From positions 124,001-188,000 of the forward strand of contig NIVC01000181.1 in NCBI GenBank assembly GCA_002269645.1: a stretch of DNA of 64,000 nucleotides. The letters run 5' to 3'. Source of the DNA: Macrostomum lignano. Lineage: Eukaryota. Position numbers and translations under genes: made by a program. Positions 1 to 64,000 of this stretch are shown here, one piece after another. How positions within the stretch are numbered: the first letter of the stretch is position 1; every line of letters starts with the position of its first letter. The notes under the pieces are model-generated. The model did no database searches. It worked only from the letters and a program-made list of their open reading frames with translations, and was not told where the DNA came from.

Positions 1-2274
<2,274 letters not shown>

Positions 2275-2856
2275 GGAACAAACTCAGTTTGATCAAAAGC
2301 CATATAATTATCGATTTTTCTGCGAAACTGTCAGCACTAAACCTCAGCGCGATTGCTTATATTTGTTTAACAAGCAAAATTCCTAGCTGCTAATTTGATG
2401 TTGCATTTGAATTCTTTCTACCGGTATACAAAAATAGGCATTTTTTCAAGATTTTCTTCTTTGTTGTTTCTCATTTTCCGATTCAAACTGCACTCGAAAC
2501 AGAATTATGGCTCTATAGGATTTTTTCCCTAATCTACATGTATTTTGTTTTTCCTTTCGAATCAAACTCGCATTATCTGTTTTGTCTCGACACTCGAATA
2601 TCCCTGTGTACGCGTGACAGCTTATTTGTACGTATCGCATCAGTCATCGCTTTTCACAATTGTGCTTTGTGCTAATCTGTTCCAACTCAAAATCATATTT
2701 AGTCTATCATTATTTTTTGTCTCGTTTACTATTGTTTGCGATTCGCTTTGTAGATTGATTTGTTTTGCGTGGAAATTAGAAATAAAAAAACAGATCGCTG
2801 GATCTAATAAAAAAATAAAAAATATTGGTATTATTTTTTCATACTACTAACTAGGC

Positions 2857-3219
2857 CAGGGGTTGTTTGCAAACTGCGGCCCGCGAAGCCTCTCTATCCG
2901 GCCCTCAGGTCCTATGAAACTAATAGCAATCCGGCCTGCTCAAGGTCTTCGTCTTCTCATCTCTTCTCTCTTTTCCCTCCTTTCCTCTGTCCTCTCATCT
3001 CTACTCCTTTCCTCTCCTCTCATCCTTTCCTCTCCTCTCTCCTCCTTTCCTATCTTCTCTCATCCTTTTCTCTCCCCTCCTCTCCTCTCTCCTCCTTTCC
3101 TCTCTCCTTCTTTCCTCTCATCTCATATCTCTTCTCCTCTCCTCTCATTTCTCTTTTTTTCTCTCACCTCTTCTTTCATCTCTTTCATCTCCCAGGCAAA
3201 AAAGGTTTGCCGATACCTA
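2857..3219. mobile_element. hAT/Charlie-like MITE with internal CT-rich simple sequence
   Basis: 5' end CAGGGGTTGTTTGCAAACTGCGGCCCGCG...ATCCGGCCC resembles Charlie-family termini. Imperfect 3' TIR GTTTGCCGATACCTA. 8-bp flanks AACTAGGC / AAGTAGAC (6/8 match, central TAG). Confidence 0.55.
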
Positions 3220-3803
3220 AAGTAGACTGTTGAAAGTTTTTTAAATTTTAAGAACACAAAGGCACAAAAACTGGATTTCATAGAAATTCGCCATTGGTTT
3301 GCCTGCCAATGAATGAACAGAGTAGTTACGAGTATATAATTAATTATACTACTAATAAATATGAGTTTAACAAATGCTCGGCTCGGTGAATGAAGCTGGC
3401 ATTGTACTGTGACACCGGAACTAGCATCATTAATCAAGTTATTAAAGTTCAAATACGAGTAGATACACTATTTTATTTGCCTAGTTAATTACAATAGAGA
3501 AAATTCAATTATTAAACTGATCGCTAAAGCAATAGCAGAAGCTGCCTACTCATAGTAGTTATAGATAGATATGGGAAATAAACAGCAGGTTCGATTACAA
3601 CAGATGCCATGCAACAAAGCATTCTGACTGCAAAGTACATCATGTACCCGTAATTCTTTGCACAATGCACAACAAATCCTTAATCGCGTATTCAAGCAGA
3701 TTGATGGCTACCAATTATTAACAACTATCCCAAGTAAATAGCAATGCACTACAAATATAGATGGCTGACAAGTAGTCAATCACCGGTCAATTATTATTAT
3801 AGT

Positions 3804-5070
3804 TCAAGAGCTCGACCGGCGTCGCCGTCTAATTGGCGCCGGGGAAGGCGACCGATGCGCTGGCCGGCGGGACCGCGGCACGGGGGAGCGATCGCGATCC
3901 CGTCTGCGCCGGTCCGATGGGGATCGAGATCGGGCCACGGCCGCAGGGTTTACTGAGCGCAAGTGGGCGCGAACCTAAAAAAGTAAATTAATAAAACTAA
4001 TTAGATGGCGAGGTGTTGCATATATATTTAAACAGTATAGCTACTCTCGCCGTCTACCTGCTAAATTCTCCAAATCACTAGCTAATTAGATGACGAGGCA
4101 TTCTGATCTTTTATTAAAGGTTAGTTACTCCCACTGATTACCTAGTGTAAACGGTACTAATCCTATTCATATTCTAAAAATGAGTTGCTTGTATGTAGCT
4201 GCCCTAATGCCCAGATGTGCAACCAACAGCCCAGCCGCAGCTATTGCGCGGAGCATCTGAAGCTACGTACGGCTGTTCAGCCCAAGGGGTCGCCACCAAT
4301 TACACCAGCTAATGCTGGTACCCATTTCACAGCTAATGTGTCTTGATCAAGGACGCAAATTGTTTCAAGCGAGTCGAGAATCGAACACCCGACCTTTCAG
4401 CCGTGAGTCATCAATAAAAGTACCTCTTGCCCGTCAATTTGACCGCCGTCCAACCGTTTGACAGCCTCGGCAGCTTCAGCGGCGGTGGCGAATTCAATCA
4501 GTGCGAAGCCTTTGCAGCATTCCGGGTGCAGATTCTCAGTCGGCAGATCAACAGACTTCACGCTGCCAAATGTGCCGAAAATTTCTTCGACATGAGCGCG
4601 CGACACGTTCCGGCTGAGCTGCGACACCCGGACGCGGGCGGGCGGCGGCGGCGCTGGGTCGCCGGTTTTGCCATTGTCGCCGGCTGTTTCGCCCCCGGAC
4701 TGTCGGCGCTTCCTCGACGGCTGCTGCTGCTGCTCTTTCTTGCCGGCAGCGGCAGGCGCCGAAGTGCCGCCGTGTCGCTTCCGACGCTTTCGCTAGACGG
4801 CGAGGCCGACGAGCCGCCGGCAGAAGAAGACGACGAAGCCGAAGAAGATCTAGAAGAAGAAGACGAAGACGAAGAAGAGGATGAGGTGGAAGAAGACGAG
4901 GCGGAGGAGTCCGAGCTGGAGCCTGACGATGACGAGCCGCTGTCGCTGTCGTCCGAGGCCGACGAATCGCCGCTGGCCGCTCGCTTCTTCTTCTTTGACT
5001 GCTCAGCTGGCGGCGGCTGCGGCTTCTTTGTCTTCTTCTTTTGGTCTATGGCGGCGCTGGTGTCTGGCAT
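3804..5070 (-). CDS. RNPS1: RNPS1-like RNA-binding protein (Ser-rich + RRM + RS/RP tail); exons 5070-4424 and 3974-3804; one apparent 1-nt frameshift at ~4792
   Basis: MPDTSAAIDQKKK... poly-Ser, then RRM RVRVSQLSRNVSRAHVEEIF...KGFALIEF...AVKRLDGGQIDGQE. GT at 4423-4422 and AG at 3976-3975 join to VRAHLRS...RSRSPSDRRRR...RRRRRSSS*. The Ser-rich and RRM frames differ by one base at SPSS|RKRRKRH. Confidence 0.9.
4170..4405 (-). mobile_element. tRNA-derived SINE-like element in the RNPS1 intron
   Basis: Minus strand has a B-box-like GTGTTCGATTCTC followed by GTCCTTGATCAAGACAC...GAAATGGGTACCAGC, resembling conserved central domains of invertebrate SINEs (recognised from memory). Boundaries approximate. 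Confidence 0.45.
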
Positions 5071-5189
5071 TGCTTCTGGGTCGTTCTGGCAAAACACTGA
5101 AATTGTTTTGGAATGGATTTTGATGAGCATTAGACTCGTGCTATTTACTGGACTTCTAACAAGCGTGAATAGATGACGAGACCAGATAA

Positions 5190-5420
5190 AACTTTTCGGG
5201 ATTGAGAAGGATCGGGACTCCAGGATTTTGGGATCGGGACCCCAGGATTTTGGGATCGGGATCACAGGATTTTTGGATTGGGATCACTGGATTTGGGATT
5301 GGGATCACATGATTTTGAGATTGGGACCCTAGGAATTTAGGATTGGGACACTAGGATTTTATGATTGGGATACTAGGATTTTGGGATTGGGATAACAGGA
5401 TTTTGGGAGATCAAGATCAT
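5190..5420. repeat. Degenerate ~21-22-bp tandem repeat (GGATTTTGGGATCGGGA core)
   Basis: About 10 copies immediately upstream of the RNPS1 start. Confidence 0.75.
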
Positions 5421-5479
5421 AGGATTTTAAGAATAGAATCAAAATTTTTAGGATCAGCATTAGGCCTTAGGGGTCCAAA

Positions 5480-5877
5480 CTGGGTTTTTTTGTCCAAAAT
5501 CCAGTTGCTAAATGGCAATGGCAACTGGAGCTCAAAATCTAGTTGCCAATTGCCATCCTCAGTTGCCAACTGTCCCAGTGCCTGTGCATAGCAAAAATCA
5601 TATGCGAATCACAATACGACAAAACAACTTTATAAAATTGTTTTTGCAACAATTTTCATGCATTGACGAAAAAATAATATGCTCAAATCAGCTCCGGCTT
5701 CAGGTTTTCAGCCAAGCCAAACTTAGCAGTAATAAAATGTAACAGACTGTTTTATCATTGGCAACTGCCTTGGTTCAAGTTGGTTGCCAGATTGGCCTCT
5801 GATGCCACAAATCCAGTTGCCAATGGTTTTTTTGGGTAGCTGGTGGCTACCGTACCATATGGCCTAATAAAACCCAG
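5480..5877. mobile_element. MITE with 9-bp TIRs and 8-bp TSD (hAT-like)
   Basis: CTGGGTTTT (5480-5488) ... AAAACCCAG (5869-5877), flanked by perfect GGTCCAAA at 5472-5479 and 5878-5885. Internal repeats of CAGTTGCCAA. Confidence 0.7.
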
Positions 5878-8372
5878 GGTCCAAATAGAAAAAATCTATA
5901 TTATATAATACATGCCAAAAAATCTTAGTAGGCTCCCTATTATTTTTAAGTGTAGAAAAAACCTATAATAATACCATAGTCGGGAAGGTGGCACAGTGTG
6001 CGCCGGAACTATTTTGATGGCTTTTGAGCACTGTGCGCCGTGCGCCATGAAGAAAAGATTTTGTGCGCCACAGCGCGCCATGATAAGGTAAGTTTAAGGT
6101 AAGGTAAGGTAAGGTATTTATTCTACCATAAGGAATTTACGGTAGACAAATTTGAATTTCATTTATGTATTTTATATCATGATTTACATAACTTACATAA
6201 TTTACATAATTTTATTTTACAAATTATGGAATTAGGCCTGACACACATATATTTTGCAAAGTATAACGAAGTGTAAGTTGTGTAATTATATATTTTTTTC
6301 AGCGCCATGCGCCATGTGCGCCGCCAAAGCATTTCCAATTTTTCCTTGTACGCCGTGTGTGCCAAAAAAGGGCCAATTTGCGCCGGAAAATTCACCAAAA
6401 ACTGCCACCTTCCCAGCTATGGTAATGATATTAGAACAAAGTTTAATCTTAATAATGGCCTACTAGCCACAAAAAAGAATAGATATTAGATACTATTTTT
6501 TAATACTTAAATTATTGCAATATTGACACTGACTATTATATAAAGGAGAAGGACTAGCCTACATCTGATTTTATAAAATATTTTTTCATTTTTTCATTAG
6601 GCCTAATTGTTATTAATGACATATTAATGAGAACATGATCATTGACATTGATATTGACCAATGCAATATCACTTAACTTTCAATGAATTTTAATAGATGT
6701 TTACTAACATTCAGAATTAATTAAGTTAATTAAAATTAACAATGCCAATGAATATAGAGCCAATATTGATAAAGATAGGTCATAGTAGTTATTTGAAATT
6801 CAGATGCCTTCTATTCTTTTATTATGTATAGGCCTACCAAAAATTAAAAAAAAATTATAGGCCTAGAATAAATTGGTTTAGCTTTGTTTTCTCAGTATTT
6901 ACAATTAAAGAAAGTCAAAATTGTGGGGATCAAAATTAATTTTGTTAGCTTATATACAAACTGTTGACTTTCACACTGGACCCTACCCAAGACTGAACTG
7001 GAGCCGAGGGAAAGGCAAGGCTAGGCTAGGCCGAGCCTAAAAATGTTGCTCAGTCATCCTAGATTACTGAGTCACTCTTTAGAACTCTGGATTAAGGATT
7101 GAAGAGATGCGATACACATGCAGTTACCGAATATTTGTAAGAACACTTCATACATGTACATGTAGTTGCAAATGAGGATACTGTAATTCAGAGTGAGGTG
7201 GAATGGATGCCACCGAATTCGTCAACATCTAACAGTCCAATAGGGAATAATCGCGTAATAAAGTGTCGAAAAATGAAGCATCATATTTTTGTGATTTTTG
7301 TTGATTTTTAAACTTTTTATATTCATAACCATTTCCAGGAGGATAATGCGTAATCTACTAACAAATGATCCGAAAGCGACGCTATACCAATCAATTAACC
7401 GCATCTAGGAAATTTTTTGTTTCGAATTGTTTCAAACAAAATTTACCATTTGTTATATTTATATTCGTAAGAGCTTGATATTTTATAGAAATGTGCCTTT
7501 AAGAACCAAAAAAGTTTATAACTAATTCAAATTTTGGCTTGTAATTGTTGTTGCATTTTAGTCAGTTTAGTACTAGTTTAAAGCCTTGTTTCAAGTCCGG
7601 CTCAGAAATTAATTGTATTGAGTGATCTCGCACTTGGTTGACTAATGCTTGTGCACCTCTGGTGCGTATTTTGGCCTAGTTACTATGACATTCTATGGGT
7701 CTTTTGGACACCTATCTGTTTTTAACTGTAGCTAGCCACTGGCTGGCAATTAAATAGCCTAAAATAGTATTAGTACCCAAGCCAAAATTGAATGATGCTT
7801 GCCTTTTTTGGTCTTTTTTCAATTATTTTTATGCTTTGTATAGCCGTACTCAATGAAAAATGTAATGTCGATGCAAATAGGTAAATATAATAAATATTTA
7901 TAGATATTATGGTTTTAGGGCTTAGGCTCTTTCTTAGGCTTATAGTTAAAATTGTCAATTTTAATTCAACTATTTTACTTAGCTTACACTATAATAAATG
8001 TAAGACAACTTAAGTTAAAAATCTAACATTTTTATCTCTTTAAGATTTTTCTTATCCTTAATAGAAAATAGGCCTAGTTAATAAATACAAGATATTATTG
8101 AGTATCAGACTAAAATAGGCCTAGCCTAGCTAAGAATCTAGGCCTAAAATTGTATAGATTAAAATCAATAGGCCTAAAGAGTCTAAGACAAGTCAGCAAT
8201 CTTCTAACTTACTGTGTTAAATTATTTTCACATGAAAAATAGGCCTTGTTTTTAGTAAAATACAAAGTCATTAATCATTAGAGTCAATAATAGTGCTTAA
8301 CCCAATACAAAAAGTTCTCTAACACCTTTGGCAAAGAAAAAAGGTGGCACCACAAGTACTCATTGAGGTGAG

Positions 8373-10581
8373 TGATGTAACCACGCTCTGGTCGCGGGAT
8401 AGGGCATGGGAACTTTTTCGAAAGTGCCTCCTATCCCGTGCACCCTCTGCACAGAGCTGTCGAGACTCGGCCAGGTCTCCGACCGGGCCTGGAGACTCCC
8501 GCTCTGCTGCACCCCTCCTGCTGCCTTGGTCCCGTCTCTCCTGCCGCCACACCTGCCTTTCCGGAGCCCCCTACCCCTTTCTGTACCTCCCCCTCTACCC
8601 TATCTCTTCTGTTTCCGCCCTATTCTTCCTGTACTTTCCCTTTCCCCCCTCTTTTTATCTCTCTCTGCACTTTTTTTTCCTGCGCTGTCCCCTCCTTCTC
8701 TGTGTCTACTTACAGTATTTTGTGTGCTCACCGTCTCCCCATCCCCTCCCAAACTCCCAAACGGTGACGCAAGTCGTGTGACCCCTTCTTCCCCCCCCGA
8801 TGACTCATCGATGACTCATCCCCCTCTCTTGCGCAACCTTTTCTCATGCTATTGTTCTCCTCCCAAATTTCTCATGCGACACCCACCCCACCTCCGCTTC
8901 TATTGTTCTCGTTTTTGATTCTTTTGTTCTCTCGACCCCCACCAATTATCACATTTTCTCCGATTTTCTCTTTCTTTTGTTCTCGTTTTCGCACCTAATT
9001 ATCACCTTTTCTCCAATGTTTACTTTTCCATTGTTCTCAGTTTTCCCCAATTATCCCCGATTTCCAATTCCTTTGTTCTCGACCCCAGCCCTATTGTTCT
9101 CAATGTTTGCTTGCGCAACACTTTCGCGACCTCCCGCTGCGCCAATTATCCCCCCACCCCACCTCCGGATTGCGCAATTTCCCTATTTCTCATGTTGCTA
9201 TGCCGGTCTCATGCTTCTCATCATGACTCATTCTGACGTCATTCTGCCGGCAGCCAATCAGAGAGAGGGAGCCATGGTAACGACCTTGAGGAGGCGGCTG
9301 TGAGGTCTATAAAAGGAAGCGATTTCGGCATGAGAATCCTCAACTTTTTCCTCTCCTCGTCCTTCTTTGGACTTGCCGTCAGATTGAGTTCTGACCCATT
9401 CGTCTATAAGACGAGTCCCTGCCGGTCCGCGGTCTGTTACCGCCAAGTTATCCTTAGCTCCCCAAGTGAGCTCGCCTATCGGCCAGCGGTCTGACACCGC
9501 CCAGCATCATCAGCATCGCCTGATCCACATCAGCGCCTCGTCGCTCCAGCGCATCGCCGCTTCACCGTCTGCCTGATTGCAGCCTACAGCCGCCACCGGT
9601 CACTCCGCCTCTCTCTCTCTCTGTGCAGCTGCCGGTAAGTTCCTGTTACTAATTTGTGCTCTAATTGCCTTTGCTTATCCGGGGTTTGCCTATTTTCCAT
9701 TGTCTGATTAGAGAGCTGAGCCAATTGTGATACCGTATCTTTTGCTGTATTTTACTCAATAGTGAAGCCGCCTAATTGCCTGATTATTCGCCTAAGGGCC
9801 TAATTATTAACTATTAACTAACTTCATCATTATTCAATCTTTCACCATCATTTCACTCATGGCTTGCTAAGCCTTTCTCCCGGGGTGGCAAAGCATAAGG
9901 AAGTTTGGGTAAGCTAATGGCCTCTCCCTGTGCAAAGCCCGCCTGTGAGTGCGTGCTGCGGGGCCGCGTGTGCGTGCAGTAGAGGGATTAGCGAGTCTTG
10001 GCACAGAATGGCAGTAGGAAGGTTGCAACCCCATGCTAACGCGTCCCTTCGCCCTGAGCAATCTAAACTGTAGACAGTACATGTTCGCCTCATACTACTC
10101 TTAGTAATCAAAGTCGCAAGTCAGCCTCGCTCACAGCCACAAAGGATCCCCTGCTGAGAAATCCTCCAGGATTGAGCCCAGAGTTCCCGATCATGCCCCA
10201 AGCAGAGTCCCTGTACTCGGCTGCATGCGTCTCCCCTGTTAGCCTAAATCCCCTGGTAACCAATCCAGGCGGGGCTCTAGCCTCGAGAGGTCTGGTAGAA
10301 AGATCCAGGTGCGCCAGGTCACATAGAGTGGTGGCAGCCACTCGGTCATACTATGACCGAGTGACCAACTATTGCACCTTGGCTACAGGTGGGGTCCATG
10401 TGGGTCCTTGGCCCTCTGGTCACGAAGCGCTACCAAAGCTACTAATCATGTGGGCGGGACAGTCTGGTGCTGGAGGTCCGTCAGGTCATTGCCCGGTCAT
10501 AGGCAGCCTACGGTCATTGCCCCCTCTAGTCATGCGTTCGTCTCTCTACGGAGCGGACAGGCGACAAGGGCGGTTACATCA
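8373..10581 (+). repeat. 5' LTR (2209 bp)
   Basis: TG...CA termini with 10-bp perfect inverted repeat. Matches 17420-19623 except 5 homopolymer-length bases and 2 substitutions that I noticed (9996, 10007). Confidence 0.95.
8801..9314 (+). promoter_or_regulatory. LTR U3 enhancer/promoter: AP-1 x3, C/EBP x3, CRE, CCAAT, TATA
   Basis: TGACTCA at 8801, 8812, 9224; TTGCGCAA at 8829, 9111, 9170; TGACGTCA at 9234; CCAAT at 9254; TATAAAA at 9308-9314. Confidence 0.7.
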
Positions 10582-10584
10582 AAA

Positions 10585-10602
10585 TGGTGGCAGCGGTGGG
10601 AT
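10585..10602 (+). other. Primer-binding site complementary to tRNA-Leu 3' end
   Basis: TGGTGGCAGCGGTGGGAT, 3 nt after the 5' LTR; complementary to the ...ATCCCACCGCTGCCACCA 3' end of eukaryotic tRNA-Leu (from memory). Confidence 0.85.
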
Positions 10603-12953
10603 CTGGTGCAAACAGCGCTGAGTTTCGGACTGGTGGTTTAGATGTGACAAGCGCACCTGTGGCATCCCTCAGAATGGTGGCCGAAGCGCAAAGAGTGCCA
10701 TGTCTAAATCTACCAATCGTAAAAATCGCCAATCGTCATTCTCTTCTCCCATGGCGTGAGGCAACAAAATCCAAAAATATTAATGTAACTTTTCAAATTT
10801 TTCGGGCTGCGAATTCGTTCAATTCATTCGAAATTTCCAAATTCATTCATTCGCCAAAAGCCCCTGATTCAATTTAAAATTAATTTAGCCGATCAGTTTC
10901 AGCGCTAGAAAGTGTGAAGTGGTAGACGAGCGGATTTGATTACAATCAGAATAGCTACCTGGTAACGGAGTGTGTAAAGAACTGCGAAAGTGAATTTTCC
11001 GGACTCACTTTCTATTTCATGGTAATATGCTTTATTTCCCCTCCCTTTCTTTCTCTCGCCTAGCCTACAGCAGAACTGTGTGAGTGTTGAGGTGGACAGC
11101 CAGCCAGGTACGGAAGCCTCATCACGCAAGCACAGGGAAGCTGGAAGCGAAGCATTTCTTTCCTTTGTCCTACCTCTTTCTTTTACTCGGGGGAGTGTAA
11201 CAGTCGCTCTCCCTGATCGCTCAGTTAATCCTAGAAATGCGTAGAGACCGGAGCGTGTTTTGTTTGTCCATTAGAATGAACAGCTATCAAGGGCTATGGG
11301 GAACTCGCTATATATGCATAGTAAGGGAAGCAGTAGTCATGGCCTTGGAAACATTGGGGGATACCAAAGTCTCGCAGGAATGGGAATAGCGGTGTGATTG
11401 TATCTCTGTAGGGTATCAGTGTGACTCAAAAATCTCGGGCTAAAAAAAGTGTCACCTCCTATGGAATACCTGCGATCAGCCCGGACCTGAATTCTGCGGT
11501 AACCCCTGGTGCCTTCATGGCTGGGATTCGATCCCAACGTGTCTGCTGACTCTCCCCACTGTATTGCAGACCCGGTAGTAACTGCTTTGGTTGCATTTGG
11601 GCTGGTGCAGTGGCTGGAAATAGTAGATCCCATAGTATCCTATTGATAGTGGAGTTCAGTGAGTATTGGAATGGTGTACTGGAAGTCTGGTGGCCCCCAG
11701 TGATCTCGTAATGTTTCCTGCTGCATTCTCCTCCTTTAGTAATTCCTCCCCCCTGCTGTCAGTCTGATAGGGGAGGTGGGTGTGCCAATCAGCCCGACCC
11801 GGTAGAACGGCGCTCCTGCCCGACTTGTCAGCCTGGCCCAGGAAGGCGCTATTGCGCAACTCTTTTCCCCTCTGGCCACTGCAGCCCACTAAGCGCTTAG
11901 ACGCAGGGTTGCATGCAGTCCCCTAATGTAAAGCCCCGGTACATAGAGTGCCACCCCAGTGCCCCGCAAGGTCAATAAGACGGGTTGACGTCTCTGGCAA
12001 CTTGGAATAACCTAGATGGAGGTACCGCTGTCTCCTGGTAGAACCGGGCGTTCAAGTACAGTAAAGTGGAGAGGCTGACAACTGTAGGACTTTCTCCGCC
12101 ATCAGATAAAGGTCCCAAGTATGCTATTTCGAGCTGCAGCAAAGGTGGAGTATCGGAGGGGCAAGCATTTCAGGAAGATACTCACTTAGGTCTGTTTATC
12201 CTAGGAAAGCGGGCGAGAGTTTCAGGCTTGTAATCCGCCTAACCTGAAAACTTCGGGGACAGTTTAGTCTGGACTCCCGCTGCGCGCCTTCGCTCTGAAC
12301 AGAAGGGGAGGTCTTGGTTTTTGTGGATTCTGCTAGACGTAGGGGAGCTGGATTCCCGCCTTTTGTGAAGCTGCGTGTACAAGATTGGTAGTCCTGAGGT
12401 GGAAGCCCCACTGGACTCCGACGGTTTTCCGGCTGTGCAAGGGCAGTAAAGTGGGAGGACCTCCATGGGGATTGCTCCCGCCACTTGGGTTTTTGGGTCC
12501 AGGCGCCAACGCTTCTTCGTAGTAGCTTTCTTAAGGAAATGGGGTCCGGCGCGCAACCCTAGGGGAGAATTTGTACAGGTGCCGTAAGTCCGTTTACGGT
12601 CGGCATTTGGGTTCCCTAGCATGGCCGCAAAATGAAGGTCAAGTCTCTCTGAATAGCCAATTTTTCCCTGTCAGGATGTGCCATAGACAACTGGTAGTGG
12701 TAGCCGCAGTTTGAGTCAGTGTGCTTTGCCGAGTGAAGCCGTTAGGACTGCCTAAATGGAATTATGTGGAGCCACCCGTTTTTCAATTTGTTTTCTTCGA
12801 CGCCGCAAGTATGTGGGTTTTGTCTGTGTTTGTGTGTGTGTGAGTGTGTTTGTGTGTTTCGGATCAACTTTTCGGTCTTTACCTGTAGTTGCCCCGGTTT
12901 TCTTTTCTTTTCCTTCCCGGTGGTGGGTACTCCCCCAGCTATCCGGCATTCAC

Positions 12954-14398
12954 ATGTCACGGGCGCGTGGAGATAGGGTCGTAGAAGCTGTGTGCGCAGA
13001 CGCCCCTGGTCAACCACCCTCGGCCGCTGACACCCCAGCAGTTGCCGCCCCCGCAGCCGCAATGGCCGCAGCCGCTGGTAACCAGGTCCCTCAGCCTCCA
13101 GAAGCAGTAGTAGTTGAGGAACCAGATGAAGGAGTAGCAGCTCCCGCTCCCAATCAGGGTGGCGCAGCAGCCGCCGCTGCTCCCCCGGACGCAGCCCAGA
13201 ATCCTCCTCAGGCAGTCCCGCAGCTAGGAGACTTAGTTGCCGCTATAGCCAATGCGTTTAACCAGCTAAACATGGGCCAAGACGCCCAGAGGCCGAAAAT
13301 CTACGTAGAAAAGTTCTCTCCCGGCGAACACTGTTTTGTGCAATGGGTAGAGAGAATGATCTACAAGCTGGACGCGGAGAGAACTGTAGGAGATCAGGCT
13401 AGGAAGCAGGTGCTCATCTCGCACCTCCCAGGTGAATTTCAGAACTTAGCCTTAGGATTGGACGGGCAATTGCCCTTTGAGCAGTTCGTATCTAGATTAG
13501 GAGAGCAGTTGGGCGAGGCCAACACTGATCTGGCTAAGAGAAATAAGCTGAAGAATCTGAGCCAGAAACCCGGCCAATCACATAGTGCTTTTGCTGCTAT
13601 GATAAGATCTCAGATAACGGCCATGTTTCCTCAGATTCAGGGTGAGCAGAGAGAACAAGAAATCGTGTACACCTACTTGGAACACGCTAAGCTCCCCCGC
13701 CAGGTCAGACAAGATCTGTTGAGCCGTCGCTGGCAGACAATTGAGCAGGTGTTAGAACAGCAGCAAGCCCTGTTAGAAGCCGCAGACTTAGCCGGGAAAT
13801 GGGACAGTAGTGGCCCGCCCAGGTCTGAGTCCCGCACCGAAGTCCGTCTGCAACCTCAGCAGCCACCCAGGCCCCCTCGCAAGTGGGTCAGGATGGTGAA
13901 CCAGGAAGCTGACGAGACGGAGGAGGACGGTGACGGCCTATCAGAGATGCAAGAGAGGTTGGGCGCGCTAGAGCAAACGCAAAAAGATCTGCGCAACCAG
14001 CTGGTGCAGCTCAATGAAACTATGAAGGCGACAGCAGAGTCTGTTGCCCAGCTGCCCCAGCAGATGAGGCCCCCTCGCCCCGCCACTCCCAACAGGAACT
14101 GGAGGCAGGGGCAGGGCGGCTCTAATAGCAGTAGGAACTGGCGCCAACCCCAGCCCCCGCCGCTTGCAATTCAGGAGGCGCCCACGCCGCCGGCGCCGGG
14201 TGTGCAGCAGCAGCAATTGCAGCTTCGTGCGCCACTGATCGCCATAGGCAAGATTTAGAGGAGTGGGGCAGAGATATGTTAGACGAGGCTACCAGGGAGA
14301 GGCAGGAGAGGCTCGCCCAGCTGCGCGCGCAAGCTCTGATGCCTCCTCCTTCCACGCCTGAAGAGCCCCCGGGTTCGGGAAACCCGTGGGAGGGCTGA
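12954..14398 (+). CDS. gag: Retroelement Gag (capsid-like core, no CCHC knuckle); apparent 1-nt deletion at ~14232 splits off the C-terminus
   Basis: Likely ATG at 12954 after a polypyrimidine/CAG acceptor. KIYVEKFSPGEHCFVQWVERM and LPRQVRQDLLSRRWQTIEQVLEQ resemble CA-like segments. The ORF stops at 14258, but the -1 frame continues (P)TDRHRQDLEEWGRDMLDEATRERQERLAQLRAQ...SGNPWEG* to 14398. Confidence 0.8.
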
Positions 14399-14439
14399 AT
14401 GGCCCGGCCCGAACTCAGCCCCGTTCCCTCTCTAGGGCC
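14377..14439 (+). other. -1 programmed ribosomal frameshift signal: G_GGA_AAC heptamer plus candidate pseudoknot
   Basis: GGGAAAC at 14377-14383 is in X_XXY_YYZ phase with the Gag C-terminal frame, and -1 leads into the protease frame. 8-nt spacer; stem 1 GGGCTGA(14392-98)/TCAGCCC(14415-21); stem 2 GGCCC (loop)/GGGCC(14435-39). Confidence 0.8.
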
Positions 14440-14901
14440 CAGCTTAACCTGCCACGTCCGCCCAGCAAGAAGTTTAGATTTGAGAAGGTACCCGATTTCT
14501 ATCAGCCAAGACCAGCTAGAGGACAACGCGGGAGAGATATTGTTGTAGAGTTGCCAATTGAGAATGTTCCCACCCGCCTCCTGGTAGATGGGGGCAGTGC
14601 GCTGTCTTTGCTAACAGTCAAAGACTTTACTAAAATTACCGGACAGAGTGTGGAGGCCCTGGAGCCCCCATGTGTGAAGGCCGTGTCCTACACGGGCAAT
14701 GAATTAGAGATGCTAGGCCAGGCCACCCTCACAGCAGTTATTGGGCTAGAAGAGGTGAGAATCCTCTTTCTGGTCGTTGGCAATTCAGCAGCAGTTTCCC
14801 TCCTGGGTAGTGCTTTTCTAGCCAGTACGCATGCTATCATAGACTATCGAACAGAAAAGGTTTACTTGCTAGGTGTGAGTCTCCCATTCGACCCCCGCTG
14901 A
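14386..14901 (+). CDS. Retropepsin-type aspartic protease (expressed as Gag-Pro fusion), ends with a stop and no downstream pol
   Basis: LLVDGGSALSLL active-site motif (D-G-G variant), SYTGNELEMLG flap-like segment, SLLGSAFL C-terminal motif, TGA at 14899-14901. Confidence 0.88.
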   Translation: MGGLNGPARTQPRSLSRAQLNLPRPPSKKFRFEKVPDFYQPRPARGQRGRDIVVELPIENVPTRLLVDGGSALSLLTVKDFTKITGQSVEALEPPCVKAVSYTGNELEMLGQATLTAVIGLEEVRILFLVVGNSAAVSLLGSAFLASTHAIIDYRTEKVYLLGVSLPFDPR

Positions 14902-15485
14902 GTAACAGATCGGTAGCTAGCCAGTGATTGCTTAATTCCCCCCCCCGATTCGCGTGTCGAAATTTTGCTCGTGTTGCCCCGTTGGAGACCGCTTTTCGCG
15001 TATTTACGTATGCCCTCTATTACTCGAATTTATGTTGTGACCTCGTGCTCGTTGGTGTTGTTTAAATATCTAAGATTTTAGCTCGAAAATTAGGCCCGTA
15101 CAGTATGCGTTAATTCCCTATCAGTAAATATTAACTTGGAAACTAGTAAAATTTCTATGGGTCTGCTCCACAGGAGGTCCTGCCCCGCTGTTTAAGATTT
15201 TCTGGGAACAATGGAAGTCTGGGACCGTAGGAAATTAGCACCTTTAGGTCTGATTTCGTGTGTTTGTTCACACTTTGTGAAAGTCCGATTTTGGGAAACT
15301 TTTAATTGGTTTCGATGAGGCAATAGGGGGCATTCAATGTAATTAAGTTTATCAGGCAAATGGGGCAGCAATTAGTTTAGAGTAGGCCAGTGGTTTAGTC
15401 AATGTAAAGTCAGGTAAGTAATTAAAGTCAAGTTATGGGGACAGATAGTTCAGAATTAGTAAGTAAGCATTAAGAACCACCAGCA

Positions 15486-15892
15486 TCAGCAGTTGGGAAG
15501 CCGCAGAAATAGCTCCAAGAGCAGTAGCCAGTGCATTGTGAGACCGGCTATTAGGGCCGTCGACAGCACGACCAAATGCCAGGAGCCGTCGGTCTCCACC
15601 ACAGGGGTTGGCAAGGGCTGTGGAGCGGCAGCCACGGGCGTCACCGCGGCGACCGGCGGCGGAGCGTGCGCTCGGGCTGACAACGGCGGTGGTACCGGAT
15701 GCCAACCGGCCCCGGACGCTGGTTCGCTGGCGGCCCGGCGGTCGCATGGCCCGGGAGCCGCGGCGCCTATGTCACCAGATGGCGCAGCCGGCCCAGAATC
15801 AGAGGGGGCGTCCGGCTCTGAATGGCTGTCTTCGGGCGCTTCGTAGTCGGACTCCTCTTCAAGGATGGGCTCGGCTACTAGCGGCCGGAATC
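15486..15892 (-). CDS. Candidate antisense terminal exon inside the LTR element: acidic, Pro/Ala-rich, C-terminal transmembrane-like segment; start codon not located
   Basis: Strong acceptor TTCTATTTCATCCCTTAAATTCTCATTTTCAG|G (AG 15894-15893). 135 open codons: FRPLVAEPILEEESDYEAPED...PVAAAPQPLPTPVVETDGSWHLVVLSTALIAGLTMHWLLLLELFLRLPNC*. Confidence 0.45.
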
Positions 15893-15983
15893 CTGAAAAT
15901 GAGAATTTAAGGGATGAAATAGAAGTAGGGAACTAGCCGGGTATTAGGATGTAGATAGATGGGGATTTTAACTTTATGGCGTG

Positions 15984-16350
15984 TGGTAGTGGCCTTCCTG
16001 GGGGTTTCTTCCTTTCTTCATTCCCTCTCCTTCCCTTGAGCTCTAGGTGATCAAGTAGTGGTAGCCTTCTTCCCCGCCTTCTTTTAATGATACACCTCTA
16101 AGTGATGGCAGTTTTTCGTCTTCCTCTCCTCTGGTAGAAGGGCAAATGGTGGCAGTTTCCCCGGGCAATCCACTCTAATGGTGACGGGTTCCCTCTTTCT
16201 CTTCCCTGTAATGTACAATGGTGGCAGTTTTCCCTAGCAACCTCTCTCAAAATGGTGGCGGATCCTCCTTTTCTTTTCTTTAGTAATGCGCCAAGGTGGT
16301 GGTAGGTTCCCCTTTCTCTTTTATAATAGTACATCAAACTGGTGGCAGTC
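15984..16350 (+). repeat. Degenerate ~32-47-bp tandem array whose core resembles the PBS (TGGTGGCAG)
   Basis: Cores at 16056, 16103, 16147, 16179, 16219, 16253, 16297, 16340 (exact at 16147, 16219, 16340), separated by pyrimidine tracts. Confidence 0.7.
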
Positions 16351-16702
16351 AAATTAATGATTAATTCCTCTTTCAAACTCTTTCGGCTGTTAAGTTTTTG
16401 AGGGTTTCGGAGATGTGAATGAGGCCTGTGTGTGTGTTTCTGTGTGTGCCACTATTTTTAATTTCACTATTTTTCAATAAAAACTTGTTTTTCTAATATG
16501 CCACCTTTTACTAATAATATACGAGTCTTTGTTGTGCGTCAATCAAATTCATAAAAATAAGTCTGTGTTGGCCTCTCACTCTTAGTACCGTAAGAAAAGA
16601 CATATTGTACTACTACAGTTGGCTCAGTTTAATATGAAAGGCATGGCAAGTGGGTGGATTTCGTTTAACGTATAGGCGAAAGGAAATCAGGTTGGTGATG
16701 GG

Positions 16703-16815
16703 ACTTACCGAGTAGTTGTATAGTTTGGAAAATCGCGCTGAGTGCCTTGGTTGGAAACTGCGACTCCGTGTAGGTTGCAGGCAGCCGGCTCCCGTTATCA
16801 GTGGCGCCTTTTATA
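16703..16815 (-). promoter_or_regulatory. Internal antisense Pol II promoter with short first exon and splice donor
   Basis: Minus-strand TATAAAAGG at 16815-16807 after a GC-rich upstream region, and consensus donor CG|GTAAGT (GT at 16708-16707) about 100 nt downstream. Confidence 0.55.
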
Positions 16816-17402
16816 CAGTGGCCAGCGCACGGCGCGGCGCCTCCCAGCCTACAACCGATCGCCCCGAAGCCCTCTGACTGGCTGAAGCGGGGTCCGAGCC
16901 TTCAAGGACGCTAGGCCTCCGTGCGGTTGAACTCCCGGCGAAATTAGCTTATTAATTTACTGCGCTGCATTAGTATTTTTCCCCTGTGTAATTGTCATTC
17001 TCCCGAGGCTCTGCCCTTGGCTGTGTGCTAGCAACCCTTCCCCCCTTCTTTTTCCCCACTTCCCTCACCCTTCCCCGTTTCCTCTCTTTCCCAGCTGCGC
17101 TTCTATCCAATTATGATAATTTATTGTTGACAATTCGCTATTTTTCTCCCTACTATTGCGCTGTCTGTGTTTCCCCCCTCCCACTTTAGCCACAGCAACA
17201 GTTGAAATTTTTGAAATTCTGTATTGCACTTCAACCTATGTATCTCGTTTTGTGAATTTATTGCTATCCCCTCTATTTTATCGCCTTTTTCCATTCCCGC
17301 TCGCGGTTTGTTAATTCTGTGATTTCACGTTCGGTTGAGATCCCGCTCCCGTCTGTGTGGTTCCATGTTGGGCAGTGATGATGACGGAACCAGTTCCGTC
17401 AC

Positions 17403-17419
17403 AAAAGGCAGTGGGGGTG
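17403..17419 (+). other. Polypurine-tract-like sequence
   Basis: AAAAGGCAGTGGGGGTG abutting the 3' LTR. Confidence 0.6.
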
Positions 17420-19623
17420 TGATGTAACCACGCTCTGGTCGCGGGATAGGGCATGGGAACTTTTTCGAAAGTGCCTCCTATCCCGTGCACCCTCTGCACA
17501 GAGCTGTCGAGACTCGGCCAGGTCTCCGACCGGGCCTGGAGACTCCCGCTCTGCTGCACCCCTCCTGCTGCCTTGGTCCCGTCTCTCCTGCCGCCACACC
17601 TGCCTTTCCGGAGCCCCTACCCCTTTCTGTACCTCCCCCTCTACCCTATCTCTTCTGTTTCCGCCCTATTCTTCCTGTACTTTCCCTTTCCCCCCTCTTT
17701 TTATCTCTCTCTGCACTTTTTTTCCTGCGCTGTCCCCTCCTTCTCTGTGTCTACTTACAGTATTTTGTGTGCTCACCGTCTCCCCATCCCCTCCCAAACT
17801 CCCAAACGGTGACGCAAGTCGTGTGACCCCTTCTTCCCCCCGATGACTCATCGATGACTCATCCCCCTCTCTTGCGCAACCTTTTCTCATGCTATTGTTC
17901 TCCTCCCAAATTTCTCATGCGACACCCACCCCACCTCCGCTTCTATTGTTCTCGTTTTTGATTCTTTTGTTCTCTCGACCCCCACCAATTATCACATTTT
18001 CTCCGATTTTCTCTTTCTTTTGTTCTCGTTTTCGCACCTAATTATCACCTTTTCTCCAATGTTTACTTTTCCATTGTTCTCAGTTTTCCCCAATTATCCC
18101 CGATTTCCAATTCCTTTGTTCTCGACCCCAGCCCTATTGTTCTCAATGTTTGCTTGCGCAACACTTTCGCGACCTCCCGCTGCGCCAATTATCCCCCACC
18201 CCACCTCCGGATTGCGCAATTTCCCTATTTCTCATGTTGCTATGCCGGTCTCATGCTTCTCATCATGACTCATTCTGACGTCATTCTGCCGGCAGCCAAT
18301 CAGAGAGAGGGAGCCATGGTAACGACCTTGAGGAGGCGGCTGTGAGGTCTATAAAAGGAAGCGATTTCGGCATGAGAATCCTCAACTTTTTCCTCTCCTC
18401 GTCCTTCTTTGGACTTGCCGTCAGATTGAGTTCTGACCCATTCGTCTATAAGACGAGTCCCTGCCGGTCCGCGGTCTGTTACCGCCAAGTTATCCTTAGC
18501 TCCCCAAGTGAGCTCGCCTATCGGCCAGCGGTCTGACACCGCCCAGCATCATCAGCATCGCCTGATCCACATCAGCGCCTCGTCGCTCCAGCGCATCGCC
18601 GCTTCACCGTCTGCCTGATTGCAGCCTACAGCCGCCACCGGTCACTCCGCCTCTCTCTCTCTCTGTGCAGCTGCCGGTAAGTTCCTGTTACTAATTTGTG
18701 CTCTAATTGCCTTTGCTTATCCGGGGTTTGCCTATTTTCCATTGTCTGATTAGAGAGCTGAGCCAATTGTGATACCGTATCTTTTGCTGTATTTTACTCA
18801 ATAGTGAAGCCGCCTAATTGCCTGATTATTCGCCTAAGGGCCTAATTATTAACTATTAACTAACTTCATCATTATTCAATCTTTCACCATCATTTCACTC
18901 ATGGCTTGCTAAGCCTTTCTCCCGGGGTGGCAAAGCATAAGGAAGTTTGGGTAAGCTAATGGCCTCTCCCTGTGCAAAGCCCGCCTGTGAGTGCGTGCTG
19001 CGGGGCCGCGTGTGCGTGCAGTAGAGGGATTAGCGAGACTTGGCACAGCATGGCAGTAGGAAGGTTGCAACCCCATGCTAACGCGTCCCTTCGCCCTGAG
19101 CAATCTAAACTGTAGACAGTACATGTTCGCCTCATACTACTCTTAGTAATCAAAGTCGCAAGTCAGCCTCGCTCACAGCCACAAAGGATCCCCTGCTGAG
19201 AAATCCTCCAGGATTGAGCCCAGAGTTCCCGATCATGCCCCAAGCAGAGTCCCTGTACTCGGCTGCATGCGTCTCCCCTGTTAGCCTAAATCCCCTGGTA
19301 ACCAATCCAGGCGGGGCTCTAGCCTCGAGAGGTCTGGTAGAAAGATCCAGGTGCGCCAGGTCACATAGAGTGGTGGCAGCCACTCGGTCATACTATGACC
19401 GAGTGACCAACTATTGCACCTTGGCTACAGGTGGGGTCCATGTGGGTCCTTGGCCCTCTGGTCACGAAGCGCTACCAAAGCTACTAATCATGTGGGCGGG
19501 ACAGTCTGGTGCTGGAGGTCCGTCAGGTCATTGCCCGGTCATAGGCAGCCTACGGTCATTGCCCCCTCTAGTCATGCGTTCGTCTCTCTACGGAGCGGAC
19601 AGGCGACAAGGGCGGTTACATCA
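17420..19623 (+). repeat. 3' LTR (2204 bp)
   Basis: Direct repeat of 8373-10581, followed by the TGAG TSD. Confidence 0.95.
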
Positions 19624-19905
19624 TGAGTATCAAACAAGGTGTTGCTAGTGCCATGGTGCATTGCTTTGATATCTTCCCATGACCTCTCAATGGTGTTTTT
19701 ATAGATAGTTGGGTTGTGGGATCTACAAAATAGAGTCAATAATTGATAGCCACATTATTCTGCAAGCTGTTGTAGGCCTCCCATATATCAGTCAATATTC
19801 TTGTACTAGGAATCACTAGATAGGTTGAAAATTAAAAAGTTTATAAGAACATGAAAATAATTTAATATAGTAAACTAGAAGATTGTTGACAAGTCAATAT
19901 ATTTA

Positions 19906-20547
19906 CTAGGTGTTGTAAAAAAACTTGACAAAATAGGGTTATTCACTAAAAATTGCTATAGTTCAGCGCATATGTAAAAAAAATAATTTTTTTATTCTGT
20001 TATATTAAATTAAAATATATGCAAAGTGCTAGCTTAGTCAATGTAGTTGCCATTGGCAGCCACAACTTTCTCTAGTCGTGGCTGGAAACTTGAGCTGACC
20101 TTGGCAATAAAGTCAGCAGGCAAATTTGTCCACTTCTCTGTTATACTTGCTTTGAGGGAGTTGACATTGGGGTGGCAAATAGTGCAAGCCTTGGACTCTA
20201 TATGCACCCAGATGGCAAAGTCCAATGGGTTTAAATCCAATGACTATGGTGGCTAGAAGGATTGTCCCAGAATGACATGTTCTCAGCCAACCAATTCATG
20301 CCAATTGAATAAGCAATGTCTATCATTGATATGCCTGCATTGAGCAGAGCTGACATTGTGCCTTCTGGCTTCTATTTTTTTGTGGGCTATGGTCAAATGT
20401 GTAAATTTTTAGCACTTGCACTATTTGCCACTGATTCTCAAGTTTATGCATGTTAAGATGACACAAGAATTTATGCTAAAAAGGTCATGCAATATTTTTA
20501 AAATGAAAGTCTAAAGACAAAGTGTCAAGTTTTTTTGCAACACCCAA
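19906..20547 (-). mobile_element. Internally deleted, decayed Tc1/mariner element
   Basis: 25-bp TIRs CTAGGTGTTGTAAAAAAACTTGACA / TGTCAAGTTTTTTTGCAACACCCAA with TA on both sides. Transposase C-terminal remnant DLNPLDFAIWVHIESKAC...FQPRLEKVVAANGNYID at 20240-20034. Confidence 0.85.
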
Positions 20548-22104
20548 TATATTTAATATAGCTTTTGCAGCCATTTGGGATTATATATATTTAATTTAAA
20601 AATCTAATATACATTATACATTTGCTATAATCTGTAATGAGCTCTTGTCTATAGTAGCAAGGCTAGTAGCAGTAGCATTTTATTTGGTCCATGATATAGC
20701 TTTATTAATAGGTACTATGATTATGAAGGAGCAAGATTAGCCCTAGAATTGTAGACTATAGGCTATTAAACAAATACTATTATTGGCTTATGATTAAAGC
20801 ATTGGATAGAAGTAAATACCCAAAGGACATTTCAAGGCAGCTGAATCTATAAAGTCATTAATCAGTCAGTAAATTAATGTTATTGTTAAAATCACTAAAT
20901 AAGTAATAGGTTAACAAAGAATAACAAATAAGTAGCATAGTTATTTGTATAATAGCAAGTTGTCATAATGTAACAAATATATGATTGGCATACATGTAAA
21001 GGGCAAAAAATCAAGCTTAGGGGTGCAAAACATGTATGTGTAAAAGGGCAAAAAAGCAAGTTTAAAGGACACAAACTTTGGCTTTTAGGGGGTGCAAATA
21101 TGCCTTATCAAGCTATTGGGGAAATAGGGAGATAGCCATTTTCCCTCCCTCCCTAAATCTGTCCCTAATGCCAATTACCAAAGCAAAGCATAGTGATAAA
21201 GGCCTTCATTGTTTTCACAATAGTTGTATAGTCCATTGAAGCTATTATATAATATTGCTACTAAAGGCTTAAGTTTCAGCTTTTATTATATTTATAAAAT
21301 ACACTGTCTTTGTTATAGATAATTTTTTTGACAATCTGCTTCATAGGATATAAATATTCATATATATATGGTATATGAAGGCACAGTCTAAAGAGGGCAC
21401 TTCTAGATAGCAGATTCCTTAGTTCTATAGGTCAGTAGTGTTGCCATGCTGCAATGAATTGATCAGGCCCTAGGGATTAGTATCTATTTTATGATTTTAA
21501 TTAGTGTAATAAATATAGCATAATTTTTTTTATTTTGAAGCTGTCATCTAGCCAATCAATTTAAAGAATTTACATTCTAGTCTAGGAGAATCAGAATCTG
21601 AAATTTAACTTTTTTGTTCAGCCAGATTTAGGCAATCAGTTTTAAAAAATTGTTTTTAAAGCACACAATATATAGTGGGACAGTTGTATCCATTCCTGAC
21701 TCCTGAACACACGCAACCATAGTGTACTGCAGCTCTGACTTTCCTATCATTAGGCATGTACACTCTGTTTTAAGGGCCAGATTTCATGACTGTGAATTGC
21801 ACAACAACCTCAAAAGCTAATTTTGTGCACAAGCTACAAACAAATGTGACCTTGCATGTAAACAAACCAGGATGCATAGTTTTGAGATTGTGAGCTTATG
21901 AGATGGCGAGTTCCAACACTGACACATTATCCCAGGCTCTTATTAGCATATTAAGAAAGCAATTCAAATTTGCAATTCCTGCAGCATTGCGCAGCCAAGG
22001 CTTGCCGCAATCTTGCACTGGCAGGTTCTTGGGCCAGTTGCCGACCAAAAAAAAAATCTAATTATTAAAATTCAATAATAAAGCCCTAATCTCTCTTTCC
22101 CATC

Positions 22105-25100
22105 ATGACTCAAGCTGAGCAATCATCCGCCAATGCTGCCACCATCGAGGAGCTGTTGAATGCAGACGGCAACGGCCTGGCCTTCATGGATGAAGCCTCC
22201 AAGCCCGACATAATTGTAACTGGCCCGGATCCTGTTGATAACGAAGAGTCTGAGGATGAAGATCAGTTGGTGTCCGTTTCAAGACAGCCGTCCATTGTTG
22301 ACTGCAATGGCGGCAGCGGCAGCGGCAACGAGCTGGAGCCGGAAGATCCGCGCACTCCGCCAGACGGTCAGGAGGACAGCAGCTCGGACTCCGAGTCCCT
22401 AGCCGAGAGTATTTATCATCAGCCGCCAAAAGCGGCAGACAGAGAAGCGGCCAGGCGTCTGGCTAAGCGTCTGTTTCTGCTAGAGGGCTTCCGGCACACT
22501 GACGTAGCGAAGCACCTGTCCCGTAAAAACGATTTCAACACTCTGGTTGGCGAAGAGTACGCCGCTCTGTTCGACTTTAGCGACGACACTTTGGACACAG
22601 CGTTGAGGAAATTTCTTAGCAGATTTTGTCTGCAAGGCGAAACGGCCGATCAGGAGCGGGTATTGCTGCACTTTGCCAAGTCCTACCTGCGCTGCAATCC
22701 CGATAGCTATCCCACTGCCGACTCTTGTCACACCCTAGCCTGCGCCCTGCTGCTGCTGAACAAAGACCTACACGGAGCTATTGGCCAGAGAATGACTAGC
22801 CAGCAGTTTATTGACAATTTGGCTAATTTAAACGAAGGCCAGAATTATCCCAGGGAGGTGCTGAAGTCGCTCTATCAGGCTATTAAGTCTCAGCCTATCC
22901 TCCAGCCAGCCGGTTTGGGACCCATCGATTCCGCTGAGGCAGCGGCCGGATCGGCGGCTGCTGCAGCTGCTGCGACTGTCAAGTCGACCACCTGTGCGCC
23001 GCCAGGCCAACCCGGTGTCAGCGACGGCCAATCAGGCTCGGCAGGCGCTGCTGGCGACACGGCCGGGCTCAGCAATCCGGGCTTGGCGACCGGCGATGGC
23101 AACGGCGGCGGCGGCGGCAGCAACGGTCCCGGCATCGAATTTCGAAAGGGCTTCTTGGTTAGGAAGCACGTGAGTTGGATTTCTGTATTGTTGCCAAGTT
23201 ATAGGTGTAAGCGCTGAGTCAGGCGGGAACAGCTAGAGTCCTTACCTATGAAAGAAGCAAACAAAAATTAACGTAACTTTAGGTAAACGCCATGAGTAGC
23301 TATAACTGTATTTTTAAGGCGGAATGCCTTGTCATCTATTTAGTACTAAGTTTATTTACATTATTTTGAGATTTAATGTTGTCAGCGCTCATTTTAGCGC
23401 CGCACGCACTCATTTTAGCGCCGCAGGCACTTATTTCAGCGCCACAGGCACTTATTTTTGGCGCTGCAGACACTCATTTTGACACTACAGGCAACTCATT
23501 TTAGCGCCACAGGCACTTATTTTTGGCGCCGCAGGCACTCATTTTTGCGCCACAGGCACTCATTTTGGCACCGCAGGCACTTATTTTGGCACCGCAGGCA
23601 CTCATTTTTGCGCCACAGGCACTCATTTTGGCACCGCAAGGCACTTATTTTGGCACTGTAGGCACTCATTTTAGCGCCACAGGCACTCATTTTAGCGCAA
23701 CAGGCACTCATTTTAGCGTCACAGGCACTCATTTTAGCGCCGCAGAGACTCATTTGAGCGCCACAGGCACTCATTTTAGCGCAACAGACACTCATTTTAG
23801 CGCCACAGACACTCATTTTAGCGCCACAGGCACTCATTTGAGCGCCGCAGGCACTCATTTTAGCGCCGCAGGCACTCATTTTAGCGCCGCAGGCACTCAT
23901 TTTAGCGCCGCAGGCACTCCTTTTAGCGCCGCAGGCACTCATTTTAGCGCCACAGACACTCATTTTAGCGCCACAGGCACTCATTTTAGCGCCACAGGCA
24001 CTCATTTTAGCGCCAGAGGCACTCATTTTAGCGCCACAGACACTCATTTTAGCGCCACAGACACTCATTTTAGCGCCACAGGCACTCATTTTAGCGCCGC
24101 AGGCACTCATTTTAGCGCCGCAGGCACTCATTTTAGCGCCGCAGGCACTCATTTTAGCGCCACAGGCACTCATTTTAGCGCAACAGACACCCATTTTAGC
24201 GCCCTAAAGCAAAATTATTGATTTCCACAACGGGTCACCACAAAGTGGGGAGAGAATAAAGCATTTACATGTCCCCCTATAGCCTTTACTGGGGAGAGGT
24301 GATTGATAGATGAATTCCTGCATCTCCACTCAAACAGATCCTCGACTCTGGCGGGCGTCGGACGCGCAAAGGCCGTCGGTCCTGGCGCCGCGTGTACTGC
24401 GTGCTCAAAGACCTCAGCCTGGCCATGCACAAGGACGACTCAGTTGCTGCCGTTGCCGCCGCTTCGCCAGACGCCGAGCTGCGCGTCCATCATTCCTTGG
24501 CCGGCCCGGCGCCCGAGTATACTAAACGGCGCCACGTCTGGCGCCTAAGATTAGCCAGCGGCGCCGAATTGTTACTTCAAGCCGCGTCGCAGGCGGACGC
24601 CGACGCCTGGGTTGAAGCCGTCAATCGGGCAGCCGCTTGGCTGTCCGCACAGGCGCTGCCGGCTCCGGTTGGCAGCCAGCCAGCCTGCGCCTTCGCCCGC
24701 CCGTTGCTGCCTTCTGGCCCGTCCAATTTGCCTATTGCTGAACAGCTGGTCCGGTTTAGGGAACAGGTGAGCGATGGAGTCACTCTGATGCCAGTATGAG
24801 ATCTATGAGGTCAGCGTGAGATTCATGAGGTCGGTATGAGATCTTCGAGGTCGGTATGAGATCTTCGAGGTCGGTATGAGATTCATGAGGTCAGCGTGAG
24901 GTTCATGAAGTCGGTATGAGATTCATGAGGTCAGCGTGAGATTCATGAAGTCGGTATGAGATTCATGAGGTCAGCGTGAGATTCATGAAGTCGGTATAAG
25001 ATTCATGAGGTCAGCGTGAGATTCATGAAGTCGGTATGAGATTCATGAGGTCAGCGTGAGATTCATGAAGTCGGTATGAGATTCATGAGGTCAGCGTGAG

Positions 25101-26549
25101 ATTCATGAGGTCGGTATGAGATTCATGAAGTCGGTATGAGATTCATTAGGTCAGCGTGAGATTCATGAAGTCGGTATGAGATTCATGAGGTCAGCGTGAG
25201 ATTCATGAGGTCGGTATGAGATTCATGAGGTCAGCGTGAGATTCATGAGGTCGGTATGAGATTCATGAAGTCAGTATGAGATTCATGAGGTCAGCGTGAG
25301 ATTCATGAGGTCGGTATGAGATTCATGAGGTCAGCGTGAGATTCATGAGGTCGGTATGAGATTCATGAGGTCAGCGTGAGATTCATGAAGTCGGTATGAG
25401 ATTCATGAGGTCAGCGTGAGATTCATGAAGTCGGTATGAGATTCATGAGGTCAGCGTGAGATTCATGAGGTCGGTATGAGATCTATGAGGTCAGCGTGAG
25501 ATTCATGAGGTCGGTATGAGATTCATGAAGTCGGTATGAGATTCATGAGGTCAGCGTGAGATTCATGAGGTCGGTATGAGATTCATGAGGTCAGCGTGAG
25601 ATTCATGAGGTCGGTATGAGATTCATGAAGTCGGTATGAGATTCATGAGGTCAGCGTGAGATTCATGAGGTCGGTATGAGATTCATGAGGTCAGCGTGAG
25701 ATTCATGAGGTCGGTATGAGATTCATGAGGTCAGCGTGAGATTCATGAAGTCGGTATGAGATTCATGAGGTCAGCGTGAGATTCATGAGGTCGGTATGAG
25801 ATTCATGAGGTCAGCGTGAGATTCATGAAGTCGATATGAGATTCATGTGGTCAGCGTGAGATTCATGAAGTCGGTATGAGATTCATGAGGTCAGCGTGAG
25901 ATTCATGAAGTCGGTATGAGATTCATGTGGTCAGCGTGAGATTCATGAAGTCGGTATGAGATTCATGAGGTCAGCGTGAGATTCATGAGGTCGGTATTAT
26001 ATTCATGAGGTTGGTATGAGATTCACCAGGACTCATTTTAAGTTTCGCAGTGTCAAAGTGAGGTCATCAAAGAGTTGTTAGTCCATCAGGTGTCTCTGCT
26101 TGCGAGCTAGTCTCTTGATGAGTCCATTTTTTATAATTTTCTGCCTCCGGCTGCAGGTCGCCTCTGTCAAAAGCGAACTGCAATCTCTTGGCGCCTCTTC
26201 CGGCGATGCCCCCTCGGACACCTCCCCAGCAGCGCAGCCGACGGCGACCCCCGCCACCGCCGCCGCCTCTCCCGTTGTCTGCCCTGTCGGCGGCGCGGAG
26301 CGGCAACGACACGTGGCCTTCCTGCAGCACGAGCTGGTCCGCTACCGGGCCTACATGCAGCTGCTTGAAGCTGAAATTGCCTCGGCTGCACCAACGCCAG
26401 CCGTGGCTTCCACAGTCGCTCCCGCTAGCCAACCTGGCGAATTAGCGGACGCCATTTCAGCAGCAGCTACCTCGAATCCTTCGCCGACGGCGCCAGCGCC
26501 AACGGAATCAGAGAAAAATGGTCCCGTTGAACTGTACGAAATCGTCTGA
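22105..26549 (+). CDS. PSD: PSD/EFA6-family ARF6 GEF (Sec7 + PH + coiled coil); exons 22105-23169, 24338-24766, 26157-26549
   Basis: Sec7 FCLQGETADQERVLLHFAKSY and HTLACALLLLNKDLHG; PH GFLVRKH|ILDSGGRRTRKGRRSWRRVYCVL...YTKRRHVWRLRLASGAELLLQA; C-terminal FLQHELVRYRAYMQLL. All junctions are GT-AG phase 0. Extra upstream exons possible. Confidence 0.92.
23390..24205. repeat. Intronic minisatellite, 21-bp unit (GCACTCATTTTAGCGCCACAG)
   Basis: About 38 copies in PSD intron 1. Confidence 0.97.
24795..26025. repeat. Intronic minisatellite, 20-bp unit with two alternating variants (GAGATTCATGAGGTCGGTAT / ...CAGCGT)
   Basis: About 60 copies starting ~30 nt after the PSD exon 2 donor. Confidence 0.97.
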
Positions 26550-26804
26550 GCGATCCTGTTCGAAAATATAAGTAGCTGCTATATGTAATTTCTTGTCTGA
26601 AATTCGTGTTTTTTTCGCTTTGGTTCTGCTGTCCCTGTGATTACTCTGCTTCTGGGCATTCAGCTTTATAATTGCATGTTGTGTCTGTATAGTTGTGTCC
26701 GCTTTGGTTAGCTGAGAATAAATAATAATGCGTAAGTAAACTTGACAAATGTTGGCAAATTAAATGTGGTAACCTGATGTTAACCGGTCTACTGCTACTG
26801 AAAC

Positions 26805-27285
26805 TGATACCCACTTTAGGCCATAGACTGCTGCAGAGACCACTACCCACTTTAGGCCATAGACTGCTGCAGAGACCACTACCCACTTTAGGCCATAGAC
26901 TACTACAGAAACCACTACCCACTTTAGGCCATAGACTGCTGCAGAAACTAACCACTTTAGGCCAAAGAATGCTGCAGAAACTACTACCCACTTTAGGCCA
27001 TTGACTACTACAGAAACCACTACCCACTTTAGGCCATAGACTACTACAGAAACTACCCACTTTAAGCCATAGACTGCTGCAGAGACTACTACCCACTTCA
27101 GGCCATTGACTACTACAGAAACTACTACGCAGTTTAAGCCATAGACTGCTGCAGAAACTACCCACTTTAAGCCATAGACTGCTGCAGAGACTACTACCCA
27201 CTTCAGGCCATTGACTACTACAGAAACTACTACGCAGTTTAAGCCATAGACTGCTGCAGAAACTACCCACTTTAGGTCATAGACT
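26805..27285. repeat. Minisatellite, ~33-36-bp unit (CCCACTTTAGGCCATAGACTGCTGCAGAGACCACTA)
   Basis: About 13 copies downstream of PSD. Confidence 0.93.
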
Positions 27286-27844
27286 GCAATAATAGTTTCA
27301 CCTGGAGTGGCAAGTAGCTTTTTGGACTAAACTGTTTGGCATTATGCCACTAATATAGAATATATAAATTCACTATAGGTATGGTCTATTTCTGAGGCTT
27401 TCTTTTGTTCAAAATAGCTTTTTTGTTGTTTTTTTGTGTCGATTTCTAACTAATCGTGTTCGCTGTTAGTTAAACTTTTATAATATTTTATTGTTTTACT
27501 CCAGCCGAAGCTCTAGCTACAGCTTTTTCGCATATCCATGTACGTCAAAATTATATTATATTATATTATATTATATTATATTATATAAAATAATTACACA
27601 GTCGGCTTCGCCAATTTTTTTCTCTCTGTCTCGAATTTTTCTTTTTTTGTGTCGCTTTCAGCGCGTGCCAGCTTCTATGCAATGCTTTGCTATTTAAGAA
27701 TTATATATTTTTACTACATTTTACTTGCTTACATTAATTTAGTTATCACATTATGGTCAGTAACTTGTGGATATATATATTTGTGTTATAAGCAGAAAAC
27801 TTATTGTCACTTTTAATTTAGGCTCCGCCAGCGTTTGGTGTCCT

Positions 27845-28400
27845 AATGTACACTCTCGGCCCTCAACCCCCTTCCCCGCCTGATGTACACTCCCCTCAAA
27901 CCCTTATCCTAATGTACACTCCCCTCAACCCCTTGCCCTAATGTACACTCTCCTCAACCCCTTACCCTAATGTACACTCCCTCAACCCCTTACCCTAATG
28001 TACACTCCCTCAACCCCTTACCCTAATGTACACTCCCCTCAATCCCTTACCCTAATGTACACTCCCCCAACCCCTTACCCTAATGTACACTCCCTCAACC
28101 CCTTACCCTAATGTACACTCCCCTCAAACCCTTATCCTAATGTACACTCTCCTCAACCCCTTACCCTAATGTACACTCCCCTCAACCCCTTACCCTAATG
28201 TACACTCTCCTCAATCCCTTACCCTAATGTACACTCTCGGCCCTCAACCCCCTTCCCCGCCTGATGTACACTCCCCTCAAACCCTTATCCTAATGTACAC
28301 TCTCCTCAACCCCTTACCCTAATGTACACTCCCCTCAATCCCTTACCCTAATGTACACTCCCTCAACCCCTTACCCTAATGTACACTCCCCTCAACCCCT
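27845..28400. repeat. Minisatellite, ~28-29-bp unit (TAATGTACACTCCCCTCAACCCCTTACCC)
   Basis: About 19 copies; G-tract rich on the minus strand. Confidence 0.93.
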
Positions 28401-29156
28401 TACTCTAATGTACACCGTCTTCCCTCAACTCCTTACCCTTACCTGTGATTTCAACTTCAAAGCCTTAATTAAAAAAGGACGATTAGTTCCGGTTTCAACT
28501 GAGCACAGCTTAGGCCCAGTTCTGATCTTTGCACTCCCGTCAACTTCACCCAGTGATTTATTTCACTCTGCGTCTGTTGGTTAAACATTTTTGTACACTG
28601 AATTCATTCTGATCAACCAATTATTTTTTTAAACTTATTTAAAGTTTTTAAAAAACTCATTTAACTCCTTGCCTGAGCCCTTCTAAGAATGGTGGACTTG
28701 CTGGAATTTCGTGCTTTGGCACAATTAACTAATTAATTGGACTATGAAACTATTGAGGTTACTAACGGCTGTGGGTTAGGCAATTTATTTCAATTAAAAT
28801 AATTATCGAAATTTCCTTTATAACAATGCGTACCAATTGCTTACTATTAATAGTATATCAATAGAATTCACAGTATAACTAATAAGCTGCACTCAACTGT
28901 GGCAATAGTGCACTCGATGTTGAATTAAATTCTTTAATTATTTGATACTATATCTTTATTGCCTGTCTGTAGCAATAAACAGCACAGTAGTTTTAATTTC
29001 TCACTGTTGTTGATTTATTCAAGTGTAGAACTTTTATATTAATTTCCTTGCTTGCATCAAATCTGTGCGCCCCCTGCGGAGCTTAATTATTTTTATTGGG
29101 TAATTGTTCGACCCGGCTTTTACTGTATCGATTGTGATTTTGCGCCTCGTGTCCGT

Positions 29157-29157
<1 letters not shown>

Positions 29158-29205
<48 letters not shown>

Positions 29206-29220
29206 GTGTCTGTCTGTGTC

Positions 29221-29301
<81 letters not shown>

Positions 29302-29302
29302 G

Positions 29303-29354
<52 letters not shown>

Positions 29355-29362
29355 ATAGTGTC

Positions 29363-29413
<51 letters not shown>

Positions 29414-29416
29414 GCC

Positions 29417-29485
<69 letters not shown>

Positions 29486-29514
29486 GTCTGTCTGTGTCTG
29501 TCTGTCATAGTGTC

Positions 29515-29549
<35 letters not shown>

Positions 29550-29550
29550 G
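29158..29550. repeat. (TCTG)n microsatellite
   Basis: Direct inspection. Confidence 0.98.
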
Positions 29551-30267
29551 ACCGCATGCCGAAGTATCGGAGCCTGTGCATGCCTTTTTCTCCTAATCTT
29601 CAGTAACCAGCTGTCTGTCCTGCAGCTAAACTTGATTCAGTTCTCCTCAGTTACCAACTGCGTGTGTTTATACTCTGTATTCACTATATAAGCGAACAAT
29701 CCTAATTAATTCGAGTTTCCACCCAGTGGGACAGCGCTTGCAAAGTCGTCGACGCCAAACAATGCGATTTTGTAGCCAGCCTTTTGCCTATCGTTTCCCA
29801 TGCCCTTTATTGTCCCGTGTCTGCTATCAAATCTTGGCTTTCTGCTCCGCCGTTTTGCTTATTTAATTGGCTTTTGTATTTAAGACAGTGTCGTTAACTA
29901 AAAATATACACTTATAATAAATGTGTTGGCAATAAGAGAACGCAGACCTCTGGTTGGTTGTCGGTTTATGGTGGGATTTGAGCAGTCCCCATGCGACAAT
30001 TAATTTAGTATTCTAGGTAAGTACTCGTAAGTCTTCATTCAGGCGAACTTATCATTCCCTGATCAGTTTGGTTAATTAATCAAAGTTGAGCAGTTTACAT
30101 GGAAGTGTTTAAAGTCCGTCGTACTCCATGACATCCTCTTGCTTGGTCCCGTCTCTTGTCTCTGTGTTTCGCATAATCAGATGCATTGGCTTATAATTGC
30201 TTGCTCTTAACTTTGTGTTAATCGTGTTTGTTTTTATTTGTTCACTAAAATGAATGAACTCCGCGAG

Positions 30268-30870
30268 AGAGTCACTAAATGAGTGACATTGGTGGGAGAG
30301 TCGCTAAAATGAGTGACATTGGTGGGAGAGTCACTAAAGTGAGTGACATTGGTGAGTGAGTCACTAAAATGAGTGACATCGGCGAGAGAGTCACTAAAGT
30401 GAGTGACATTGGTGGGAGAGTCACTAAATGAGTGACATTGGTGGGAGAGTCACTAAAATGAGTGACATTGGTGGGAGAGTCGCTAAAGGGAGTGAACTTG
30501 GTGGGAGAGTCACTAAAATGAGTGAACTTGGTGGGAGAGTCACGAGTGTGAGTGACCTTGGCGGGAGAGTCACTAAAGTGAGTGACATTGGCGGGAGAGT
30601 CACTAAAGTCAGTGACATTCGCGGGGAGTCACTGGAATGAGTGAAATTGGTGAGAGAGAGTCGCAGGAGAGTCACTAAAGTCAGTGACATTCGCGGGGAG
30701 TCACTCTCCCCGCGAGGGAGAGTCACTAAAAGTGAGTAACATTGGTGAGAGTCACTAAAATGAGTGACATCGGCGAGAGAGTCACTAAAGTGAGTGACAT
30801 TGGTGAGAGAGTCACTAAAATGAGTGACATTGGCGAGAGAGTCACTTGACAACGGTGGGAGAGTCACCTA
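30268..30870. repeat. Minisatellite, 30-bp unit with internal inverted repeat (GTCACT...AGTGAC)
   Basis: GGTGGGAGAGTCACTAAAATGAGTGACATT, about 19 degenerate copies. Confidence 0.93.
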
Positions 30871-30892
30871 ATGTGAGTTAATAGCTACATCG

Positions 30893-30906
30893 GTTGTCAT
30901 GGCAAC
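30893..30906. promoter_or_regulatory. RFX X-box motif
   Basis: GTTGTCATGGCAAC. Confidence 0.55.
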
Positions 30907-31599
30907 TAACTGTGACAGCGCCGCGAGGGGGAGGGGGTTACCAGGAGGCTCAGCAGGTTTGTCGCGAAAAAAATTCTTGAGAACAAAATCGCGTACTTTT
31001 GACTAGACTGGAACAAAGGGCTGCGGGAAAAATTCAAATCCCATCAACAAAAATGAAAGCTACTCAAGAGATACTCCTGGCAAAGATGGAGGAAGGAAGT
31101 AGTGGTTAGCGCAGGCTCCGGCCTTATACTACTTCTGCAGGCTCTACTGAATAAATTAAGTCCCTGCTGCAGCGGCATCCCCGGGGCAGCTTCCTAGGAA
31201 GTTGAGGATTTTTCAGCTGAGCATCATAGCTAAGGCATCTGCTTCTTCCCAGAGTCATCCCGCCTGGTAGCAGGCGCGGGCATCGTTTAGGCCAAATTGT
31301 TTACAATGGCAACGCGGGCTGAGCAACTGCAGATGGAGGGTGGGGCTTGCATGGGTTCTATCCACTCTTGCCGCTTCTTACTGCTGGCTAGTAATAGGCT
31401 TGTTGGGGGGTGTGAGTTCTTCACTCTGGCGCTTACCTGGGAACTTTCCGTAGCTATAAACACACTGACTCTATAAGCAGTTTTTTCTGGCCTCAGACTC
31501 GGGGCAAGGAGATTCGGATAAAATTCAAAACTGATTACCACTGGCATTCAGCATATCCGGTATTGCATGGTGAGTACATCTATAGCCCCTGCGGCTATA

Positions 31600-32240
31600 G
31601 ATCTGACACACCTATTCTGGCGCCCTATCTGACACACCTTTTCTGGCGCCCTATCTGACACACCTATTCTGGCGCCCTATCTGACACACCTATTCTGGCG
31701 CCCTATCTGACACACCTATTCTGGCGCCCTATCTGACACCTTTCCTGGCGCCCTATCTGACACACCTATTCTGGCGCCCTATCTGACACACCTATTCTGG
31801 CGCCCTATCTGACACACCTATTCTGGCGCCCTTTCTGACACACCTTTTCTGGCGCCCTATCTGACACACCTATTCTGGCGCCCTATCTGACGCACCTATT
31901 CTGGCGCCCTATCTGACACACCTTTTCTGGCGCCCTATCTGACACACCTATTCTGGCGCCCTATCTGACACACCTATTCTGGCGCCCTATCTGACACACC
32001 TATTCTGGCGCCCTATCTGACACACCTTTTCTGGCGCCCTATCTGACACACCTATTCTGGCGCCCTATCTGACACACCTTTTCTGGCGCCCTATCTGACA
32101 CACCTTTTCTGGCGCCCTATCTGACACACCTATTCTGGCACCCTATCTGACATACCTACTCTGGCGCCCTATCTGACACACCTTTTATGGCGCCCAATCT
32201 GACACACCTTTTCTGGCGCCCTATTGAACACCTTTTTGGC
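31600..32240. repeat. Minisatellite, 26-bp unit (CTATCTGACACACCTATTCTGGCGCC)
   Basis: About 24 copies, decaying at the right end. Confidence 0.96.
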
Positions 32241-32744
32241 GCCCTTTTCTCGCTTTTTTGGCGTTTTTTCTGACACTATTATTGGCGCTTCTCTGATGCC
32301 TATTTAGGCGCCCTATCACGCTTATTTTGGCGCCCTCTCTGACATCTGTTTAAAACCCTTTCAACGTCTTTGCCCCCCCCCCTGACTTCCCGTTCGAATT
32401 CAACTGTTTGCAGTTCTAAATCAGAGTTACTGAGAGCGCATGCACTATAGAAAATAAATTACAAAAATTGACTACTTGTAACGAAAAAGAAAGCTAGCTG
32501 GTTACAACTCATATTTTATGAGACTATAACTGCATGTATGCTAATGATTTAAGGGTGTAACACAGAGATATCACTGAGACAGAAATCCCTTGAGAGTCTG
32601 TTCATGCCTGGCTAGATGAGTAGATGGGATTATAGTGGTTATGCTTTTTTTCCTGTATGAGTGCATTGCAGCTCCAACCCCTCCGTCTGCGATGGGTTTG
32701 GAGTAGTATAAAAGCGCAGATTTGATCAGAGGATTTTGAATCGA

Positions 32745-34875
32745 CTGATTAGGTAGTGAATCTGCTGATTAGGTAGTGAATCTGCTGATTAGGTAGTCAA
32801 TCTGCTGGTTAGGCAGTCAATCTGCTGATTAGGTAGTGAATCTGCTGATTAGGTAGTGAATCTGCTGATTAGGTAGTGAATCTGCTGATTAGGTAGTGAA
32901 TCTGCTGATTAGGTAGTCAATCTGCTGATTAGGTAGTCAATCTGCTGATTAGGTAGTGAATCTGCTGATTAGGTAGTGAATCTGCTGATTAGGTAGTGAA
33001 CCTACTGATTAGGTAGTGAATCTGCTGATTAGGTAGTGAATCTGCTGGTTAGGTAGTGAATCTGCTGGTTAGGTAGTGAATCTGCTGGTTAGGTAGTGAA
33101 TCTGCTGGTTAGGTAGTGAATCTGCTGGTTAGGTAGTGAATCTGCTGGTTAGGTAGTGAATCTGCTGGTTAGGTAGTGAATCTGCTGGTTAGGTAGTGAA
33201 TCTGCTGGTTAGGTAGTGAATCTGCTGGTTAGGTAGTGAATCTGCTGGTTAGGTAGTGAATCTACTGGTTAGGTAGTGAATCTGCTGGTTAGGTAATGAG
33301 TGTACTGATTAGGTAGTGAATCTACTGATTAGGTAGTGAATCTACTGATTAGGTAGTGAATCTACTGATTAGGTAGTGAATCTACTGATTAGGTAGTTAA
33401 TCTACTGATTAGGTAGTGAATCTACTGATTAGGTAATAAATCTACTGATTAGGTAGTGAATCTACTGATTAGGTAGTGAATCTGCTGGTTAGGTAGTGAA
33501 TCTACTGGTTAGGTAGTGAATCTGCTGGTTAGGTAATGAGTGTACTGATTAGGTAGTGAATCTACTGATTAGGTAGTGAATCTACTGATTAGGTAGTGAA
33601 TCTACTGATTAGGTAGTTAATCTACTGATTAGGTAGTGAATCTACTGATTAGGTAGTGAATCTACTGATTAGGTAGTGAATCTACTGATTAGGTAGTGAA
33701 TCTACTGATTAGGTAGTTAATCTACTGATTAGGTAGTGAATCTACTGATTAGGTAGTGAATCTGCTGATTAGGTAATAAATCTACTGATTAGGTAGTGAA
33801 TCTGCTGATTAGGTAGTGAATCTACTGATTAGGTAATAAATCTACTGATTAGGTAGTGAATCTGCTGATTAGGTAGTGAATCTGCTGATTAGGTAGTGAA
33901 TCTGCTGATTAGGTAGTGAATCTGCTGATTAGGTAATGAATCTACTGATTAGGTAGTGAATCTGCTGATTAGGTAGTGAATCTGCTGATTAGGTAGTGAA
34001 TCTGCTGATTAGGTAGTGAATCTGCTGATTAGGTAGTGAATCTGCTGATTAGGTAGTGAATCTGCTGATTAGGTAGTGAATCTACTGATTAGGTAGTGAA
34101 TCTACTGATTAGGTAGTGAATCTGCTGATTAGGTAGTGAATCTACTGATTAGGTAATGAATCTGCTGATTAGGTAGTGAATCTGCTGATTAGGTAGTGAA
34201 TCTGCTGATTAGGTAATGAATCTGCTGATTAGGTAATAAATCTACCGGTTAGGTAGTGAATCTGCTGATTAGGTAGTGAATCTGCTGATTAGGTAGTGAA
34301 TCTGCTGATTAGGTAGTGAATCTGCTGATTAGGTAGTGAATCTGCTGATTAGGTAGTGAATCTGCTGGTTAGGTAGTGAATCTACTGGTTAGGTAGTGAA
34401 TCTGCTGATTAGGTAGTGAATCTGCTGATTAGGTAATGAATCTGCTGATTAGGTAATAAATCTACCGGTTAGGTAGTGAATCTGCTGATTAGGTAATGAA
34501 TCTGCTGATTAGGTAATGAGTCTACTGATTAGGTAGTGAATCTGCTGATTAGGTAATAAATCTACCGATTAGGTAGTGAATCTACTGATTAGGTAGTGAA
34601 TCTGCTGATTAGGTAATGAATCTACTGATTAGGTAGTGAATCTACTGATTAGGTAGTGAATCTACTGATTAGGTAGTGAATCTACTGATTAGGTAGTGAA
34701 TCTACTGATTAGGTAGTGAATCTACTGATTAGGTAGTGAATCTACTGATTAGGTAGTGAATCTACTGATTAGGTAATGAATCTACTGATTAGGTAGTGAA
34801 TCTACTGATTAGGTAGTGAATCTACTGATTAGGTAGTGAATCTACTGATTAGGTAATGAATCTACGGATTAGGTA
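32745..34875. repeat. Minisatellite, 20-bp unit (TGATTAGGTAGTGAATCTGC), ~2.1 kb
   Basis: More than 100 copies with blocks of variant units. Confidence 0.98.
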
Positions 34876-35640
34876 ATTAATGTGCCAACTAGGTAAAAAT
34901 TTGAATCTAGTAATGCTGTAAACTAAAATGAAATCAATGAACTATACTGACTAAAAATTTATTTTTATATAAATAAATAAAAATAAATAATCAAATTAAG
35001 ACTTCCATGCCAGTATAAGTTGGCGTAAACCTATTTTACACCCAAGAAGAAAAGTATTTTAGTAAAACACAGCAGCTTGAGCTTCAGTTGGCTCAACAAT
35101 CTAAAAATAGCAATTCAATTGACAGGTATTTTGCCTAGGAATGGATGAGTGAGTTGAGACTGAGTCTCTCTGAGCCAAGCGTTGCGAGAGCCCCTGAATC
35201 TCTTTCTATCAAGCTGCTTCCGCGCCAGAAGCAGACAGCGGGACGGGACAAAAAAGACAGAAGAAGCCCAGTAAAAGAAAGACTGAAAGAGAGAGTTGGC
35301 CAAGCCCAACTGTAAAAGCGGAGTTTCTCCTCATCTTTAATTCTGTCTTGCTCTGTCTCAGAAGCGACTGCAGCAAAAACAGCAACAGCAGAAGCAGAAA
35401 CCAGCAGCCCTTTTCTTTTGCGCCACTCTCTCATGCATCAGGGCGTGCAACGGAGAATCGTATCTACTGGTAATGAGTGTTTCACCAAGCCTGACTGCGG
35501 CTGTTTCTGCAGCCGAGACCATGACGAAACGCTGACGCGATTCCATAAAAAATATTGGAACCAGACCATGCAGCTACGTTCGTAGTCCATGCGCACTTCT
35601 AATTGAAAGCAGATAGAATTTTAAAAATCTAAGTATAGTC

Positions 35641-36089
35641 CACAGATACTAAAATAACTAGATGGGCCACTCAGGCACATATACTTAGTAAAACAGCTTT
35701 CTACTTTCAGTTCAGTAGCAAAGAAGAATACATAAGCTATTTTATAAAAATAAAGGCAATCTGAAATGACTTTGATAAGTTTAGAAGCCCAGGCTTGTAG
35801 GCGTAAACAACTTGCTAATTGGTTCAGCAATAATGTACATTAGCCAGTCCACTGAAATGTACAAAGCTGCAGCTTCAGGCTGGGAGTCCGAGAAAGGCAA
35901 TAAAAATTGGGACGAGGCGGCGGGGGTAGTGTGGAAAGGCGCAGTTGGATGGTTTAAGCTGGAGTAAGAGCCAATAAATTGAGCCATTTAAAAATACAAT
36001 AAAATGCTTCAGTTTAACTTACTACTGAACTGAAAGTAGTTTACACACAAATATGCTGAGTGGCCCATCCAGCTATTCAAGTGTCTGTG
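35641..36089. mobile_element. MITE family copy 1 (CACAGA...TCTGTG termini, ~34-bp TIR)
   Basis: TIR CACAGATACTAAAATAACTAGATGGGCCACTCAG / CTGAGTGGCCCATCCAGCTATTCAAGTGTCTGTG; a second dispersed copy lies at 50700-51151. Confidence 0.85.
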
Positions 36090-36594
36090 GGATAATCTAG
36101 CCATTAATTTCTACACCATTTGGCGGCAGCGCGGGCCAATCGCGTCTGATTCTCGCGCCGAAGTAAACTTGGGTTTGATTCCGGGCTTGCACACATTAAT
36201 TAGGGGGTTGGAGATTCTCCTGAAATTCTCATCGATAAGAGCTAACGCCTAAGGCACAGAGAGTGTACATGTCTCACGATTAGAAAGTCAGGGCTGCTGT
36301 ACACCCTGTGTGAGCGTGTGCCTGCTCAGGGGTGAGCTGGCTGCGCCAAACCGTCCCCCAACAAACTAACACCCTTTTGGCGAACTTTTTAGACCAATGT
36401 CTGTCTTTTTCAGTCTGGATGTACTATTTGTTCAGTCTTTGTTCAGTCTGGATGGTTTTAATGTGTTGTCTTTGTTCAGTCTGGATGCACTAATCTACAG
36501 TCTTTGGTCAGTCTGGATGTACTAATACGTAGTCTTTGTTCAGTCTGGATGTACTCATGTAGTATTTGCTCGATACATCACTCCCCTGCCCGCA

Positions 36595-36608
36595 GTTACC
36601 ATGGCAAC
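36595..36608. promoter_or_regulatory. RFX X-box overlapping the polycystin ATG
   Basis: GTTACCATGGCAAC. Confidence 0.55.
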
Positions 36609-39600
36609 CCAGACGCCAACCGGCCAAAACAGCGGCGGCCGCCGCCTGCCCGACTGGCTGCCGTGGCGCCTGCTGTCCCAGACGCGGCCATCCGAAAGCC
36701 GACGGCGCCGTCTTGCCCACGCCTCGGCCGTCTGCCTCCAGCTCGGCCTGCTGGCTCTGGCCGCCGCCGCTTCAGTCGGCAGTTGCTCCGGCGGAGGTGG
36801 CGGATCAAACTGGCGACTCCATCGGCACCTTCGCAGCGTCCTGTTCGACGGCGGTGGCCTCGGCCGCCAGGTGCCGTCGAACGCCACGCAGCCGTTGAGC
36901 TCCGCCCGCGACGCGGTTGCGTTCTGGCGCTGGTGCCGGCTGGCCCTGCTGCCCGGCCTCTACGGCACGGCCGGCCTGCTGAAGCCATCAGCGGGCGGGT
37001 CGGTCTTTGTCTACTCGCACGACGCCGCGCTTGTCTGGCCGTCAACTGCGCCGCCGCGTCTGCGACGACTTCGAGGCGCGTCGGTCGCCTGCCCGAAGAC
37101 GGTTGCGAGCGTCGTTGGTGGCAGCGGTTCCCCCGACTGTCTGGTCGATGATGCGGACCCGGCAGCTACGGGTGCAGCGGATGGCGCAGTTTCCGTGAGT
37201 CTTTGTTTGCTACATGCAGCTTCTTAGCTACAGTCTGTTTGCTATATGTATCTTCTGAGCTGCAGTCTTTGTTTGCTACATATAGCTTCTGAGCTGGAGT
37301 CTTTGTTTGCCAGCTTCTGAGCTGGAGTCTTTGTTTGCTGTACGTTTGCTGCTTTTGATCTGCAGTCTATTTGCTATATGTAGCTTCTTAGCTGCAGTCT
37401 TTGTTTCTGAGCTGCAGTCTTTGTTTGCCACATATAGCTCTGAGCTGGAGTCTTTGTTTGCTGCATATAGCTTCTGAGCTGGAGTCTTTGTTTGCCTCAT
37501 ATAGCTTCTGAGCTAGAGTCTTTGTGCGGCAGTTGACTGACGCAAGTCCAAGGCGACAGTCAACCCACAGCCAACAAAGAGGCAAGCAGTCAGGTTCATT
37601 CCGCTGCCTACTGAGCGCTCACACAGGGTGTAAAAAGGCAGTTCGCAGTTGCGAAGAAACATCGCAGTGGCAAATAAAGTGTAAAAATGCTATAACAGTT
37701 TTATGAACTACCGATGCACTTTAATAGTACATCTCGTAGTGATGCAGCGCATAATGCACGAAATTCCACAGATCGGCTGCGGCTATTTAATACCAGCCCG
37801 TCAGAGTCCGTTCCTTCACTGTCTGGGCCGGCCTCGCTACCTGGACTCGAACGTCACCGTTGCCATGGAAACCATCGATCAGCTAGCCCGCTCCGACTGG
37901 GCCTTCAATCGGCGCACCCGGGCAGTGGCCGTGGAGTTCTCGCTGTACCAGCCGGGCCATCGGCTGCTGGCAGTGTGCCAAGCTCTACTAGAGCTGCCCA
38001 CCATTGGTGCCGGCGTCTCCGAGCTCTACATCCGGGTGGCAACCGTGCGCGACTACGATCGCTGGCCAGTGGGAGACGCCCTGGCTCTGACGGCGGAGTT
38101 AGTAGCCCTGGTCACGGCATGCTTCCACGCCGGTCTGCTGCTTGTACTGGCGCTGCGGTCCGGTGCTGACCGTTTTTGGCGAGCCTTGACGCCGTGCGTT
38201 CTGCTGGGCACGGCCGCGGCCGCTTTTCTGGTGCTGCCGCTGCGGTGCGCCTTCAACACCGAAGCTGCCAGATGGCTGATGCTGAGGCCCTCATCTGTGG
38301 TTGTTGACGACGTTGACCATGCGTTTCCGACGATGCTGAGGGCGGTGGAATCGGCCGAGGTTTGAATGCTTTGATGTTTGTCTTGAGAGAAATAATCAAT
38401 GAAGTTGGTTGGCAATAGGGTAGGAAAGACAAGGCATGAGGTGAGTGTCGCGGGGTAGTAAAGATAAGGCGTGAGGTGGGTGTCGCGAGGGGTTGGAAAG
38501 TAAGGCGTGAGGTGGGTGTTGTGAGGGGTAGGAAAGATAAGGCGTGAGGTGGGTGTCGCGAGGGGAAGGAAAGATAAAGCGTGAGGTGGGTGTCGCGAGG
38601 GTGCGAGGGTTAGGAAAGTAAGGCGTGAGTTGGGTGTCGCGAGGGGTAGTAAAGATAAGGCGTGAGGTGGGTGTCGCGAGGGGAAGGAAAGATAAAGCGT
38701 GAGGTGGGTGTCGCGAGGGGTAGGAAAGTAAGGCGTGAGGTGGGTGTCGCGAGGGGTAGTAAAGATAAGGCGTGAGGTGGGTGTCGCGAGGGGTAGGAAA
38801 GATAAGACGTGAGGTGGGTGTCGCGAAGGGTAGGAAAGATAAGACGTGAGGTGGGTGTCGCGAAGGGTAGGAAAGATAAAAATTTTTCCGAGTTATTTAG
38901 ACTTTGTCTTATTTGTCTTTAAACTTATACTTAAAGATAAATTTACATCTACAAAGAAGCTGTATGCCCTTTACCGTAATGCTACTATCTTCTCCGTTGT
39001 GTTGTTTTCAGACATTTACTAGCCTCCTCTCCATCCTCATCCTACTGTTCTGCATACGCTTGGTCCAGTTTGTCCAGCCCTCTGTCCTATCAGCAATCTC
39101 TCTACGTCGATCATCCAGCAGCCTAAAAGGCGTAGCGGCTGCCGTCTTGCTGCTATCTGCGGCTGGCACAATGTCGCTGCTGGCCGATGCTCTGGGGGCT
39201 GCCAGGGAAGCGCCGCATGTGCCGAGTTTTTGCTCGCTATTGATGTCGCTACTAGCGGCTTCATCGCGTGAGTTATTTTGTTCGGGACTGCAATTTTTAC
39301 TTCTTTCTCTATCATTTACCCTTATACGGCTCGTGTATGTACTTTACTGTTGTAGGCATAGAGATCGAGTGCTAGGGTTTGTGTCTGAAAGGCCTGGATA
39401 GCCAGGGCGTGAGGTGGGTTTCGGAAAGGCCTGGATAGCCAGGGCGTGAGGTGGGTTTCGGAAAGGCCTGGATAGCCAGGGCGCGATTTGGGTGTCGGAA
39501 AGGCCTGAATAGCCAGGGCGTGAGGTGGGTTTCGGAAAGGCCTGAATAGCTAGGGTGTGAGGTGGGTTTCGGAAAGGCCTGGATAGCCAGGGTGTGAGGT

Positions 39601-40982
39601 GGGTTTCGGAAAGGCCTGGATAGCCAGGGTGTGAGGTGGGTTTCGGAAAGGCCTGGATAGCCAGGGCGTGAGGTGGGTGTCGGAAAGGCCGGGAGCCGGT
39701 GTCAAATCCGAGATCGAAATAGTAAGAATGCTACGATAGTCAATTTTCAAATCAAACCCCAAACCCTAAAAGTCCGCTCACGATGGGCAAGCTGGTTCTC
39801 CGGCGGGCCTCTGTCCATGGCGACGGCCCTTGTGCTGGCGGCGACCATCGTGAGCGGCTTCCTGCTGGCCTGCCTGTTCCTGGCCGTGCTGCTCCGAGAG
39901 CGTCGAGCGGCCCGGCAGGGGGCGCATCGAGCGGCGACTGTTGAAGAGGACGGCGAGGCGGAGCTGGGGAGCACCCTGCTGGCCGTGACTGGCAGCTGGC
40001 TGCGCCGCCTTCTGCACCGTCTGGTGCCGGATCCCAGGCTCAACCTGTTCGAAGATTATGTGCACAAAACTGAGAGTAAGGCTCATAACCTAACTGTGAT
40101 CACTAACTGTGACATTGTGACAATCTACCTCAAAGCACACATTCTTTTATCAACAGTCCACCTCAAAGCACTTACTCCATCCACCTCAAAGCACTCACTC
40201 CATCCACCTCAAAGCACTTACTCCATCCACCTCAAAGCACTCACTCCATCCACCTCAAAGCACTCACTCCATCCACCTCAAAGCACACACTCCATCCACC
40301 TCAAGCACTCACTCCATCCACCTCAAAGCACACACTCCATCCACCTCAAAGCACTCACTCCATCCACCTCAAAGCACACACTCCATCCACCTCAAAGCAC
40401 ACACTCCATCCACCTCAAAGCACACACTCCATCCACCTCAAGCACACACTCCATCCACCTCAAAGCACACACTCCATCCACCTCAAGCACTCACTCCATC
40501 CACCTCAAGCACTCACTCCATCCACCTCAAGCACTCACTCCATCCACCTCAAAGCACACACTCCATCCACCTCAAAGCACTCACTCCATCCACCTCAAAG
40601 CACTCACTCCATCCACCTCAAAGCACAAACTCCATTTGACTCAAAGCAGCTCAAAGCTTACCTGATCCACAATATCCCAGGCCGGGTCGCCAACAATCTG
40701 GAGAGAATATCGCTAATGCTTGAGCAGCTCCACTTGAGCATAGTGTGCCTGTACAGCGAGCACGACACGGACAGGGAGCTCGCAGACGAGCTGCTGACGG
40801 TGATGGAACAGCACAGCAGGCCAGTCAGGCTGGTGTTCCAGTCCGAGCATCCTACTGAATGGTCCGGCAAATGCTCAAGGAGTTCGAGGGCCAGCAGTGC
40901 GACTTCTGGAAGGACCAGCTTGCTGGGCCTGAGTCGCAGCGTGTCTGTTGCTGAGACCGAGGACACCGAGGCGAAAAACTGA
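36601..40982 (+). CDS. Divergent polycystin cation-channel protein (PKD2/PKD1L channel module), 677 aa; exons 36601-37194, 37805-38359, 39012-39267, 39773-40075, 40657-40982
   Basis: TOP-domain-like motifs FWRWCRLALLPGLY, PPRLRRLR..C and DWAFNRRTRAVAVEFSLYQP...LLELPTIG, plus several TM segments. The five exons join by GT-AG with consistent phases (2034 nt = 678 codons). The last acceptor (AAG) is weak and upstream exons are possible. Confidence 0.75.
37200..37520. repeat. Intronic minisatellite, ~34-bp unit (GCTGGAGTCTTTGTTTGCTACATATAGCTTCTGA)
   Basis: Polycystin intron 1, degenerate copies. Confidence 0.8.
38420..38880. repeat. Intronic minisatellite, 37-bp G-rich unit
   Basis: AAAGATAAGGCGTGAGGTGGGTGTCGCGAGGGGTAGG, about 12 copies, polycystin intron 2. 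Confidence 0.93.
39387..39690. repeat. Intronic minisatellite, 37-bp G-rich unit
   Basis: GAAAGGCCTGGATAGCCAGGGCGTGAGGTGGGTTTCG, about 8 copies, polycystin intron 3. Confidence 0.93.
40120..40630. repeat. Intronic minisatellite, 22-23-bp unit (TCCACCTCAAAGCACACACTCCA)
   Basis: Polycystin intron 4, about 21 copies. Confidence 0.95.
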
Positions 40983-41689
40983 TTGAGTGCTCAACAAAAA
41001 AGGACCGCAATTAAGATTAACAATTTCTTGTTGGAAGGGTAGAAGGAATGCAGGCGATTGATGTCTAATTTCGTTTCATTGTCTTCGAGCATGGGGCCAA
41101 AATGATCCGCAGTCCTCGTGTGGAATCGAACCTGGGTTCTTTAGCGCGAGAGAATCAGCTGTGGGGTGGGGCATGCCCCTCCTGTGCCCCTGTCCCCCTG
41201 TGCATCATTCATTGATCAATATGAGAAGATTGCTTCAACGCCAATAAGCTTTGAAAACCGTCTTGCTGTGTGCACAGTGACCTTTTTTATGAACAGTTTT
41301 ATATCAGATTATTCTTTTTAAATGCAGCAGTTTTCTATGCCAACAAGCTTACCATGCTACTTATAATGCTTATCTTTGAGTAGCATTTAAGCGTAGTAAA
41401 TCAACTTTTATTCACTTTTTTTCTCTTAGAAATGATCTCAATGAGCGCTGTTGTCTCCGAGTTGCAGATTGCCTTATAAATCGATATTTTTTTGTAGACA
41501 GAATCAAACAGAATTCACTTTCTATTCTAAACTTCTAAGCTACTAAAAGCTTTCTTATTAAGCATCTTCTTGGATTTGAGTTCTTTTCTCAAATGATAGA
41601 AATTAACCATTGAACTACGCTCGTAGCTATACTACTGATGAGTGATATCAGTAGGTAGATGCGAATGTAAAATAAAATTTTAGATGACA

Positions 41690-41995
41690 CCTGTTAGACA
41701 GAGGTGATACCTGTTAGACAATGGTGATACCTGTTAGACAGTAGTGATACCTGTTAGACAGTAGTGATACCTGTTAGACAGTGGCGATACCTGTTAGACA
41801 ATGGTGATACCTGTTAGACAGTGGCGATACCTGTTAGACAGTGGTGACGCCTGTTAGACAATGGTGATACCTGTTAGACAATGGTGATACCCGTTAGACA
41901 ATGGTGATACCCGTTAGACAATGGTGATACCCGTTAGACAATGGTGATACCTGTTAGACAATGGTGATACCTGTTAGACAGTGATGATACCTGCT
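41690..41995. repeat. Minisatellite, 20-bp unit (CCTGTTAGACAATGGTGATA)
   Basis: About 15 copies. Confidence 0.95.
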
Positions 41996-42504
41996 GAAAA
42001 CGGTGACATCTGCTCGAAAATGGTAACACCAATAACTCAAATATACTTTCTAGTCAAAACAAAAATCCTAAAATAGTTTATCCTTATTTTAGGCATTTTT
42101 ATCCTTACTAATCTGATTTTGCTTCGGAGAGCCTCCGAACTTTTGCAAACGACATGAAGTTGGACTTTGCACTTAGACTCAAGGGAAGCACCTGCGGTTG
42201 ATAAGAACACGAAAAGCACCAATATGAACCTCACAGATTGTATTCTGTGAAATTCTGTGGACTCACATTTGCTCCGACAACTTAATATTTGACAAGCACC
42301 TTTCTCCCTGCACAACTACAAATAAGAAAGTTCCAGGTGTGTCCTTTAAATTATACAGCTTTGCTTTAGAAATTTTCTGAAGCAGTAGAATAAATGCGCT
42401 TGTATTGTGATATAGAAAATTTTACTTACAAGAGACCTGACGAAGAGCCCAGAGGCTTAAAACCGGTAGTCTACTTTCAATTAAATAATTTACCACGCCG
42501 TGAC

Positions 42505-43145
<641 letters not shown>

Positions 43146-43667
43146 TCCATCTGATCTAATGGCCCGTCTCCTTGATCTCACAGCGTATAGATCGATAATG
43201 GCATTAATACTGACTGGTTGCCACGCCACATTGTGCAGAGGTTAAAAGAAAGCTCATCAGCCGAGCAGGAAAAGAAAGAGTTTGTTCCCAATGACAGTTT
43301 GGCTTAGCCAGTGGAAAGGAAACTCCTAAAGCCGTCCCCTTACGGGGGAGAGGGTAACTAGACGAGAAAAGAATTTAGCCAGCTAGCCCAAGCCACGGCC
43401 GCACTCGCATGCCTGTACTCGAGTCCTCCCTTCCTCTTGTGAATCACTTGCCAGTGCGCACATTACTTTCAACTGGAGATCAGCAATTAACCTTTGCATC
43501 GGAATATAATATCTCTGGCAGGGACATGCTGCACATAAACTACACATGCATGGACTAAATATCCCCCCCCCTGTTATTGTCGTTGTACACTGCCCTCGGA
43601 GGGCAAAAGCAAGTAAACATAAGGCAGAAATAGCAGTGAAAGGGTGAAGCGCACAGACAGAGTTGCA

Positions 43668-43669
<2 letters not shown>

Positions 43670-43731
<62 letters not shown>
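43670..43731. repeat. (GT)n microsatellite
   Basis: Direct inspection. Confidence 0.97.
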
Positions 43732-43734
<3 letters not shown>

Positions 43735-43995
43735 CTCGAAATCACGCCACCGTCTCGTGTGAGCACAGCAGGAGGGAGTGGTTCGGAGGGGGTAGGGTGG
43801 AGCGCCCATGACCGAAACGAGGCAGAGCATAAGAAGTATGATCGATTCCAGAGCTCTGTACTCAAAGCTGTATGCACAGTTGGAGGCAGACGGGTTGAGG
43901 GGCGTTTTAAACTATAAATTTGCATATAAATCAACTATTATAAGTAAAGCTTCCGACTTTCAACTTACTGGCTAAAGGCGACCCTAGACCAAGTA

Positions 43996-44009
43996 GTTAC
44001 CATGGCAAC
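43996..44009. promoter_or_regulatory. RFX X-box overlapping the DHCR7 ATG
   Basis: GTTACCATGGCAAC. Confidence 0.55.
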
Positions 44010-45335
44010 CAAACAGTTGAAACAAGCGGAAGGACCTTTGGTGCAATTTATCAACCGAACAGTCATACCGCTGCTGCTCATCCTGCTGGTTCCGCAGTCG
44101 GTGATGTACCTGTGGTACGCTTCAGTCCACTGTCAGGGCAGCCTGACCGAACTGGCAGATCGTCTGACCAATCGGGGTGGACCCGCGCTGGTCTGGGCGG
44201 CGGTGAGCGTCGCCAACCCGGCTGTCTACGCTGCCATCCTCGCCTTCTGCGCCTTCCAGGTGCTGCTGATGCTGCTGGTGCCGGGTAGGACCTGCTACGG
44301 CACCGAGACGCCCACAGGTCACGTGCCCGAGTACAAAGACAACGGATTCGCGTGCTACCTCATCACCATGGCAACGTTCCTAGCTGGCACGGTCTATCTG
44401 AAGCAGCGCGGCCTGACTCCGACAGTGATTTATGATTATTACGGCGACTTTCTGGCCTCCATGATTCTGCTGAGCTTGGCCTTCTGCTTGCTCCTGTGCG
44501 TCAAAGGCGTCCTGGCGCCGACATCGACTGATCACGGTCGGAGCGGCAACTACCTGTTCGACTATTACTGGGGCACCGAGCTCTACCCCAGAATATGCGG
44601 CATCGACATCAAGGTGTTCACCAACTGCCGCTTCGGTCTGACAGTCTGGGCCCTGGCTGTCGCTGTGTTCGCCTTGAAAAGCTACGAGTTGCACGGTCGA
44701 GTAGTTGACGGCATGGCGGTCACCGCAGCGCTGCAGCTGCTCTACCTCACCAAGTTCTTCTGGTGGGAGGCTGGCTATTATCGAACAATCGACATCATCA
44801 CCGACAGAGCCGGATTCTACATCTGCTGGGGCTGTCTGTGCTTCGTGCCGAGTTTCTACACCCTGGTGAGTCTGTTCATGGTGCGCCAGCCGGAGCCGGT
44901 GGGACCCGCGTGGACAGCCGCCCTGCTGGGCTTCGGTCTGGCCAGCCTGGCCGTCAACTACTGGAGCGATTGGCAAAAGCAGGCGGCCAGAGCCGCGGAC
45001 GGTCAGCTGAACATCTGGGGCCGGCCGGCGCGGGTGATCAGAGCCAAGTACAGCCTGGACAATGGCCAGGAGCGCCAGTCTGTACTGCTTGCAAGCGGAT
45101 TCTGGGCGGTGTCCCGGCATTTCCACTACATCCCGGAGCTCAGCCTGACCCTGTGCTGGTCAGCTGTGTGCGGAACTGGCTGCCACATCATCCCCTACAT
45201 GTACTTCGCGTTCCTCAGCGTACTGCTGTTCCATCGAAGCTTCCGCGACGATAAGAAATGCCGGGACAAGTACGGAAGTACTGGTCCGAGTACTGCAAAC
45301 TGGTGCCGTACAAGATTGTGCCGCTCCTGTTCTGA
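44002..45335 (+). CDS. DHCR7: Sterol delta-7 reductase (ERG4/ERG24 family, DWF5-type), intronless; apparent 1-nt frameshift at ~45276
   Basis: Motifs GTELYPRI, DIKVFTNCRFG, TKFFWWEAGY, DRAGFYICWGCL, SGFWAVSRHFHYIPE, RDDKKCRDKYG. Restoring one A gives the canonical end KYWSEYCKLVPYKIVPLLF* (TGA 45333-45335). Confidence 0.92.
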
Positions 45336-45979
45336 TTCCCTGCAATTCACGGCCAGCTGAAGCAGAAGGACGCTGCAGTCGGCTTTCTTAGAAATACGAC
45401 AAATACTTCAGTTGCTCGTTATGCAACCTTTCGTTATTAACTGATTTCATCTTGACTGTTTAACTAATGGCTTCTTCTTATCGAAAATATAGCGTTCTTA
45501 GTCCCAAAATAGTGAACTTTAAATGCGGCATGTTTTTTGTCGGTTTGTTACATTAGATTTTACACTACTAACAGTAGCTCAAGCGAAAAATGGTTGAAAA
45601 TGTTTTTTTTTAAACGGAAGTAACTGAAAGTAACTGAAATGCTTTTTTAAAAAAACTGTCACAGATAAACAGGAAAACGAGTTGATTTGCTAGCAGATCT
45701 GGGGGCTGCTAATTGGATTTTTTCTGCTTGCCTGGCCATCTCCTTTTCGCTGATGTCCTTTCCTGTCTGCGTCCGGGCCTGTCTTTTGCGCAAGGCCGAA
45801 CAGCAAGCCAAGAAGTCAATATCCGCCGCTGCCCAGTATTTACTAGAAATCCCTGTATATTCAATGTCAAAGTTAATTGAGCTCTGCCGAGAGAACCTCA
45901 ACACAATTTCTCCCAGCTGATTAGTTTCTACGGTAGCTCAGAGCAGGGTGAACCGGAGCTCATGATTCAAGAGTAGTTG

Positions 45980-46508
45980 CTGGGCAGTGAGCTCTCGCTA
46001 TGGGGTCAGCAACTGGGCAGTGAGCTCTCGCTATGGGGTCAGCAACTGGGCAGTGAGCTCTCGCTATGGGGTCAGCAACTGGGCAGTGAGCTCTCGCTAT
46101 GGGGTCAGCAACTGGGCAGTGAGCTCTCGCTATGGGGTCAGCAACTGGGCATTGAACTCTCTCGCTATGGGGTCAGCAACTGGGCATTGAACTCTCTCGC
46201 TATGGGGTCAGCAACTGGGCAGTGAGCTCTCTCGCTATGGGGTCAGCAACTGGGCAGTGAGCTCTCTCGCTATGGGGTCAGCAACTGGGCAGTGAGCTCT
46301 CTCGCTATGGGGTCAGCAACTGGGCAGTGAGCTCTCTCGCTATGGGGTCAGCAACTGGGCAGTGAGCTCTCTCGCTATGGGGTCAGCAACTGGGCAGTGA
46401 GCTCTCGCTATGGGGTCAGCAACTGGGCAGTGAGCTTTCGCTATGGGGTCAGCAACTGGGCAGTGAGCTCTCTCGCTATGGGGTCAGCAACTGGGCAGTG
46501 AGCTCTCG
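45980..46508. repeat. Minisatellite, 33/35-bp unit (CTGGGCAGTGAGCTCTCGCTATGGGGTCAGCAA)
   Basis: About 15 copies ending at a CAG directly before the ATG at 46512. Confidence 0.96.
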
Positions 46509-46712
46509 CAGATGGGAAATTGCATTAGAAGCCATTACCCTTATCCGGATCCTGTGCAGCAAGTTTATGGCCGGTGGCTGAATACTTCTCTTTCGCCTAA
46601 TTGGCCCCAAGACAGTGAGGCCAATCGCAGAAGCAGACCGCCCGCAAGCATAAAAGCCGGCAGTTTCCCAACTGGTTCAAACTTCGCAGAAGCTGCCGAG
46701 ATCGCAAAGACA

Positions 46713-49700
46713 ATGTACGGCATCCTACTTGAAGGAGTCCAGCACTATCTTGAGCACACCTATGGTGCTCAGGCTTGGGCAAAAATTCGTGAACTAGCCG
46801 AGTGTCGGCATCCCACATTCGAGACTCGACGCGGCTACAATGAGCATCTGCTGATGCAGCTTTTTGAGGCCGCATCCAGCCTCACTGGCCTGACAGTCGA
46901 TCAGCTGACATTTGAGAACGGCTGCTTCTTTGTCGGCTACCTGGCCAAGTACGGCTACGATAAAGTGCTGCGGGTCATGGGCCGCCACCTCAGGGACTTC
47001 TACCACGGCATTGACAATCTGCACGAGCACCTGCGCTTTTCATATCCGCGAATCCGACCGCCCACCTTCATTGTGGCCGACGAGAGTCCCACCGGTGCGG
47101 AGCGGGGTGGCTTGTAGCCTTCTAAACTCGACTGGCGCCTCTCTGTGTCTCACCTGGCGCTTATTTGTGTCTCACCTGTTCTGTCTCTGTGTCTCACCTG
47201 GCGCTTATTTGTGTCTCACCTGTTCTCTCTCTGTGTCTCACCTGGCGCTTATTTGTGTCTCACCTGTTCTCTCTCTGTGTCTCACCTGGCGCTTATTTGT
47301 GTCTCACCTGTTCTCTTTCTGTGTCTCACCTGTTCTCTCTCTGTGTCTCACCTGTTCTCTCTCTGTGTCTCACCTGTTCTCTTTCTGTGTCTCACCTGTT
47401 CTCTCTCTGTGTCTCACCTAACGCTTACCTGTGTCTCACCTGTTCTCTCTTTGTGTCTCACCTGGCGCTTATTTGTGTCTCACCTGTTATCTATCTGCGT
47501 CTCACCTGTTCTCTATCTGCTTCTCACCTGTTCTCTAATCTGCGTCTCACATGTTCTCTCTCTGTGTCTCACCTGTTCTCTCTCTATCTCAACTGGCGCT
47601 TATTTGTGTCTCACCTGTTCTCTCTCTGTGTCTCACCTGGCGCTTATTTGTGTCTCACCTGTTCTCTCTCTGTGTCTCACCTGTTCTCTCTTTGTGTCTC
47701 ACCTGGCGCTTATTTGTGTCTCACCTGTTATCTATCTGCGTCTCACCTGTTCTCTATCTGCTTCTCACCTGTTCTCTAATCTGCGTCTCACATGTTCTCT
47801 CTCTGTGTCTCACCTGTTCTCTCTCTATCTCAACTGGCGCTTATTTGTGTCTCACCTGTTCTCTCTCTGTGTCTCACCTGGCGCTTATTTGTGTCTCACC
47901 TGTTCTCTCTCTGTGTCTCACCTGTTCTCTCTTTGTGTCTCACCTGGCGCTTATTTGTGTCTCACCTGTTATCTACCTGCGTCTCACCTGTTCTCTATCT
48001 GCTTCTCACCTGTTCTCTAATCTGCGTCTCACATGTTCTCTCTCTGTGTCTCACCTGTTCTCTCTCTATCTCAACTGACGCTTATTTGTGTCTCACCTGT
48101 TCTCTCTCTGTGTCTCACCTGTTCTCTCTCTGTGTCTCACCTGTTCTCTCTCTGTGTCTCACCTGTTCTCTCTCTGTGTCTCACCTGTTCTCTCTCTGTG
48201 TCTCACCTGTTCTCTCTCTGTGTCTCAACTGGCGCTTATTTGTGTCTCACCTGTTCTCTCTCTGTGTCTCACCTGGCGTCTCTCTGCATCTCACCTGGCG
48301 TCTCTCTGTGTGTCACCTTGCGTCTCACGGTGTCTCACCTGGCGCTTCTCTTTGTCTCACCTGGTGCCTATTAGTCTCACCTGGAAGTCTTATAATGAAG
48401 CCGTGACAATACTACAATACTTATCTGACCATCTGAAATTCCTCAAGGCCACTGCTACTCCAGTTGTCAATGGTCTCATCTGGGGGGGGACATGCCTGAC
48501 GATTAGAAAGTCAGAGGACCCGCTGTACACCCGAAGGTGCTGCAAGCCGCCTTGACGCCCCCGACACCATTCCAGGCATGCGGATTCTGTACAAGACTCG
48601 CCGGCCCGGCTTCCAGCACTACGCCCGGGGCCAGCTGTACACCATAGCCAGAGTTCTCTACCAGCTGGAGCTGGACATTGGCCTCGTCGACAGTAGCCAG
48701 CAGGGCGCCTACAGCCTGTACGTGTACGAGCTCAGATTCGATAACGTGGCCTACTCGGGCGAGCACAGCACCGCTTATCGAATCATCGATCCCGATTCTT
48801 ACGTTGTGCCCTACAGGGACTTCATCACCCTGTTCCCTTACTACCTGGCCTTGGACAGGAGCTTGACAGTCAGCGCTGCTGGCAGCGGGTTTGCCAACAT
48901 CCTTGGCGAGGCTGCTGACGGGGTCCACTTTGGCATCAACTTCATGTTGATCAGGCCCTTCATCGACTGCTGCTGGGATGAGGTGAGACAGGCTGGCTGA
49001 GTCTGAAGTCTCATATCTGAGTTTATCTCACATCTGAATCTCACCCAGTCTCATCTCTGAAATCTCAACCAGTCTCACATCTGGAATCTCACCCAGTCTC
49101 ACATCTGGAATCTCACCCAGTCTCACATCTGGAATCTCACCCAGTCTCACATCTGGAATCTCACTCAGTCTCATCTCTGAAATCTCAACCAGTCTCACAT
49201 CTGGAATCTCACCCAGTCTCACATCTGGAATCTCACCCAGTCTCACATCTGGAATCTCACCCAGTCTCACATCTGGAATCTCACCCAGTCTCACATCTGG
49301 AATCTCACTCAGTCTCATCTCTGAAATCTCAACCAGTCTCACATCTGGAATCTCACCCAGTCTCACATCTGGAATCTCACCCAGTCTCACATCTGAAATC
49401 TCACCCAGTCTCACATCTGAAATCTCACCCAATCTCACATCTGGAATCTCACCCAATCTCACATCTGAAATCTCGCCCAATCTCACATCTGGAATCTCAC
49501 CCAGTCTCACATCTGGAATCTCACCCAATCTCACATCTGAAATCTCGCCCAATCTCACATCTGGAATCTCACCCAGTCTCACATCTGAAAGTGAGACATC
49601 TGGCTGCCTCACCTTGAAGCGGCTTAGGCAGACTTATTTCTAATCGATATTTCAGCATTACATGTACACAGCTTCAGCCAATAAAAGCAGCCCCTCAATT

Positions 49701-52700
49701 GCCTACCAATCGCAGTTCCTCAAGCACCGGCACAACATATTCGAAATTGCCGCCTACAATCGAACAGTTTCGGCCGGCGGGAAAGCTCAGTGCGCCCCGC
49801 CGGACAGGGGACAAACCGGCGACAAGTCCGAGGACACCAGCTTGAGCCGCTCCGACGACTCAAAGCTTGTGCGGTTCAAGGGCCAGATGATCTACATGCC
49901 GACTTGGGACCGGCTGCTTTACATCTGCTCGCCTAGGTTGGCTGATAGTGTACTTTTATGCTGACTTTGTTGGATCTCGGATTGAGATTCCAGTCGTAGG
50001 ATTCAGATTCCAGTCGTAGGATTGAGATTTCAGTCGTAGGATTAAGATTCCAGTCGTAGGGTTGAGATTCCAGTTGTACGATTGAGATTCCAGTAGTAGT
50101 ATTGAGATTCCAGTCGTAGGGTTGAGATTCCAGTCGTAGGATTAAGATTCCAATCGTAGGATTAAGATTCCAGTCGTAAGATATAGATTCCAGTAGTTTG
50201 ATTGAGCTTCCAGTCGTAGGTTTGAAATTCCAGTCGTAGGTTTGAAATTCCAGTCGTAGGTTTGAGATTCCAGTCGTAGGTTTGAGATTCCAGTCGTAGG
50301 TTTGAGATTCCGGTCGTAGGTTTGAGATTCCAGTCGTAGGTTTGAGATTCCAGTCGTAGGTTTGAGATTCCAGTCGTAGGTTTGAGATTCCAGTCGTAGG
50401 TTTGAAATTCCAGTCGTAGGTTTGAAATTCCAGTGGTAGAATTCAGATTATAAAATCTTAAGAGCCTCCAAAACGAGTTGAGGAAGCCTAGTGTTGAGTC
50501 CTGTTTGTACTCGCAAGTTTTCTGTTTAATTTTCAGGCTGAAGAACACGCACGAAATGGCCCTTAAAAACATCTACCTGAACGACTTGAGTCTTCACGAT
50601 TGCAGCCGGGATTTGACTCTGGCAGGGGATCAGCAATCTGAGGAACTGTTTGAGCTGCTGAGACAGGTGAATAAAAATGGATTGGGCGTTGGTTGAGGTC
50701 ACAGATACTAGAATAGCTAGATGGGCCACTCAGGCACATATACTTAGTAAAACAGCTTTCTACTTTCAGTTCAGTAGCAAAGAAGAATACATAAGCTTGT
50801 TTTATAAAAATAAAGGCAACTGAAATGAATTTGATAAGTTTAGAAGCCCAAGCTAGCAGGCGTAAACAGCTTGCTAATTGGTTCAGCAATAATGTACATT
50901 AGCCAGTCCACTGAAATGTACAAGGCAGATTTAGGGTGGAAGTCCGAGAAAGGCAATAAAAATTGGGGCGGGGTGGGATAGTGTGGAAAGGCGCGGTCGG
51001 GGGGGGGGGGTTTAAGCTGGGGGTAAGAGCCAATAAATGAGCCTTGGCTTTAAAAGTACAATAAAATATTTTTGTTTAACTGACTACTGAACTGAAAGTA
51101 GCTTACACACAGATGTGCTGAGTGGCCCAACTAGTTATTCTAGTATCTGTGGTTTAGTTCGGTTAAAGTCAAAACTGGGGAGTCAGAAAATGTAGAAAAA
51201 AATTTGTTGTTTCAATTGGTAATTTTTTATACAATTTTTTATATTTCCGTTAAGTGGTCTCAAAAAAACATTTTTAAAGCACAAAATACACCTCTTAATA
51301 AATTTCCTACCCATTTGTTAATCTTTACTTTTACGGAACTGTACGGACGCAGAATCAGAAACTAAATAAAGTATTATAAAAATAAATGTTTTATACAAAC
51401 CCGTAAAAGTAGTTTTTATTTGAAAAAAATTAGGTAAATATTGCAATAGATATTTTTTAAATAAATATTAGGCTGGATTTTGTTAAACTGCTTACTTTGT
51501 TTACGTCGCGCCTGTTTGTGTTCTGAAATACTCTCGTTAATTTAGTTATCAGTTTCATGTTAATAAGTACTTTATTTATTATTGATGTTTGGCCTGGTTC
51601 TTTTTACGGATGTGAAATATCAGCAAACTTTTTTGGATTGAATTAAATATGAGATTTAGATATTGATTACTGACTTCTGTATTTCAAGCATTGCAAACGT
51701 CTAGCATCAATTTTCTGCTTATCTATCTAATTCATGAACAATAATCGATCGAGGATTCTAGATATATGCTTTATTTTATAAGCCACGGCTTATGAATAGG
51801 CAAATGACTCATGAGACTGAGGTTTAAATAATTTTACTGAATAGAATGACAAATAAAGGTGTCTATCAAGTTTTTTTATAAAATAGCTTTATCCACCCAC
51901 GCTCTTGTTTAACTATATTTTTGTTCTGAGGCATAATTTGTAGTCTAGTTCAGATTGCTATTTATATTTAACTGTCCGTGTCTTAGGCCTATTTTATTTT
52001 TTGCTAATGACGTAGTAATAAAAAATATAATGTAAATATAAATTTTTGTACAGCTTTACAGCTTAGAATTACTTCGAAACTGATATATGCTTTTTTACAA
52101 AAGCCATTAGGCCTTAGCTAAGTGATAATCTACCTTATGATTACTGATAATGATACTGTTTATTATAGCCATCACTATGCACTTTTAAGTATATATATAA
52201 TTTAAATTGCTAAATAATTAACAAGTAGCAAGTAAAACAGGTAATAACTTTTTTTAAACTTTAACTTTATAGTTTCATATAATTTGCAATGTAAAAAGCT
52301 ATATAAAATGTGACTTGCACTATTCTTTAAAATGTATAATTGCAATATGTTTTCATTTGCATTATTTGTTACATTTATTTCATTTAAAACTCACATTATG
52401 AGCTTTAAGAACTTAGAACATGTTAAAAGTTAAAAATGCAAAACCTGATATATTTGCTTTTTAAAAAATTAGAAAATAGCAATATTTTATTATATATTTT
52501 ATTGTTTACAAACTGGCTTTAAATGCCTAGCAGGAGTGTTTCCTTTTATACTATTGTATATTTAATATACCAATAAATTCTTAACTTGCTTTAGTAGAAG
52601 TTTTTTAGACTTAAATGTAAGTAAAATATGTTAAATGTTTTTCACTTTAATTCATGCCATGCCAGGACTTCTTTGGGAGATCTTCTCAGCTGCATTTTAT

Positions 52701-55700
52701 GATATGCCTTTCATTCTGAGCTCTAAACCTGAGGCCTTACTTAAACAATGAAACTGGTGGACTTGCTATATGTTACCTTTACATTTGGTTGAGTGAGTCT
52801 AGTGCTTTCTCCATGAACCAACCTGATCTGTCTGAGCAACCTGTTGCAATGTTGGCGACTCCTGCACCTAGCAGGCCACTTCTGCCCACAACTGGTTCAG
52901 GTGCTGCGCTGCTACTTTTGGATTCTGGCACCCAAGATTCTGGTGGCTATGTGGCCTACATTTTCTCTCAGACCACAAGACACACCTTTTTAGAACCTTA
53001 TGTTTTATAGTGTGTTTTATTGTATGGGCCTAGTGGCTATACCAAAAATCTTGTTTTGCATTTAAGTTAATAAAACTTCTGCTTCAGGAATTTATTACTT
53101 GTGCCTAAAAATTCTAAAACCTATTTCTGTTGCCTGTTCATCTTTTTCACTAAATCAAGAGGCATTAAGAGCTTCATTTAGAGCTCTGTGAGATTCACAT
53201 TTGTATTGAAACTGTTTGGATAGGATCATAACCATGCCCCCCACCCAGATATCTTTTTTACCCTTCTTGAGGTAGCCATATTGATTTTCTGTTCTGGTCT
53301 GTGCAGACTGCTCTATACGTCCATGGCCATAGATTAAAATATTTGAGCTGATGCTGCTTTATTAATAAAACTTTTTATTATCCGATCAATGTGTTTGGGA
53401 AGTCGTGTTTTAAATCGTAGGCTCGTTTACTCGTATATTTGTTGAAATTAAGCAAGAGCTCGTCAATCGTTTCGCGCTTGTTCCTGCAGTCTATCAATTG
53501 TGGGTCTGTAAGCCAAGCATATACCCATAAACTAATACGTGGCTGCTGGCAGCCACACATCACAGGTACATAGCTGGTTGAGCTTAAAAAGCACTTATTA
53601 GTTATATAAGGAGTATGCTATAGTAAAAATAAAAGCATCCTAGCTTTCAAAGCTAGAACATTACAACGCTACCACGCTGAAGAGGGCTCGTACTCTCATG
53701 CCAGAGCGAACGCAGAAAAGTCGATACAAAAGAGGCCAAATTGCAACGTAAAAGTGAAAATAAGGAAGCACATACTGCGCGTGTTCTCAAACTCTGCTCG
53801 AGCAGCTCAGATTGGCCCTGCTGAAACTGAAGTGCAGCATACTGCCAGACTGTGCTCAAAATCTGCTTGTGTCGAACAAAGCTGAGTGACAGAGTCCAAC
53901 TTGCAGCGATGCGCCAGACTGGATTCTGATCGACTACCCGCCGAACATAAGAGGTGGGGTTCTCTACAATGGTTGTCAATTATGTTGACACAAGTTGTTG
54001 CTGCGTGTAGCGATTTGTAGCGATTTTTATTTTCATTCCGTTTCCAAACAGCTGAAAGGTACATCTGTGGAGATGAACATTTTATTATTAGAGAGATAAT
54101 GAGTGAACACTTTGTCTGTATTTTTTGCTGTCTTCTTTCTATTCCAATAGGATTCTAGCACCATGCAGATTTCAAGATATTAAATTATGAGTTCCAAGTT
54201 ATTTAAGCATGATTACATAGTCTGTTACAATGCTATAACCTTCATGATGCCCCAAAATTATTGATCCTAGGTAAATCTGATGTCAGTTAAGCAGACCAAT
54301 GAATTTAAAGTAAATTTAAAGTCAATCAGACCTGATTATTTGGTGTTAGTAAGTGAAATCTGATTAATCTGGTGATCTTAGACTAGAATTGCTAGTCATA
54401 AAAAATTTTAAGTGATGGTCAATAAAAAGATGTTTAAAGTAATTTTTACAAAATTTACCTCAAATTATTCAGTATGAAATAAGCAGAATAACTATCATTT
54501 AAAATAAATAAAGCCTAATTCATTACAAAATATACATTAAATGGCAATAAAATTATATTAGGTTGTCCCTGCTGCAAAGCCAAAAAAATGCTTCTTTATA
54601 GGGTTCTTTGCAGTGCCTTGAGGAAATATCTAAGCTTTTCATTGTACATGCTCCACACAGTGGGCTTCCGGAGAAAAAAATCATGACAAAAACTAACATT
54701 TATGGCATTTAAGAGCCAACAAAGAGTACCATTTAGTAAAGAAAAAAAATGCTTCAAGCTTGATAGGTGTGTAATAACATATTTCAATTCTAAAAGCTGG
54801 CAATTATTCATTTTGATGCAACAGACTACTGGAGAAAATCACTTTGTGCTCTCTAACTATTAAAAAGTATTTTTATATTGTTATAGAATGGTTATACAAT
54901 AAGTAATATATTAGGCTTTTTCAATAAAAAGCATCGATTTTATGCTAAATTATTTTCTAAAATGTAAAAGTGAATAATCCAATTGGATACATCAATTTAG
55001 ATTAGTTTTTAACATATTCTCATATGAGCATATAGGTGGGATGTCATAATCAATGTTTACTACCAAAACGAAGAATATTCGAACTACAGTAAGGTTTATA
55101 CAAATAAAGCATTACTCATGCATGCATTTAATGCAAATTAACTTAAAACTTTCACCAACTACATTAATTCATACATTTTTAGCCCTTATTTGTAAATTAT
55201 ATAGAATTTTTTTCACACGTGTTCAACGTGGTTGAATTTCCGCCAAAAAAATTATCGCTGAAAAGGACATATTTTGTCTTTTAGAGGAGCGAAAAAGACT
55301 AATTTTACTTAGATTATAGTAAAATTATTTATAATTCACAGTTTAATGCAAGATTTAACCGGCCATACTCATTAGAAAACAGATACAATTTGGTATTACA
55401 AAGTTTGAATGGTGTAAACTCGCGATGCCCTCGTTTTGACTTTGCCCCAGTTATGGATGATTTATTAAATTTGAATTCCCGAATTCCTGTCTCCAGCAAC
55501 AAGAGCGGACCCGTCAGATGGAGCTGAGCATGCGGAAGCTGGACCGAGAGAGGAAGCGGGCGGACAGCCTTCTGTTTGAATGCCTGCCGAAGTCCGTGGC
55601 CAGGAAACTGCGGAAAGGACTCGATCCCATGACTACGATTAAGGTGCATTGCGCAGCCTGCTCAAAGCTCCCGTCTTCGAAACCACACGGACCTCAATGT

Positions 55701-58700
55701 TCCACTCACGTTAAATCAGCACTCGTAGGGGGGGGGGGGGTGCGGGCTTGACTTACTTGACTCAGCTGCAGGGGGCTCCGTGCATCCGGATGCAGCGAGA
55801 AGGCGTTGCCGCCCATTTCGCTAGCCCCTGGCGACCACGGGCAGCTGCGGTGTCGCGTAGGGAGATCCGGTGGTGCCGGTGTCCGCAGCGCGGTCCCCCT
55901 CCGGAGAGTCCAGGAGGTGGATTGTCGCTCGCCCGGTGGCCCTTAGGTAGTGGACGAGCTGGCAGAGATTCCCGGGCCTGAAAACGTCGGAGAGGTCCGG
56001 GTTGGTGCCGAGGTAGGTGAGCCTGTCTTGAGTAGGCGGGGCATTCACAGATAGTGTTCCGCATTCTCGACACCGGAGAGGCAGAAAGGGGATGCCTCAC
56101 TGCGGATTTTCCCCGGAGGTGGCGATGCCTGGCAAAACAGCCGTGACCCGAGAGGGCCATGGTCACCGCCCTGATGTCCCTGCGGTTGAGTCTAAGCAGG
56201 GCTCTGCGAGGTCAAAAATTTTGCGATAATTGCACCTGCAGAGCCTTGAAGACGATGACATGCAAATCTTTGGTTCTATCCGATCTGTCTCAATTAAATG
56301 CCCTCTCATACCTGAATCTTAAAAGTCTGATAAAATTATTTATCTAACTTCACAGAATGTGACGCTCTAATTACGGCAGGCACGAGAATGTCACAGACAA
56401 AAAGACACCGCCACATTTTTATGATGTTGATCTGACAGGTAGATTAATTGCCTTTGCAATGAAAAGTTCAGATCTCCTCAGACTTCAGTACTCTGTGGCA
56501 CTAGGCATATGTAGGTTCTCCCACCGAGACTTGATCCTTTGAGATTCTCCCATTGAGCCTTAATCCTCTGAGATTCTCCCATTGAGACTTGATCCTCTGA
56601 GATTCTCCCACCGAGATTTTATCCTTTGAGATTCTCCCACCGAGACTTGATCCTCTGAGATTCTCCCACCGAGATTTGATCCTTTGAGATTCTCCCATTG
56701 AGAATTGATCCTCTGAGATTCTCCCATTGAGACTTGATCCTCTGAGATTCTCCCATTGAGACTTGATCCTTTGAGATTCTCCCATTGAGACTTGATCCTC
56801 TGATATTCTCCCACCGAGACTTGATCCTTTGAGATTCTCCCATTGAGACTTGATCCTCTGAGATTCTCCCACCGAGATTTGATCCTTTGAGATTCTCCCA
56901 TTGAGAATTGATCCTCTGAGATTCTCCCATTGAGACTTGATCCTTTGAGATTCTCCCACCGAGACTTGATCCTCTGATATTCTCCCACCGAGATTTGATC
57001 CTTTGAGATTCTCCCATTGAGACTTGATCCTCTGATATTCTCCCATTGAGAATTGATCCTCTGAGATTCTCCCATTGAGACTTGATCCTCTGATATTCTC
57101 CCATTGAGACTTGATCCTCTGAGATTCTCCCATTGAAACTTGATCCTCTGAGATTCTCCCATTGAGACTTGATCCTCTGAGATTCTCCCATTGAGACTTG
57201 ATCCTTTGAGATTTTCCCATTGAGACTTGATCCTTTGAGATTCTCCCATTGAGACTTGATCCTCTGATATTCTCCCATTGAGACTTGATCCTCTGAGATT
57301 CTCCCATTGAGACTTGATCCTCTGAGATTCTCCCATTGAAACTTGATCCTCTGAGATTCTCCCATTGAGACTTGATCCTCTGAGATTCTCCCATTGAGAC
57401 TTGATCCTTTGAGATTTTCCCATTGAGACTTGATCCTTTGAGATTCTCCCATTGAGACTTGATCCTCTGATATTCTCCCATTGAGACTTGATCCTCTGAG
57501 ATTCTCCCATTGAGACTTGATCCTCTGAGATTCTCCCATTGAGACTTGATCCTCTGAGATTCACCACCAAGATTTGATCCCTGAAAATCTTCATAAAATC
57601 TGCTACAATCAACACCTGATCCATTATTCGAGCTAAACTTTAAATAAACAATTCTTTTCAGACGCACGAAAGCGTGAGCATCTGCTTCAGCAAAGTGGTC
57701 GACTTCCAGGAGATCTGCCGCCAGCTATCTGTGACCGACATTGTCAATCTGCTCAACACCATGTACACCAGGTTCGACATGCGACTCGAGAAGCACCAGG
57801 TGTACAAGGTAAGACTTCTTAATTTAGTATCCGAATGACGAAAACTGGACCGCATCATTGTGTCTCTGAATTAAGAAAACTGGACCGCATCATTGTGTCT
57901 CTGAATTAAGAAAACTGGACCGCATCATTGTGTCTCTGAATTAAGAAAACTGGACCGCATCATTGTGTCTCTGAATTAAGAAAACTGGACCGCATCATTG
58001 TGTCTCTGAATTAAGAAAACTGGACCGCATCATTGTGTCTCTGAATTAAGAAAACTGGACCGCATCATTGTGTCTCTGAATTAAGAAAACTGGACCGCAT
58101 CATTGTGTCTCTGAATTAAGAAAACTGGACCGCATCATTGTGTCTCTGAATCATGAAAACTGGACCGCATCATTGTGTCTCTGAATCATGAAAACTGGAC
58201 CGCATCATTGTGTCTCTGAATTAAGAAAACTGGACCGCATCATTGTGTCTCTGAATTAAGAAAACTGGACCGCATCATTGTGTCTCTGAATTAAGAAAAC
58301 TGGACCGCATCATTGTGTCTCTGAATTAAGAAAACTGGACCGCATCATTGTGTCTCTGAATCATGAAAACTGGACTTCATCATTGCATCCCCATCGCAAA
58401 CTCAACAGGTGGAAACCATCGGTGACTCGTACATGCTGATGTCGGGCGCGCCGCGGGCCACGCCTTACCACGCGGCGCACATCGCCGAGATGGCTCTGGA
58501 CATGCTGGCCGAGGCGCACCGGATTGTTCGGCCGTCCGGCGACTCCTCGCCGACCGGAGCGGCCGATACGGCCGCGGTCGAGCCGCTGCGCATTCAGGTG
58601 GGCTGTCACTCCGGCAGCATTGTGGCTGGCGTGGTCGGCCTGATGACGCCCCGTTACTGCCTGTTCGGCGACACGGTCAACGTGGCCTCCAGAATGATGA

Positions 58701-60699
58701 CCTGCGGCCGGCCGGACTCCGTGCACATCAGCGCCAGCTTCCAACGCTGCATCGACGACTTCCCGTACGAGGTTGAACAGAGGGAGCCGGTACACGTGAA
58801 GGGCAAGGGTCGTATGGTTACCTATTACCTGCTGGGCAGGTCCGGCAAGGTGAGCACGACTGTCTATAAAGGAATTAACTGAGTGACAGATGGATTAGCT
58901 GAGTGACAGATAGATTAACTGAGTGACAGATGGATTAGCTGATTGACAGATGGATTAGCTGAGTGACATATGGATTAGCTGAGTGACAGATAGATTAGCT
59001 GAGTGACAGATAGATTAGCTGAGTGACAGATGGATTAGCTGAGTGACAGATGGATTAGCTGAGTGACAGATGGATTAGCTGAGTGACAGATGGATTAGCT
59101 GAGTGACAGATAGATTAGCTGAGTGACAGATGGATTAGCTGAGTGACAGATAGATTAAGTGAGTGACAGATGGATTAGCTGAGTGACAGATGGATTAGCT
59201 GAGTGACATATGGATTAGCTGAGTGACATATGGATTAGCTGAGTGACAGATGGATTAGCTGAGTGACAGATGGATTAGCTGAGTGACGGATGGATTAGCT
59301 GAGTGACGGATGGATTAGCTGAGTGACAGATGGATTAGCTGAGTGACCCCAAGGACGAACGCGCACTCCACCTTCAGTCGAACCTGGAGTACCAGCAGCT
59401 GACGGAGTGGCTGGATATCGACCGCAACAAGCTGGACGAGAGCTCGGACGAGAACACGGACAACACGACCACGGCCTCGGCCAGTCAGACTCTGCAGCGA
59501 ATTTGCCGAGAGGTGGCCGCCGCGGGCGATTCGGACAGCGACTCGGACGCGGAGGCGGCCACGCTCAGCTGCAGTGGCCGAACGGGCAGCCGGTGCCGCC
59601 ACCTGCTGCGGCCGCCGGTCAGCGACATCCGGGGACCTCGCCGACTGTGCCGCCGACATCGCCGGAGCAGGAGCTTTCAGACTGGCGACGTCGGCGGCAG
59701 GGCCTCCTCCGTGTCGATTTCCATTCCAGGAGTCCTAGACGATTCGTCGTCCTCGTCAGCCGAGGACGTCAGCCGGTGCCAGTCCGAAGGCGGTGGCATC
59801 GGAGGCGGCAGCAGCGGCACCCTGACGGAGATCAAAAGCATCTGCAGCGACGAGCAGAACCCAGACTTTGCTGATGAAGCCGAAGCAGCTGTGGCGGAAG
59901 AGGCTGCGGCAAGTGGTGGTGCAAAGCAAGTGAAGTTTCATCTTTCATCGACGCTGCCGCCGCCTCCTCAGCCTCCATCATCGGCAACGACACCGTCATC
60001 TTCTTTGCTGTTGATGTCGCGCAGTTTTCCGCGCCGACTGCGCCGAGCGGAAGCGGCCAGACCGCTGCTTGTGCAGCCGGAAGCGCCGCCTCAGGCCGCC
60101 GCCGCAGCCGTGGACATGCGCTACCGCAGCTTCCCGTGGGAGCTCAGAGCCGTGGGTGAGTGGGAAATGCTGTTTGATAAAGCTCAGCTTCCTTATTCTA
60201 CTGAATCTTATAGAGAACGCAAGGGAGGGCTCAATACTCGTTTGCAGTTGGAGACGAGTAAAAAGACTGCAAGGGTGAGAGGGAGTAGGGAAGGGTGAGA
60301 GGGAGCTTGGGGAAGAGTGGGAGGGAGACGGGAAGAGTGAGAGGGAGAGGGGAAGAGTGAGAAGGAGTGAGGCTGGATTAGCGAAGGAGAAGGGGCAGCT
60401 TAGCTAGTAAAAATGAGATAGACAGTTTGAGACGGAGATAAAGACATCGAGAGCACAGTAGTAAACTTGAAAAGTTCATCCTACTCATTGACTATCGCAG
60501 ATAGACTATTTCTATAGTAAAAGCTGCAACAACCTCACTCCCCACTGCAGCCAAGGCCCTGTCTCTGGGCGTAGCCGAGGTGGCCCTGCGCCGGCCCCGC
60601 GATCCAATTGAGTACCTGGCCCTGTGGCTGCGAGACTACCTGGCCAGGAACGGACTGGAAGGCTATGGCAACGGCGCTACAGAGGGAAATCAAAATTAA
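46713..60699 (+). CDS. Atypical soluble guanylate cyclase (H-NOX, HNOBA/PAS, coiled coil, cyclase) with C-terminal Dpy-30 motif, 933 aa; exons 46713-47094, 48576-48982, 49716-49936, 50537-50666, 55497-55643, 57662-57808, 58409-58849, 59378-60155, 60551-60699
   Basis: [13 protein letters not shown]; LGRH-like [24 protein letters not shown]; FKGQMIY; [13 protein letters not shown]; [13 protein letters not shown]; VYK|VETIGDSYM; [18 protein letters not shown]; VKGKGRM. All junctions are GT-AG and phase-consistent (2802 nt = 934 codons). Resembles the Drosophila Gyc-88E/89D class (from memory). A possible in-frame N-extension starts at 46512. Confidence 0.92.
47125..48385. repeat. Intronic composite minisatellite (22/24-bp units) with ~241-bp higher-order repeat
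   Basis: CTGTGTCTCACCTGTTCTCTCT / CTGTGTCTCACCTGGCGCTTATTT; identical variant blocks recur at 47551, 47792, 48033. Confidence 0.95.
49025..49590. repeat. Intronic minisatellite, 24-bp unit (TCTCACCCAGTCTCACATCTGGAA)
   Basis: sGC intron 2. Confidence 0.96.
49975..50445. repeat. Intronic minisatellite, 20-bp unit (GAGATTCCAGTCGTAGGWTT)
   Basis: sGC intron 3. Confidence 0.96.
50700..51151. mobile_element. MITE family copy 2 (same family as 35641-36089)
   Basis: Colinear with copy 1; same TIRs; GT dinucleotide on both flanks. Confidence 0.85.
55660..56215 (-). mobile_element. 5'-truncated, frameshifted non-LTR retrotransposon 3' end (I/LOA/R1-like ORF2 C-terminus)
   Basis: Across frames: [27 protein letters not shown]...[19 protein letters not shown]...DRLTYLG...[11 protein letters not shown], i.e. 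the CCHC knuckle region of LINE ORF2. Boundaries approximate. Confidence 0.75.
56515..57565. repeat. Intronic minisatellite, 29-bp unit (GAGATTCTCCCATTGAGACTTGATCCTCT)
   Basis: About 36 copies, sGC intron 5; the 29-aa periodicity of spurious ORFs confirms the unit. Confidence 0.97.
57838..58375. repeat. Intronic minisatellite, 35-bp unit (GAAAACTGGACCGCATCATTGTGTCTCTGAATTAA)
   Basis: About 15 near-identical head-to-tail copies filling almost the whole of sGC intron 6. Confidence 0.98.
58878..59347. repeat. Intronic minisatellite, 20-bp unit (GAGTGACAGATGGATTAGCT)
   Basis: About 23 copies filling almost the whole of sGC intron 7. Confidence 0.98.
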
Positions 60700-60827
60700 C
60701 AGTCGCTTTTTGTGTTAATAACGTTAATGATTGATTTAGAACGGGAAGTCCTGATGAATTAGGTAGACAGTGAGGTAACTTTCATTTCCTCGATCATCAA
60801 ATATCATAGAACTAAAAAAATACAAGT

Positions 60828-61560
60828 TTATAAGCTCTGAAATTCTACAAGCTCTGAAATTCTACAAGCTCTGAAATTCCACAAGCTCTGAAATTCTACA
60901 AGCTCTGAAATTCTGCAAGCTCTGAAATTCTGCAAGCTCTGAAATTCTACAAGCTCTGAAATTCCACAAGCTCTGAAATTCTACAAGCTCTGAAATTCTG
61001 CAAGCTCTGAAATTCTACAAGCTCTGAAATTCTACAAGCTCTGAAATTCTAAAAGCTCTGAAATTCTACAAGCTCTGAAATTCTACAAGCTCTGAAATTC
61101 CACAAGCTCTGAAATTCCACAAGCTCTGAAATTCTAAAAGCTCTGAAATTCTACAAGCTCTGAAATTCTACAAGCTCTGAAATTCCACAAGCTCTGAAAT
61201 TCCACAAGCTCTGAAATTCCACAAACTAGTAATTCAATAAGCTCTGAAATTCCACAAACTAGTAATTCAATAAGCTCTGGAATTCCACAAACTAGTAATT
61301 CAATAAGCTCTGAAATTCCACAAACTAGTAATTCCACAAGCTCTGAAATTCCACAAGCTCTGAAATTCTAAAAGCTCTGAAATTCTACAAGCTCTGAAAT
61401 TCTACAAGCTCTGAAATTCCACAAGCTCTGAAATTCCACAAACTAGTAATTCAATAAGCTCTGAAATTCCAAAAACTAGTAATTCAATAAGCTCTGGAAT
61501 TCCACAAACTAGTAATTCAACAAGCTCTGAAATTCCACAAACGAGTAATTTAACAATCTC
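60828..61560. repeat. Minisatellite, 17-bp unit (CAAGCTCTGAAATTCTA) with 33-bp variant
   Basis: Downstream of the sGC stop. Confidence 0.95.
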
Positions 61561-61634
61561 GAAACCCACAAGCTTTAAACGTACATTATCCTAAACAAAT
61601 ATTTTAAACTTAAAGCCAGTTTGTCATCAGCTAG

Positions 61635-61697
61635 CTGAAAGGGAATCGAACTCGGGCGGCTGGTCCGCCCAAGGCTTGACTTCACCCATTAGCTACT
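61635..61697 (-). mobile_element. tRNA-derived SINE-like head
   Basis: Minus strand TAGCTAATGGGTGAAG (A-box-like) ... GAGTTCGATTCCC (B-box-like); no full cloverleaf. Confidence 0.35.
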
Positions 61698-62180
61698 CTG
61701 CACACAACTCCTACTTCTACTCTGTGCTCTTGCGTGGCGTCATTTCTTTGCCCGCCATGCAAGCGTTTCGCGCAACACTCTACACTTTCTACTTATCAGT
61801 AGATGAACTCTGATACACTAATAAAATTAAACTCGCTTATGATACGGTGTGAACAAGATTTATAGTTAATGCATAAATTCCATTATCAACCAGCTTTGTA
61901 CTCGTATTTTAGTAACTGTATTTACAAAAATACTAAATAGTCTTGCTTAAATTCCAAGACCTTTGAACTGCATATTGCACTACTGTGAGTAAGCAGAATA
62001 GAGGAGAATTACCTCAAGCAAAAAAGCAAAAGTTAAAAAGGTGAGATTTTTTCAAAAGCATCAAAAGCATTAACAAAAATATTTCAAAATCGCAAAAGGA
62101 TACTTACAAAACCTATTCTGGAGCATATGGAATGTCTTTATTTTTTTGTCATCAGAATAAAACGCATGTCTCGGATCATA

Positions 62181-62648
62181 CATGCGCAACCTTGGGAATC
62201 ACTCGGCCGTTTCTATTGGCAATACACACATGTAAGTCGCTATTGGCTGAGAGCAGTCACGTGACTACTATTCCGTCCAATAGCGACTTACATGTGTGTG
62301 TTGCCAATAGAAACGGCCGGGTGAATCCCTAGGTTGCGCCCAAGCATGTCTCGGATGACCTTGAGAAATTTTACTTCAGAGGGAAATTTTATTAATAAAT
62401 GTTCGTTTTAGGGTTTAACAGTAAGAGTTATCCTTCAAACGGGTGGCCTTGAGGAATCCATCATTAAGCGCTTAGTATCATGCTTAGGCGCAACCTAGGG
62501 ATTCACCCGGCCGTTTCTATTGGCAACACACACATGTAAGTCGCTATTGGACGGAATAGTAATCACGTGACTGCTCTCAGCCAATAGCGAATTACATGTG
62601 TGTGTGTTGTCAATAGAAACGGCCGAGTGATTCCCATGGTTGCGCATG
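62181..62648. mobile_element. Foldback/MITE-like element whose ~165-bp inverted arms are each self-palindromic; TA flanks
   Basis: Arm 1 (~62181-62345) and arm 2 (~62480-62648) are reverse complements; each folds into a ~70-bp hairpin centred on (G/A)TCACGTGAC. Confidence 0.8.
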
Positions 62649-62652
62649 TATA

Positions 62653-63992
62653 CTAGGGTCGTCAGAAAAGTTCTGTGTATTAGAGAATAGCTCAGCTCTA
62701 TGAATAGCTGAAGAGTTGGGGTTTTAGCCATAGATATATACATATATAAAGAGTCGCTAGCTTCAGTTTTAGAGCAACAGATCATTTCTAGCCAAAATAG
62801 CAGTAATTTTTCAACCACACCCATGGCGCATTCCGTCCCGCGAGAGAGTTTTTCTAAACGCGACAATCGAGCGATCATCAAGTTTCATGTCCTTCAGGGG
62901 CGTTCAGCAACCGAGATTTTTGAAGAAATGCGGCAGACCATAGGAGACTTTTGCCCATCTTATGAGACGATTCGCCGCTGGGCTATTGCCATTCGCAACG
63001 GTAAAGAAGACCTCGACGACAAGCCACGCAGTGGACGACCAACGAGTGCTCGGCCTGACAGCCTGGTGAGTCAGGTGGAGGCAGCCGTGCTGCAGGACCG
63101 GATACTGACCACCAGGCAGCTGGCTGATGCCATAGGGGTGTCCAAGGACTCAGTCCACAAGATCCTGACCGAGGACCTTGGGATGCGCAAGGTCTGTGCC
63201 AAGTGGGTGCCGCATCTGCTCACTGACGATCAGCGGGCTCGGCGGGTCGCCATGTGCGCATCCAACCTGCAGCGGTGTCGGCGGGAGGGCATGGCGTTCC
63301 TGCAGAGGATCGTTGCCTGCGACGAAACCTGGGCGCATTCTTGGGAGGCGGAGTTGAAGCGGCAGAGTGCCACATGGTGCAGGCCAGGTTCTCCGCGACC
63401 TCAAAAGGCCATCCGGAGCATCGGCCAGCTGAAGGTCATGCACGTGACTTTCTTCGACTGGGAGGGTCTGTTGTTCGATCAGCCTGTGCCAGTGAGGCAG
63501 ACGGTCAATGGTGATTTCTACCGTCGGTTCTGGTGAAAGTTCGGCGTGCCATTCGGGACAAAAGACCTGCACTTCACGCGGCTGGCCAGACTCTGCTTCA
63601 CGACAACGCAGCCCCGCACCGAAAGCAAGCGTGCTGGCTACGATCGAGTCGTGGGGGTGGGAAATTCTTCCGCATCCGCCTTATTCCCCGGACTTAAGTC
63701 CATGCGACTTTTTCCTCTTCCCTCGCATCAAGGAGTCGATGCGAGGCCAGCGTTTCAGCACAGAGGAAGACGTGAATCAGGCCTACAAGGCTGGCATTGC
63801 CGCCGTGACGAACAATGGCATGACTACAGGCATTGACGGGCTGGTGCGGCGTTGGGAGAAGTGTATTGAAGCTGAGGGCTCATACTTTGAGTGAATAGAT
63901 GTTAAGGAAGACATTTGTAACTTTTCATGTTTCTACTGTTTATCGTTCTCAAGTTATTACAATATACACAGAACTTTTCTGATATCAGTTAG
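62653..63992 (+). mobile_element. Full-length mariner transposon (1340 bp), TA TSD, imperfect TIRs
   Basis: Left CTAGGGTCGTCAGAAAAGTTCTGTGTAT, right ATACACAGAACTTTTCTGATATCAGTTAG; TA at 62651-52 and 63993-94. Confidence 0.9.
62823..63894 (+). CDS. Mariner DD34D transposase with two apparent 1-nt frameshifts (~63527, ~63620)
   Basis: HTH region, PRSGRP, WVPHLL, ACDETW, LLHDNA, YSPDLSPCDFFLF. After restoring two bases there are exactly 34 residues between the 2nd and 3rd Asp. Confidence 0.9.
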
Positions 63993-64000
63993 TACATCTA

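Follow-up and report, generated by a model that had tools for sequence, protein, structure and literature searches.

A probable three-exon antisense gene for a predicted membrane-anchored protein in a pol-less LTR retrotransposon family of Macrostomum lignano

We found that a pol-less LTR retrotransposon family of Macrostomum lignano probably carries a conserved antisense gene of three exons, from which full-length copies would make a 215-residue product with a predicted membrane anchor. That a spliced, protein-coding antisense gene is real at the level of the family can be stated with high confidence.

The LTR element and the structure of the antisense gene

The window, that is, the whole stretch of 64,000 nucleotides that was analyzed, contains an LTR element at positions 8373 to 19623. 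The features of the element and of the antisense gene are listed below.

8373–10581, plus strand: 5' LTR, with TG...CA ends and a 4-bp target duplication (TGAG)
9308 and 9633, plus strand: TATAAAAGG and donor-like CG/GTAAGT, respectively, within the 5' LTR
10585–10602, plus strand: primer-binding site, complementary to the tRNA-Leu 3' end
12954–14258, plus strand: gag, 434 codons in the window copy and 481 in intact sisters
14362–14901, plus strand: retroviral-like aspartic protease frame, overlapping the gag end (E of 1e-7 to retroviral-like aspartic protease 1, solved structures)
15301–15306, minus strand: ATTAAA motif, a candidate poly(A) signal for antisense transcripts
15486–15892, minus strand: coding part of antisense exon 3, residues 81 to 215 of the family protein
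15498–15581, minus strand: conserved hydrophobic C terminus, with a predicted membrane helix (residues 187 to 204) and then an amphipathic helix in which His, Glu, and Arg are invariant
15831–15872, minus strand: acidic motif EPILEEESDYEAPE, whose core EEESDYE is kept in all four diverged lineages
15893–15937, minus strand: exon 3 acceptor AG (15894–15893) and polypyrimidine tract (33 of 43 pyrimidines), used in the run X12 junction
16101–16348, plus strand: seven degenerate TGGTGGCAG-like motifs spaced by ~40 nt, resembling the first half of the primer site and lying inside the antisense intron
16413–16506, strand-neutral: junction patch where long sister copies have ~2 kb more (sense ORF3, ORF3 promoter motifs, and antisense ATG exon 2)
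16708–16707, minus strand: GT of the exon 1 donor (CG/GTAAGT)
16709–16786, minus strand: antisense exon 1, non-coding and without ATG, joined to exon 2 in run X2
16815–16807, minus strand: antisense TATA box TATAAAAGG, also kept in the RT-bearing partner family
17400–17419, plus strand: purine-rich tract, likely the PPT, preceding the 3' LTR
17420–19623, plus strand: 3' LTR

The two LTRs, each 2.2 kb long, differ by 2 mismatches and 5 gap letters, and the element is young. Its TG...CA LTRs, short target duplication, tRNA primer site, and purine tract are those of a Ty3/gypsy LTR retrotransposon, as are its gag and aspartic protease, Gag being assigned only by position and by the 39% identity of its capsid region to the Gag of a partner family described below. 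Gag gave only weak matches in Pfam and no match in a sequence search, while the protease DGG motif is present in all four lineages. The primer-site sequence had 12 genomic matches, and the three that were checked were all tRNA-Leu. The window gag is shifted in frame close to its 3' end, possibly through an assembly error, given that the identical short form recurs. RT, RNase H, and integrase were not found between the window LTRs, so the element does not have the enzymes of an autonomous Ty3/gypsy retrotransposon; they are present in the LTR-sharing partner. No heat-shock element was found in the element. The TGGTGGCAG-like motifs reach a density of 7 in 0.25 kb, compared to 0.23 per kb across the window, and on the genomic-RNA strand they could play a role in tRNA-end binding or packaging. 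In the genome, the tail of the antisense protein had at least 55 full matches (62 matches), but contigs cannot be counted as insertions because published work describes the assembly of this species as redundant (PMC12801592).

Elsewhere, the window holds a Sec7-domain frame (22090–23217), an ERG4/ERG24 frame (43948–45360), a Mos1-like transposase (62712–63536), and a 20-bp satellite (32597 to about 35000), all unrelated to the antisense gene.

A sequence-only reading of this DNA had proposed a spliced antisense gene for a tail-anchored protein, and the motifs, donor, acceptor, and 135-codon frame (one split Gly codon plus 134, with TGA at 15488–15486) on which it drew are all present as listed. 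The antisense promoter is located just inside the 3' LTR boundary on the element side and points back into the element, and the 5' end of exon 1 was placed ~30 nt downstream of the TATA box by inference. The TATA box is conserved and the exon 1 donor is used, whereas contigs by their nature do not reveal a start site. The proposed mirroring of the sense LTR promoter by TATAAAAGG and CG/GTAAGT held at the level of the motifs but not beyond, a local alignment score of 21 being reached in 63 of 300 shuffles.

The ATG-bearing exon, which that reading had been unable to find, is absent from the window copy and was missed for this reason. It lies in the ~2 kb that longer copies have in addition, together with a 449-aa sense ORF3 and its promoter motifs. 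This antisense exon 2 of 245 nt, opposite the start of ORF3, has an acceptor, an ATG 4 nt inside, and a donor. It adds 80 codons and one further base, which keeps the reading frame of exon 3. Ten of the 40 scored candidates align to the window unbroken, and most of the remaining ones end at 16412.

Both junctions of the three-exon gene were observed, each in one contig of one run and with a short side of 26 to 28 letters. Run X2 (depth of 7.5) joins exon 1 to exon 2 (1729>3134 on the long copy L080), and run X12 (depth of 28 versus 12 for the intron contig) joins exon 2 to exon 3 (L080 3378>4432), both with GT..AG on the antisense strand, although these runs are RNA by guess, with none on record as RNA, and their contigs carry no strand information. 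Against the window copy, the exon 3 junction shows up as an alignment that breaks off at 15893. Runs X4 and X17, two of the four aligned to L080, showed neither junction. The exon-exon join was found as DNA in 0 of 173 loci, and an open frame of 215 aa was found in none of 87 genomic matches. Direct splicing of donor 16708 to acceptor 15893 was not seen in any of the seven presumed RNA runs, and sister copies join each of these sites to the middle exon, which the window lacks; because contigs drop rare forms, the missing exon 1-exon 3 junction is no proof of absence. The UniRef model P0013, an automatic prediction from M. lignano, matches the exon 2 plus exon 3 translation in all 215 residues. 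In a second model, P0008, exon 2 is followed by the exon 3 variant that has diverged most (73% identity), and the NCBI model P0012 has a slightly different exon joint.

Selection on exon 3 and properties of the predicted protein

Exon 3 evolves as protein code under purifying selection. The dN/dS of the frame, which the sequence-only reading had suggested comparing across copies, was 0.20 (P of 7e-7), 0.32 (P of 4e-6), and 0.56 (P of 0.14, not significant) against three diverged lineages, with changes at the three codon positions numbering 9/8/24, 23/19/41, and 9/8/13, respectively. The two other antisense frames gave values of 1.05 to 1.94. Furthermore, none of the three lineages has an indel in 402 nt of exon 3, compared to 7 to 10 in the 581 nt past the stop. 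Conservation is highest in the acidic core and over the final 36 codons (dN/dS of 0.13, 0.09, and 0.36 for the latter), and the tail is still 43 to 49% identical in a distant remnant. The sense frame that has the same third codon positions as exon 3 shows an equally low dN/dS (0.29 to 0.52), and the codon test by itself does not tell the two frames apart (3 versus 0 diagnostic changes). This sense frame was nevertheless discounted as coding sequence because one or two stops interrupt it in every lineage and it lacks splice signals. Exon 2 lies in the mirror frame of ORF3, a frame that stays open almost by default, and no significant additional constraint was detected (0/9 versus 33/144, P of 0.21); the acceptor, ATG, and donor of exon 2 persist in two lineages with a far-diverged ORF3 (dS of 1.7 for L099).

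An open frame arising by chance in GC-rich DNA and flanked by cryptic splice sites, against which the sequence-only reading had itself cautioned, is a very improbable explanation of these data. Indeed, the exon is 68% GC, its frame remained open in 17% of 20,000 shuffles, and the TATA box and the donor are short consensus motifs. However, an open frame combined with a tail hydropathy of at least 2.0 occurred only once in the 20,000 shuffles, and a chance frame does not account for the codon selection, the lack of indels, the conserved splice sites, or the observed junctions.

Frame breaks in sister copies that left gag and pro intact had been named as evidence that would speak against the gene. 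In young copies, the exon 3 frame is full-length in 23 of 30 loci and is broken 0.6 to 1.4 times per kb per copy, which falls within the range of gag and pro (0.7 to 2.7 times), so that this adverse pattern was not found. In long copies, the values per kb are 1.41 for exon 3, 0.71 for gag, and 2.68 for pro, exon 3 being broken twice as often as gag, and in short copies they are 0.62, 1.8, and 1.87, respectively. Since read contigs have no indel in exon 3, its breaks in young copies point to assembly errors. Among the substitutions in exon 3 of young copies, 10 of 14 alter the residue.

The predicted protein starts with MSTLRR, is rich in Ala, Ser, and Pro, and has two Cys and no lysine. An Arg-rich amphipathic N terminus, which could also be a mitochondrial or nuclear signal, is followed by the acidic Ser/Tyr motif. 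A Pro-rich linker then leads to the helix, which is hydrophobic throughout its 18 residues, and the protein ends in an amphipathic segment. A Kyte-Doolittle scan found the sequence pattern of a tail anchor, namely a lone hydrophobic segment in the last ~30 residues and no signal peptide, and hydropathy peaks at 2.0 to 2.15 in all four lineages. The helix holds a His and a Glu and may lie along rather than across the membrane. Neither P0013 nor P0008 matched a Pfam family at E values up to 1, and no Atlas match was found. The seven protein matches all came from M. lignano, with no homolog outside the species, and the gene identifier Mlig001352 has no entry in the supplementary tables examined, although other tables may hold it. 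Thus, for the family, the junctions and selection support a spliced antisense protein-coding gene whose product has a conserved hydrophobic C terminus, but for the window copy, which is without the ATG exon, the proposal is not supported.

The window copy, ORF3, and an LTR-sharing partner family

The lack of the ATG exon makes it most probable that the window copy produces no antisense protein. An exon 1-exon 3 transcript would have a first ATG that opens a different frame (104 aa). We considered an in-frame rescue and rejected it, the only in-frame ATG lying in the last 16 codons and giving 16 aa. A start provided by the spliced leader, which ends in ATG (PMC8629364), was likewise rejected, as it is out of frame at 15892. 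A non-AUG start within the open exon 1 frame may be used. The window copy is likely to be carried along as a passenger, and its exon 3 would still be intact because it is young and has been exchanged with long copies. Its subfamily shares one deletion, found at seven different insertion flanks, and five further deletion types likewise abolish exon 2 function. Since copies without exon 2 kept inserting, the gene is dispensable in cis.

The divergence of L099, L100, and L096 from L080 varies by module (for L099, ORF3 dS of 1.7, gag of 0.17, and pro of 0.03), and the window junction region is 92% like L099 and 75% like L080. By sequence comparison, modules thus appear to be frequently exchanged among lineages. 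ORF3 encodes 449 aa (L080 3427–2081, minus strand), is intact in 15 contigs at ≥99%, and is preceded by a TATA box, two CCAAT motifs, and GGAA motifs. It is strongly conserved (dN/dS of 0.06 to 0.14) and is a mostly helical orphan, with two genuine, unnamed distant relatives (P0004 and P0005) among three matches. ORF3 had no match in Pfam, in 7995 candidates, or in the Atlas, and two fold models of low confidence (pLDDT of 37 and 42) gave no usable structural match.

Other arrangements were seen among the loci. Short-type elements form head-to-tail arrays with common LTRs (L151–L153 and L145–L146). L096, L097, and L101, which belong to the lineage whose exon 3 has diverged most, carry an insertion of ~2.1 kb with integrase fragments in the ORF3 promoter region (L080 3530–3533). 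A complete Ty3/gypsy element is nested in a short copy (L095 3520–9308) and has a cold-shock-domain match before the protease in its pol frame (E of 9e-7). Finally, L124–L138 represent a second gag-protease family with 40% protease identity and a DSG motif, in which neither a pol directly behind the protease nor an exon 3 homolog was found.

A search with the LTR-primer junction gave 62 matches. We fetched 15 that were previously unassigned, of which 9 belong to a second family and 6 are members, fragments, or truncations of the window's family. This partner family comprises 10 loci (L156–L164; for example, L157 2973–7601, minus strand) and has the LTRs, primer site, leader, and first ~52 gag codons in common with the window family, with an identity of 97 to 99% across 8372–13111 and 16585–19623. 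Past the gag start, it has a single Gag-RT-RNase H-integrase frame of 1543 aa, intact in two of the nine fetched loci. No D[TS]G motif, Pfam protease, or match to a four-sequence protease profile was found in any of the nine. In all nine, the antisense promoter and exon 1 are retained and face the integrase end, while exon 2 and exon 3 are missing.

Complementary non-autonomous LTR pairs, in which a Gag-PR element is matched by a Gag-RT-RH-IN element, have been described in other eukaryotes. The window family and its partner, which like these pairs have shared LTRs, a shared primer site, and complementary enzyme sets, likely replicate as two components. The two would then be packaged together, and the window-family protease would cut the polyprotein of the partner in trans. 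The protease-bearing element of the pair carries what appear from sequence to be two orphan accessory genes, one of them antisense and spliced.

Relation to known systems and possible functions

HBZ of HTLV-1 is spliced, and ASP of HIV-1 overlaps env in a mirror frame. The M. lignano gene resembles them as a minus-strand accessory gene and in the mirror-frame overlap of exon 2 with ORF3. Unlike them, it has its promoter just outside the LTR, shows no sequence likeness to them, and resides in an element that is not a retrovirus (no env). An antisense promoter has also been described for HTLV (PMC7264820). Plant and fungal LTR retrotransposons carry additional antisense ORFs with their own internal promoter (PMC7264820 and PMC11963269). 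In Grande (gene23), RIRE2, Retand, PvRetro13, and Boty, such an ORF is conserved family-wide between the coding region and the 3' LTR (PMC7264820), and the M. lignano gene is likewise antisense, conserved, present in most copies, and located in that interval. It differs in its animal host, its three exons and two introns, its predicted membrane anchor, its overlap with a sense accessory gene, and an element without pol. The plant and fungal ORFs have nuclear or TRP28/SMC domains (Retand type), whereas P0013 and P0008 match no Pfam family. We found no description of the family or the gene in the literature searched, which covered neither subscription journals nor the earlier classification of LTR elements in M. 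lignano, and the main text of PMC13524379 does not mention antisense genes.

Alphaherpesvirus Us9 and polyomavirus middle T are tail-anchored viral adaptors, and Us9 of HSV-1 is lysine-free. The layout of the antisense protein is analogous to theirs, with a putatively disordered cytosolic body, an acidic Ser/Tyr cluster, and a C-terminal anchor, and, like Us9, it is free of lysine. The likeness is one of layout alone, no homology having been detected. Our best guess, which we would put at about even chances, is that the antisense protein is a tail-anchored, mostly disordered membrane adaptor acting in trans.

According to this adaptor model, the TATA promoter near the 3' LTR would drive a transcript back into the element, and splicing of exons 1, 2, and 3 would yield the 215-aa protein from the first ATG, 4 nt into exon 2. 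In an LTR element, which replicates via RNA, introns and an internal poly(A) signal can persist when they are antisense; here, both lie on the opposite strand and would therefore survive the genomic-RNA step. The disordered protein would hang from an internal membrane by its C-terminal helix, and its short motifs would recruit host sorting or signaling proteins where particles assemble or travel. Full-length copies would supply it in trans, and the window family would borrow its copying enzymes from the protease-less partner.

We weighed this adaptor model against three others. It is possible, though unlikely, that the antisense RNA is the main product and the protein secondary, the pre-mRNA running across all of ORF3 and its promoter, and across the partner's integrase end, whose activity it would lower through interference or double-stranded RNA. 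Short copies and the nine fetched partner loci, the latter without exons 2 and 3, indeed retain the promoter and exon 1, and non-coding antisense RNAs are known from micropia and other LTR elements (PMC7264820). However, the shared block could be retained simply because it hitchhikes with the LTR and PPT, and an RNA function leaves unexplained the codon-level selection and an avoidance of indels that ends at the exon 3 stop. A linked pair of antisense protein and ORF3, acting as poison and antidote or as regulator and target to favor spread of the element, appears quite improbable. The strong conservation of ORF3 fits such a pair, and all six internal deletion types remove the function of both ORF3 and exon 2, but their overlap alone accounts for this joint loss with a probability of 0.28, and ORF3 offers no functional clue.

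The suggestion that the protein substitutes for Env, as a small fusogen or pore for cell-to-cell passage of particles, seems improbable to us and is not supported by the protein layout. In its favor, the protein has one conserved hydrophobic helix, and its invariant His, Glu, and Arg lie on about the same side. In flies, env-less elements rely on a small membrane protein for such passage, the sORF2/FAST-like proteins of the MDG1 group being sense, unspliced, N-out, and myristoylated, with a basic patch behind a central helix (bioRxiv 10.1101/2025.03.14.642691), and short transmembrane ORF3s occur in rotifer elements (PMC5408684). Both the sORF2/FAST and the M. lignano proteins would be small membrane accessory proteins of an env-less Ty3/gypsy element. 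However, proteins of the former type (60 to 210 aa) have an N-terminal ectodomain of 10 to 50 aa with MGxxxS/T, whereas the antisense protein starts with MSTLRR, has its helix at the extreme C terminus (residues 187 to 204 of 215) with one Arg behind it instead of a basic patch, and comes from an antisense, spliced gene. Env itself is a sense gene product with a signal peptide, a large ectodomain, and a fusion domain; here we found an antisense gene, no hydrophobic N terminus, two Cys, and no Pfam match. Overall, we place the adaptor model ahead of the regulatory RNA, the fusogen or pore, and the ORF3 pair, with a confidence that is only about even.

Surveys of M. lignano transposons that start from RT (PMC12801592) would miss this pol-less family, and databases list the product of the antisense gene as an anonymous host protein. 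The protease-less, LTR-sharing partner suggests an obligatory cooperation of two defective elements. One could even imagine, as an unlikely extension, a segmented, virus-like retroelement of this regenerating flatworm, in which Gag, protease, and the two orphan accessory genes come from one segment and Gag, RT, RNase H, and integrase from the other. The intron-containing antisense membrane protein would then guide their common particles along host membranes to stem or germ cells, with no envelope protein involved. The function of antisense accessory genes in LTR elements is a question that has been posed mainly for plants. It is directly testable here because this animal case combines mapped exons, selection on the protein, natural copies that have lost an exon, and a host with RNAi and transgenesis.

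Follow-up and report, generated by a model that had tools for sequence, protein, structure and literature searches.

The window analysed here (64,000 nucleotides of the Macrostomum lignano assembly GCA_002269645.1, contig NIVC01000181.1, positions 124,001 to 188,000) contains on its forward strand a nine-exon gene (46713-60699) encoding a protein of 933 aa, in which HNOB, HNOBA/PAS, coiled-coil and cyclase domains are followed by a linker of ~255 aa and a Dpy-30 domain. This fusion of a soluble guanylate cyclase (sGC) subunit with a Dpy-30 domain is almost certainly real and conserved, and is shared with flukes.

Gene structure and transcript models

The gene model was obtained by homology-guided splicing (tblastn of fluke sGCs) with consensus GT-AG sites (Table 1), and Pfam places HNOB at residues 2-162 (140 bits), HNOBA at 206-418 (173 bits) and Guanylate_cyc at 428-620 (191 bits) of the full product, with the Dpy-30 domain scoring 27.3 bits. 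The preliminary description of this locus had proposed a 778-nt exon at 59378-60155 joined in phase 1 to a CAG acceptor at 60551, and direct reading confirmed every one of these coordinates as well as the translation. With the splice point marked by a slash, exon 8 is bordered by the acceptor ccttcag/TCGAAC and the donor CCGTGG/gtgagt and exon 9 by the acceptor cactgcag/CCAAGG, and the phase 1 junction between the two exons (G/CC, Ala) keeps the frame and has consensus GT-AG sites. The product of exon 8 is, as had been described, a low-complexity linker rich in Ser, Ala and Arg, and is presumably disordered. Were intron 8 retained, translation would continue for 48 codons as far as a stop at 60298, and the isoform would lack the tail.

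Table 1. Exons of the sGC/Dpy-30 gene and the intron within its Dpy-30 domain, in window coordinates.
Feature	Position (strand)	Content	Evidence
Exon 1	46713..47094 (+)	ATG 46713; HNOB haem domain aa 1-127, including proximal His104	tblastn of fluke sGCs, GT donor/frame, Pfam
Exon 2	48576..48982 (+)	End of HNOB (Y-x-T-x-R haem-propionate motif) and start of HNOBA/PAS	tblastn, splice sites, Pfam, alignment
Exon 3	49716..49936 (+)	HNOBA	tblastn of fluke sGCs, splice sites, Pfam
Exon 4	50537..50666 (+)	HNOBA	tblastn of fluke sGCs, splice sites, Pfam
Exon 5	55497..55643 (+)	Coiled-coil region; internal ATG 55518 is the start of the GenBank model (P0001)	
Exon 6	57662..57808 (+)	First third of cyclase domain; K440 replaces first metal-binding Asp	
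Exon 7	58409..58849 (+)	Rest of cyclase catalytic domain (C-terminal two thirds); beta-type GTP-site E, C, N, R kept	
Exon 8	59378..60155 (+)	778 nt; ~255-aa Ser/Ala/Arg-rich linker; last ~7 codons (WELRAV + G) are the start of helix 1 of Dpy-30	
Intron 8	60156..60550 (+)	GT...AG, phase 1; splits the Dpy-30 domain	
Exon 9	60551..60699 (+)	Remaining Dpy-30 D/D domain, 17-aa tail, stop TAA 60697-60699	Pfam, PDB sequence matches, AF2

The deposited transcript model BOX15_Mlig007736g1 (P0001, 546 aa) shows 100% identity to the spliced 455-aa translation, including the two proposed junctions (58849/59378 and 60155/60551), both of which are thus used in an RNA-seq-based model, the M. lignano annotation having been derived from RNA-seq with StringTie, TACO and TBONE (PMC5730564). 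This model is incomplete at its 5' end, as it starts in exon 5 and shows only the cyclase and Dpy-30 domains, and the sole M. lignano model with the HNOB exons (P0205) is chimeric, being fused to the upstream gene. A homologue search with the N-terminal 478 aa found no public M. lignano transcript model in which the HNOB exons are joined to the Dpy-30 exon, and hence a short isoform without the haem domain may exist. No match to Mlig007736 was found in the literature, and so no M. lignano expression record came from that source.

Imperfect models such as these, with one lacking its 5' end and an older one chimeric with the upstream gene, might be expected if the Dpy-30 exon belonged to a neighbouring DYDC homologue and had become attached to the cyclase through transcript mis-assembly, and about 7% of the assembled M. 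lignano transcripts are polycistronic precursors (PMC5730564). Such an annotation or assembly artefact is nevertheless largely refuted and hardly credible: exon 9 contains no Met and is preceded by an in-frame stop 16 codons upstream of its acceptor, so that no separate gene can begin its coding sequence there; the first part of helix 1 is encoded by exon 8, the junction is GT-AG with the frame kept, and independently annotated fluke genomes show the same fusion with an intron matching in codon and phase. We also considered whether exon 9 might be a small DYDC-like gene in its own right, which the missing Met, the upstream in-frame stop, the intron-split domain and the conserved intron position ruled out; its original assignment to the cyclase gene stands.

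The C-terminal tail resembles DYDC/RSP2-type Dpy-30 domains

A Pfam scan of the 62-aa tail gave a match to PF05186 (Dpy-30) of 32.3 bits (E 7.8e-8), compared with 27.3 bits in the full protein and a gathering cut-off of 22 bits, the match spanning only positions 10-38 of the 42 in the model. A phmmer search of the tail against PDB sequences identified DYDC1 (6.4e-5), RSP2 (2.2e-4) and DYDC2 (5e-4). AF2 predicts a confident helix-turn-helix (helix 10-29, RPRD turn, helix 34-48; core pLDDT >90), with helix 1 beginning in exon 8, so that the domain is split by intron 8. The best Foldseek matches to this model were the D/D domains of DYDC2, RSP2 and DPY30 (rmsd 0.7-1.3 Å over 33-36 columns, probability 0.9-1.0); because the Dpy-30 domain is so short, the E-values were all >0.3, and ranking and rmsd were used together with the sequence evidence. 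Judged by its sequence matches, the tail is a DYDC/RSP2-type Dpy-30 D/D domain with a match above chance, and Pfam, phmmer, AF2 and Foldseek all agree with the earlier reading of an in-frame, DYDC-type domain at the C-terminus.

DYDC1, DYDC2 and RSP2 provide the nearest D/D sequences, sharing the pattern RP.DPIEYLA.WL..Y with about 50% identity over 33-36 residues. In these proteins the Dpy-30 domain is N-terminal and followed by spoke-specific sequence, whereas in the flatworm protein it is the last domain, at the very C-terminal end of an enzyme; the match is confined to the ~35-residue D/D motif and the remainder is an sGC, which places the protein outside RSP2/DYDC. The radial-spoke likeness of a 30-residue D/D motif does not establish what the tail binds.

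Conservation of the fusion in flukes

The tail profile was searched against 1.84 billion representatives, giving 83 matches at E <= 1e-3; this exhaustive search superseded a word-indexed search for homologues of the aligned tails, which had given 8 candidates and one 38-aa fragment. The cyclase-bearing matches came from flukes only, and all had the HNOB/HNOBA/cyclase/Dpy-30 arrangement (Schistosoma rodhaini 917 aa, S. spindale 977 aa, Heterobilharzia 785 and 821 aa, Opisthorchis 918 aa, and also Trichobilharzia). Among the fluke sGCs, at least three paralogue groups (in Schistosoma, Heterobilharzia, Trichobilharzia and Opisthorchis) have the Dpy-30 tail, and each of the at least three schistosomatid groups has its own distinct tail sequence. 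PF05186 scores of the fluke paralogues range from 13.6 to 28.9 bits, with those of paralogue group A and Opisthorchis (13.6-20.4 bits) falling below the cut-off. In S. turkestanicum the intron is at the same codon and phase (TTA G/gt...ag/CT CAA vs GTG G/gt...ag/CC AAG in M. lignano), and this shared position, together with the occurrence of the fusion in flukes, shows that the fusion predates the split between Macrostomorpha and Neodermata.

Outside the flatworms, none of 110 cyclase homologues had a Dpy-30-like segment, whereas 64/110 end in CxxX (a CaaX-like box), an ending found in no flatworm member; the M. lignano protein ends in ATEGNQN and has no CaaX prenylation box. The Dpy-30 domain thus sits where relatives in other phyla have a CaaX-like box. 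With regard to the proposed novelty of this architecture on sGCs, the surveys support its absence outside flatworms and our literature search turned up no published description of the fusion (the supplements of a paper on Cryptocotyle, PMC10728431, list sGCs and do not mention Dpy-30), but the fusion is not unique to the M. lignano locus, as it is already public in the form of unnamed fluke proteins from at least three paralogue groups.

Haem and cyclase residues suggest a beta-like subunit

The best non-flatworm database matches are named soluble guanylate cyclase 88E-like, beta-2-like or gcy-31, bearing out the preliminary assignment to the haem-type sGCs; among solved structures beta1 matches best, and no 88E/beta2-type chain was among the matches listed. 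The names of the best matches suggest a haem-type sGC subunit of the Gyc-88E/beta2-type. With Gyc-88E, GUCY1B2 (beta2) and C. elegans GCY-31 to GCY-37 it shares the order HNOB-HNOBA-coiled coil-cyclase (35-39% identity in the N-terminal half), the proximal His, the Y-x-S/T-x-R motif, the beta-type GTP-site residues, and a long variable C-terminal extension with a short localisation signal at its end, although most Gyc-88E-type relatives carry the CaaX-like ending there. In alignments H104 corresponds to the proximal His of human beta1 (H105), and Y-K-T-R-R to its haem-propionate motif Y-S-E-R, with Thr for Ser.

A second difference from the Gyc-88E-type relatives concerns the first metal-binding Asp, which these relatives keep and which is Lys in the flatworm clade (16/16 members; K440 in M. 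lignano, FSKVVDF vs FSDIVGF), while every non-flatworm homologue matching the same pattern has Asp. The M. lignano subunit thereby lacks the full residue set for a homodimeric active site, while the second metal-binding Asp and the E, C, N and R residues are present in the alignment. Human beta1 likewise lacks the first metal-binding Asp, so that the Lys fits a beta-like subunit. Because Lys replaces this Asp while the beta-type GTP-binding residues stay, the protein is probably a beta-like subunit that bears the haem within a heterodimer and would need a partner for cGMP synthesis. The idea of a gas-sensing cGMP source is upheld as far as the haem-type sGC is concerned, but with K440 the subunit appears an unlikely source of cGMP on its own. 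No partner subunit with the first metal-binding Asp was among the matches of the homologue search with the N-terminal 478 aa.

The Lys in all 16 flatworm members, where pattern-matched non-flatworm homologues have Asp, would also suit a haem gas sensor that makes no cGMP and signals via a complex joined by Dpy-30, as would the lack of an alpha-like partner among the matches of our homologue searches (none of them aimed specifically at an Asp-bearing subunit) and the fact that only beta-type subunits were named in the Cryptocotyle study (PMC10728431). We consider such a pseudo-cyclase very unlikely, as the second metal-binding Asp and the beta-type E, C, N and R are conserved as in human beta1, and as the Guanylate_cyc score of 191 bits equals in strength that of active enzymes, which argues for purifying selection on the cyclase domain. 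Moreover, human beta1, with Gly at the position of the first Asp, is fully functional in its heterodimer.

Possible role of the Dpy-30 tail

The overall explanation to which we lean is that this nine-exon gene encodes a Gyc-88E/beta2-type subunit, the beta-like half of its enzyme, which docks through its Dpy-30 tail, most likely with a ciliary address; a docking function of the tail, taken by itself, is held with the same guarded preference. By analogy with DPY30, DYDC2/NME5 and RSP2/RSP23, the two Dpy-30 helix-turn-helix units of a cyclase dimer would pair into a four-helix bundle, and the groove of this bundle would bind an amphipathic helix of a scaffold, holding the cyclase at a defined site, while the long flexible linker would let the catalytic core extend away from the anchor. 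A dimeric docking module would then have taken over from the prenyl anchor.

A Dpy-30 domain is by definition a module for dimerisation, and the tail could be mainly an extra pairing module that selects or stabilises sGC homo- or heterodimers, comparable to the RSP2-RSP23 pair held together by Dpy-30 domains, with no anchoring to a scaffold. Such a role would suit the distinct tail sequences of the schistosomatid paralogue groups (at least three), and since no member has the first metal-binding Asp, the choice of partner should matter. It is in our view unlikely all the same, because in the human and Manduca structures sGCs are already dimeric via their PAS, coiled-coil and catalytic domains, the flexible linker of ~255 aa is poorly suited to force pairing of the catalytic domains, and all paralogues found share the Lys, so that mutual pairing would not restore the Asp. 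In addition, the solved complexes matched by the tail consist of a Dpy-30 dimer bound to a helix of another protein, which also speaks against pairing as its main role.

For docking, the most likely address would by analogy be the cilium (motile axoneme or sensory ending), since the closest D/D domains are those of radial spokes and several enzymes with a Dpy-30 domain (NME5/RSP23, AK7) are axonemal, which makes a ciliary target plausible. Like the flatworm protein, NME5/RSP23 and AK7 combine a nucleotide-acting catalytic domain with a Dpy-30 D/D domain, and NME5 is among the tail matches in radial-spoke structures (8j07_X, 8wzb_E), although these axonemal enzymes have an NDK or adenylate kinase domain whereas the flatworm protein has a class III cyclase. 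The D/D domain of PKA RII, bound to AKAPs, similarly belongs to the four-helix-bundle class that binds an amphipathic helix and positions a cyclic-nucleotide signalling enzyme (RIIalpha-AKAP18, 4zp3_I, is low in the Foldseek list of the tail), but it is Pfam RIIa rather than Dpy-30, and anchors an effector kinase rather than a cyclase. A DPY-30 domain is also tied to guanylate cyclase localisation at sensory endings and cilia in C. elegans, where ARCP-1 (ankyrin repeats and DPY-30) is required for localisation of GCY-35, GCY-9 and PDE-1 (PMC6953435); this scaffold carries DPY-30 in trans, whereas the flatworm cyclase has it in cis. Insect ankyrin and Dpy-30 proteins are the best non-cyclase matches to the tail profile (P0125, 50 bits). 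Prenylated sGCs go to dendritic endings in C. elegans according to Gross et al. 2014, as cited in PMC6953435, and fluke sGCs, whose expression rises in free-swimming cercariae, are found in neurons and on the tail surface (PMC10728431).

The anchoring to axonemal or AKAP scaffolds and the coupling of O2/NO to ciliary beat put forward in the preliminary description are conjecture, and a specifically axonemal address is on balance doubtful. We think it rather improbable that the tail pairs with a ciliary Dpy-30 protein (DYDC/RSP2, NME5/RSP23 or an ARCP-1-like ankyrin scaffold) or itself occupies an RSP3-type amphipathic helix, which would place the gas sensor and cGMP source in an axoneme or sensory-cilium scaffold under local O2/NO control, with the change from CaaX to Dpy-30 marking a lineage-wide move from membrane to axoneme.

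Implications for flatworm cGMP signalling

The site at which cGMP is synthesised decides what cGMP controls. The known address labels of sGCs are a prenyl group (beta2, Gyc-88E-type and C. elegans GCYs) and a PDZ ligand (alpha2), and D/D-type modules tether PKA to AKAPs and locate NME5/DYDC2 to radial spokes; if docking is true, a cyclase-fused D/D domain would be a third kind of sGC address label. The clade-wide change from Asp to Lys in the metal site raises the question of which subunit completes the active site, and the tail, used as bait or deleted, offers a handle on what the cyclase attaches to, transgenesis being workable in M. lignano (PMC5730564). Flukes, which include major human parasites, have no NO synthase and raise expression of these cyclases in the stage that swims freely in search of a host (PMC10728431), and if the axonemal reading is true, oxygen or environmental NO would in these animals control ciliary beating or sensory transduction locally. 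As a free-living macrostomid, schistosomes and liver flukes all retain the fusion, it marks flatworm gas and cGMP signalling throughout the lineage, and with its shared intron it is most likely an old, undescribed flatworm mode of addressing a cGMP-making enzyme.

Gene structure and existing models

Fluke soluble guanylate cyclase (sGC) proteins map collinearly onto the plus strand from 46713 onwards, and this mapping, together with consensus GT-AG sites, gives a gene of nine exons and 933 codons with haem (HNOB), PAS-containing (HNOBA), cyclase and Dpy-30 domains. The spliced translation of this genomic DNA, from the free-living flatworm Macrostomum lignano, is 100% identical to P0001 ('hypothetical protein BOX15_Mlig007736g1', 546 aa, GenBank/UniProt, assembly GCA_002269645.1, contig NIVC01000181.1), which covers residues 388-933 only: its annotated start at 55518 cuts the 5' end short, so that the intact HNOB and HNOBA exons are missing, and there is no annotated feature in the 10 kb upstream of this deposited model. 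The true start of the gene is likely to be 46713, not 55518. The older UniProt model A0A1I8JS72 (P0205) is a chimera of the upstream 7-dehydrocholesterol reductase gene and HNOB exons 1-2; with one model shortened and the other chimeric, the full HNOB-to-Dpy-30 architecture is found in no public M. lignano model. We infer that exons 1-4 and 5-9 share one mRNA from their collinearity, their intact frames and the full-length models of flukes, and there may be a short isoform beginning in exon 5. Fluke models P0002, P0004, P0010 and P0204 also start close to the homologous coiled-coil Met, and these shared internal starts could come either from models broken at a long intron or from a short isoform that is really made.

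Features of the cyclase locus (nucleotide positions in the window unless stated; domains are Pfam matches in the nine-exon model)
Feature	Position	Strand	Remark
7-dehydrocholesterol reductase match	44002-45360	+	intact single-exon ORF, 452 codons
Exon 1	46713-47094	+	
Exon 2	48576-48982	+	
Exon 3	49716-49936	+	
Exon 4	50537-50666	+	
Exon 5	55497-55643	+	
Exon 6	57662-57808	+	
Exon 7	58409-58849	+	cyclase
Exon 8	59378-60155	+	778 nt
Exon 9	60551-60699	+	TAA stop at 60697-60699
HNOB	aa 2-162		140 bits
HNOBA	aa 206-418		173 bits
Guanylate_cyc	aa 428-620		191 bits
Dpy-30	aa 884-912		
Minisatellite arrays	46000-46507, 47139-48383, 49026-49587, 49979-50449, 56516-57562, 57833-58385, 58874-59347, 60832-61540		
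BTB_2 protein gene	18837-21409 of L001	-	381 aa, potassium-channel tetramerisation type; next annotated downstream, just past the window's 3' end

Each of introns 1-3 and 5-7 and each flank has a minisatellite array of its own, and intron 8 has none. The repeat units measure 17-35 nt, are present in 15-56 copies and match at 79-98%; these arrays fit the 15% tandem-repeat content reported for the M. lignano genome. Long minus-strand 'ORFs' (e.g. 56501-57667) were rejected as repeat artefacts. Intron 4 (50667-55496) is 4.8 kb long and AT-rich (GC about 0.36-0.38 vs about 0.5 in exons), and intron 5 contains a 13-G run at about 55728-55740.

The junction between exons 8 and 9

Direct sequence reading and spliced translation reproduced exactly the exon coordinates and phase 1 splice of the preliminary description: exon 8 ends CCGTGG/gtgagt and joins ...ctgcag/CCAAGG at 60551, and the frame stays open to the TAA, giving a protein ending in ...[57 protein letters not shown]. 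The deposited model splices at 58849/59378 as well as at 60155/60551, and this transcript support is second-hand, via an annotation derived from RNA-seq by a StringTie/TACO and TBONE boundary pipeline rather than ab initio (PMC5730564). A separate gene for the Dpy-30 exon is contradicted by the sequence: exon 9 lacks any Met codon, with an in-frame stop 16 codons 5' of its acceptor, so it cannot begin a separate protein, and the domain itself spans the intron. In the AlphaFold2 model of the tail (helix 1, RPRD turn, helix 2; core pLDDT >90), helix 1 runs from the Trp of WELRAV in exon 8 into exon 9. The orthologous tail of Schistosoma turkestanicum is split at ...GAT TTA G/gtgagt...ttcag/CT CAA CCA, also in phase 1, and its split Ala codon aligns with that of M. 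lignano. The junction is thus real on four independent lines of evidence, and the fusion of Dpy-30 to an sGC, the core observation of the preliminary description, is upheld by the splice, Pfam, the deposited model and conservation in flukes, which essentially excludes an artefact.

Type of Dpy-30 domain and distribution of the fusion

The tail matches Pfam Dpy-30 (PF05186) at 32.3 bits alone and 27.3 bits within the whole protein (cut-off 22). By sequence it is closest to DYDC1 (9fqr, E 6.4e-5), followed by Chlamydomonas RSP2 (7jrj/7jtk, E 2.2e-4) and DYDC2 (8j07, 8wzb, E 5e-4; 2e-6 with a four-sequence flatworm tail profile), while DPY30 itself reaches merely E 0.24. Foldseek gave the same order (DYDC2, RSP2, DPY30; rmsd 0.7-1.3 Å over 33-36 columns), with E-values that are non-significant because the domain is so short, and the earlier 'DYDC1/2-type' label is therefore correct.

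A search of 1.84 billion representative proteins with the tail profile gave 83 matches at E <= 1e-3, and those bearing a cyclase were without exception from flukes: Trichobilharzia regenti (P0010), Schistosoma rodhaini (P0124, 917 aa), S. spindale (P0129, 977 aa), Heterobilharzia americana (P0126 and P0127) and Opisthorchis viverrini (P0130, 918 aa), with fragments from S. mekongi, S. mattheei and Heterobilharzia. The listed proteins are HNOB-HNOBA-cyclase-Dpy-30 by Pfam (Dpy-30 17.6-28.9 bits), and tail sequences define at least three schistosomatid paralogue groups. Certain fluke models lacking the tail are annotation splits: Heterobilharzia P0006 and fragment P0128 lie on one contig and each resembles S. 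spindale P0129, and S. japonicum P0008 diverges from its orthologues precisely at the intron position. The other matches were short DYDC-like proteins and insect ankyrin plus Dpy-30 proteins; the best non-cyclase matches, P0125 (Lamprigera) and P0177 (Bacillus rossius), share the ankyrin-repeat and Dpy-30 make-up of C. elegans ARCP-1, a scaffold localising guanylate cyclases at sensory endings. When a general Dpy-30 HMM derived from these other matches was run on 110 non-flatworm cyclase homologues, it detected no such segment. Judging from the M. lignano and fluke sequences compared, the fusion is older than the macrostomid/neodermatan split.

A C-terminal CxxX (CaaX-like) box is present in 64 of the 110 non-flatworm beta2/88E-like homologues (P0011-P0119) and in none of the flatworm proteins, and hence the Dpy-30 tail occupies the position of the prenylation signal, which points to one C-terminal address signal having been exchanged for another across the lineage.

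Cyclase subunit type

The protein aligns with human beta1 (6jt0_B) over residues 1-627 (E 1.7e-91), and retains the proximal His (H104, beta1 H105), a haem-propionate motif (Y-x-T-x-R), the beta-type GTP-site E, C, N and R, and the second of the two metal-binding Asp residues. Lys stands in place of the first (K440 in exon 6, context [11 protein letters not shown]), a position at which human beta1 has Gly. Outside flatworms its best relatives carry the annotations 'soluble guanylate cyclase 88E-like', 'beta-2-like' or 'gcy-31', and with this residue set we interpret the protein as a beta-like subunit of the atypical sGC group that bears haem and probably needs a partner for catalysis. The Lys was found in 16/16 flatworm members examined (listed as the M. 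lignano gene, P0002-P0010, P0124-P0130 and P0204; pattern F-S/T-K-V/I-V/F-D/N-F), whereas Asp (FSD...) is kept in all non-flatworm homologues that this pattern matched, which would make the flatworm clade beta-like or catalytically unusual. The homologue searches yielded no Asp-bearing partner subunit. A pseudo-cyclase is a less likely reading of the same substitution, in a protein that otherwise keeps the GTP-site residues.

Possible role of the tail

In analogy with Dpy-30 domains in solved complexes (DPY30-ASH2L, and DYDC2/NME5 and RSP2/RSP23 of radial spokes), two tails within the cyclase dimer would pair into a four-helix bundle whose groove would bind an amphipathic helix of a scaffold, with the Ser/Ala/Arg-rich linker of ~255 aa serving as a tether. 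The tail could instead act as a selector of subunit pairing. We consider docking of some kind to be somewhat favoured. A ciliary site is the leading guess, based on the radial-spoke-like docking sequence and on known Dpy-30 enzymes of the axoneme, and an axonemal site specifically is a tentative and rather doubtful proposal.

In C. elegans, GCY-35 at URX endings, and GCY-9 and PDE-1 in BAG cilia, depend on ARCP-1 (an ankyrin and DPY-30 scaffold) to reach their normal levels (PMC6953435), and PDL-1 carries prenylated sGCs to dendritic endings (Gross et al. 2014, as cited in PMC6953435). Flukes lack NO synthase and retain beta-type sGCs. Cercariae up-regulate these cyclases, and their sites of expression are the tail surface, ganglia and body neurons (PMC10728431). 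No description of a Dpy-30 and guanylate cyclase fusion was found in the literature searched, nor anything relevant on sGC with DYDC or the radial spoke, and databases contain the fusion solely as unnamed or truncated models. The axoneme/AKAP reading of the preliminary description is a reasonable hypothesis that must also fit the absent metal-binding Asp; the fusion itself is real and conserved, a variant of a familiar enzyme family that has so far gone undescribed.
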